Of a DNA stretch of 64,000 bases, positions 1 through 64,000 are shown piece after piece. Source of the stretch: Trichoplax adhaerens (Eukaryota > Animalia > Placozoa); NCBI RefSeq assembly GCF_000150275.1, contig NW_002060960.1, forward strand, positions 634,469-698,468, in the 5' to 3' direction. Made by a program: the position numbers and the translations under genes. The notes below the pieces were generated by a model. The model worked only from the letters and a program-made list of their open reading frames with translations. It had not been told where the DNA came from and searched no databases. The first letter of the stretch is position 1. Every line of letters starts with the position of its first letter.

Positions 1-3000
1 ATCAAGTCATTATTATAGGAGTAAAAGAATCTTACTGCACTAAAAACAGCGGTTTATAGTTCCTGAAACGTTCATTAAACCTCAAATCTATAAGTAATAT
101 CATAAATTTAGAATTAAAGATGATCACTTACTATTAAGGTACAGTAGGTAGTAATATAGCGCCGCCAAAGATACTTGTTGCAAAATATTTTATGATTAGT
201 GAAATCGAACAGTCACGGGCATAATTTCTAATTGATGCGCAAGTAGTTACGAATAGGTATAATTATATTTTATAAATTTATATATTAAGCGTGAAATCAT
301 TAACATTATTATAAATTTTACTCTAACGATATTAATATATCAGTAAAAACTTTTGCTCTAGGTAAAGCGGGATCGCAACCTATAACTTTTTTCCTGCGCG
401 AAATTGATTAATTATTACTACAAATCTCGAATTAGAAAAAGTCTAAATTCTATTTATTTAGAAATAGAATCTTGCTACCGTTAAATCGTATGACATTTAA
501 TGATAGCTAGTCACTAATGAAATAGTGAGAAAGCATTGCTACGCGTCGTATATAATTATATATATACATAATTTTTGAATTTTGGAGGTCAAATCTTTAT
601 TAAGTTATAATAGTAAGAAAATCTTGCTACAGATGTAGTCTGTAGCAATTTATTACGTCTGTTACATCACTTAAGTGTGCAATTGATCATATACTACTAA
701 CGATATAAATTTCGAATAAATGGTAACTTGGCATTAATAAAGTAGTACCGTAAATTCTTGCCACAGGCGGACCGTGGGTACTGAGATAACATATAAGACA
801 ACACATTATACTGATAAAACTTTAAAATAGGATTATTGGTATTTCAAATATGATATTTAAGTCTTAGGTTCTCTAAAGATGAGCAAGAATTGACAGATCA
901 TAGCTGATATAATATCCTCTAGAAATCTATTGTAATTGCCCAGATATGAAAATTTGATTTCTGCTTCAGATACTATCAAACATATAGAGTCATATACAAG
1001 CTTTGCTGATAGTGTTTTAAACATAACATTTCGCTACGATATGCTGCGATATTGACGACACCACAAAGTGTATTTAAAATATGGATTTTAGTAATCTATA
1101 GATTTCTTATACGTCACTCTAGTCGAAGTTATTCACCCAAGATAACGATTACTTATATTTTTATTTAAGTTATAAATCAATTATAAAAATATTGCTTTTA
1201 CCTATAAAGATTAATAGAATTGCCACCAACTGATGGATATTTTACATTTTGCCTTATTTTTATTCCATTTAGAATTCCATGGTACCTAATATCCCAATTT
1301 AGTAGCATAGCATAATTTATGTACCCTTGTACATTCATGTAACCGCCAATTCAAAGGTTTGGGTATGAAATTTCACAACTACAGCCACTATTCACATATA
1401 TTTTCTAATAACGTCACTACTAAATCATTGCAATACACGCTATTAGTAGTATACAAGCATAATGTATGCACTGATAGTTGAAGTTGTACAAAATATATGT
1501 TGCAGTCATTTCTAAACATGGATAATAAAAAGTCCTCGATTTTGGAGTAGTAATTGAGATTATGTTACGAAAATGTTATAACAATTTAATCTATTGCTTA
1601 TTACAATTAATATAAAATAACGGTAGGTATTCTAGTGATTATTTAATAGTAGAAAACTAATGGTACGTTGGCTACAATGCATATTTGTAACACATTCTTG
1701 AAGTTTAAAATTTAATACTAAAACTTTAATTAGCAGATGCGAAGTTAGTAATCAACTAAAATTGGACGAAAACAACGACAGCGTCCTGTTTAAGCCAATT
1801 AAGTATTTCTAATAACTCTCTCTTCGTCTAAAGACAAGCTAGTCTTCCATTATTTATTAAATAAGTGTGTCATTGTCGATAAATCAGATCAAGTATTTAT
1901 TTGCATACTTAAAACATCAGTAAGGACCTATCATTTCCGTTCATTTCTTCAATTTTATCAACTATTAAAAATCTGCAAAAATCACTTGTTTAATAAGAGA
2001 TAGGTTATGTATGTACGAGTATGTGGTTTAAAGTGTATGGTCTCATTCTTACACTGTCTACCAGCATATGTAAATCTTGTATGCAATCTTATGCATACTT
2101 ATCGTTTAACTGCAAGCTACGAGTAGATGCAGACAATATTGTCAAGTTTTCAATTAATTTTCGAATTTTTCAAAAGTTTGACGTAGTAGTTCAAAACATG
2201 TTAGTACTGCCTAGAATGATAAATTATCTTCTTTTCGCGTTTATGACTAACCCTACTAGCTTGCAATAACTATAGGAAATAGCATTTATCCTATACACGT
2301 TTCGATGCTATTACATGTCCTAGATCAATATTTTATCCATCAATTCTGAGAAATTCGAATATATCGTTACAGTACTCGATTAGTAGATATCTCTAGAATT
2401 AATCATCCTGTATGCTCATTTAGGAAAACGATCTTGAGCTGTATTGAAGTTAACGTATGGAAATTGATGAGTTTATTTTAAATTAATAGAATCATTGAGT
2501 GAGAAGTAAGATCGCCTTAGAGATGAAGAACACTACTACTCAGTATATATCCAAAGTAGAAATGTGTGAAAATACTTTGAAGTAATGAAGATTAGAATTC
2601 AATTTCAATAAAGTATAACTTATCCCACGAATGACGACTGGCCATCCTAACCGACTGGAGCAATGCTTCCGTAGTCTTTATTACTATTTCAATTATGAAC
2701 GAGGGCTGAAAATGGCTTAGTAGTGCTTATTTTATACGTAATGTAATCGTTGTTACATGAAGAATCCTAATCAAATTTCCGTTGTATTGGATTGTTGAAT
2801 TAATTTCATAGATTATTTAAGGGTTTTGGAGTAACCTACATACTAGTTTTAGGCGACAGTGATCATCTGTAGGTACAATATAGTGATGTTAAAAGATAAT
2901 CAAAATGATAATTTAGCAGGTGATATTGTGATGATTGGTAGATGAAATTGAATAGGGTTGTTTTGAATCTTTTATCATGTATTTAAATTAGGGAGAAAGA

Positions 3001-6000
3001 TTGCAAAGCAAGAAGATATCAGGGATGAATTATTTCTTTCTTATTTCAAACGTATTATTATTTTCTAATTCAATGCAGGAATGCTTTAGCCATGAATAAT
3101 ATAAAAGAATGGAATGAATTGACAATAAATAAAGTACATTCCACAAAAATAGTATGACTGTTCAATAATATTATGTCTGGATAATAGACATTGGATCTTT
3201 CAAATAGAACATAAGTTGAAGACCAATGTCAACATAACAAAGCTATGATTCACACAATTGATTAATTTCCATGCATACCAATGCTAATTTTATCAGTTCT
3301 ACCTTAATTAAATTGATGCCAATTTGATCAGTGCTGCCTTAATTAAATGGATCTGGAATACTGGCATTAATGAATGATAAGAATGATCTGAAAGCATTGA
3401 TGGTCAAAGTTATCCGTAATTATTCTCCTCTTCACTTGTCCATGCACCACGATGGAGCTCTAACTCATACAGTTCTGATAAAAGGAGAGTTTGTTAAGAT
3501 AAACGTTGGTAAACCAATTGATTAGTTTCAATGAGGCATCAACAATTCTACAGGTATTTGTGATGATTTCTTTCCTGTAAAAGATGTCGAATTCTAGTAG
3601 ACGAATAATGATGGAATCAGTGATGAATATACAGTCTAAACCGCTATTGCGTTATGGATTTAACTCCTGTACCTAATATGAGTAAGGGCACCATCTGCTG
3701 AGTGAGAATGGAAAAGAGCGAACATGACTAAAAGAGTTTCCTTTCTAGTGTACAGTCTACTCCTTAAACTGTTGATCAACATAAGTAATTGGTAATGTAA
3801 TCATTTATATTTATCTTCTCCATTAGTAAGCATTGACTTTATGTTGAACAACAGTCTTCTGTTTTTCCTGACCTATTTTCTAGCACATAGTTAATCAATC
3901 GCCTAATCGTATGTTCCATTGAGTCTAAAGTAACTAGAGCTCTTTTACTTCGTTATCATCGAAAGGTGCTATAAGGGTAATTATTTAATCATTCATGACG
4001 TATAGTATTTAATGCAAAATTTAAAGAAGGGTATATCATTAATTTTCCCTAATATTTATTACTAATCTACCATATAATGTACAATGGTATGGTTCTTTGT
4101 CAAGAATTTCATGTAATTTCTGATAAAAGTTAAGGTATGCGTAAGTTTATAGCTGAGTTTAGGATAGTGGCTTAAATGGACAGAACGTAGTGATTAAAGT
4201 GATATCGAACTTATCGCTTACACCATCTGCTTTATTGATGGCCGCGATATTATAGTTGTGGACTGCTTCAAAATGAATCATATCGGTCTATCAACAAAAT
4301 ACTGTAGGTTGATTTGGATACTCTTTCCATCTATTCCTGCTAGTCAGAATCAGTATTTACTGGCTTCTAAAACGGTTGAGGACGATTAAGTAATTATGAT
4401 ATTGATCTGAATTATTGTAATCTGAATCTATGCGTATGTTGTCTATTTTATTTAGACGGATGGATTCAGTTATCATAAGCTGATCGCTATTTCAATGATA
4501 GAGTAGTTGAAGATAGAGAGTCGTTTAGTTCTCAATCTGGGCTTGTACCCCAGGGTTAATAATAGTTCATTTTTTGGGTGCGAAGATGATATCTTCTTGT
4601 CTTTGTGACTGTATCTTGATGAATTTCTGTAAAATTGAAGGGCGGATTTTCAATTTTGAATTGGATTGCAGTTATCCCTCACGATTGTAATATCTACGTT
4701 AATGAAAGAGCAGTTTGAGAATAATTTTACGATCGTCCGTCTGGACTTGTATCCTAACATGGAAAATAGTCCATGGTAGAAATAATATATTCTATAATTA
4801 TTGCGTCTACTGCAGACGTGATCATTTTTGAGCCTAAAAAAATTGAATTGACGTCGGATTAAATCATCTCGCTATTGAGATAACTTGAAAGGTAACGATT
4901 GAATTGAAGTAAAAATGAATCAACAGACTCCATCATCCCTACTGAGTGCATCCAGTAGGAGGGCATCGCTGAATAGATAATAATGAATTTAAGTGGATGT
5001 GGGGCTCTATTCTAGTTCAAGAATAGCATTCTTTCTACCGTAGTTAAGTTGGCAAGGAATTAATATTACGTTAGTGCATCGATAGGATGATCGATCGCTG
5101 AGAAATGCCGGACAATATGGTCGAAAGCACGTGATGGTACAATTAAATAAGGAAAAGGCGTTAAGAAAGCTGTTAGCAATAGTCACACTGTTTTTGTCAT
5201 CATCATTAAGATTGTACTTGACTTCCTGGCCTATCAGCTTCTAACCCGATAGAAAGGAAGAAAGGCGTAGTAAAAGCGTTTGTAAAATATTAAAATGGAT
5301 GGACAATAGCATAACCCGTTGCGACACCAAGCAATGCCCTATTGAAAAAATAGTAACTACGTTTCAACAGTCTGCTAGAGGCAGTGTGGACTATTGTTGA
5401 TGTTGATGTTATCCAATATTTAAAAAGGATGTATCCCTACGTAGCCAAAGGCAACCATCGACGTCACGGGGACATAGTAATAGCAGGTGCAATGGTAATT
5501 ATTTCAATCAAACGATATAATAAGGGATTTTTGCTGGCACGGATTATTTATTCTTAGCGTTTGTGACTCTCGCGGGCCGCGTCGCTTGATACAACGGAAA
5601 TACAAATTTTAATTCCTTTCGGATACGAATACTGCATCGTCAACTACTCCATTCTCTCTTTTCTTCTTATCCTATCGTTCAAGGTAACTATTCCCAGTTA
5701 GGAATGAGTGATTGAATGTAATCATCGTTGTTTATCGTACAGTCTAGTTTGTATCTGTATTATTTTTATAATGTTGATGACTAGTTAAGCGAGCTTGAGT
5801 CGCTTGCTAATGTTTACGTTTTTTCCCTCGTCTTAAATGCTTCAATTTGCCGTCATGGGTGTTAATCGATAATTAAGATAGATCGATATTAATTTATATG
5901 AAACGATATTGCTTGTAGGCAATTCGATCCAATAGGTATTTTAGCTTATTGCTCTACTTATCTTCTCTGTTGGATCGAATTAAAGACTTGACTAATGCAG

Positions 6001-8439
6001 TGAAAATTGCAATATTTATATATTTTCACTTTAAGTTAGACCTATCAAAGGAAACTGTTCTACGGTGGGTAAGAGGACAATATTATCCACCGTATTTGAA
6101 AGTTTGTTAACCTAGGGATAGATAATTTCAAACGATAGTAGCGCAAAGGGAACTACTTATGTTGATAGTAGTGCTAACGACAGCTTTACAAGTTTAGAAT
6201 TATTCTATCGTACAATAGAGTGAAGAAGAGGCAATATTTTCTTTCCTCCTTGGAATAAGTTATCCTTTTAAGAAGCTTTTTCCCGACGCAGTTGTAGCGT
6301 AAACACTACATTACCTATCGATTTTGTTACATCTTTACCGACACTATTTTATGCGCGCTTGTACACAATTTGGGCATAAATCGCCTTGGATAGGCTTTTC
6401 ATTCTTGAATAATACAACAAGAACTTTATCCTCTCTCCTCAATCAATCTAGAACAAAGATAAATTGTTTCATTTCATATATTTTCTAATGAAGAAATTGA
6501 CACTATTTATCTGGATAGGATAGCAAATTTTTTTTGTTGTCAAGCTCATCTTTTACCGTAGAAAATAAGCATTCTATATTCTTGTCAACGTGGATAAAAT
6601 GATTGTCAAGATGTTGATGGCTTCTAGAAGGATGTAATATTGTTCATCTTTTCAATCCCTATTTAACCAATGTGATCGTTGAGCACGTGAAATTTTGCTA
6701 CTCTACTACCTAACTACAATTGAAAGACAACCTATCGCGTTAATTAGTGCATCGACATCGTTGATACCTATCCTCCGGTGGTAATTTAGTGTTGAGCATA
6801 AATTAGCCGCAATAAAATGGGTATAAAATCTAATTAAAGTTTATAGCATCGTAAAAATGGAACTGATCTATTAAGAAATTGCAAGATCTGTCTTTTTCAT
6901 TCTTGACAACGGACCATATGTTTAAATCATTCCAATCAAGCCTAAATTCGATACAGTATACGAAAGTAATTCCATCTCAAGTTCGATTGTACCGGCAATG
7001 TAATTGAGACAATAATGGACATCCATTTTCACTAGTAAAATACAGAAAGGATCATGTTGAAGTAATTTATATATGGTCATAACGATTATTCTTGGTGATT
7101 GAATGTTTTTGCCCAAAATGCCAGTTTTATTAATCATTTTCCACCATTTTTGATGTTATTATTGTGATGTTTACGAAAACCCAAGAGTTTCACTAATAAG
7201 CTATAGTACATCCTCTTGATTGCTCTATCTTTTATATTTATTCAGTAAATAAACGGGCTATGCATACAAAGTTGATCATTGACTGTTAATCAACGTATTC
7301 TGCCATGGTATTAGCCCCCTTGATATATAGAGTTACTTGATTTTTAGCTTAGTGATTGCTATTTCATCCGATGATTCATGTAGATAACACGTATCGCCGT
7401 GAAAAAAAAAAAAATTTAGCTTCCCGTAGAATATCCGTTGTGTGGGTTATTTTCCGTCATTGTAAATTTATTTAAGCATCACTTGAGGAAGGAAATCCAT
7501 AGGAATAACCTATAAGTAATTTATATGAAACTATTAAACGAATCATTGGCTATTTGTCCAAAATGATGCTATTTTTGATCGCATCATGGTGAAGAGTTAC
7601 GCTAAGCTCGAGAACAATTCGATCTAACGGCTCTCTAACCTAATTTAAACTTTGTAACTATCAACACGATTAAGCGCTTTTCTAGCCGGTTTACGTGGTT
7701 GCTAACCCCAAGTACAGAGTAGCAGTAAATGGCCTACAATACTATAGGACACTGTTGTCCAAGTTGCTTCTGTCTCATCGACACTACTGCTCTTGTAGTA
7801 TTTATTTTGCCCAATAATGTCGCCAACGATTTATTTTTAGAGTTGGCCCAATATGCCTCAATTTGATGAATTTCGCCCTAACTCTATTCTTGTCCACAAT
7901 AAAAAACAACATCACAATAGCCATGTAACGTTCTAGTTTTTCAACTTTTCAATAGCATATTACCTTGTTTTCATTACAATCATCGAATGGAGTAATAACA
8001 TTGTGAAGTAAAAGCGCGCCAATGTTGACCATGGGGTGCTATTATGGCTGTTGTAACTGTTGTTTTAAGTCTACAAATGGCAAATTTTGTCTACGTTGAT
8101 AATTGCCATTCAGAGTAATTGTCTTGCAAATTGCATGGAAGCCATAGAGAGCCTGAAGGGTGATTTTCTTCAAGACGCTTTGACGTCATGGAAGGGAGGG
8201 AAAAACACATGGTTTAAATTACTATGCTTAGTCATAGATTAATTCAACTTGAATAGCCGCTAAAAGGATTACTACTTTAATTTCAATAAGAATCGTTAGC
8301 ACAAGAATAGCACACTTGGACATTGAAAGGAAAGACAAGGCCAACGCCTAATCAAGAACGATAGCAATACTGTATTCTATTGTAAGACGCGAAAAATTAC
8401 AATTCGGTACTTATTCAACTCCACATGGTAAACATCACG

Positions 8440-8870
8440 ATGAGACTAATGAGTCAAGATCGATTGGATCCTATATTTAATGGCAATCGAAATGCGTTTC
8501 TGTACTTATTGACGCAAATATTATAAACACAATCAGGCTAATAAGTCAAGATCGATAGCATACTATATTGATTAATGGTAGTAAAAATGCATTTCTGTAC
8601 TTGTTGACTCGATAGCATAGACAACTTGAAGAGATTAAGGAGTCAAAATCGATAGGATACTATTTTTAATTGCAATAGAATTGCATTACTATACCGATTG
8701 AATTCGATAATCGAACAGCTCAACCCGAAGAGACTAAGAAGTCAAAACCTATATCATTCAATTCGATATCATGATCTACACGAATGAGACTAATTTGGTA
8801 AAGATCGATAGGTACTCTATTCAATTGGAATACGCGTAGAATTGCATTTCTGTACTTATTGACTGTGAAG
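8440..8870. repeat. Degenerate tandem repeat, ~95-bp unit, ~5 copies, about 1 kb upstream of SLC6 copy A
   Basis: A recurring gagactaa..agtcaagatcgat...tactat...aat...gcatttctgtactt.ttgac unit starts near 8442, 8535, 8630, 8729 (partial) and 8786. Confidence 0.75.
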
Positions 8871-9879
8871 TCGATATGATGAATAACACGATGAAAATTA
8901 TTAAACTCGTGGAATGATCAAATTTATTTATTCAATGTCAAGGGAAAACAGAGTACGTTCTTCATTGATTTGTTATTTTGAGTCAAGATCAAATTGAAAT
9001 TGTTGACCTTATCGATCGAACAGATCATAATAACATTGTCAATTATTCAAGATTAGAGGAGGGAATTTGTATTTATTCTCCTCACTATTTTAAGAGTAGT
9101 AAGGAGATTGCTTTGCTATTTGATTTTTCATGCATAACTAAATAGAATCCACTATGATAATATAGAAAATCATTTCAGACACTTATGTACAGTATCATGT
9201 TATCCTTTCACGGAGAAAGAATGACTAATTTAAATAGTGGACATCCGGTCATAGTATGATATTACCCCACTATTCTACAATGCCATCTGAAATTTCCGTC
9301 CATGACTACCTGGACATAATATCGTTAGGTTTAGTAAAAGGATTTTATCCTTAGTCGTAGAATTGATCAAAGAGGAACCAATACAGCTGTCTTTTAATAG
9401 CATATATACGAAAATTCACATCAACGACAACTTGAACTTAATGTTCTTCCTTGTGAAAAAAAGAATGAGATCGTTTGTTATACTGCCAATTAAAGAATAG
9501 AGTTTCAATTTGAAAAGGAGCATCAAGATGGCGTAGACTTGTATTTATTCTGACTATTGCAATACCATCTGCTAATTCTATTGCTATCTTTTCAAATGGC
9601 ACTGGTAGTATATAATTACATTTTCATACTTTAGCTACAATGATTCGATCTATCAAGACCATATTCCTACCTTGATCCATAGAACTAGCTAGAATAAGTG
9701 AAATGTGTGCAATTTTTATACAAACTAATCGGCGATTCGAATGACTAGTTCACACTGAGCATTGTCCTACTTTCAATATTTTTACAAGATCAGCCAATAT
9801 CGTTTTTCAATCAATTGTAATTATAGTATAGTCATATCGTGTCGGTTTTTGTTGATTAGATTTGAAAAGATAATTAAAC

Positions 9880-12800
9880 ATGTCTGAAAAGAAGCCCTAT
9901 GAAGAAGGTGGTGAAGAAGAGCCTGAACGAGGCCATTGGGGACATAAGATGGATTTTCTCCTGTCTTGTATCGGCTATGCTGTAGGTCTTGGCAACGTCT
10001 GGAGATTTCCGTACTTGTGTGCCGCAAGTGGAGGCGGTAAGCAAAAAATCCTTTTGATAAATTGAGTTTAAAGTTTGATTCTGCTTTCGTTCAAGATCAA
10101 TGATACATTGCTGGGATCGAGAGTACAGAGAGAACTGTAAAGTTATACTTTTACGAATATGAAAAGTGACACTCAATGCAAATGTAATATTGATCATCTT
10201 CTGTTCTACCCTAGGTGCTTTCTTAATTCCTTACTGCATCATGTTGATCCTTGTTGGTATACCAATTTTCTTTATGGAATTGACTATTGGTCAGTATTCA
10301 CAAGAAGGACCACTCAAAGTTTGGGAAAATATCTTTCCATTGCTAAAAGGTAAATTATATCTTGACCTCAATGGCTAAAAATGTCACCCTAAATTAGATT
10401 GCATCAGTAGCTCATGACGGGCAAATATCACTGTGCGCTAGAAATAATGCAATTCTACATTTTAAACATATGAAAAAAATGAGAATACCTTAAGCTTGTA
10501 CTGATCCATTACAATAAACATTTTTATGGATATTTAGGAGTTGGTTATGCTATGTTAGTCTGCTCTTTTGGTGTTGGAATTTACTATAATATCATCATTG
10601 CATGGTGCTATTACTTTTTATTTGCTTCCATGCAAAGTAAATTACCTTGGGCAAGCTGTGGTAATCCGTGGAACACTGCTCTCTGCAGGACTAGCGTTAC
10701 CCGTTGCCCAACAGCGAATGTTACTAACACGACAGGAGTTGTTACTACTGTTGCTCCAACCACAATGGCGAACAATATGACGAATTTGACTGCTTGCATT
10801 CCTAAAGGATTTAAAGTCACTTCTCCTAGTGAAGAATATTGGAAGTAAGTTAGCTCTACCTTGAAATAACTAACATAGAAGAGGTATCGCGCTGATTTGG
10901 ATTGCGTCCAACACCATACATCACTACTTTCACACTGATCTTTTCGATAATTTTAGATAGCCAATACGTAATTTAATTGAATAACTTTTTATTGGCTGTA
11001 GCTTCCTATTGATCATTTAACTTTAATCTATGTAGTAAACAAGTATTAGATATTAGCAAAGGAATTGGTGAGGCAGGCCATATTCGTTGGCATTTAGCTC
11101 TCTGCTTATTACTTGCTTGGATTGTTATCTACTTTTGCATCTTTAAAGGAATCAAATCCTCTGGCAAGGTGAATAAAATAGAATGATTGAAATTTATTGA
11201 TGTCAATCAGTTTATTCAATTATAATAATGGTAACATCCGTTGATGATCGCTTTTCTAGGTCGTTTACTTCTCTGCTACCTTCCCTTATGTTGTCTTGGT
11301 TATTCTGTTGATCCGTGGTGTTACCCTGAAAGGGCATCTAGAAGGAATTAATTTCTATCTCACGCCTCGATGGGAGAAACTTTCAGATGCAAATGTGTGG
11401 GCTTCCGCTACTACTCAAATTTTCTTCTCACTTAGTGTTGGATTCGGAGGTTTAATTACTATGGCCAGCTATAACAAGTTCTACAATAATTGCTTTAGGT
11501 ACAGTATCCAAGATCTTCGATATCAACTAACTCTATCTCAATTGTTAACACATTGTTGGCTTTTCAGCAGCAAAATATATCCAGTATAAATAGACTTTAA
11601 CTTACTGTTTATATCTGTTAATTCTAAAATATAGGGATTCTCTAACAGTATCTCTCATCAACTGTGGTACAAGTTTCTTTGCTGGTTTTGTAATCTTTTC
11701 TGTAGTTGGTTTCATGGCCAATTCCTCAGGCAGACAAGTATCTGAGGTTGCTGATCAAGGTAATAAAGATTTAGAAATTTTCATTACACGCGTCAAATGA
11801 ATCTTTGTCATAGTCTGCTTATTACAATAAGGAATGGATCAATTATTTTGTAACATTTATTTCCTAGGATGGATTTAATTAGACTGTATAAATGATTGAC
11901 GATGTTACTGTAATATATCGCTTAATCCGATTAAAAAATTCATTTTTTGCAGGTGTTAGCTTAGCCTTTATCGTTTATCCAGCTGCTGTAGCTGAAATGC
12001 CTGTATCGCAGTTATGGTCGATCATATTTTTCTTCATGTTGATCACCTTGGGTATGGATAGTCAGGTAAAATTTCTGCTTGCAAACTATTCATTCTTGAC
12101 TAATTAATTTATAACTAATGCTAAGAGAGAGATAGTAACGCTATACTATACAGATAAAGAAAAATAATCTATATAGCTCAATCTGCTACTAACATTGATC
12201 GATCTTGTCTATTGGATCCTTAGTTTGCATTTATGGAAACAATCATTACCGCTGCTGTTGATGAATACCCCAAAGTTTTAAGAGCTAAAAAATGGTTCAT
12301 CTCCATGATTGGTTGTATCACTCTCTACTTCTTGGGATTGCCATGCATTACCCAAGCTGGTGCTTACGTCTTACAATTGATGGATGATCATGTCGCTGGT
12401 ATCTCCCTGTTGATCTTGTGCATCTTTGAAGTTATTGGCTGCGGTTGGGGCTACGGTGCGTCGATTAATTTGCAAACAATCTAATTGGGATAACCTATAA
12501 TTGTTTTAAAAGCCATAGATTTGATCTGAGTTATTGATCTAATATTTCTGTGTTATACAGGCGCCTTCCAATTGATGAAAGATGTAGAAAAAATGATTGG
12601 CTATAAACCATTCTTGTATTACTGGTGGATAGGTTGCTGGAAGTTCTTGTCTCTTGCCACTTTACTAGTAAGTACTTCAAATTTGGCCAAAACTTTTACT
12701 TTTTTCATAGCAATATATGAAGCTGCTCTCCATGCATGCCTTCGATGATGTATCATTGCCAATACGAGCATAGCATTGATTAACATTTTTTCTTGTTGTT

Positions 12801-13181
12801 CTAGTTTGTTACAATCTTTAAAATTGTTGGTTATAAGAAATCTTCATTTGGTGGTAAGCCCATGCCCGATTGGGCCGACGGTGTTGGCTGGTTTATGGCC
12901 TGCTGTTCAATGGTTTTCATCCCAGGAGTTGCACTCTATAAAATGTTTACTACTGATGGCTCTTGGAGTGAGGTTGGTTGATAAAATTAGTGATCATGCT
13001 ACTTCTTTCTGGTAATCCATGATAGCACTAGATCACTCGCTAATACTAATTTCTTGTCACATTATAGCGTTTTCGAATCTTGACAACACCTCGTGATGAC
13101 AAATATGGTGATTTGCAAATTAGCGCTGTCGAACATGAGCTAAGAAAAGAAAACGGCCATAATATGGAACAAACTGTTTAA
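9880..13181 (+). CDS. SLC6 / NSS Na+/Cl- dependent transporter, amino-acid type (proline/glycine transporter-like), copy A; 11 coding exons, 609 aa
   Basis: Exons, all with GT-AG introns: 9880-10036, 10215-10349, 10538-10844, 11036-11168, 11260-11498, 11635-11759, 11953-12065, 12224-12455, 12561-12667, 12805-12972, 13068-13181. They sum to 1830 nt in frame and end in TAA. SLC6 motifs: [31 protein letters not shown] (TM1), GAFLIPY...MELTIGQY (TM2), YYNIIIAW (TM3), [14 protein letters not shown] (EL2), [18 protein letters not shown] (TM5), [11 protein letters not shown]...ASYN (TM6), [10 protein letters not shown] (TM7), LGMDSQFAFMET (TM8), LMDDH (TM10). Confidence 0.96.
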
Positions 13182-14320
13182 ATATGTAAGCAAGAGATGA
13201 TTAAAAAGGGCGCATCACCGAATCCATTTCAAACTATTCCTTTTCTTTAAGTAATAATTCGATGAAATATCCCGATTAGTGTGTTTTTGTTTTTTTCTTA
13301 TTCAAGTAAATTGTATGTACTCGTATGCTTAACAACGCATGGGCTATGGATTAATAGGCTTGAGCAGAACTAATATCTATTTCATTAATTTCACTTGGTA
13401 CGTAATTTAAATTCAACTTTTATTTATTCCTCTATTAATATTAAATTAGTCAATATACGTATGACTAAGAGATGATATCTTAAGCGTAGAGCTAGCTCCA
13501 TCGTAAGTCATCAAATTTATTATAGTAGCATGGAATGTTGGTTAAGTTTCATTTTTGATAATTAATAAGCCCAATATTAATCCTTGTTAACGATAGAAGT
13601 TAACCACTTATTTTAACCTAAAATCGATGTATTTGGTATTGATGATAACAAGTGGCTTTTCTACATCATCTCATTGCATCAGTTTACTTCCTTTTAATGT
13701 TCAATGGATGAAGTAATATGGTATCTCGGTAATCGATACTGCCCTATCAGTCTATGTCGACCACTTTGTTCATGATATTGGCGAGTAGAATATTAGCTTG
13801 ATGCTAGGTAACCTTTCTAATATCCGACTGCGAAAGCATAATATATTTCTGGTAAATATCGTTGTTAATAGTCGCGAAGAGTTTACTTTTTACAATCGAT
13901 CAGTGTATTCTGGTAGAATGTTCATCTACTTGCTATTGATCATCAGCTGTGCCAGTCATGATGTTTTCTAAATATGCTAAGCTGCAGCTTTTCGCTTCAG
14001 CTTTAAAATAAATGTTGATGGGCTTCCTTGAAGATCGATTGTGTATTTTTTGATGAGTTACAACTTTAATAGCATACTACAATTTTTTCGTCATTTTATT
14101 GAAAAATCTGCTGTAGTCATAGATTTATTCGACAGTGCAATTTATCAACGGTTTTTATCTTTAGTTTAGAAAACTATGGTAAGATTAGCAATCTTATTAC
14201 TGCAAGATGTTAGCTTCAATTATATGCCAAATCTGGAAGTAGTTTGATATTACCATTAGCAAATTGGAAAAGATATCAATTTTCATAGCATGATCATGAG
14301 ATACTGTATCGACGTAGTTG

Positions 14321-14780
14321 TAAAGTGATATTTACTCCTTTCCATGGCATGCAAATCACCAATCAGATAAAGTATTATCAGGAACTGCATTTCTACCGTA
14401 TCCAACTAAAGCGATCCTTGTAGATATAATAAACTTACTGCAGAAAGCTAAACCCTATCAAGAAATATTGCATATAGTAATAAAGTAAAGTGAAAATTAC
14501 TCCTTTCCAAGGCATACAAGTCGCTAATCAGATTTAGTATGATCAGGACCTGATTTCTACCGTATCTATAACAGAAGTTACCTATGCAAATATAATGACC
14601 TTATTACCTTGAGCTAAGTGTTATCAAGAAATATTGGATATTGTTATAAAGTAAAGTGATAAATACTTTTCAGAGCGTACAAGCCGCTAATTAGATAGAA
14701 CTTAATCGGGAAATTCAATTTTATCGTATCTAACAAAAGCAATTCACGCAACTATAATAACCTTATTACAGAAAGCTCAA
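14321..14780. repeat. Degenerate tandem repeat, ~165-bp unit, ~3 copies
   Basis: taaagtga...tactcctttcca.ggcat...aatcagat...tcagga...ttctaccgtatc...tataat...tatcaagaaatattg recurs at about 14321, 14486 and 14652. Confidence 0.8.
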
Positions 14781-17474
14781 CTCATGATACTGGTCTATAT
14801 TCGTACGCGGATTGCTAGTAAATTTACATCAGTCGAAATATTCGAATGGATCACACCAATTTATTGCTGTATATTCGATGCTAAAACATGGCTATGAATG
14901 AAATTGAATGATTTTCTACCGGTAGACAGTCTTATTTATCATTGGTATTATCTGAGTGATTATTTAGAGTTTAATGTAACCTTTCTTCCCATCGCTACGA
15001 CAATAGTGAAAGCGAGAATTGCTTACGTTTTATGATTTGCTACCGATAAAATTCAGACACACAAAATTAGACTAGAGGACATTATTAGCAGCTCTTTAAT
15101 CTAGAGAAGTATATTGGACTTCTCAGGTAATGATATAATTTTATTGCCAAGGAAAATCTTTGTTTAACAATTCTTTGGTAGTATAGGGAAGAAAAGTAAC
15201 TGAAGCGTTGGGAACAAATAAATCAATATCTAGCCATTGATGTAATTATTTAATTTGTAAATTTCTTTAACAACCGTAAAAATAAACAAAAAATTATTAT
15301 TTACTGTTTATCTTGGTAATGGATGAGAATTAAGTAGTGGAATTAGTTATTTGGAGATAGCATTGACTCTTTTTCAATGTTTTCATAATTTTACAAAGCT
15401 ACATGAAAATTAGGTGGTAATAATGGATTATCATGATTTAATTAAACCGGCTTATGCGTATTAATATATTCGTTTAGGTTACTTATTCTAAAATGTTTAG
15501 AATTTTTTACATTGAGGGCAATCTTGATTGCAGCATCTTCGACGGGATGAATTGCCTGCTACTGTCCTTATTGCATGTTTGGTACTGTTCTTGCAATTTG
15601 GCTACTCTATATCCATGTTCAGTGAGACTGCTGATTTTCTTCAAATCGATTTAGGCTACGTAATTAAATAGTGCTGATGGTAGAAATCAATACGCTTCAA
15701 AACACGATCATTTCCTAAATCATTGGAATTCGAAGTGCATCACTGAAATACTATCCAAAACAAAAGTGCCGGACTACAGAAAATTTCCTACTAGTAAACC
15801 TCTTTTATAGCTTGTCAGAGCTTCGATTCTTCTTATATCCTCATCGATGTAATGAAAAACTTACCCGAAAATCAAAACTGATTATAGCCTGTATTTTAGT
15901 TTATAAATAGATACTAAGCGCAGCAAATAGGCAATCAAATTAATCATAATATGGACACCAAAATATCAATAGTATGTGGACAACTACCGTATCTGTTAAG
16001 GAAGCAGATAAGGAGAAAAGTTCTAATGTCGTCAACGTTGCTATTTTAGTACTGTTGAATTCTCATAGCGTAATTATACACTATTGTTTATAGATTGTTG
16101 TTAATCTCTAGTTATTAAATAAGATAAGCTCAGTAAAAATTAAGTATTAATATTATTAGTTTGACTTTATTAACGCTTTGTGATATCATGGCCTTTGAAG
16201 AATTCAATCTTACAAATTTCTGCAATTGTGTAAGTGATTTTCATTACTGATGTTAGATGAAAAATGTTATAAAATATGGCACATCTGTGCCAAGATATTG
16301 AGATGAATTTTAAGCAATAGATGAACGATCTCTCGGATATTACATCACAAATTGCCCTAATTTGGCCGAAATTCGACGATATATCTTCATTTTGATTGAA
16401 CTACATCCTCGTAGAATTAACTTTTATTTTCCATTTAAATTATAAACTTGCAAATTTTCATCACGTCTTAATCTTAAAATCAAATTTTAAACTTTCAAAA
16501 ACTCTTCTAATTTATGGGGTCATTATATCACCATAGTGAAAGTAACGCTTTTTAGTCCATTTGGACAATGAATTATTATAACGTAATCGTTGCTAATAGT
16601 GCAAGTTATGAAATGAACAACTGCTAATTTACGCCAATACAACAAATTGGCGATGGAAAAATAAGTTATTTGCCTCTGCTGCCCTAAATGATTTACTAAA
16701 CATTACATTAACATCAATATCTGAGTTTGAGTGTTTTCGACGATATCTTAACCGTCATCGCGGAAGGTAACTCCAATAACGGTACTTATTCCTCAGAAAA
16801 TGGCAATTCTATTGATAACTTGGATTAAAATATCATTTTAGTAGAAATAGCGCCGATGGCGCCTAAGATGTCGTCAAAGTTCGCTGAAATCAAAGTACCA
16901 ACTATGATAAGCATTCTTTTACTGATACTGATAATCTAGAAAAATCGGAAATATTTCTGTATTACTATTTTGGAGTCTTTAGTTCATTCATTGATTACAA
17001 TTGTCGTCGTAAGTGATTGTAATAAACTTTAAAAGAAATGAATTCAATGAAGTAGTGATAAAATTTGATGCAATAGGTTTCTTTATCCCAAAGCTTTCCC
17101 CAGAAATGCATTGAATGATTCAAGGGAATCCATTGATAGTCTATAGCTACCTTGTTGGCTGATTAAAGAAACCACACCTCTTTATTATATGATTTTTAAT
17201 TGATATACTCGAAAAACTTATTTACCTCTAAAATCACAATCATCAACTTTATGATAGGTATAATCAAAGAAAATAAAAGTAGATATAATACAACTTTAAG
17301 ACTATGAGATTGCCGTGAATTTTGTAAATTGCTAACAAGGATAATTCGGTAATCACCCAAACCAATTTACCGTTGACGCCGCGTTTGATCCATTAACACC
17401 TAGCAATTTCTGCTGATAAAGTACAAATACCAAGTATGTAATAGCTAATACATAGTTAGAACAAAGCTAGGATT

Positions 17475-17690
17475 AGAGATCTTAGACGTTAGACAAATAC
17501 TACTGCTTTAACGGACTCAAATGATACTGCTTTTGTGGCAGATATGACAAAACTATTGCAAGAGACGCTAGATACTGGACACATACTATTGTCGTAACAG
17601 ATTAAAATGATATTGCTTCCATGTCAGATATAACAAAATTAGCACCAGAAATATTAGACATTTAATATATATTGTTATTCTAGCAGATTT
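17475..17690. repeat. Degenerate tandem duplication, ~86-bp unit, 2-3 copies
   Basis: gaca.atacta.tg...taac.ga...aaatgata.tgctt...g..cagatat.acaaaa recurs near 17492 and 17578. Confidence 0.55.
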
Positions 17691-18556
17691 TACTTTCATT
17701 CCTGATATTTTTACTAGAAATTAAATTAGTTCTTAGTTATGTATGCGCATTAATGCGATTGTTATCGATGTATTTTCTATTACAGTGTTTCTATCATTTT
17801 CTAAGATTCTCAGTTGAAGCTGATTTTGATTTGGTACATTCTAATTTGGTACATTCTAAGTAACAAATATAAAAGATTGTAAGTCTAGGCTAATCAGTAA
17901 CCAGTAGAGGTAGGTTTAGTTTAGTGCTATAGGTTACCTATATAGTACCGTCATGTTTTCTATACATCATAGCAACTACAGTATGATATGATGCAATTAA
18001 TAGTAAGAAGAATACGACATGAAAACTACTAACGAATCAGAGGTTAACTTAGTCACTAGCAAAATATTTGTATACGCATTGATTTGACGAACATTCAGTA
18101 CATTGTATTCCACTTAGGTGATTCAGCGATTGATGATGATTAACATTAGCTTTAATAAGACAGGTCAACAGTAAATTTGACTTTAAAGCAACTTAGAAAG
18201 AATAGAGCAGGTTGCTTTAGCTGATTTTGTGGACTTTTGTAATAAAGTACTATTTCTAACCCCTACTATAGAAAAGCTACTTAGTAAAAGGGCTTCTAGT
18301 ATTAGGAGATAAATACAGTTTATTACTTGAATTTATTGTTGAATATTAAAGTAGCAAGCGCAGACTGCGTAATCTAAACACAGCTAGGTCTCAGACTAAA
18401 CTCCCAGAAGAGTCAGTCTTTGGATCCTTTAGAATCAAGGAGCCTTACATTTCACTAAAGCTATAATTATCGTTATTAAATTACCCACCAATAGTAATTA
18501 ACTATTTTGCCATCTAAATATAGTCTCTAGAATCTATTTCCTACAACTCTAAATTG

Positions 18557-19100
18557 TAGTATCCATTTTTAGCAGATCTTATTTTCCCTGGTGAATGATA
18601 TGCAATGATATAAATTAATACGAATTTCTTTAAGCAGAATAAACTGTATTCACTAAAGCTGATATGAATTATATAATTGTACATTGTTTATCGGTTATGC
18701 ATGAATCTTCATTATCGATAAATGAGTGCTTCTGATGTATATGTAAAATAATATTCTATGATGTAAAGCTATAGTTACAGTTATAGTATCCATTTTTTAG
18801 GAGACTCTATTTCACCTGCTAAACGGCTTACTATGATATAAATTAATAAGAATTTCTCTAAGCAGGATTAACTGCATCTACTACAGCTGATATGCAATAT
18901 TTATCGGTTATGCATAAATTTTCATTATGGATAAAGGAGCAGTTATGATATACGCGAAACGATATGTTATGATTTAAAGTTAATACAAATTTTTTAAGTA
19001 GAATAGCAGACAGTTTTTTATTTGAACTGCTTCACTACTGCTGATATGAATTATTTACGGCTTATAGCGGAATCTTCATTATTGACAAATAAGTACTTAA
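18557..19100. repeat. Degenerate ~228-bp tandem duplication plus a partial third copy, immediately upstream of the SLC6 copy B start
   Basis: agtatccattttt..ag...atgatataaattaata.gaatttct..taagcag...agctgatatg...tttatcggttatgcat occurs at about 18558 and 18785, with a partial copy at about 19025-19098. Confidence 0.75.
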
Positions 19101-19239
19101 GATGTATTAGATAAATAAGCACTTACGATGTATTGGTTTTGCGAAAATTTAATATTGCTTATTAAAAGTATTTTTAAAAATTTTACTAAATTGTCGATCA
19201 GAGTCTTCGAAACAACTAAGTAACTCTACCGGTAATACA

Positions 19240-22200
19240 ATGGCTACAGAAATGGCTACGAATCATGCAAATGGTACATCTAATGAATCTAATGAAGCAA
19301 AACGAAGTCACTGGAATAAAAAGATGCAATCATTACTGTCTTCTATCGGATATACGGTTGGCTTAGGCCATATATGGGAATTTCCCTATCTTTGCGCGAC
19401 TAATGGAGGAGGTATATAAATCCGACACAGAATCGATTATGATTAACGAAATCATCAGCAACATTTATGGATTAGATGCGGTTATTGCAACCAAAAATCG
19501 GATCTAAGTCCAATTTGTATTTATTGCAGTGAAATATTAAAAATTTATAGTTGTGTGAAATAAGTCAATCTCTGAGGAGTATCTCTACGATCTGATACCA
19601 TGGATTTGAGATGGGCTTACGAGTATATAGGGTGAAAATCAAATTTGGTAGTAAATTGTACTCCAATTGGTATAAGCAACTGTTATTAGGTTCGATGGAT
19701 CCTAATAACTAATTTCAAAATACTTCTGGCGTCAGTTTCTATATCGCTTCAGTTCCTCAACTTAGCCATATCATTTTATATGCTTTTCCACTGCAGTGCA
19801 AATCACAATGAGTTTTTGATATGAAGAAGGAATCTTAAATTTTTAGCTATGGTCTTAATTACTATATTTATAGTACAAGAAAGAGACAGTTGTATTAGTT
19901 TAGCTATAGTCTTAATAATGCTACTATACCTGTCTAATGAGTAGTTTTTTGAGTTTGCCAAAGATAAGTAGCCATATCTAAAGAACTATAGAATTAAGAG
20001 CAAGAATTCTTAATATTTTCTTAACCATTAAAATCAAAATAATGCTAATGATTTTATATTTATTACAGCTGCTTTCCTGGTAGCATACTTCGTCATCTAT
20101 ATCATCATAGGAATTCCCATTTTATTTATGGAATTAGCCATCGGTCAGTATGCTCAAATGGGAAGCTTGCAAATGATGGCTCATTTATTTCCAATACTGA
20201 AAGGTGATCGCTTATTTTTGAGTGCATCTTAAAAATACCTTGCAATATCCATCTTTAGTAATATTAAACCTGAAATACTTAGTTTTCTTCAACCTTTGAT
20301 ACAACATAAAACATTTAAAAGATATCTTTTCAAATTAATAACTGCTTTGATTTATTAGGTGTTGGCTATGCAATGATTATTTGCTCCTTTGGAACAGCAA
20401 TTTACTATAACGTTATGATTGCGTGGTCGTGTAATTTTCTGTTTGCCTCTATGCAAAGCGAACTTCCTTGGGCAGGATGCGAACATGATTGGAATACAAA
20501 TAGATGTCGTACATATGATATTAAGTGCCAACCATTTAATTATTCATTATCAAATATCTCAAATAGCCCAACATTAATAAGCTTAACTTATTGGGGATTA
20601 ATTCCTTCACAAAGTAGCAATCTAACGGCTCCAACCGATGAATTTTGGAAGTAAGCTAAGTACCACATCATAGCTGATGAAGTATAATCTATTCTTCGGT
20701 TGCTCTATAACATATTAGCGTAGTTGAAACAGCTTAATAATGCATACTTATTAGTAGAATAACAAATTATCACTAAATCCGTAATAGGTAATAGGTAATC
20801 TGCTCTACAGCTGTCCTACAAGTTATTAGTATAGTTTGAGCCCGTGAGATTGTATATATATACCCGCATTTATCAGCACAACGACGAACTTTATATGCTA
20901 TAACTGCGTTCATGAATGCTAATACATAATTTATTCTGCAGCTGTCCTACAAGGTGGTAGGTTAAGTGATGTAAGGTTACATATTTATTAGCACAATAAA
21001 CTATATACGCTAACACTACCCCCCCCCCCCCCCACATGGTTACTAATGCATGATCTACTCTGCAGCTGCAAGGTCTAAGTGCTAAGTGTAGTTCAAGCGG
21101 CATAATATTGTATATTTATTAGTAAAGCAATAAACTGCTACCACTACATCCATGATTGCTAAAGCATAATTTACTCTACTGCTGTACTACAACACAGTAA
21201 TGTAGGTTAAAGTGCGTAATATTGTATATTTATTAGCATCTTAATAAGCTAGAGTTAATTGTCAAATACCTAATTCCTATAATATATAACAGTCGTATGG
21301 TCTTGAAAATCAATGCAAATATTAACAATTTCGGTGAAATGCAATGGAATACAGCACTATGTTTACTGCTAGCTTGGCTAATTGTCTATATCTGCATCTA
21401 TAAGAGTATCCAATCCTTTAGTAAGGTAGTTCTGATTTAAGTTGATTTTGTCTTATAACCTTGTCAGTGCATTATTATTAATACAAGACCTAAATTCATT
21501 GGTGTATTTATCGCCAATGCAGGTTGTCTATTTTTTCGTGCTATTTCCTTACCTAACGCTAGTGGTAATAATAGTTCGTGGAACAACATTATCTTGCAGT
21601 AAAGCTGGAATCCTATTGTATTTTCATGCTGGATGGGAAAAATTGGGCCAAGTAGATGTGTGGTCAAAAGCTGCTACCCAAGTATTGAAGTCTCTTGGTC
21701 TAGGATACGGCTGCTTAATTACCATCGGCAGCCATAATAAATTCAATAACAACTGTTTCAGGTAGTAATAAAGAAAGCTTGCTTTTATATCTTATATTAT
21801 TTAAGATCATCGATGACTTTTGCGGTAAAATAACACAGATAAAATTTATAAGTTAGTCATTAATAATTTATTCTTTCATTGCGATCAGAGATGCTATGCT
21901 CGTATCTCTGTTTAACGGTATTACTAGTTTGTTAGCTGGACTAGCGATGTTTAGTTTTACTGGGTTTCTGGCATTTGCAAATAATGGACAAGTGGACAAT
22001 ACTATTGAAGGAGGTATTTCTGATACGAATTAATTTATTGTTAATGGCAAGGATTAGTTCAGAGAGCAATCTACATTGTTTCGTATATAAAACTGATTTA
22101 CTTTTAACATACTTATCTACAGATTTCGATATGTATCAGTAATTTACAGTTACTTTTGCAAATTGCAAATTTAAGAATACCTTGTTGAATAGCCATTCTT

Positions 22201-23716
22201 TGTTAGGCATTAGACTAGCTTTCGTAGCTTATCCTTTAATGGCAGCTCAAGTCTCTTTGCCCAAGTTGTGGTCGATCTTGTTTTACTTGATGGTTATGAT
22301 GTTAGGCTTAAGTACTCAGGTTAACTTTACTTTTTTTAACATTAAATATACGTAAATATTTGGTATTGATGCAGTACGGATAAAATAAGATTTCTCATTC
22401 TTATTCAAGAATTAAATTACTGCATGTATGGTATGATGTAGACTCGGAATATTCTAAAAAACGAGTAGCTAGTATATTGAACTATAAGATTGCGACGTTA
22501 CTGTTATAAACTTATATAATAACACTTGATATTTAGGTTATGTACTTAGAGAATATTCTCGTAGTAGTATTGGATAGTTTCCCAAAAAGTGTTGGCGCAA
22601 GAAAGAGAACAAGTGTTATTAGTTTGTTAATATGCTGCACTATCTATGGCATTAGTTTACCATGCACTACTCAGGCAGGATATCATATAGTCAATTTGAT
22701 GGCTAATCATTTTACTGGGATATCAATTCTTATTATATGCCTATTTGAAAGTATTGCCATTGGATGGGGCTACGGTAGGCGATAATAAGATTGTAAATGT
22801 TACCCCTTTGCTTCTGCTGTATGGCATGGCATTTATCAAAACCTTTTAATTTCTTTAAGCTGATATAAATAGTCGACATTAATATGCACGCCTTGTATGT
22901 TTGCATCTTGATTATGTGTAGGCTCTATTAAACTAGGAAAATCTGTAACCAAAATGATTGGTTATAAACCATGGTTGTATTATTGGTGGATTTTCTGCTG
23001 GATTAGTGTAGTTCCCGTTTTTCTTATGGTATACTGGATGTTTATAATTCGATTTTTAATATTATACAACTATTATTAAATCATAATAGCATCCTCTATA
23101 ATTATTTGTTGTATTTTAATTGATCTTCAGTAGCGTTTACTTTAGCCATAGGTTTCTGATTAAAGCCATATAAAATGATCTTTTCCTTTGTTTAATTAAG
23201 TTAACATCCAAGAAATAGCTCATTATTGTGCTTGCTACATCTACTATAGGCTCTCGCAGTATATGAAACTTTTAGATACCTATTAGTGCAAGCCAATATG
23301 CCAATATCACAATCAAGACTTCCTTCTCGAGCAATGAATTGGGCATTAACGTCGTATTCACTTTTATTTATTCTCCTCTTTGCAATCTGTCAATTAATGA
23401 ATACAAATACAATCAAGGTTGGTTACTTCCTGGTTTTATTTGGGCACGATAGATTTAAATACAGTAATTTAGAAATTATTTAAATTTTCTTAGTATAAGT
23501 GAATATCCCAATTTAAACTTAGCCTGTCGTTTTGAGATCCTGTTTATTAGCAAGTTATATATTATATCTGTTTTACATTACAATTGCCATCATTACTAGG
23601 GATGTTATGAACTCTTTAAGCCAAAAAAAGATATTTATGGTGACTTACAACTTAACATACAAAGTCAACGAGGAAAGTGGCATCGTGTTCCAACTCCTAC
23701 TTTAACTTATACTTAG
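19240..23716 (+). CDS. Divergent SLC6 / NSS family transporter-like protein, copy B (tandem paralog of copy A); 11 coding exons, 612 aa
   Basis: Exons, all with GT-AG introns: 19240-19411, 20069-20203, 20359-20650, 21293-21425, 21523-21761, 21889-22013, 22207-22319, 22537-22774, 22922-23028, 23250-23417, 23600-23716. They sum to 1839 nt with no internal stop and end in TAG. Intron phases match copy A and seven internal exons have identical lengths (135, 133, 239, 125, 113, 107, 168 nt). Motifs: RSHWNKKMQSLLSSIGYTVGLGHIWEFPYLC, MELAIGQY, YYNVMIAW, LPWAGCEHDWNTNRC, NKFNNNCFRD, MIGYKPWLYYWW. The start codon could instead be the ATG at 19252. Confidence 0.93.
20795..21238. repeat. Intronic degenerate tandem repeat (~120-130 bp, ~4 copies) with a C15 homopolymer, in intron 3 of SLC6 copy B
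   Basis: taat.t..tct.ca.gctg.c.tacaa...ttgtatatttattag recurs. The C15 run is at 21019-21033. Confidence 0.7.
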
Positions 23717-25207
23717 TGAGAAACTATCTAAATGGCTTTCCATTATAATTATTAATAACTTGCAACCATAGACTAAAGTATGATACATTTTCTTACCGCA
23801 TTGGTTGAAACAGAATTCGAGCAATTTTATCGTACATTTCGTTGAAAAGGTATGCTAGTTAAGAAATACCCATGCATTTATATTAATTCAAGGATATATC
23901 AACCATGTAATTATAATAGCAATAGATATTTTCTTCAAAAATTTTTGCCACATTGATAGAAGATGTTTTTCTTATATATTGCTCATTGGCATTATTATTG
24001 ATTGATTAGTTGCATAACACCAGCATTTAAGTATAAATTTTTTACACTACCAATTATTATCAGTAAATAATCGGTTTGATAGTAATGGACAGGATTTATT
24101 GAGGATATTAAGATAGGTCAAGAAAATATAAATATTCTACTATTGAATTTTTCATTTTTGTATCGATTATAGCCCAAATAATTCCATCTGAAGATGTTCT
24201 TGATGGAATTTAGATTTATTATTTCTTGCCCCTGTAACAATCATGTATTTTTAAGTAATAAATTTTATGATATACCGCTATTCCACTCGACGTATTATTA
24301 ATATAAGCCCACTTAGCTCCATAAGTGGCCTCTTTCTGTGCTATTAAGTATATAAGTGGCACTAATAATAGTAGAATTTAAATGTATTATCCTATATGGT
24401 GTCCTATTGAGGCATAAGAGATAGACTATACCCTTGAATTAAAATATAATTCTACTCAAATAGAACACTGTTCTAATAGTTCAGATACATTTGACCATGG
24501 AAAATTTCTATGCTAATGTGAGTATTACTCCACATATGCCGCTAGATATTTGATTTGTAAATTTTGACTCTAGTAAAGTATGAAACGCTAAATTCTAATG
24601 GAACCTGATCATGGATATGTAAATGATGTACCTTTAAAATCGACGACAGAATGTTCCAATCGAGACAGTGCATCAAAGAAAGGGAAGTACGGTAATTGAG
24701 ACGCAAAATATAATTAATTGGACTTCTGTTGCTTCTGTTCGATAAACTACCGAATACATGTTAACAAGTCTCCTGAAGGAAGCTAGAAATCAGATTGAAT
24801 AAGAACAATAATTACATAGAAAAAATAAAATATTATTTTCAAAGTCCACAAAACTCTGCAAGTCAATAGAAACGGATTGCTAGCAACATTTTGAAATTTG
24901 GTCATTAGTCATCATAGAGCATGATGAGATTTCTAATTTCAAATTAATGCAAGCATTAATCTATAATATAGCGATTTGTGATGAAGTAGTGGGATAAAAT
25001 CGATCAAAAATTCCCAAATTTATAGAAAATATACATGCTATAACCTTATACGATTTTCCTCCTCACTCTAACTATAGCAAAGGACTGCTTTTCGTTCGTT
25101 TAATTTTCTTGTAATTTCTTGTGATGATGAACACCCAATCTTCCGAAACATACCTTCAGGTAGTCATATTCGGTTAGACTAGAGCTGCCTTCACATTATT
25201 GTTATAT

Positions 25208-25510
25208 AAATCAGGATAATTGATATAATCTTGTGAATAGTAACCCATTGATAAGTTACCGTACCTCGGAAAAATCACGCTATTTAAGTAATCTTCTATA
25301 TCACGGGGACGATGAAAACAGTGTACTAATTTTTAATCTCGAAGAATATCGCTGCATCACATGTATTCCCGTAGTATTGGTAATAAAATCTCAGGATAAT
25401 TGACACAATTATGCGAATGCTAGCCCCATAAGCTACATCAAGAATAATGTTGTTTAAGTAATCTGCTCTATTTTAGGGGGCGATAAAAATAACACACTAA
25501 TTCTATTCTT
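25208..25510. repeat. Degenerate direct duplication (~125-130 bp, 2 copies) abutting the truncated 3' end of the FUT pseudogene
   Basis: tcaggataattga...tttaagtaatct...gggg.cgat.aaaa...actaatt occurs at about 25211-25340 and 25391-25510. Confidence 0.65.
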
Positions 25511-26089
25511 GGTATTATTATTAGCTACATTTTGAATATGATTGACTAAATCTTCGATAGTATGAAAATCTTGGGCATTAATATAGGATTCAGGTGGAGC
25601 AATATCAGTAGCGATTGGATTTTCCATCGTCCGATAGACCCATAATTGTTGATAGGGCTTGGTCTTGATCGATGGATAGTATTCTTGATCGGTTATTTTT
25701 GGGCTTAATCCATGAAATACTATAATATCGCTACTCTTATATTGACTGTGATCTCTTGTAATTTCGCATAGTCTATAATTAAAAAGTATTGGATCTGATT
25801 ATATAGGCTATGGACCATTAAACCATGGTGTCCATAATAATGTATTTGGCTTTTCCTCAATAATGATATCATGAGGCTTTATGGGAGTTTTAGTTTCAGT
25901 AGTGGTTGATAGAATACATTTGACATCTAGTCTCTGGTTGATATTATCAATAATAACTTAAACATCTTCTACCGAAAGCAAAGGTCGACTGTAGATGCAT
26001 ATGGCTACTTTTTGAAAATGACTAATGAAATAAACTTGGGTAATGTTTAAAATGATACAAACAATCTCACTAATTGTCTTCCATCGCAT
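25508..26089 (-). pseudogene. Alpha-1,3-fucosyltransferase (GT10/FUT family) pseudogene, internally deleted and 3' truncated
   Basis: One - strand frame from ATG 26089 reads MRWKTISEIVCIILNITQVYFI...VEDV*...KPNTLLWTPWFNGP*PI*SDPILFNYRLCEITRDHSQYKSSDIIVFHG...KPYQQLWVYRTMENPIAT-DIAPPESYINAQDFHTIEDLVNHIQNVANNNTK. It has a short N-terminal hydrophobic anchor, the GT10 N-lobe motifs (LLW, C-x-IT-x-D, SDxxVFH, Q-x-WV...E-x-P) and the GT10 C-terminal PxxS(F/Y)IxxxDFxxxxxL...N motif. In-frame stops lie at 25958-25960, 25808-25810 and 25799-25801. Confidence 0.85.
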
Positions 26090-26404
26090 GATACTATCAA
26101 GTTCTGATCTATTTTTGACTGGGACGATGTGAAATAGATAATTTTATTAATCCATTGATAGCTTTATTGGACTGATCGTCATAGCAGAAAGGACTTTCTT
26201 TCCAAGATGTTTTTCACTTTGGCTCCGATTTCCGATTGTGAAAGACAGATTCAATAGTGACAGTAAGGCCTGATTTCGACATATCTGCAACGCGAAAGGC
26301 AATGAAATCTGTTGCCAATTACCTGCTGGTAATTATAAAAAATGTCAGCAAGAGTCTATTTCTAACTGCAATACAAGTGTACCAATAAAGTGTCATGTCG
26401 GTAG

Positions 26405-26580
26405 CTAATTTCTTACTGCGTAGCTAAATCACATTATTCGTTTATTAAGATTAATGTCTTACCAATTTGATACTGCTGCGTAAATAAATTACATAATTAA
26501 TTATGAAGGTTAATCTCCACGAATGAGCTACTGCATAAATAAATTACAGTATTGATTCATTAAAGTTAATCTCTTACTGC
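26405..26580. repeat. Degenerate tandem repeat, ~60-bp unit, 3 copies
   Basis: ctgc.ta..taaat.aca...att...t...t.aag.ttaat.tc recurs at about 26416, 26476 and 26531. Confidence 0.55.
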
Positions 26581-29500
26581 ATTGCCACTAGTAATTTAAT
26601 AAAATGATAGCAATACTTGTAGGCAGGGGTAGGTGCTACTATTTTTTATACAGGGATTTTCTTTGAAGACAAATAGAAAGGTTCGCTACAACGTGAATAT
26701 TAAATTGAACGTTATTATAGATAGTAGAACTGTTATACGAGTATGTAGAAAGTAACAGCAAATAATATTCTACAATGGCTAACTATGAATCATAGCCGAT
26801 ATCTTATCACATCAAACGATGAGAAAATTAAGTTTTGGATGAAGAGCATAAAGGAAGAAGGTATACTGTACTGTGCTAGCTGTGTTATCAAAGCCATAAT
26901 CTCCAAAATTACACTTTCAAAGTGCCAATAAGTGTCTGCATTTTAGTCATTTAATTAAATAAGCATAGGGCTATAGGCAAATACTGGCTAAAAATACTGG
27001 AGCAATAACGAAATGTCAGATTTTTAATAGTAGATTGATGAGATTTTTTCTTTTATTAGACCACTACAACTAATTAAGCATGAAAAGTACCGGTAATCAT
27101 TTCTTTCTATCAAGATTTCTTCCATAGAATGGAACAAGATTATGGAAGATAATACAATGGACTTTAAATTTACTAGCATCAAACCTCATATCGCAATGAC
27201 ATAAATGTAAATTCTAATGTTGAGTAACACAAATAACTCCCTCCATCTGACGGAAACTAGTGACTGAATAATCTGATTGACTACTTGCGTGTCAACAAAA
27301 TGACAAGAAAGGTCTGAGAGAAACGAATTGCTCAAGCTACTCAACAGAGACTGACTAGATTATTTTAGGAGCATATACTTGGAATAGTTATAAAAGGAAA
27401 TGTAACTGTTAATAACATCGTTCAGATCTGCCAATTTATACTAAGACAAAGTTGAAAGAATTCTAGTATTATAACCAAGCCCATAAGTTGTTTCACAAGA
27501 CGTTTTTAATTTCTTATAATGTTTGTTACTGGTTGAGGCCTTAGGCCCTATCTTATATCCTTTCAAAAACTTACATTAATGTTCACTATAATTGTAGATA
27601 TTGCAGTGAATTAGATATTAATGTATTTATAGCGACTGATAATAGTTTTGCTTATTAGAAGATTAAGGCTTGTAGTGCATGGATTCTTAACCCTAACACT
27701 TAAGCACTATAATTAGCTGAAATCATTGCAAGGCTATCTATTACCGCATTCTTAAAGTGGTGTATCGCAGAAAGTAAATTGCTCTAAATGCAATAACGCT
27801 AAAAATGATGTGATTGCTAGCCATTAATTCTTGATGGTTAAGCTTAATAATTCTAGTAGAAGGAGACATAAACTCTAGATTTTAATTACTAGTTATTTTT
27901 GTTCAAGCTCTTTATCAAAAGTGTGATAAGTCTTCATCAAGTTAATTAATGGTTAGCCAGCAGAGAAAATTTTTAAATTATAAATGGGACTTTTTATTTC
28001 GTGATTGATATTTGTAAAGTACTGTAGTTCAAGTTTTCAATAAAGTCGCATAAATAAACTAGAACAATGATTAATTTGGATCTAAATTTAGGATATCGTT
28101 TTTAGTTCAATTTAACGTTTACAAGGCTTAAGTAAAGTAGTAGTACAAATTATTATTAGGCAGGTAGATTTGTCCGATAATTAGATAATTTATCTCTGAA
28201 GCATGACTGCAATAAAGTAGGTGTATAAATTATTATTAGGTTGGCTGATATTTTCCGATAATTAATTTATAAGTGATCATTGATGCATTTACGAGGATTA
28301 CTGATAATTAACCAGCAGCTGTAAAATATAGGTGTTATATTCTGGAATATTATACAGATACAAAATTTTATAAGTACTATAAAAATGGATATGAGGGCAG
28401 AAAAGATGACAATATATTATAATTTTGAAACTTTTATGTTAAATTGAAAGAAGTCTTTCTAAATGGCATTGAATGTAAGGATAAAATGAATGCATTTATT
28501 TAAGTAATGATTTAAAAATGATTTTTAATTAACTAGGTATTCTTCCTTTAATTAAGCACATAATAGAATTAGTGGAAAAGATAAATTGCGGTATTCAGAA
28601 ATAGATAAAGATTAATAGAGTATACGCAACTGTTAAAATCTAAACATATCAGTATGAATGCACTAGCTAGCTAGAAAATCGATTCGTTTACCGCAATATT
28701 CATTGCACAGTTTGCTATCATATAATCTATTATTTACTCAGAATGATTTGATAGTGATGCAAACATATTGAAGTAAATATAATTGAGAATAATTTATTAT
28801 AATACTGGCAGATAGAGTATTATACAGACAGATGTTCAGCATCAGCAGATAGCTAATTAATAATGCTGTATTCATCTTATAGTATTTATTGCTGATACAA
28901 TGACTAACGTTACTCTTCATTATTAAAATTTAGATATAAGCCCTATGGAGTTAACTTAAATTAGTAATTTCTACTTGAATATGAGCATAAAAGGAGACAG
29001 TATTGAAAGTTGAGCCATCTTAACTCAGGAAGAGACTTAGCCGAAAGTTTACTATTAGATCTGAATTTGTTACTCGTTGGTAACTTCTAATATTAAGTAA
29101 ATAAATTGGATATTCAACGGATCTACAAGTTTGGTCATAATTAATTACTCTATCTGAACAAACTACGAAAATCTTTCTAACTTTATGGCTAGATTAGACT
29201 AGTCATTGATTATATCATAGATGGACAACCATCTTAAAAGCAAGACATCTACCGATAATAATTTTCACCTTGTATCTAGGGTAACTAGTGCAAAAAGCTT
29301 AATAGTGTCGTAAGTTTTTATCCATATGATAAAATACAGCTTGTCATAGAAGGAACTACAACTGTATAAAGACGGAGGATATGGATCGATTGATAGCTAT
29401 AATAATATCTAGATATTCTATTTTATGACAGGATTAGATACTTAAAAACCAAAACCAGGTTAACAAAATCAGCTGATCTATTCATTTTATTTTTTCTACC

Positions 29501-32500
29501 TATTCAATTACTTTAATTGAAATGGATGTATAACACGCCGTTGTTTACCCATTGAAGTCCACATAAAGACACATATAACAAGTTAGTAACAAACCTGGCC
29601 AGCAACCGCAGTTAAGAAATTCAGTGAATGAAAATGGCTCTGATGCGAGACAGAACAGAATAGCCAAGTCTAAAAGTTCATATTAGATTGATTGATATCC
29701 TCTAGTTGCAGTATTACTCAGAGCTATAGCATATCAAATAAGGCTTTTATTTATTTCATATTCATTTAATTTTATATTTCTGGTACACAAGGTATATAGA
29801 ATTTTGCGAGCAAAAATCATAACTTTTTGTTTGTATTACTATTGAATAACTCATGTATATTTAATTGTCCCATTCTTATAAAATCGGAAAGCTTGATCAA
29901 TACTATTCTAGAGTTGTTTCTATTTTTATCTCATCTTATTTCTATTCTTCTCTACTACGATCTAAAAAATATCAATGACGGACATCACGTACGTTGAATT
30001 TTTTATCTAAGAATGAAAATGGTATGACTAAGAGTATTGCAATCTTGTGCACGTAATTTCGCTGTTAACTGCAATATTGTACAATTATTTTTATCTAATA
30101 ACAATCATAACATGGAACAACAATATTTGAAATATCATACAATGAAGTTCAATTACCTTGAGATTGAACGCGAATATAATTTAACTCCACGTTAATCGAA
30201 AAACAATAAGCAACTCTTTATTACCACTTAGATGATAGGAATACACTATTTTTTTTACTGTCAAATGACGTCACTACTCGTGTAGATCAAAGTTAAATCT
30301 AGACGTAAAATGTAGGTATAGCCTAGTTCAAAATAATCTGATGGTTTATATTATTTCCCATTGAATAATATACTCAAATTGATTCAATTCTAATTGATCA
30401 ATCTGGTAGATTAAAATTAAAATGTGTAGACAGTTTTTATTTCTGTGTATGAAAAATTAAAAAAGTGATTAGAATCACGAAAAGGAATTCCGATCAAGTA
30501 AATAGATTTAATCGTGACTCACTACCGTACACTTTATTATTATTTATAAAACCACCGATTCTGATTTATTGTATTCGTCCGATATTAATCTAATTAATTT
30601 GATGATGCTTTAAATTTATTAATTTGGTTAAAATCAATTTTAATCTTATTATAAACTCGGAGAGAGGCCCTTTAAATTAGCTTCATGCTTAAGTGTAAGA
30701 GTATGCAAAAGCAGTTTTTGAAGTTGTACGTTTGATAGTAAGATTGCTAGCAATGCTTGAGTGACAGTGTTATATACTGTATTAGAGTAGAAATATCTAT
30801 GTTAGGATAATTCTGTTAGACTATCCTTATTTAGTTAATTTCTAATTTGGATATACTGTGTTTTAATATAGCACTGACTTTTTATGACAGTGACACTTAT
30901 ACACATACTGATATTAATAGTTATGATAGGGAATGCAAATCATCTACTTACAGTTCGAATCATTGTGATTGTAATTTACTTATGGTAGATTGTAAATTAT
31001 CGTGGAAATGTTCCGTGATAGGACATATCTTAACCTGACTATTCTGTATAAATCATCACATGTCTATGTTCGTAAATACTGTTGTCTGCATTAAGGGAGC
31101 AGTAGCTAAAATTAATATCTAATTCAGTAAATGATTCCAATGTTAATTGTATTAACTATGACTCATGAACTGTTGAGGAATAGTATATAAATGCAGTACA
31201 TCGTGTAATAAAGTGGACTCTAAAACTTAGTGTTTAACGTAAAATACGAGGCGTTTAAGTCTTTGTGTAGTCTGCTAGTAGAGCAAAAGTGTTTGTGATA
31301 GTGCAGATATCGTTCCTTGATACGCGGTTCAAGGAATTGACTTATTGATCGTATATTACGTTATCTTGTTGCAAAGCTGTTTTGTGACAGCTTGACAAAT
31401 CATTTTATGCAGTAAAGTGAGATTTTACGAAAAATATTTGTAGTTCTCATTATAACATTTATAGATACTGTATCGTGACCTTTCAACAGTAAATTCATGA
31501 AGCATGCAAGTATAGAGTTGAAAATAATGAATTCAGCATGAGAAACTCTACTGATCATTCGGTTCGTGATGTCTTTGAATGCGCGAACTGGCTCTTAATC
31601 GACCTTCCTCTATCCGTTCGATGACTGTAAGTCTGCAATATCGTGGGCTGCATGAACAAATAGCAAAGCATTTAAACTAAAGCTACCTGACATTATTTAA
31701 GAAAAGCTCAGAGTATTTTATAGGTATTATCGGTAACGATTGAGAGGAAATGAATTCAATTTCCTCTAACCGTATTTGATTCAAACGATTGATTTTTGAA
31801 TGATCAATTTATCTTCGTCATAATGATAAATTATAAAATATTTCTTTTTTCTTAATTTGGTTGACAGCAGATATTGTCTGATCTGGTGTTTATACAATTG
31901 ATAATTACATGGACTACGAACCGATAGAGCTTATGTTTTGTTATTTTTATGGATCATTAGGACATTAATAATTAAATAACCGAATTGCGATATAAGGATT
32001 AATGGCAATCAATACAATTTATAGGGTATTGATTTCAGGATAAAATGAGGTGGGCATAGAATCATTCATGCTCTATCCACCTCCATTTATCCATTATCTA
32101 GAACAACTATCATTTTATCTAATTACTTTGCTGCCTTTGAGTTTGTACTTTCTAAAGGGAGGCTAACGTTAGTAACTGGATTGCACTTATGAATAAGCAA
32201 CAAAAAATTAAACGATCTGTTGTTACGACATGTTGATTAAGTTATTTTATTTTACAACTAATCCTTTTTAATTTCCTTGCTTCGATCTTGTGAAAATTGA
32301 TATTAAGTATTAATTATGTCGTTATGTCAATAAAAAAGCATCTTTACTACTAACAGACATCTAGTCCGATTCATTTCCATTCCAGAGATAAATTGAGCAA
32401 TGAAATATATTTACTGTCTACTTAGAAAGATCTTTCTATAAATACTAGTGATCCATAAAATGATTAGACACAGGATGTGTGTTCACTACTGCGTTAAATC

Positions 32501-34068
32501 TTCCCAACAGAATCATTCCAATTTGGGATAAAATTTTAGTAATTAAATAACATCAATGGTTCGTTTCATGACTATATAAATCTAAATAGTCTGTTATATC
32601 GGTTACAGTCATCATCCATTTTCATTAATTTTACGGCCATTAGTTGCCTACTCAAAATCTATATGATAATTATTTATAGGTTATAAATCGATGTATATTA
32701 ACAATAATAATTATTAAACTCATCTCAACATTAGACAGTATGATACATTATACTTTTGAACTAATATTAAACGAAGTTAAGATAGATATTTTAGCCACTT
32801 CTCTTTCCAATAAGTAATCCATTTTTAGTATTTAAATCGACCATTTGAGATTTCATATAGTAAACTACTGCAATAAAGCTAACTTAAATATAAAATAGAC
32901 TAGTACATTGTAGTTTACTTTTTAAATATGCTGATTTGAAATTATTTGATCAATAGGATATTTTCTAACCAAAAGTATCCAATTTCTAATCATTTCAATA
33001 CTAATTTAATTTTTTTTAAATTCCTATGGATGAAGATACATGTAATTTACTTGTTTATCAGTTTTTTGGTGGGCAAATAGTTTTTACCTCTTATTATTAA
33101 TAATAGCCCGGTTAAATTATTGAGTAAATATGGCATCATTTATTCCTGATATTAACATACTGTATGATTCATTTTTGTGGCCTGCATAGCTTGTCTCTCT
33201 CACTCTTCCCTTAACCATGGGTTATCGATTCGTTAGCATTGAATTGAAATCTACTGATCAGTATAGAGATAAATTGACAATTTAACACTTTGACGCCTTG
33301 TCTACAACTGCATTATTATTGTTTGACGAAAACAATTCCTTTAGGAAATACTTTGAAAGATGCAGGTTAATTCAGTTGTCATATTGAATGATGGCGAGAA
33401 TAAATTGTTTACCATTCAGAGTTATTCTCCCATGGCGATATTTGTTGTTTGTTATTGCCATGATCGAATTGTTGATCCAAGATTGTATTTAGTTACGATT
33501 TCCTTGATTATTATTGGATATCTTGACATTTTCAGTATTAGTCTTCCGCCTCTTAGACAATTCCATCACTCCATCGTATAAATAAATTTTTTCCATTCTT
33601 CATCTTTTTTACTTTCTCCTCTGTGGGCTTCCATTAAGTAAAAATAATTTTCTTCAAGGCTCCGTTATTAAGTGCTATCATTTCACCCCATCTCTCTAGT
33701 GTTTGTGGCATTCTTCTGGTTTTAGCCGCTGAATATTATTAGGTATGATTTATAGACCTGATAACTGATAAATAATTTCAGTTTATATACTTTTTATAAT
33801 CAAGTCTATATATTAGTAATCATTTCTAATTAAGTTACAGTTTTTTATAGTTAAAACTCAGTTCATGTTGTGAAATAAATTCTCATACAGTAATTTTGAA
33901 TCGCGACTAGTACTCATATTTAAGGCAGTTTCAAGTTTCAATATTTTTGTGCTTGCTGTTATAACTTAGCACCTTACTATTTAGGCTATCTTGCCCAGTG
34001 GGAAACGTTACAGAATTATAGTTATTTAAGTTGCTTTGATCAATACGCCGATATATATGCACTCAACT

Positions 34069-34912
34069 TATATATGAACGAGGCCGAATGCGAAATCAGT
34101 CATTTTGCAAAATGCCCTATTAAAGATAGAAATTGAAGATTGATCCGATTTACTTGCTACGTTATTCTAGCATCTATATTACATTTATTTCCAATTTTTA
34201 TTCAATTTTTCATGTCCTTAAAAATTGAAGCAGTCGTTTTGTACAATTTCTGGTTAAATTCTATCAATAATTCTTGCAGTTCATACATATATATAGCTAA
34301 TTATTTAACTTGCTTTGATCCATGCGCCAATACATATACTCAATTTATATACCTTTAGAGTATTATTTTAAACAAAAAATTGTCCTTCATATTAGGATAG
34401 AAATTTAATAACCAATCTGATTTACGTTATTTTCGCTTCTATTTTATAGTTAATGCGCAGATTTTTATCCAGTTTTTCTATTTCCTTAACAATTATTAGT
34501 GTAAACAAAAAATCAACACTTAATAAGGACAGAAATTGAATTACTAATCCAATTTATTTACGATGTTATTCTAGCATCTATTTAATAGCTATTGCGATTT
34601 GTTCACCAATTCTTTCTCTATTCTTAAAATTGAAGCTGTAATTTCATATAGTTTCAGGTTTAATTGTATGAATAGTTCTTAGCTTTCCATTTAATCATTT
34701 TCATTCACAAAATTAATTACGTAAAAATTTTAGCAACTAGTTCGGTGGAAACTCACCCTCAAGAAATGTTGTAATTGATTTTATTAGTTAATAATTAACT
34801 ATAAATCACGCTAGAAGAAATTCAATTTTAAAAATTTAATTCTTAACTTTGCATTGGCTGATTGGGCAGTTTGCAAAATGACCGACTTCGCATACGGTCA
34901 CGTTCATATATA
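34069..34912. mobile_element. Putative non-autonomous DNA transposon (MITE-like) bounded by ~52-bp terminal inverted repeats
   Basis: 34069-34120 (tatatatgaacgaggccgaatgcgaaatcagtcattttgcaaaatgccctat) matches the reverse complement of 34861-34912 at 45 of 52 positions. Both outer ends are TA runs. No recognisable transposase lies inside. Confidence 0.6.
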
Positions 34913-35651
34913 TTGTCAATTATTTGCCAAAGTTGCCAATTTTCTTAAATGTTAAAAGAATTTGATTTTAAAACTGATTCTAACTTTTTTGTCAATTAGG
35001 AAATCTAAAACTCAATAATCATTATAAGAAAACTATAACGTATTCTGGTATTACACAACCCCTATCCGTTGATCTACTCATACTCAGCGTTTATTCAGAT
35101 CATTACTAGAATAGAAAGCTACAAGCAAGTAAGAGATATTTTTTATTCACCTATAATGATGCCAGACTATAGCTTGGCTTTCATTTCCTCATCCATTGCA
35201 ATTTGAATCTCTTCGTTTTTGTGTCCTCATTTCTAATGTAACTATCACTTTTTTGGTTTTCTACCTTTATTATACTTGATCTTCATCTATTAAAAGTATT
35301 ATAGCGTGTGATTTTGTATTGACACTGGCTTATAAATACAGAAGAGAATCAATTCACGTGCAAAATTTTTTCCATCTTCTGGTGTCTGCGCTGACAAAAG
35401 GAGTTTCTCACTTTTATACTGAGAATCCTATTCCGGGTTCAGGATTATATTGACTTGGTTATTGTCTCCATTTTATTCATCAGTATTAGCTCTCTTTTTT
35501 GTGTTCTGTGCCTATATATAAGTGATTGAAGTTGGTATATTCCCCCCGTTTTTAGCATTCTTCAATCCTTTTCACATCGATAAATTCATTTCTTAATCTA
35601 CTGTACTCTCTCACCTTCCAAATATAAACGCCTCTTGCATCTAAGCCATCC

Positions 35652-35987
35652 AAGAAAATTCACTTCTCACTTTGAATTTTACCATTTCTAAGGCCAGGTA
35701 TCAACTTGTCGACGTTGAAATCCAACTACTATTGAGTGACAGTATCAAGAATTATCCCGGCTGCAATTCCTTTGCACTTTTTCACGCTGTGACTTTGTAT
35801 ATATATATATATATATATGTTATAGACGCAAAAACTTTTATTGTATCTGTCTAGCTGAATCACATAAGAAAATTTACTTTTCATCCTGAATTTTGCCATT
35901 TCTAAGGCGGAATATCAACTTGTCAACGTTGATATCCCACGACGATTAGCTGCCTGTCCTATTTTGTGACAGTATCAAAAATTACTC
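35652..35987. repeat. Direct duplication (~105-120 bp) flanking a (TA)10 microsatellite, upstream of GPCR 1
   Basis: aagaaaatt.actt.tca...tgaatttt.ccatttctaaggc...tatcaacttgtc.acgttga...gtgacagtatcaa.aatta occurs at 35652-35757 and 35866-35987. The (TA)n run is at 35798-35818. Confidence 0.8.
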
Positions 35988-36419
35988 TAATTGGATTCCC
36001 ATTTACCTTAAACGCCACTATTTAACGTTTCTGATTTACCGACCGGATTAGTTTATTTCAGAAGTTTAAGGACCCCTATTAGAAGCCAATTTTGGAAGGC
36101 ATCATTTGAAGGACTTGCCGGTTTACCGCTATCGCTAAGCATCATTTTAAATAGTCAAATTTAACTATCGGTTGTTGTTGAAAATAAAAGTTAAAGATTT
36201 AATTTCATGGATTCTGATTAAGCTCTTCTAGAACAGCAATCCGCTAGACTCAGTATTGAATCGCTTAACCAAGGAAAAGATAATCTATTGACATCCAAAT
36301 TCTTTCATCAGCTTCTGCAAGATTAAAATTTCTAGCGGCAAATAACTTTCTAATCTGCACTTTACTGATAGCATAAGCAGTAAGAAATTCTCCTATTTGC
36401 ATTATATCCAAACATTATC

Positions 36420-37511
36420 ATGGCATTAATAGCAAACGACTCTTTCTTCCTAACTGAAAGTAATATGACTATCTTATCGACCGGCCAAACACCATCTTCT
36501 CTATTCTATGTCATCAATCCTACGTTATTCGCAATTTCCATGATATTATTAAGCGCTGGAATCATTGGTAATTTCTTTGTCGTCCTGACGATCATTGTAG
36601 GTAAAGAAAAATGTAAGCAAATTGCATATTATCAAATTGGTTACTATGCTTTTGCCAACGTTGTTTACTGCGTCTTTTTCATGCTATTGCAAATCATGAC
36701 GATGAAGCAAAATCAATTCTATCAGGAAGTCTATGTAAAGATGCAAAGTAATATATCGGTATTACTGGAGATGGCGTCTTCATCTTCATTACATCAACAA
36801 TTAATCGACTCGACTATTCGTTGGCCCTACTGTGAAATTTGTTTCTCCTTAATGTTTACTTCAACCATGGCATCGACATTAATTCTAGCCCATACCAGTA
36901 CTAATTGGTATAAGACGTTGAAAAATAATCGTAAGAGTAGAGTTTTAACACCTAAGCGTTTAGTCTGCAAGATGATATTGATTTGGTTTGCAGCTTCTAT
37001 CCTATCTGTACCTTATGCACTCATTATAGTTAGAACGTCCACAAACAGTTCCTTAGGTTGCAGATTTGAAAATTATAACTCGCCATTGCTCCTTTGGTAC
37101 GCTTTAGCAAATGGTTTATTTATGGGAGTAGTCCCAGGCTTTACCATCATTTATAGCTATGGAAGAGTAATACGTATCTTTCAACATAATATTCATGCAC
37201 TAGAATTAGGAATAACCTTAAACCGTCAAGAAAGTGAGTGGCAGATTAAACAGCACTCCATCGTGAAATTGCTAATGTTTGTTGCAGCAGTTTATATCCT
37301 ATTTATGATACCTTACATTGTGGCAGTTGTCTATATTTCAGTGGGTCGTCAAAAGTACTTCTATGATCCAAAAGATGATGTTTATCTCTTTGAATTTTAT
37401 AATATTCCATCCACTGCCGTTACCATTTTGTTTGCCTTGAATCCGATGATTTATATGGCTTATAACCAATTAATGAAGAAGGGGTTCCGATGTTCCTATT
37501 TTTTATCTTAG
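36420..37511 (+). CDS. Class A (rhodopsin-like) 7TM GPCR, orphan, single coding exon, 363 aa
   Basis: Seven hydrophobic segments. TM1 GN, Cys3.25 in WPYC, W4.50 (IWFAASILSVP), ECL2 Cys, TM5 P and Y (VVPGFTIIYSY), TM6 FMIPY, TM7 NPMIY and helix 8 (NQLMKKGF) followed by a Cys. N-terminal sequons NDS and NMT. DRY is replaced by NWY. Confidence 0.92.
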   Translation: MALIANDSFFLTESNMTILSTGQTPSSLFYVINPTLFAISMILLSAGIIGNFFVVLTIIVGKEKCKQIAYYQIGYYAFANVVYCVFFMLLQIMTMKQNQFYQEVYVKMQSNISVLLEMASSSSLHQQLIDSTIRWPYCEICFSLMFTSTMASTLILAHTSTNWYKTLKNNRKSRVLTPKRLVCKMILIWFAASILSVPYALIIVRTSTNSSLGCRFENYNSPLLLWYALANGLFMGVVPGFTIIYSYGRVIRIFQHNIHALELGITLNRQESEWQIKQHSIVKLLMFVAAVYILFMIPYIVAVVYISVGRQKYFYDPKDDVYLFEFYNIPSTAVTILFALNPMIYMAYNQLMKKGFRCSYFLS

Positions 37512-40500
37512 TAAAATCTCTTACAGCGCTTAAGCCAATATTTGCTCATGTTACTATTCCTTCATTATGATTAGCACTAATTTCAGAGTTTAGCTGCTGT
37601 TCAAACTTATCATTGACTGATTTTTCTTGTTTCTAATTCATGCTTAGCATCGACTTATGCATTTAAATATCAGTTTATAAGCTGTCATTTTTTTTGGCAT
37701 ATGAATTATATCAATGATGACATCGAAGAAAGCTTATACGTTTTAATTTACAGCAGCTGATTATAGACTGATATCTTGTCATCGGTACGGAAATAGATAT
37801 CGTTTATTTTCATTTTCGGAAACTTTTGTTCGTTATTTCCTCATTTAAATCTTTCTATCTCTTAATCTATAACTGCATCAATCTCAAGACTTTGTTCAGA
37901 ATGCAGCTCATAAGTAACCCTAGTTCATCTGTGATATGCATAATTGAATTTTCCCTTTTCGAACATTTATCTAAACATTATGTAAGCTATCTTTAGCTAT
38001 TGTACGAGCTCTCGTAGCTTTATATTTTTTTATTTTATCATATTGAAGGAACTCAAGACATACATAGAAAAGATGTATAATATCTACTTCCCGGAATAAT
38101 GTGCAGCTAAGTTTGTGATAATATCAAGTACATTGTTCAGCCATTTGAATTAATCATCATGCTATATCTAGCTCATGATGGAATGCTAGAATCGTACTAG
38201 AGGTATGGATCTTGTATTTGAATAATTCCTTATTACGAAAAAGGTAGAACTTATCATGATGCAATGATTTCAGATCGACAAAGCTCTTCATTCCGTTGAT
38301 TCACGTTGCAAAATAGAGCTGAAATTGTTCTAGATAGAGAAATATTTTTTTCTTCTAAGGTATATAGAATACTAAGGCTATAAAATGTGGCAAAATATAT
38401 CAATTAGAGTTAATTATATGGCACAGTACTCTGTTTTTCGCTGTACATCATAGAAGAGGCACTTTTTTCATTCCATCTTTATGAATTACGAAAGTGACAG
38501 AGACGATAGCAATTGCTATTTATAGTATTTAGATGTGCTTTTATTATTATGTTATTGATCTATTCTAATATTTTTTCTTTATAACTGCATCGTGATTCAT
38601 TATATTGTTATTATCAATGCTATAGAAAATCTTGTATTTACTGTGACTAAAATGAAAGTGTCTTAATTTATGTCTCTCACAATTTCATCCTTTAATAATG
38701 ATTATTAATCGATTTGCTTATCTATGCTCTTATATACTCCCGCCTTATATAATTAGATTATTAAAACATGAAATTACGTAAATACTCCTTAAATCGAGAA
38801 TAGTGCCAAAATTTAATGGTTAGTTTAAGATGGAATATGATTGCTAATTTAGTGTGTTGTTGCATATTGAAGAGATTGTTTATGCATCTTAGATTTGGTT
38901 TACATGTTTTAAATCTTTATTGACACTTTGTTTATCTTGGCTTGGACTGGATTCGCTTATTAAAAATCAACGTTTAGGAATTGTTTATCATTTCTTTCAT
39001 TTTGAATTTATTTAGCAAGATTGATCATGCAATTTTCCAAATTATTGTTTTCTATTCTAAATCGATGGATCATCATGTTATGAATATTATGGCAATATAA
39101 AAAATGCTGAAAGAACACTTATAATCTGATTAATAATAAATAAAAATGACGATTCTATTGCTATCATTTATTCGTTAATCGTCATGACAAGTAATTATAA
39201 CTTAATTCATGGCTGTATTATCGAATGAAATACTTTTATTTGCAGCTTTGATTTTCATGCACTATTATGTATTGGTGCATTCTCAACTTTGATCTATTAA
39301 AAATTCTCGTACTAAGGTCTACATAAGTTGAATGCCAACTTAACAACGGCTGCAATAGTGAAATTAAATTGTTATTTTATGCTTGTTTTTATTTAAACGA
39401 GTTATCAAAATAGGTTTATCTTATCGATCTTTCAGAGTTTTCAAATTTCTTCCACTACGATTTTTATGTTCTAAAGTAGTAATCATGAACAGTGTTCCAT
39501 GTTGTTATTGCGTTTGATCCGTAGAAATAGTATATTTGGTATTTTAATTAAACTCATATATACCATCGATTTATATCAGGATTACCAGCTATTGCTTCTG
39601 TTAAAACTATAGATTTAATATCTTGAAAATTTTAACCATAATTGAATTATGCAAATTTATTTATCTCGTGTTGTAAAGATATTGAAATGTAACGTTCTTA
39701 TTATCAATATTGTCATTATCATCTTCCTTATCGTCGAATATTTATAGATATAGCAACTTAATTGCTAGTTATCAATTCAATATGATGTTCTTTATTCAGC
39801 ATTGATACGCAATACACAATTCTACTTATTATCATGATTGCAAAGTATTGTTCATATTATGCAATAATTTAGCAGCGATTGCATATACACAATATGTTTC
39901 AAGTTTGCCTTGACGTAATGGCATAAAGGTCATGGCTGCGTATTACCAGTCCCTTTAGATCTATTATATTTATTACTATGTAATTGGAGGTAATAATAAA
40001 ACAAAAACGTTGATCGTCAGTATGATTAAATGGTAGTAAATGTTAGTATATTCGCATGTATAGATTTTTGGCTATTACAAGGAAGAATTGAATAAGATAT
40101 CATTTATATAACTCTGATATTATAGCTAATATGGATAATATATTATCTTCCTTGGTAGTCACGCATGGGTGGTTTACGTATTATTATAAGCGTTGATCAT
40201 TATTCTCCCAATTTTTATATTATTAAACCAATCTGACATAAGATGAATTGCAGCACATACAGATCATTAGCATGAAGGATGGAACGAAATTTTATCTAGA
40301 AGATGCTACCCTTATTTTTTTAAAATAACTATCGGGTTAGGTAATATAAGGTTACTGACGCCTGTCTACAATTTTTTACCTTAATCCATTGTGAAACAAA
40401 ACTACGGCTATTCATGCGTGCCCTTTTATAGGAATCATTAATTTCTGCATAGCTATAACTCTGGATAAGTTTTATAATGCTACGAATTATTACCAACTCT

Positions 40501-43500
40501 ATCGATAAGTAATCGAGAAAAGTTAGCCATTTTACGCCCGGTAAATAATGAATATCGGCTACATAACTTTGGAAAATATCGCTATCATTTTAGTTACTGC
40601 ACATTTATGTAGAGCATGCAGGGAATTATTTCTACCGAGATTGTAATATTTGCAATTGCTTAGTGCAAATATATAATATGTAAATGATGACTGAAAATCA
40701 AAAATATAAAAGGGATAAATTTGGTAGACTGTTCGATAGTGAAATATGAATGATTATAATTTTTCATAAAATTAGGTGCGCTCTTGTGATTAAGATTAAT
40801 ACTTTTTTAAAACAATGAGTAAGCATGCTGATTTAACTATTTCGGTGATTTTATTAAATACCAGTTACGCTTGATAAAATATTCATCTACCATAAACAAG
40901 GATTTAAGTAACATAGAAAAAATTAAATAGAAATTAATTAAATAGCATATAGGACATAATGAACACTTATTCATCCCTAGCATCAATAATTTTCTTTTAT
41001 ATAAGTTGAAGAATGTTATTTCTTATTTCGTTCGATGGAATTACAAGTAACGAGTTTGTTTCGCTGTCGATTGATTAAAAATAAAATGTAGTATTTCAGC
41101 TATTTTTCTTACCTATATTATAAATTTCATTCTATCTGCGTGACGTTTGCACATTGCACCACCAAAAATTGTAATAGCGTTACATTAGAATTGAATTTAT
41201 CGATAGCAGTAAATATTAATTGAATCTAAAGTTGAAATGATGACTTTGTGTCTATTCTATACTAAATTCTTGTCGTAACATTCGAAGAATAATATTAGAC
41301 TTTTTTTGTCCTCTATCGATTACTTGATGTTAATAATAATTTCATTTGATAGTCCATAGTGTGCAATTGATCCAATGAGTTTACTCTAGCAATTGAAATC
41401 CATCGCTATTATCAAGAAGAACTTTAAGATATTTGTAGAATCGAAGAGACGGGAACAAAAGTGAAAGTCCTGTCCTTCAGTTGTAATTGTCATAAACAGA
41501 ACTACAATAACAATTTATAAGATAGAGATCAGAGTAGGTGCTGTAGATAATTACTGTAGTATGATTCAATAGAATCGATTTCCATTGGAGTTGTTTGACT
41601 TAGAGTTGGAAAAATTCGTGTTGACGTTCAAGCTTGACGATACTTGCTGGTAGAAAATGTATCTGTAAATTGTCAAATAAGTTTTAATCAGAGCTAGGTT
41701 AGGATTACATGGTTTATTAATTGGTCAAGTACTGATGAGTATCTCTAAATCTAGTTCCTAGCTCTAGTTTATTATCATCATAATGCTTGCTTTGCACCAG
41801 CTTAAAACTACGCTTTTAATACTTTTCTGGAAGAAAAATGGGCTATAGACTGGTATAAAGATAATTATAAAAATCTCGGTAATAGAATACAACTTATTTT
41901 AAAACTAGTCTTCAGTTCTAATTTCGGATTCTTTACTGATTATTATTTGGCTACATACTACTAAATTAACTTTGTGTCGTCCCACACATTTTAGAGTTAA
42001 ATCATCAGTAATCGAGCGTCATTTCTTGTAACGGCTCAATAATCCTATTATGATATTAATAATAAATTACTGTAATAATCATGTAGCTAATTAAATGAAA
42101 TAGGCTTTAAAAGTAGTTTCGGTTCTACCACTCTCTCATCATAGCACGATTTGGCGAGAGAAGCATTTCAAAGATGATATATTTGCGGTTTAATACTTGT
42201 GCAATTGATTACTACATAAAATGATTGCAATAAGGATTGGCTTTTAGTTTTACTTCTTTTCATTATAGAACGACTTGATAATATATAGCTATCATAAGTA
42301 AATTGATACTTAGGATGATTTTATAGCGTATTCTTTATTCAAGTTGCATTACTTGTTATTTCTTATCCTAAATTCGATCAAATCATTTGTAAAAATGCCT
42401 TATAGTGGCAAAGATTGCCTTACTTAAATAATTGTTTATTACAATTAATTTTCGAATCTAGAGCATTTTTCAATAGAATATCAATTAACGATAATAGCTA
42501 ATGAATATTAAATTAATGCGGTTCAGTGATTACATAATCGACCGTACACTTTAATTAAAAATTAATATAACTAAATCAGATTTTTGAATAAAGTTTTATT
42601 TCAAATTAGCTTTCGATCTTAAATTGTTTTCGTTTAATTAGCATTGCTTTTAACGATAACAGGTAATTACGATAATAATTTATGAGGTTCGGTGATCGCG
42701 TAATTACTGACACATTAGACTAAAATGGTTTTTATAATAATCAAAAATCTATTAAATTGCATCTATTACAACAATTAATCACTGCAATAAAGATCTTTTT
42801 CATGGAATAAAGTTTATTTTGGAAATCATTTACGGTAATAGTTTATTTTCATCATAATATTTATGATTGAAAGCAAGCGATGATAATTTAAATGAATCAA
42901 GGACTCTATAATTGCTTATGTCTTTATTATATACGCTTCTTATTTTGAAAAAGTAATGATTTAGTGATCCGATCACTACGATAAAGACTACATTGCTTGA
43001 TGAGAGTCTATTTGAGATCACTTTAACAAAGTTAGTTATCAATTTCAAAAAATTGAATGAAATTATGTTCGAGTAATTTGTCATATGAGAATACTAAACA
43101 AGAATCATGAAAACTAATTTATTTATTGCATAATGATAATTCATCATCGTAATAACGATCACGATAGTTTAGCAGAGTCTACATTGATATTCCTTTTCAA
43201 TTTAATTCAGTTCGCTTTCTTCTTTTTCTTTACCTATATCTGTGTGCACACTAAATAGATTCTGACTGTCCTTCAAATGTTACGTCGAATAAAAGTCATA
43301 TTTCTTATGCAGTGTTTGTGATATTTGTACCCTGAGACTCTATAAGCTGAGTATTACATTCTAGTTTTGTTTTCTTTCTACGCTTTCTCCATGTATATTT
43401 CTTTAAACTATTTCTACTCTAATTTTGGCATGAATAAAAGTACTATCGCTCTCCATATTGCTGGTAACTACCCCATATTTCAGAAAATATTACTGTTGCT

Positions 43501-46500
43501 TCTCTAACTATATACTATTCATAATCACAAAATATCTTGAATAATACAAGTTCTTTTATTACTGATTCTGTATCCGATTAACTTACTAGTAAGGTAAAAG
43601 CTCTGGTAGACAAAGTTTTTTACAACATCTTAACAACAATTTTATAATCTCGAGATCCTAAATAATACCCGTGACATCTGTCGTCACTTGTGCGACTTCA
43701 GTTTGCGATACCTGAAACTAAAGTAATCTATTTATCTTAACGTAGATGTAACTATTATGAATATTTTTAATATTGCCAATTTATAAGTGTATTTAAAGTT
43801 TTATCTAGCTTTACTCTCACATAATATGTTAGCGACACTAAGTACGATTATAATCTGTCTACCAGCTTTACCGGGTCAACATTCTTCGAAATGCTTTAAC
43901 TGTATCGAAATATTGTAGTGTTGCAAGCTAAAAGGCATTATAATACCAATATTAAACGTATTTAGATTTAATACAAACATTATGAATTTTAATTCAAGTA
44001 TATATCCCTTAAAATATTTTTAGCTATTTTAGTTATCATCTTTTGCTATATATGTTAGTGAATACTACACTTAAATTCAGTTTTGTAATGTTGAGAGCGA
44101 CTTCAAGATAGTTTATGTAATGCAGTGTGAAACAATAACTCGTTGTGTTGATTTTGTTATTGAACATATTCGCTAATTTCAAGTATTTCGATATTTATGA
44201 AGATCCGGATGAATGGGTTATATTAGTGCTCCTGCTGTTTTAGAAAGTGGTATCATTTACTTTTGGAAATAATATAAAAAGTGACCATATACTAGTATAT
44301 TCAAACAATAAATATTTAATACAGCATTGATGTAGTTGTTACTCCTACTATACGATAACTTCGAGCTTTAAAACAACGAAATTATCTCAAAAAATGTACT
44401 TGATCTGAGTTGCCTAAACTATTTTATTAGTAATTTTTGAAAATGGCCATAATATCGGCTAAATTATGGATTCCATTGTACACTTTGATTGCATTCCATA
44501 GCGTACTCTATTCTCACGAGGATCTTATTGAAATATCTGCAAACTACCGATACGTCAATAAATTCAATAATTTATTTCTGGATTTTCTCATCCTCAACGC
44601 TAAAAAGTAAATGATCTAGGAATCGAAAATAATAACTTAGGTGTTTACTTAGAGGTGATTTAGGCACATTTTCTTGGTATTGTACCATATATTACTGTAT
44701 ATAGTATTTACACTTGCAGATAAAATTTTAATAGATTGTCCAGTAGAACAACCAAAATTTTTATTTCACTATGTATCACCTATTTCTACGATATCAAGAT
44801 TGGTCTGACTTATAAAGAGACATAGTAATTTTATTTAAAGAAAAGGTGTAATGCTGTTAGATCAACCAAATTTCATTAATCGTAAGATTCAGGCTAAATT
44901 TGAATAGTTAAACTATAATGATTAATAGCAGATTTTGGATAGTAACTATAATACATAGGCGTATTTTAAGGGATACATTTAATTATAGGTACGTCACAAT
45001 TTCACTTCTGCGACAAGGTAACGTACAGTAAAAGTCTATAAGTAGCTACTGACTTGAATGCCCTTTTACTTAACGTTAAACACACACAGCAAAAGACTGT
45101 AAAGATGAAACTTTTATTAGCAAAGATACATCTACAACTTCTAACCACACTTCTCAACTCAAATGTTCCCGTTTATATAGGAACGGTCTAATTTGTAAAT
45201 AACAACAGTATTATTATCATACCTTACTAGGAGAAACATTTCGAACTGAGATGTTCCTTACATAGCTTTTCTATCAGTAAATATTTTTGAATCTCTTACT
45301 CATACTTGATCTTAATTTAAGCTCGTAGGTTGTCTAATTTAACTATTATCAACTAGAACTTGAATCAGCTTACTGCTATCTGTCACATAATAACAATCAA
45401 TATCAAATATGTAATGAACTATTACAAACAATATCCACGTTAAGGCAGTACTTATCTTACCTAGCACTACAAATATGGATATTCTCCATACTAGCCACTA
45501 CTGTAATTATTAAACTATCCTAATGACAAGCCAACACCGTAACAAGGTATTAAAAGGAAAATGTCTATATCGATGCAACATTTACAAATCATTTCAATGT
45601 CAAATACGATATTTAATTTCAGCTACTATGTCATCGCATCTAATAGATTGTCTTAAAGCGACTCTTCCTTTAAGATTTTCGTAATTAAAATATCTGGATG
45701 ATTGAGAGATTAATCCGTTTAATAAATAACGTCAGCCATATCAAGCTATGTAATTGTACGATATTTAGTAATTATAATTTATAAATAAGATTTCGTTGTG
45801 ACCCTCGGAAAACATCTGACAGGTTATTATAGTATCATTTACACCATGAGCAACCTCCGTTACGGGATTAAACGAATGACATTATCCAAGTATACAGCAA
45901 GTTACTAGAATTCTCTTATGCTATGAAAAAATAGCATTTGAGAAGATGATAAATGGTAAACTAACTGTAATTAGGCGGTATTTAGTTTGCTAATATTACA
46001 TCAGGAGGAGATTCGTAATAAGATGAAAATCGGTATGATAAATTAAAATTCTTATATTATGCCAATGTGAATGCCCGTTTATTTTCCGGTAACCATACTT
46101 CACTGCTAATACCGTACAACATTTAGTGCTAAATAATATTCGATAGCTTGCAAAAAAAGATAATTTGAATATGAAGAATGTTAGCAGAGTGCTATTTCTT
46201 TTATAGAATCGTATCTTAAAGGTTAAGTAAATTATTGACTAAATTGAGTCAGAGCCGATACAAATAAATGCAACACTCATTATTGCCTAGCTTCTTGAAG
46301 AAAATTCGATTAATGGAGGGTGAACCTTATAGTCAGAGAATTACCTCAAACGAAGAATAGATTAGAGGCTAAGGTACTACTAAAATTGGGTTAGGTTTAT
46401 GAAGTATAATAGATGGTTGGGTTGAGGAAAATGCGTAAAAGTATTACTTGGATTTCAAAAGCGATATCATAACTCAGACCTCAATAGTACCTTTTTTAAA

Positions 46501-49500
46501 ATTCTAAATTGTTAGCTCTATCTCTCTATGTGATGAGCTTGTTTTTCCACTTTCTTAATTACTGCAAAACTCACTAGACTTGAAATAATTAGAATTTCTG
46601 ATATTATTATGATAGAGTCAAGAAGTTATATACAAGAAAAGTCTGAGCTATAGACAATTGGCTTCTTTACGGTTAGATTTCTTATTCCTGGGATGTATTA
46701 TTTTTCATTCTGTCTCCTTATGTTTTCTTCCTTAAGGCTTCCCTAATACTATCGAGTCATAAAGTCTTTCAATTACCTTAATAATTAACGACCATTTATT
46801 TGAACGTATCTTGAACAGACAAAGGTCTGTCAAATCTCATATAACCGTTATTTCACCATTATATAACCTGTACTTAAAATGTCATCGGCTGTTTTGTGCT
46901 TCTTAGCATCCTGTATAATAAAGAGATCCTTTTTAGCAAGGTTATTGAATATAATTATTTCAGAGTTACCCTAGGGTGTATTTAGATTTCTATTGATATT
47001 TCCTTTTCTATTACCGGTATGCCATCGTTGTAGTAATGAAGCAAAATTTCATTACTAATTGGTTTCTCTTGAAAAAGTTAAACTTCTATAAAAGGCTACA
47101 TTACTACTAGCCAACGGTCAGTTTTGTCCACTCCGACATCGACCTACTGTAAAACTCTAAATACTGACAATCTCCGATCAGCAAGAGGAACAGTAGCACA
47201 ACTAATCTCTCTTAAACAAAATTAAACCCAAACTTTATTTAAAGTAAGCCAATTTATATTCAAAAACTCACGAACATTAGTTATCAGTACATAGATAATA
47301 TTATAAAACTATGCTATAATCTATTTAAAAAAGGAAAAAAATTGCGGCTAAATTAACATCGGCACATTCCTAGAAATTAAGCCTTTGAAACTATGTTACA
47401 GTGCCTATACAGAAGTTACTACGTAATAGATAGGATGCTACATTGGATGATAAAATATTTAAGAGAATTTTCTGCTGACAGTGTAGGATTTTTCCAATAT
47501 CTCAATTGTCATAGATCTAATAGATAAGAAACGAACTCTATTTTGACGTATATCTGCATTCTTTTGCAAGAACAGACAGAAAATGTCAATTGAATTAGGA
47601 GTAAACAAGTGATAATTTTCGGTGCATCATCAGATTAACGTAATTATTTGAAGAAATAAAGTAGATTATCTATACCGTTCTTCATATTAATTTCCATCAT
47701 GTTATCAGTTCATGCTTAATGAAAATAGAAATCTATACCAGTCTGCTGTATTATACAACATTCAAATTAAGATATTTCTGTGGACGTTAAATTAAACTGC
47801 AAGAGCTAAAAATTATTAATCTTCGTTAGACATTAATGAGCCAAGTATGTACGAACTGAAGTAATCATAGCAAAAATAGCGAATGCAACCTAGATAATAA
47901 CGTTATTAACAATGACCTAGCACAAAAGGAAGGGTACGCTAATGAGTTTCAGTATATTTTCATATATTTTTATAAAAGCGGAACTAAACTTATGAGCGGA
48001 GGAATAGGATATAAAACCTAATTAAAAGCTAAACTAATTTATAGCAATAATCATTGCCAGAAATGTTCATTAAACGTAGTCTCACTGATTAAAATTACAC
48101 AGCCTTCATCTATCATATATCCTATGCAATTAAATTGCAGTTGCTATATGTTGTCATTAAAAAATAAAATACAGTGTTGCGGAAATTATTTCTATTAGTG
48201 ATACAAAGTTTGGACGTTGGCCAACGAAAATCAGTGAAGCCTGTAAAATCCTAGTCTACCCAAAGCCGACAAGTCATAGTATAAAATAGCTTTTATTGAT
48301 TAGTTAATAAAAATTATTCATGATAAATTATCGCTGATACGAAGGTAAATATATTATGTCCAATTATCAAGAAAATAAATTTTCTTTACGTGCAAATTAT
48401 TTTCACCTTACGTTTGACATATGCTTTTATACTCGTCAAGTTTACAGTCTCCCTAACTATATGTAGCTTTAATGCACAACAGTTGTGTCATGGAGTGATT
48501 TCCTTGATACTGTAATGATTTTATTTACCATTAGTTGCTAATTAATAGTATCAAAAACCATATAAAGCTGAACAGTAATTTAGCAGTTCAGTTCCACAGT
48601 AGCTGCTGCACAGAGAAGTACCCACCTTAGCCTAACAAAATTAATTTACTATTTCTACTAAAACTGCTTTATACTTGTGTGGTTGTATCTTACTGTAGAT
48701 CTCCATCAGTGAATGGGAAATATAACTATTCTAGTAGACTAGTATCGCTCACGTTACAAAAAAAAGTTTGTTAAAGAAATTGTGACAAATTGATACGTAA
48801 GCAATCCTTAATTTAGGATTAGGTAGATTCAAACAGTAATGCCAACTACATTAATCAGATTGTGTCGATCACCTCGGGCGAGTTTAAGATTGAATGTATA
48901 GCTTCTAAGTTTATATGAAATATCTCTGCAGGAAAGCCTAATATATATTTGTTAAACAGCGATAAGGAATTGGAGCTGTAAATTTAATAGGAATAGACTG
49001 TATTCTTACAATGGAGATATTTTTAGTGCATTAATTTGGCTAATTTTTAAAGGACAAGGTAGCCTACATGATTAAGCTGGTTTTAAATCCCTTTATTTAT
49101 GTTAATTGTAGCCTGCTAATAATAAATTAGATTGCGATTTTTTTGCTAGATTGCAGGCCTCATAGCTATAAGTCTTAATTATATTTACATTCGAAACATC
49201 GAGTGATTAGTATTTCAATTTATAATAATGCGAATCCAAAAATGTACTCTCAACCTATGCCACAAGTTAGGACTATTCTTAGCCTGTACTACCTATATTC
49301 TCATATAATATCAATAATTAAAAATTGAAGCAGGCACTTTCATTTTTATAATAAATTTGAAGGGTGATACTGGTGTATTCTCTATTTCATTTGAAATGTT
49401 CAATTTTCCTAAGAATGACAATTTTTTACGCATTGAGGTCATGACTTCTTTCTCCTGTCATATGATAATTTAAAGAGGCAATCAATATAGCTTAGGAAGA

Positions 49501-50949
49501 TAGCCTTGACAGCACGTTACTATTTCTGTCAGTTACATAAGTCTGGGTAGCTGTAGATCATAGAGATGGGGGCTGTTAAAATCCGGTATACGGAATGAAT
49601 GTAATAAAGTAGGCGTGTAAAATAGCAGATACTATTAAATACAGTGATGATATCATGATTACGTTACAGGGATTGTCTGAAATGATGAGATCTGGTATTC
49701 AGAAATAATATCATTACAAATCGATATAAATACAAATAATTACACTTGATAACGAATGATTTTATCTGATTTTGTTTCAATTTGAAGTTCTGACCATAAT
49801 AAAAAAAATACTCCATAAATTGAGAACGAATTAGACTTCATGGAGCGTGTACATTAAAAGTTGCAATTACTGCAGTTAACGGATATAATATTGTGGAGGA
49901 TCAATTCTGATAGCTTCCAATGTGTATAATTTGATCTTGGCAGCTAAAATTGTTATTTAGAATAAGGAGTGTAAGTTTCAATTTTAACTTCATATTGTAT
50001 CAATCGGGAAGTTGGATTCTTGCCTTATTATTAAGAGTTCTGAAAATAGTTGTCATTACGAGAATTGAAGAATTATTAATTATCAGGATTAATTTTAATT
50101 CACAGAAATTCTTTCTAGAAATGCATAATTGAAGTGACGCTCAGGAAATCGATTTTAAGACCGGAATCAGAGCATTCATTTACTATTCTTCAATATTATA
50201 ATCATGCCCCAGTATTTATATAGTCATTTATTTATTTAATCAAACGAATTTAACTCCATGCTAGGTCTTAGAACAGCTGGCACTTGTGCTAATTTGTAAT
50301 TTACTATCTATAATGTTAATAAGAATATTGTTATGGTAAGATTAATGACAAAAATAATACTATTTTTTATAATCTAAGTAACCATAATATTATTTGTATA
50401 TTTAGTTATATATGATGCACGTGATCTGATAATATTTCCATCTTAAGAAAATAGGGAAGAGGGATAATTTGGGAGTCAGTTGTTAACAAATTCATTATAG
50501 AAGAATAAAAGCTAAAAATACGGAGATTTATCCGCTAGCACCCGGAATTAAATGAAGTTCTGGACATTTAATTAAAATGGTAAAGCTTGGCCTTGTGGAA
50601 ATTAATGACGTCTGAAGGTCTGTACAATTGAGAATTCATATATTGTATTAAAAGTATCGCTACAATGTATATTACATTCTATTTTGCTTGCTTTAATAAT
50701 AAAATAAATCGATATTATGTTAAAATTCGGATGGTAATAAATATAAAGGAGAGTCAATCAATCAAGCTATGCACAATATATACCGTATGCACAATTTTAG
50801 CTTAAATCTAAAATTATCTCCTTTATAACATGCTGTATATTAGAATGATTGCATTCATGGTTTTATTTTAGATTTAATCGTTAAGATTCTTCTTGCTAGG
50901 CTGAAAATGATCCTAATGATAACCATTGTGGCAGTCTTCAAGGCAATTG

Positions 50950-51510
50950 AAATTTGAATTCGTGCTATTTAATGATACTTATATTGAGGCAGAAGAATTT
51001 TTTCACTGTTCAGACAAATTTTGGGTAGTTTCAAATTAATCTAGAAAGGTTGAATTGATTCATAGTGCCATGAAAATCTATCTTGATATTGGCAATTTAA
51101 TTGATATTGAAACTGCTGAAGTTAGTAAACTCAACTTAATGCAGATCCGAAGAAAATATATCGTCTAGAAGACTGACAAATGTTGAAAGGGCAACTGAAT
51201 GTTAAAATACTACAATTCATAAGGTAACTAAAATTTAAATTCGTACAGTTTAATGATACTTATATTGATACAGATGAATTTTTATTCCGTTAAACCAAAT
51301 ATTTGATAATTCAAGATAATCTTCAAAGATTTCATTGATTAATTTTCAACATTGATTCATAATAGCATGATAAGCTATTTTGATATTAGTAATTTAATTA
51401 TTATTGCAATTGGTAATATGACTACTGAAGTTAGTAAATTCAACTCAATACAGATCTAAAGAGGTTATATCATATTGAAGACTCGTAGACGTTGTGAGGG
51501 CAGCAGAATG
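50950..51510. repeat. Degenerate ~280-bp tandem duplication
   Basis: aaattt.aattcgt...tttaatgatacttatattga...ttgatatt.g.aatttaatt...ctgaagttagtaaa.tcaact...gggca.c.gaatg occurs at about 50950-51201 and 51231-51510. Confidence 0.8.
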
Positions 51511-54500
51511 ATAGATTATCTTAATTCAACTTTTTAGAAGAGTAATATCCAGACTGCTGATTTATTAGAAATCTAGCGCGACTAATAGAATATAACTATA
51601 TAAAACTAGTAGAACTCAAGCTCATTAAGCTTCATTTGCTTTAGGTAGCTGTATTTTTTAGGTTCGAATAATCTATAGTGATCCATTTTTCAACAAATCA
51701 AAAGCAAATTTCTTAACGAGTCTGACATATACTTTAAAAGTTTCACATTATACCGTTGTATTAGGTTACGCTAAGTAAAGTATTAATTTTAATACTGGGC
51801 TATCGTTATCGAGAAATTGGAGCAATTTCATGAGTAAATCTTCAATTACAAAACCTATGACTGTTGTCAAACAATAATAACATCAATTTGACAGAATGAG
51901 ATCTCCAATATATGCATATTGCTAGTTTGGCCTTCACTCTGATAAAATGTAATTACAGAGAAATGGCTTTGCTCTTTATGATTTATTCCAATAAAATTTT
52001 ATCGTGAATTCATTATCGTATGGAATAATCTTGTAGAATATATAGAGATAATTAATAATAAAAATTTGATATAAAACGTTTATATCTGGTTGTAATGTAA
52101 CTTAGTATTGTGATTGTAGACTGTTAGCCATGTGTAGTATAATGTACGGTAGATATTTATCCTAAGAGATATTTGGTAGCTGTAACTATAGACAGTAGTG
52201 GTGTAGACTCTATGCTAGAGTACAGATGACTATATACAGTAAGCTGTTGAGTTACTAATATGACTATAGGTAAAAATAGAACTGTAAATCATTTATTAGG
52301 ATATGGTTAATTCATTGTACTTTGGCTGGTATGAATAATGTCTACGTAAGTACTGTAGTCGTATCCATATTGGATTAATGATGGTCCGCGGTAGAATAGT
52401 CTTACTAAGAATAATTTAACTATGTGTAAAATAAGGTAAAAGGTTGCCATGCGGATTGTAGCTGCGAATGCTACGGAAAGTATAAAAGCATGCAACTTTA
52501 GATTATTCTGTTAGTTCGTTGTAGAAGTCTTTAGAATTAGTATTCGGCTAGAGTAGAGCTGTGTAGTTAATCTTTGTATAAGATTGAATAAAGCCCTTAT
52601 TTTTCTAAAATTTGGAATTTCGTGATTGGTATATATCACACTGGTTAACAATCTGATATCAATATCACTTAAGGCACACTACTTATATATCGTACATAAT
52701 TAGTATAGTCCTAACGAAAATCAAAACTATCTGTTAGTATATACTGAAAATGATGAATATCTGAGTCAATAATTGAATTAATTCTTTATCGCTCTCACAT
52801 ACTGATTCATGCCGTTTATTACGTTATTGTAAACATCTAGATGTGATTTCTATTCCAATTTATGAAATGAACGGATTTATTAATTCTAGTAAAGCTGATT
52901 AAATATTACATCAAGACACCTGATTATAATGGTGATATTTGATCATGAACTATAAAATTGGATAGAAGGTTATATCAAAGCTTAAATATTCAGCATTAAT
53001 TGCGTCATTTCAATATGAATATAGACCAATGAAGTAGTTTATGATAGCTGCAGAAAATTAGTTTCTTACCATTCAAGCTCCAGAGTAAATGATTATTTAT
53101 AAGAATGCAATAATTTTGTAGATTAAATTCTGACTTTATAAACTGTTGTTTATTAGAGTGCTAAAATGATCTTTTACGAAAGATATCCTATCTTGACTAT
53201 ACTATGTTAATAACATGATTGATTTTACTAATAATTATATAATTAGAAAAAACTTGCTGAAATTTTTTGTCTATAAAAGGCATTTGATCGTTTAATTTTG
53301 GTATCGGGAGCAAATTATTTCATTACAGTTTCAGAATAGGGTTTAATCTCCACATACACACACTGTGGAGATTGGTAGAAATTTTTCTGTTACTAACTTG
53401 GAAAATAGCTAATTTTTGAAAGCTATTGTCTGTAAGTAATTAAGAGAAGAATTGAGTGATATTGATCTCAGCGACAATATACTAACAGTGTGGTAATAGC
53501 TATTCATTAACTCAATTTTAAATAAAATATTACAGCAACTGAATACCAAGTATTTATAGCATAGAGATTCTTATTAATCTTCCAAAACATTTACTCCGTA
53601 AAATATCTTCAATTTGACACTAGCATTTCAAAAGAAGCACCCTTTCTTTTTTACTTCCTCAAATTTTATATATACCCAGTATTGTTCATTGCGAGCTCGA
53701 AAGTAAAAGTCTCTGAAAATGAAAGTAATCTTTCTTAACTACTTTGAGATTAATTTTTACTTCATTTGGTTATCAACTTTCTAGTCAATAACCTTATTTT
53801 AAAAAGCGTGAATAGATACGAGAACTTCTCAAAAGGATATTGATGATAGGATAACAAATAGATTATAATTCGTAAAAGAAAAAATTTGGCTGATATTATA
53901 ATAACGGCCATAATTGTAGCCAAAAATGTAATAAAGCAGAAACCTAAGCGATAGTTCAATTCTTAGGCCTAAATTAATCAGTATTTTACCACAATCTTAT
54001 AAAAATCGAATTTTGGAAGATAATGCTTCTAAATGTCACCCACTGACCTTCAAGATAATGTACTACTGTAATTCTTGTATTTTTAGAAGACAAATCTGGC
54101 TATTTATCTAATGCCTAATGTGGCTTTTACGACAAATTAGTGCATTGCAGTAAGTAGTCTTTCACGACCCATACCATATGAACCATGGCAACAACGAAAA
54201 GTAGGCTTTATCGCTGTTAACTAAGATATTGATTTTAATTGATCTTAAATAGTTAAATGGCAGATATTAAGAGAAATCATAAAATTCTTATTATTTAGAA
54301 CAGTTCACTGAAAAATAACCATTACACCCACTGGAAATCAATTAATGCAGTATATAAAATTAGAAGTTCCTCAATAAATTTTAGGAGACTTTGCTAGCTA
54401 AGGCTAATGTAATTTTTATTGTTAGTTACCGATTTGCAAAATTGTTTGTATCATAATAAGGAGTAGTAGGTCCTAATTAAATCTTTAGACGGGAGTCTTA

Positions 54501-56755
54501 AGTTGTGTGATTATAGTAATTATTTACAAAATTTTAAATATTATTTTCTTCAGGGGGTCTTATCAGATGTATACTCATAATAAAATCATGTTCATATTAG
54601 AGAACCAACTACTACCCTATGCATAAAACGATATTACTGTCTTAGGCCCTGTCAATTCTAACAAAGATACTAAATCACTTACTTAATTTTGATTTTAAAA
54701 TATCGGCTTAGCCGAGAAATAGTTATTTAATAAAGTTTTCTATAAAGTATAAAATTTATGATAAACTTATTATTTATTTATTCCTAGTTCTATATCTATA
54801 GAATAGACCTTTAAGGTTATAGATGCCGACACAATCTTATATTTTAAACTTTACACATCAATCGCAGCAAAAATATGAGACCATTGAATTAAAGATATAG
54901 CTACTAGTTTCAACGCTAAGATTTAGTTAATTTTCACACTCATATCAATATAACTTAAGCAAACTAATTTCCTGAAAAGTTATTATAGTCGATTGTGAAT
55001 TACTTCATTAATTATATCATAATACACGTACATTACCTATTTAATTAGTAAATTCTCGGAATATTCGAGACCAATTAGCAGACGGATACATGAAATAATA
55101 GTAGTACAGGTTGCTGAAAATCGAATCTCTTATAATGATAAATGGTCTGTTTAGTGAATAGATTACTAAGCCAAAAGGTATCGGTACGTATTATATTTTT
55201 TAATTTCTTGCATTGATCGTAGCCATAACATGAAATCATTTAATTAAAGTTTTAGCTGATAGTTTAAATGGCAAGCTCTAAAAGACATACCCTTTGGAGT
55301 TAAAATAGCATTTCACAGTATACAATATATAAGAAACGAGAGAGTTGAATTTTTAACTTTACATTAACTATTGCAATTTCTTTTTTCAATCAACGTAATT
55401 TACAAGAAAAATACCTCTAAATTTCAATCATGACCAAACGCGTAAAGGACTACGAAAGTGTAATATGTATAAAATTAATTGACCTTATAGTATTAAAAGT
55501 ATCAAAAAGAGAGTACATCCTTTTATCTTCCCTACTTCTTCAGTACTAACTCCTGACTACGCTATATTTTGTATGCTTTGTAGAGCAATTAAATTATCCA
55601 ATAAATACTATAAATGATCAATCTAAAATATTTTTAATTAATCTGGCTGTTAATCGCATGAGCTCAGGAAAATTTTGTTATAGATTCTCTAATATTAAGA
55701 AAGCGTAAGATCATCAGCTTAAGCAATCCGTAAACAGCCTAAAACTGAGATTAATCAATATTCACAATTTAGAACCCAGATAAATGAACGAATTTATTTG
55801 TATGCTAAGTGCGAAAATAACTTAATTTTCACTTCAATTCAAAAAATTAGTTGTTATTATAAGTGTACATGTACGACTGTAGCGAAGTGATGTTAAGTCA
55901 TATTGATACTGATACTAAGTTCTACGACCTTAACTAGAACCTAACGCAATAAGGTGAGTTATTACATCGACGTATACATAATAATACATATATATATTCT
56001 CTACTTCTTTATTACAAGCTTCAAACTGCGCTATTTTTGTACGCTTTGAAGAGGAATTGATGTTATCAAATAATAAAAGATCAATTCAAAGTGCCGTACT
56101 TTTTAGTGAAATATTTGTTAATCGCACATGTTCAGAAATATTTTATCATGGACTCTTTGACATTAATAAGTTAATAATGAATCCAAAATGTAACTCAAAG
56201 TGAATCAGTCTACGATTATTAGCTAAAGCAATCCAAGTAGCATACAATTGAAACAGATCAATATCTACATAATAGGACCTAGATAAATAATGGAAATCAC
56301 TTTATGCTATGTGAGAAAGTAATATAATTTCTTTTGTAATTCATAAAAATTTGCTAGTATTATTAGCGCATTTTTCTGTCCTATTTTTGTCAACAATATT
56401 ACTAATTTATCTACTGTATACAATTTATAATGTTAACGATGCCATTTCATGACAGAAAATTTCTAACTTTAACCTTAACTATATTTGATTAAAATTATCT
56501 AATTTTTATTCTTCTCTTAGGTATATATGTTATATAAACCTTGAAATGTATTACTGAAAAGGATTTAACTAGCACTCTACAAGAATTTATTTCCAGAAAG
56601 TAGATAAAGGTAGAAAAGACTATATGGAAATTAGCTCTTTCAGTCATTGATTTACCATTATAGCATCAATATTGCAAAACCATTCTATTCCAATCTGTGA
56701 TGCAGGGTCATTGTAATTGATAGCTTATATAACTATTTCTGCAAATACTGAAGAT

Positions 56756-58108
56756 ATGAATTTCGTAAGTCATATGTCATCCTTTTCAAGCCCATTTTCT
56801 ACACCTAGTTACAATTCTACAATCAATCCTGGCGTAAATCATTGCGGATATCCAGATCATCATCGTTTTAATCCCGAACAAAATTCTGAAACACTCCACT
56901 TTAACTCTTACAGCGCTATTATATCATGGATTACAATTGGAATTTATATCTGGAGTTTAATTTCGAATTCAATGATTGCCGCAACAATCTTAGCGCGAAA
57001 GCAGCTACACTCATTATCATTTTATCAAATTCTTAATATTTCATTAACTGGTATCGTTTTTAATTTGTCGGCTCTATCGACTGAATTTATTAATTACCTC
57101 GTCCTCTCCGTACATCGTACAACTTTCACACCGCTTTCCATTTTGCCGGGAAATTTAACGCAACAAACATTTCCTAATACTAGCTACGCTGTATTACACT
57201 CCAATACAATATTTTCTGCAAATAATGAAGATCATATAAAGTATTCCAGTTTTCCAGTATGTCAAATGCTGATCGGAATCATTTTTACGAGTATCAATGC
57301 GGGCACATTTATCCTAGTAGCTATTGGTATACACCATTATTTTGCTGTTTATAGAAGTGTTCGTCAAAATATCAGTACAAAGCGATATATCTTGATAACG
57401 GTTGCTATTTGGCTTTTTGCTACAGGATTTTGTATCCCTTACGCATGGCTGACCATTAAAACTTACTACAATACGTCAACTAGCCGTATTTGTGCTTTTA
57501 CTAGCTCTAATAGAAGTCAGCTTATTCTTGCTTATACTATTGTTTTTATTGCTATTACGTCTCTCTTTCCTTACGTAGTTATGTGCGTATGTTATTCCAT
57601 TGTCATTTATAAACTTTACTATGGTGTCCAAATACGTCTACGAAAGCCCAATTTTTTCTGGAACGTCAGTAATTCTGAACATGACTACCAATATGATCGT
57701 AAAGTAAAAGCAGGCATTCGTCTAATAATTATTATAACGTTACTGTATATGTTGTGCTTGTCACCGTATTCCGTTGGGCTAGTTCTTGCTGCAGCCACTC
57801 ACTTTCATCCGACTTCTTCCTTTACAAGTAGAAATGGTAATATTACTGCTTTTATTCCATTCGATAATACTGAAAGTGAAAATGTATCAGTAATTTATGG
57901 CACAAATATTGGTATTTTATTTGGTATCGCCATCGTTTGTTTGTCTGTCTTATTTGCTTTCACTCCAGTTGCTTACCTTATTTGTAATCAAAGATTACAA
58001 AAAGAATTTATTCACGGTCTATTATGCCGTTCATATATACAACAGCGTAGAAATAAAGTGACTGCTTTTAGTATTAGGAGCAGACAAAATCCTAAAGTAG
58101 GTCCATGA
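56756..58108 (+). CDS. Class A (rhodopsin-like) 7TM GPCR, orphan, single coding exon, ~450 aa
   Basis: The ORF track starts at a TTG (56717); the first in-frame ATG is 56756. Seven TM segments, N1.50 (LISNS), Cys3.25 (FPVC), W4.50 (IWLFATGFCIPY), ECL2 Cys, TM5 FPYVVMCVCY, TM6 CLSPY, TM7 TPVAY and helix 8 NQRLQKEF...LLC. DRY is replaced by HHY. Confidence 0.92.
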   Translation: MNFVSHMSSFSSPFSTPSYNSTINPGVNHCGYPDHHRFNPEQNSETLHFNSYSAIISWITIGIYIWSLISNSMIAATILARKQLHSLSFYQILNISLTGIVFNLSALSTEFINYLVLSVHRTTFTPLSILPGNLTQQTFPNTSYAVLHSNTIFSANNEDHIKYSSFPVCQMLIGIIFTSINAGTFILVAIGIHHYFAVYRSVRQNISTKRYILITVAIWLFATGFCIPYAWLTIKTYYNTSTSRICAFTSSNRSQLILAYTIVFIAITSLFPYVVMCVCYSIVIYKLYYGVQIRLRKPNFFWNVSNSEHDYQYDRKVKAGIRLIIIITLLYMLCLSPYSVGLVLAAATHFHPTSSFTSRNGNITAFIPFDNTESENVSVIYGTNIGILFGIAIVCLSVLFAFTPVAYLICNQRLQKEFIHGLLCRSYIQQRRNKVTAFSIRSRQNPKVGP

Positions 58109-61100
58109 AAAGAAAGTAATCCAATTAATTAATTATTGATAATTGTTTCAAAATCATGAATACGACTAAGATTGATGCTACTATGTAAGTATTTCATTGA
58201 AGCTAAATACGTCCTTTAAAATATATGTACCATATCGCATTTTAGAGTCAAGTATTCGAGCTGAATCTCACTAGAATATTTTAACTAAATGTTCTATACT
58301 GGTTTAAACTTGCTTAATTTGACTGGATAAGATAAAAATTGGAAGAATTCCGGGTTTTAGTCAGAAATAACGATATCAATGAAATCGAGTAAACTTACGT
58401 TGCTAAAGCAAACTTACATCAATAAGACTGTACGTCACAGTAAAAGACTACAAGACTAAAATTCACAAATGCGACCTGAATATCGCCTTAGTAAAACTAA
58501 AGCTGTGCTTTAGCAAGGCATCTCAGACTAAAATAACTTGTTTTCTTGTGTCCAATAGGGCATTTAGGGAATGAGTTAATTGATACTAATATAAATTCTA
58601 TTATTAGAAGTTGTCTATCTTTTAAATATTTATGTCTGGTCAACTAATTAACATAACGTTAAAACTAACGTAAGAGTAATATGATTTCTAGAATTACGTA
58701 AGGTTGGTGCTTTATTATTGTAACTATTGTAATACCGAATATATATCTAAAATTTATTAAACTATATTTTTACTCTAACTAAATTTAGATTTTCTAGTAA
58801 TGCATGCATAATAGCACTTTCAATTTAATGCTTATAAAATATGCTTCATTAGCCACTTTTAAATTTTTAATGTACTCTTAGTTATTTAATGCAATATAAT
58901 ACGTACGCTTACCCAATTGTAGCAATTTATATTGTCAAATATCGATATCGTATAATACCGGTAATTGCAACGATTACTAGCATTCGTTCTTTTAGATTTA
59001 TTTACACTTACATATTTATATATCAACTTGGAAATAGTCCTATTAATCATATTGAAACTTGAAGATACCCTTACAGTAATTATAGATAGAAATATGTAAA
59101 AAATTAATATGTTCTTATTAGTATTTTTTTGATCATACAGCTTAGGTCAGATAACGAACTAAAATCCCTGCAAGCCGATATGTCGTAAAAGGAAATGAAT
59201 CATACTGTACATTCAGTTTTACAGCGAATCTACTCCTCAGTTTCTCTCCTAAATATCTAGTCTATCTCTTTAAACTGATAAGAACTGAAATCTGTAAGTT
59301 TAAAGATATCACTAGTCTGTTACATAATTCATCCGTTTTCATAGTAGATTTATGAAGCAATATTTGCTTGAAGATAAATTGTCAGATTAACAAATCTTAC
59401 CGAAGGATGTTACTGGACGAACCTTATATCGGGAGATATTCTACATTAAATTTCAGGATGCCCATGAGGCTATTAATATTTACCGGAAGTTTATTCGCTA
59501 ACAATAATTTATCGTAGAAAATAAATTTAAAATATTGTGTACATACATATAGATATTGATGAATCGATATTCCATTCAGAAATTAATACCATTATTCTCG
59601 TGATTCGTCGATATTTCCTTACCCAAATTCGAACTGTTTGATCTATTAATACCGTTTGAAATGTAAAATTATGAATTTATTAAGACTACGAGAGCCTCGT
59701 CAATAAATTACCAATTATTCATGAACTTCTAATTCCGAATTGGCGTATCGATTTCAATTTATTGAGTCAAAGTTAACTCCCTTATTAATATTAAGAATTA
59801 AAATTTTTTTGAAAATACTCAGAAATATTAAATTTTGTAGGAAAGGGATACATTGATCTAAAATTAAAGTTATAACCATCGCATATTACTGATTATGAAT
59901 TCATAATCGAATAATTTCTATATTAGAATTTAAATAATTTCTAAGTTGTTTATTTTCAGTTGGAATGATGTCAATAATGATCCTGATGTATAAGCCGACC
60001 AGGATAAATAGCAAAATATGTTGTTCATGATTGTAAAAGTAACTATTCAGAAATGATAAATTACCAGATAAATAGCTATAATTTCAATGTTTTTATTTTA
60101 TGTGAAGTAAGACATTTATCATATCATTATATGAATATGCATTAAAATTGAAATTCGATTAATATGTTGTAACTCCAAGTTGCAATTTGCTGAACAATTT
60201 ATCTCGACTTCCTAAAGTCTCTCTTGAGTGATAAATACATTTCTGTAAATGAATCATGTAGTCAGTGCCAAAACAAATTGTCTCGAAAGCTGTCAAGGCG
60301 TACTCTAGATATAATCTAGAAGAGACTGACATCGATCCCATAATTAATCCTACAAAGTTTACGATGTTATAAAAGCTTTGAATTACGAAAATAGGAATTT
60401 TAAATCTAGCACCGCAATAAAATGATAAAATGACAATTTCGACACTATTGTTGCCAATACTCATTATGATTATTAGTACTTAAATCATTTAATGATTGGA
60501 AAATAAATTCACAATAGATTCAAGCCAACATTGAAACAAACATCATAAAACAACAATATGATAACAGATGTAGTTTAATTAAGGTAAAAGACAATCGTAA
60601 ATGGATAGTATAGAATTTAAATTTTATTAGAAATTCTAAACGCGCAACAATGCATGAAAATATGCATTGATTTTTATTATCAGCTGCGTTAAAATTCAAA
60701 TGAAGGAGACGTAAGAAATAAAAGCATTTTCGTAAATAAAATATGGAACAAATCAGAAAGAACTTTTCGGCGACAATTTTATAATTAGAAAATCCAATGT
60801 TGTACAATTTTGAATAGAAAAATAATTTCCATTATTTAAGTAAATGATAGCTAAAAAATAAATTGCAAATATATACATTACGTTCCCTGTACTATGAGAA
60901 AAATAATTTATTTCAATATTCAGGAAATAATTATTTTACTTTGCTTTATGCATTGAATGGTTTATACAATACATTTATAATTAAGTTATCGATAGCTCAG
61001 GATTTTTGATCGGGCTGTCATTTGCTAATGACTTCCAATTATATAAATCTTACCATACTACGCCATGGTTTCTTAATTTTAGCTTAAATTAGGCATTAGG

Positions 61101-61147
61101 TCTTAAATAGAGTTTCTGGTATCCGAAGCTATCTGCTCAACAACAAC

Positions 61148-61197
61148 NNNNNNNNNNNNNNNNNNNNNNNNNNNNNNNNNNNNNNNNNNNNNNNNNN
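61148..61197. other. Assembly gap (50 N)
   Basis: Run of 50 n characters. Confidence 0.99.
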
Positions 61198-64000
61198 ACC
61201 TATTTAGCTTTATCCGCAAATAGGCATCTAAGGTAAGGCAGAGTATTCATTACATCGTATTCCTTTTTTATTAGCCTGAAATTTTTGTCTTACTTTCTGT
61301 TGTTAAAGGCAGTCAAGTTTTAAAATCCTGCTTTAACAATGCTTCTCGCCTATTATTATATACTATATGAAGTATACGATTACTGCAGTTAAAAAGGATT
61401 ATTTAAATGTTACGGCATTGATATCGATCTACGTGATGTTCATATGGTTATGTTAAAATTAAATTGTAGTTTAGATAAAATTGCGATTTAAGCACTTAAA
61501 TAAAAGAAGTGTTAGTATTGCATTGAGAAATGAGAGAGACTCCTACAAGATAAACTGCGAAATGTATGTTGAGAATAGCGTGCATATAAATATTTACTCA
61601 TGTGGACTTTAATTTATGTCCGTTTCAGCCGAAGAAATTTCAATTCTCCTAGTTTGATTGAATAGTTTCAATTGCATTATTTACTTTAATATCTATTAAA
61701 AAACAATTTTTATTCGCTGGAAAACTGAATGAAAGAGATGAACCACGAAACTGTAAAACACATCTATGTTCTGTTTAACCCTCAGTTCTTTTTTGGTAAT
61801 AATTGCATAAAATCGGCTAAGATTACAGTGAATTCTCAATATATTATATTTTCAAGTGCGATTAAATTAAAAAAATGCAACGCTTAGATTTGATAATACA
61901 GCATGTCACTTTTTTCTTATATCTTTAATCCATTGGGTTTAGTAGTGTTTAGATTGAGTTTCTGAACTAAATTTTATCTACCTTACTATTTTCTTTAACG
62001 AGTTGATTTGAGCATATTAAAATAGAATTATAGCATTACTCGTGTAAATTTTTATTTCTTCATTGACCATTGATACCATTATCCTTAAAACCTCTGTTAC
62101 AGATACTGCATCCAACTCCTTAAGTAATATAAAATATTTTGATTTTACTCAAGCCAATTTTTCATAATTATCAAAAGTGAAACTTTTAAAATCGAAACTT
62201 TTATACTATATAAGTCAATGTACCATAACTATATCTTCAAATCCATTCCTTCTTCGTTTATTAATGAGAGAATTAAATTAAAAAATGATCAGAAAATAGT
62301 TCGAATGCATTAATCTATACCACGGGAAAGGATAAACATTAGCCTGCATGATAAATTATGTCTAGCTACTTTAAAAGTCATAATTTTGCTACAGTCTGAA
62401 ATTTAATATCACTTTTGATAGATAACTACAGAATTAGTGCGATAGTTATAAAGCTATATGATGACAATGCAGAAAAAGGGAGATGCCATAATCAGATAGA
62501 AAATGAGTTGAAGATAGTAATAAAGTAAATACTATCTAAAAATATCACATAAGCCTAATAATGCTTGTTACAGTACACGAATTGTAGAGAATAACACAAT
62601 AGGAAAATATAATCTGTCAACTAGCACTACTGCAATAATACCACTCCACCGATATTTCAAACTCTAGAACTAATCTAGAGTATATGCTATCAGTAATCTA
62701 GTAAATAGGGACTATCTTTCGTCGCAAGATCTTCAGCCAACTGCAGTAGTGTCACGGTACGAACTACCGTGAAGAAATAGCTATCTAAATTTGGTGAATA
62801 TAATATAGTGATAATATATTACAACTAGTTACTTACAAAAGGAATTACTCTAATTATAAATGTGTTACAGTAAATTTAATGCTGTGCTGTAATGTGCACT
62901 GAAATGATTCTGTGAATGGACATATTGTAGTCCGACTGTGAAAAATTAGTCAGTAGATGTTCTCACCTAAGTATTTTTATAAGATAACTCGTGAATGTTA
63001 GCTGCTGTAGAAGGGTATATAAGCCCGTCAGATAGTTGAATAAGGTAGTTCTCAATTGTCTAGTTAAGTTTAACGTAGAATTAAAGGCGTCTAAATTCTT
63101 GTGAGGTAGTTAAGGGATACTGAATCCCGGAGACTAGTAATTTAGAGATTTGTTCTACGTTATCCTTGTCACGAAGCTGGTTTGTGACAAGTAGTCAGTA
63201 ATTTGACGAAAGATTATGAGAAATTCCAAAAATTTAATTTACTTTAAGATAAGTCGGCTTTAATAAATTTTGGATGCTATTTTACGTGTGATCCCATGCA
63301 AAGGTACAATTGTACTAAATTATTCAATGATTTGATGCCAGCGCATTCAAAATATTAGCATGCAGAACCTATTCGAAATCCAATTTATTCCTCTAAATTA
63401 CATTATTTTTATAGAGAGAGTCTAGATTACTTCTACGGTAATCTTAATGGAATTTCTATGAGATATCAACTTCGTAAATGGATTTAAAAAAAAGCCTAAT
63501 TACGCATATTTTACTACAGTTGTTTGTGGCTAACTCATTGAAAGCGGTGATATATTCCTGAGTAGTTAAATGCAACGACGATATATCACGTTCTCATTTT
63601 AACTTGATAGAGATTTACGAGTATGTTAAGGTATAAATAGCCCCATATTGCTGACTAAGGTATACGTATAAGTCGGTATTACTTTGTTTTTATAATGTCG
63701 AAATTAGGTTCTAATTTGAACGCTATTATTGAAAATTAATAGCCGCTTCCTTTGCTTCTTAAAACAGTATGAATATCTTTATTATATAATTATTGACATT
63801 CTAGAGTAGAAGTACGAAAGATATCAAAGTAAAATTTCGAAATTAGTTCCTCAGCGACGCCTCTTGTTCTACATTTATTGACCGGTATATCCATTATATT
63901 AATATACTCGTATCGATATGAACCATCGTACGAGAAAAATGATTTTAAGAGATATCTCTTATTGCTTATTGCGTTGGAATGAGCTGAATAGAACAATAAG

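Follow-up and report, generated by a model that had tools for sequence, protein, structure and literature searches.

Gene structure at the locus

The window, a 64,000-nucleotide stretch of Trichoplax adhaerens DNA, contains two tandem SLC6 genes, copy A and copy B (TRIADDRAFT_31455; 19240-23716, + strand), which lie 6 kb apart on the same strand. Both are built of 11 exons with the same intron phases, and seven of these exons match in length. The copy B model comprises 11 coding exons and 1839 nt including the stop codon, and all 10 of its introns are bounded by GT-AG, which bears out the earlier description of an intact 612-codon reading frame with every splice site preserved. Features of the two genes are listed below; the joints were read from transcript contigs of runs X4 and X7, which belong to two independent studies.

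9880..13181, + strand: copy A, canonical tandem paralog, 11 exons, 609 aa
17359..17433, + strand: copy B, non-coding 5' exon, placed from X4 and X7 contigs, whose ends come loose at 19202; an X7 30-mer maps to 17404-17433
19202..19411, + strand: copy B, ATG exon (ATG at 19240; TM1a/b), joint 19411-20069 in X4 and X7; Pfam SNF 9.6e-13
20069..20203, + strand: copy B, coding exon 2 (end of TM1b, TM2), AAFLVAY in place of GAFLIPY; AAFLVAY also in the relative L001
20359..20650, + strand: copy B, coding exon 3 (TM3, extracellular loop 2)
21293..21425, + strand: copy B, coding exon 4 (TM4), codon 218 TGG at 21345-21347; TAG in the Trichoplax sp. H2 assembly
21523..21761, + strand: copy B, coding exon 5 (TM5, TM6), Leu299-Lys300 in place of the FF pair
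21889..22013, + strand: copy B, coding exon 6 (TM7), Asn and Thr-Ser motif kept
22207..22319, + strand: copy B, coding exon 7 (extracellular loop 4, TM8), GLSTQ in place of GLDSQ at the Na2 site
22537..22774, + strand: copy B, coding exon 8 (TM9, TM10), Ala459-Asn460 in place of DD
22922..23028, + strand: copy B, coding exon 9 (first half of TM11), donor run through by the database model P0001
23250..23417, + strand: copy B, coding exon 10 (end of TM11, TM12), holding 4 of the 9 nonsynonymous variants, clustered
23600..23716, + strand: copy B, coding exon 11 (C-terminal tail, stop codon)

The non-coding 5' exon has a defined 3' end at 17433 and an approximate 5' end, with 75-106 nt of contig sequence upstream of the joint. 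Read-through of the exon 9 donor shortens P0001, the database model of B, and leaves it without TM12, a helix that is present in the 11-exon model. A second copy of B or a haplotig in the assembly was considered and ruled out. Copy A matches Trichoplax sp. H2 protein P0153 save for three residues, and a further canonical tandem paralog, TRIADDRAFT_50950 (P0152), lies on the same contig. Copy A shares 84% identity with P0152, and each of the two is 48-50% identical to B; both retain all canonical gate and ion-site residues. No literature mention of TRIADDRAFT_31455 was found under the identifiers searched, and general searches of the Trichoplax and SLC6 literature returned nothing specific.

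Family membership and fold

Homology searches, run with exon sequences or the database entries P0001, P0151 and P0153 as queries, place B in the SLC6 family. Each of the four B exons tested scored above the 27-bit cut-off for Pfam PF00209 (SNF; 36-88 bits), at lower scores per exon than copy A, and P0001 carries the PF00209 annotation. The AF2 model of P0001 is a confident SLC6 fold (mean pLDDT 85.8, pTM 0.87), which superposes on dDAT (4xph) by Foldseek with a TM score of 0.85 and an rmsd of 1.8 A. DSSP analysis of this model shows the helices interrupted at residues 36-38 and 300-304, corresponding to the unwound segments of TM1 and TM6. Specific hallmarks of the family are absent from this fold: the salt bridge between the TM1b Arg and the TM10 acid is lost to Glu47 and Ala459, and the aromatic TM6 lid and the Na1 Asn are replaced by Lys300 and His44.

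The solved structure closest to B in sequence is human GlyT2 (SLC6A5; PDB 9wbr, 9hue), with an E-value of 1e-110 and ~37% identity over TM1-TM11. GlyT2 shares with B the fold, the Cl-site residues, the inner gate and the TM3 Tyr. A structure search with a bacterial homologue, aimed at an alignment to LeuT, returned eukaryotic structures alone at the top. LeuT from Aquifex aeolicus resembles the predicted model of B in its fold and in its unwound TM1 and TM6.

Altered gate and ion-site residues

In solved structures of the neurotransmitter:sodium symporter (NSS) family, the TM1b Arg adjoins the TM6 lid Phe. The three altered motifs of B, together with their codon positions, agree with the sequence-only reading: GLGHIWEFP in TM1 against GLGNVWRFP in copy A, TQVLKSLG in TM6 against TQIFFSLS, and LMANH in TM10 against LMDDH. 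Specifically, Glu47 is encoded by GAA at 19378-19380 (coding exon 1, TM1b), Lys300 by AAG at 21688-21690 (coding exon 5, TM6) and Ala459 by GCT at 22702-22704 (coding exon 8, TM10), which also confirms that the changes lie in three separate exons. His44, at 19369-19371, falls within the same motif as Glu47. At the changed sites, copy A and human GlyT2 both carry N and R in TM1, FF in TM6 and D in TM10. A phmmer alignment to full-length GlyT2 (9wbr_A) equates H44 with N213, E47 with R216, L299 with F475, K300 with F476 and A459 with D633. Three features had been overlooked in the earlier reading, namely the Na1 Asn-to-His change, the loss of the second TM10 acid (DD to AN) and the non-coding 5' exon.

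The gate positions are highly conserved, as had been claimed. Across an alignment of 40 homologues ranging from animals to bacteria, the TM1 Arg column is invariant (R in 40/40), the Na1 Asn column reads N in 39/40, the TM6 lid is F or Y in 37/40 and Leu in the other 3/40, and the TM10 acid is D or E in 33/40. Among 19 other T. adhaerens TM1 exons, 18 have Arg and one has Lys; the site is His only in a far more degenerate gene on another T. adhaerens contig. Over columns conserved at a level of at least 85% (n = 74), B departs at 11 and copy A at 2, and eight of the B departures are additional to the three gate changes. The Glu, Lys, Ala and His states of B are constant across X1, X4, X7 and the H2 assembly.

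Other parts of the transport machinery are retained. With SERT residue numbers taken from a review (PMC6742698) and LeuT numbers in part from the same source, B keeps the equivalents of R5, W8, D369, Q250 (TM6 Gln) and Y108 (TM3 Tyr) as well as the Cl-site Ser. The N-terminal R and W and the TM8 D of the inner gate are thus all present, and at the position of the TM6b Tyr B has His, a state shared by 6/40 homologues. At the Na2 site, B reads GLSTQ in a column that is Asp in 30/40 homologues and Ser in 5/40. These Ser/Thr residues are LeuT-like, being nearer to LeuT T354/S355 than to the eukaryotic Asp, and the Na2 site may therefore be kept. LeuT differs from B at R30, D404, F253 and N27, all of which are replaced in B; the gate roles of the R30-D404 pair and of F253 have been described (PMC6742698).

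A B-type relative, expression and constraint

One B-type relative, L001, was found on a placozoan-like metagenome contig. It covers exons 2-5, from the end of TM1b to TM6, and these exons are open with canonical splice sites. Its best match in the T. adhaerens genome is B, with which it shares the motifs AAFLVAY, TLSC and SLGLG(Y/F)G. The two form a clade with an SH-aLRT support of 100 and a stem length of 0.80, sister to A, U1 and U2. The placozoan SLC6 cluster including B is monophyletic (support 99), and the tree sets it close to the GlyT/PROT/ATB0,+ amino-acid branch, an unsupported placement, since the node joining it to ATB0,+/PROT-like sequences has a support of 30; GlyT2 is the best PDB match. 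Exon-level searches of a 5.8-billion-protein set found no B-type TM1 or TM10 fragments, and cluster look-ups of metagenome fragments gave single-member clusters only. Two JGI metagenome loci matched by P0001 proved to be unrelated SLC6 genes, nearer A than B.

The lid codon of L001 is Met (ATG), against Lys (AAG) in B. A Met intermediate is the most parsimonious ancestor (TTY to ATG to AAG), which implies that the Phe was lost first and the Lys arose later.

Copy B is transcribed and spliced, all 10 intron joints being seen in the X4 and X7 contigs. Its polymorphism comprises 9 nonsynonymous variants at 1442 sites and 8 synonymous ones at 394 sites (pN/pS ~0.31), a depletion of nonsynonymous change relative to neutrality (binomial P = 0.017). 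The dN/dS between B and L001 is 0.195, not near 1, compared with 0.074 for a canonical pair (U2 and L003); the dS of 1.64 for B and L001 is near saturation and makes this ratio a rough one. On these ratios B is under weaker constraint than the canonical paralogs, and its root-to-tip length at the protein level is ~3x that of copy A. Between H1 and H2 (~99.5% identity), where divergence is too low for a dN/dS estimate of its own, B differs by 4 synonymous and 5 nonsynonymous changes and A by 6 and 3 (Fisher P = 0.64).

The frame and splice sites of B are undisrupted in the window and in the X4 and X7 transcripts. The H2 assembly carries a premature stop, W218* (TGG to TAG), and its annotation skips exon 4. 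Contigs of X1 break exactly at the W218* base, which suggests that this nonsense site is polymorphic; given W218* in H2, B may be dispensable. Of the findings named beforehand as counting against the earlier reading, one, a disrupted ortholog, was seen in part, as W218* in the H2 assembly.

Weighing the explanations

The sequence-only reading held that Arg to Glu, Phe to Lys and Asp to Ala changed together as a co-evolved complementary set, in which a Glu47-Lys300 ion pair replaces the Arg network and shuts the outer gate. Each of the three residues has changed and is fixed in all samples examined, the polarity is complementary, both TM10 acids that would repel the Glu are gone, and the intact inner gate suggests that B still cycles; the adjacency of the TM1b Arg and the TM6 lid Phe in NSS structures (PMC6742698) further makes a Glu-Lys contact plausible. 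The sole B-type relative, however, carries Met where B has Lys, and on the codon path the Lys is a later single-step change, such that the three changes did not arise at once and the pair does not characterise the clade. B also carries eight more changes at conserved columns, and the three thus belong to a protein that is evolving fast overall. In the rocking-bundle model, TM1b and TM6a belong to one moving bundle, which the Arg-Asp latch ties to TM10. As TM1b and TM6a move together in that model, a Glu-Lys pair could not latch the bundle to TM10. Neither the joint change nor the replacement of the Arg network is upheld, and we regard a charge-swapped gate as improbable. A rival proposal, made by analogy, is that Lys300 does not pair with Glu47 but reaches into the substrate/Na1 pocket and places its ammonium where the Na1 ion would sit; B would then be a carrier that is independent of Na1 or linked to protons. 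ApcT, a Na+-independent transporter of the LeuT fold, has a lysine in a sodium site. In B the Na1 Asn kept in 39/40 homologues has become His44, Lys300 directly precedes Ser301, the equivalent of the LeuT Na1 ligand Thr254, and the Na2-type Ser/Thr and Cl-site residues remain. The Met of L001 again argues that a charge surrogate is not a feature of the clade, and Glu47 would be left without a partner in the vestibule; of the readings weighed here, this one appears the most remote.

Early decay presents a different case, in which B lost transport after duplication along with the essential Arg, Asn and Phe, and is still transcribed while drifting towards a pseudogene. The nonsense allele at codon 218 and the X1 contig breaks are consistent with this, as are the 11 departures from conserved columns, where A has 2, the lower Pfam scores per exon and the threefold root-to-tip length. 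Moreover, R69K alone is already enough to kill GAT1 (PMC10137170). The B-type lineage is nevertheless older than the split from the organism of L001, and both genes have open exons and canonical splice sites. The dN/dS of ~0.2 and the pN/pS of ~0.3 (P = 0.017) point to constraint, every intron is correctly spliced in two studies, and the changes leave the inner gate and the Cl site intact, along with the TM6 Gln and the TM3 Tyr. One heterozygous nonsense allele is, in addition, unremarkable in a clonally propagating animal. Taken together, the transcription and splicing, the nonsynonymous depletion, the dN/dS against L001 and the retained inner gate favour the earlier view of neofunctionalisation over decay, and we consider decay unlikely, though a more credible alternative than either of the gating proposals above.

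We therefore lean, with some reservation, towards B being functional and transcribed, and belonging to an old and fast-evolving branch, specific to placozoans, that split off from the tandem SLC6 amino-acid-transporter cluster, with altered gating and coupling. Judged from its residues, B probably works differently from ordinary family members. The 12-helix LeuT/SLC6 fold and the inner gate are kept, as are the TM6 Gln and TM3 Tyr, the residues of the Cl site and a LeuT-like Na2 Ser/Thr. Dismantled are the Na1 Asn (His44), the TM1b Arg (Glu47), the TM10 acid (Ala459, with the adjacent Asp changed to Asn) and the lid Phe-Phe pair (Leu-Lys). B would in consequence have no Arg-Asp latch joining the bundle to TM10, and a cationic Lys and a titratable His would stand at the mouth of the substrate/Na1 pocket. 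The data show the sequence states, the fold, the expression and splicing, and the selective constraint directly; from the combination of residues we infer, as for every statement on transport by B, that a standard Na+/Cl--coupled cycle would not be possible. B would most likely serve as a carrier, or else as a binding or leak protein, in which ion coupling is changed and the outer gating is looser. Local charge neutralisation between Glu47 and Lys300 may occur, but this pairing would have been refined late and in one lineage, and would not represent a replacement gate that co-evolved.

Implications for the SLC6 family

The TM1b Arg ranks with the most highly conserved residues in the whole NSS family, and even its replacement by Lys abolishes transport in GAT1, where R69K and R69K/D451E are both transport-dead (PMC10137170). 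These mutants alter the same Arg/Asp pair as B, but they are engineered whereas B is natural. Retention of B under purifying selection with far more radical changes than those of the GAT1 mutants implies either compensation elsewhere in the protein or a different job.

Placozoans are nerveless and have ~20 SLC6 genes, and for Trichoplax amino acids, glycine among them, serve as cues to behaviour. It is conceivable, though we hold it doubtful, that B-type proteins form a natural class of the NSS fold without the Arg-Asp outer latch and the Na1 Asn, acting as Lys/His-based proton-linked or single-Na+ carriers or as non-transporting amino-acid sensors. A retained and expressed protein in which Glu takes the Arg site, Lys the lid and His the Na1 position offers a natural means of testing what in the outer gate and the Na1 site is truly indispensable, and how ion coupling in the LeuT fold can be rewired. 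The adjacent canonical paralog A, with the same exon structure, makes clean reciprocal swaps possible. Such findings underscore that in these nerveless animals the SLC6 family has diversified in unusual directions.

Gene models and tandem arrangement

The T. adhaerens assembly comprises 1414 contigs (105.6 Mb), and the window corresponds to C1397:634469-698468. The two SLC6 genes in the window, a canonical copy A and the divergent paralog B, lie head to tail on the + strand and were modeled from open frames, GT-AG sites, and mutual consistency.

Features of the SLC6 locus
Window 9880-13181, + strand: copy A, 11 exons, 609 aa
Window 19240-23716, + strand: copy B, 11 coding exons, 612 aa
Window 25457-25798, - strand: fucosyltransferase family-10 exon (domain match, Glyco_tran_10_N)
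Window 36384-37508, + strand: rhodopsin-family GPCR match (7tm_1), intronless open frame, 375 aa, E 1e-16
Window 56717-58105, + strand: rhodopsin-family GPCR match (7tm_1), intronless open frame, 463 aa, E 3e-15
C1397:607445-609426 (L026), same strand as A and B: canonical SLC6 gene upstream at ~607 kb, outside the window
C1397:626213-629057 (L027), same strand as A and B: canonical SLC6 gene upstream at ~626 kb, outside the window

Intron phases agree throughout between A and B, with equal exon lengths in 7 of 11, and the A model matches P0153, the annotated protein of Trichoplax sp. H2, at all but three residues. The database protein TRIADDRAFT_31455 is identical to B; the database model P0001 (531 aa) is truncated by read-through of the coding exon 9 donor and uses an exon 5 acceptor different from ours. 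Given the two additional SLC6 genes upstream on the contig, A and B are the third and last members of a four-gene tandem array. Exons 7 and 8 of the 607-kb gene are contiguous in tblastn (L026 2655-2765 and 2766-2909), which suggests loss of the intervening intron. In the H2 contig, too, B is followed downstream by this fucosyltransferase gene; synteny is thus conserved.

Expression and splicing of copy B

Transcript evidence was drawn from Logan contigs, which report presence and splicing rather than expression level. Contigs of two studies (runs X4 and X7) show all ten predicted introns of B removed at exact GT..AG boundaries, and a single X7 contig of 2023 nt reaches from coding exon 3 to 11. 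Both runs also carry an upstream piece joined to B at 19202 and mapping to 17404-17433, so B possesses a non-coding 5' exon. Further contigs lie inside introns 1 and 3 in X4 (window 19448-19612, 20672-20975, and 21137-21292) and in the intron 3 region in X7 (window 20758-20935), consistent with pre-mRNA, partial intron retention, or some DNA in the libraries. Run X1 covers exons and introns equally, without joints, and behaves as DNA.

Gate and ion-site residues

The sequence-only reading had proposed a charge-swapped outer gate in B, and its codon positions were exact: Glu47 in TM1 (GAA, 19378-19380), Lys300 in TM6 (AAG, 21688-21690), and Ala459 in TM10 (GCT, 22702-22704). Residue equivalences were set by aligning P0001 to full-length human GlyT2 (9wbr_A, E 1e-110), giving H44=N213, E47=R216, L299=F475, K300=F476, G303=S479, Y306=W482, and A459=D633. 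The gate roles it had assigned to LeuT R30-D404, SERT R104-E493, and LeuT F253/SERT F335 agree with the literature (PMC6742698). The rarity of the B states was likewise upheld across 40 homologues from animals to bacteria, where the TM1b Arg is conserved in 40/40, the lid residue is F/Y in 37 (Leu in the remaining three), and the TM10 position is D/E in 33. Three further changes in B had been missed: Asn->His at the Na1 site in the same TM1 motif (Asn in 39/40 homologues), loss of both TM10 acids (DD->AN), and Pro->Ala in the AFLIPY motif.

Among 19 other TM1 exons of T. adhaerens, both Asn and Arg are kept in 18, and the nineteenth has Arg->Lys; His at the Arg position was found only in an SLC6-like gene of contig C1412 that is far more degenerate, so B is not the sole non-canonical SLC6 gene in this genome.

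Other unusual SLC6 genes
G000:C1412:5942500-5951500 (L028): degenerate SLC6-like gene, TM1 FIGQISHFPY (Asn->Gln, Arg->His), TM6 AMAEAVQTYFVASG
G000:C1386:46475-46640 (L022): SLC6 paralog, GFGNLWKFPNL, gate Arg->Lys and FPY motif Tyr->Asn

The gate change in the L022 paralog is one that by itself inactivates GAT1.

At 74 usable columns conserved in at least 85% of the 40 homologues, B deviates at 11, compared with two each for A and the canonical placozoan sequence U2. Retained in B are the inner gate Arg, Trp, and Asp, the TM6 Gln, TM2 Glu, TM3 Tyr, TM7 Asn, and Cl-site Ser, and its Na2 position is Ser-Thr, a LeuT-like pair. AlphaFold2, given a 42-sequence alignment, models P0001 with confidence (pLDDT 85.8, pTM 0.87); the model shows TM1 and TM6 broken as expected and superposes on Drosophila DAT (TM 0.85, rmsd 1.8 A). 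With the damage centered on the outer gate and Na1, the distribution of changes resembles a shift in function more than random decay.

An old lineage with probably stepwise gate changes

An exhaustive HMMER search with B coding exon 3 gave one fragment (P0002, 56% identical) on L001, a 1333-bp ENA metagenome contig on which exons 2-5 are of the B type and have canonical splice sites and phases. Against the T. adhaerens genome, each of the two exons tested matched B best, and the contig also shares the motifs specific to B: AAFLVAY, TLSC, and SLGLG(Y/F)G. A maximum-likelihood tree groups B with L001 (SH-aLRT 100, long stem of 0.80) as a clade sister to the canonical group of A, U1, U2, and L003, the entire placozoan cluster having support of 99; B has a root-to-tip length of ~1.1, compared with 0.36 in A.

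Nei-Gojobori dN/dS over exons 2-5 (ratios rough, with dS close to saturation, yet far from 1)
B vs L001: dN 0.32, dS 1.64, ratio 0.195
U2 vs L003 (canonical pair): dN 0.08, dS 1.08, ratio 0.074

Taken together, the relative, the tree, and these ratios indicate that the B type is an old, retained lineage evolving 3-4 times faster than its neighbors. L003 (ENA ERZ23499115, 2776 bp, 9 exons present) is a close relative of the canonical tandem paralog TRIADDRAFT_50950, 87% identical over exons 2-5. Placozoan DNA thus occurs in a second public metagenome assembly, and such assemblies are a possible source of more B-type sequence.

The relative does not bear out the proposal that all three gate partners changed together. 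At the position of Lys300 (AAG), L001 carries Met (ATG), and Leu299 of B corresponds to Ile. The canonical lid codon is TTY, and an ATG ancestor needs three steps on the tree against four for AAG or TTG; replacement of the lid Phe by Met ahead of the B/L001 split is thus the likeliest first step, with Lys arising later by one transversion. The changes would then not have been simultaneous, and the Glu-Lys pair does not characterize the clade.

Selection within Trichoplax

Within the H1/H2 group (X1, X4, X7, X14, and the H2 assembly), B carries 8 synonymous variants at 394 sites and 9 nonsynonymous at 1442 (pN/pS ~0.31), a nominally significant nonsynonymous shortfall (binomial P=0.017). Six of the nonsynonymous variants are accounted for by the TM12 exon (four) and the tails (two); none in these five datasets affects His44, Glu47, Lys300, or Ala459, all of which are also present in the H2 protein.

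The main rival is slow loss of function, and a disrupted ortholog had been named as evidence against the charge-swap and neofunctionalization reading. Direct alignment does reveal one in the H2 assembly (GCA_003344405.1, contig L002), where codon 218, within coding exon 4, reads TAG instead of TGG and creates W218* (L002:12131, window 21346). This is nevertheless weak evidence, being one nonsense allele in a clonally propagating animal, and X4 and X7 transcripts read TGG at this codon. The DNA-like X1 contigs end exactly at the nonsense base (19333-21345 and 21347-23004), a break that heterozygosity at the site would produce. The annotated H2 protein (P0151) omits coding exon 4; this exon-skipped model bears the misleading automatic name "Sodium-dependent serotonin transporter." Neofunctionalization rather than decay is favored by purifying selection and the intact fold and inner gate.

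Functional implications

TM1b and TM6a are both helices of the four-helix bundle, which rocks against a scaffold, and the canonical Arg-Asp bridge joins TM1b to TM10, outside that bundle. The suggested replacement of the Arg network by a Glu-Lys pair is consequently not supported as stated: Glu47-Lys300 would lie within the bundle, with no tie to TM10, and could not act as a state-dependent latch. Lys300 may pair with Glu47, may instead extend toward the pocket for Na1 and substrate, or may do neither. In GAT1, both R69K and R69K with D451E abolish transport (PMC10137170), making a standard transport cycle with Glu at this site very unlikely in B. Loss of the Na1 ligand would alter ion coupling, the Na2 and Cl sites are plausibly kept, and the outer gate may be weakened or re-made. 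We conclude that B is probably a functional, non-canonical SLC6 protein, predicted to have altered ion coupling together with an outer gate that is weakened or re-made.
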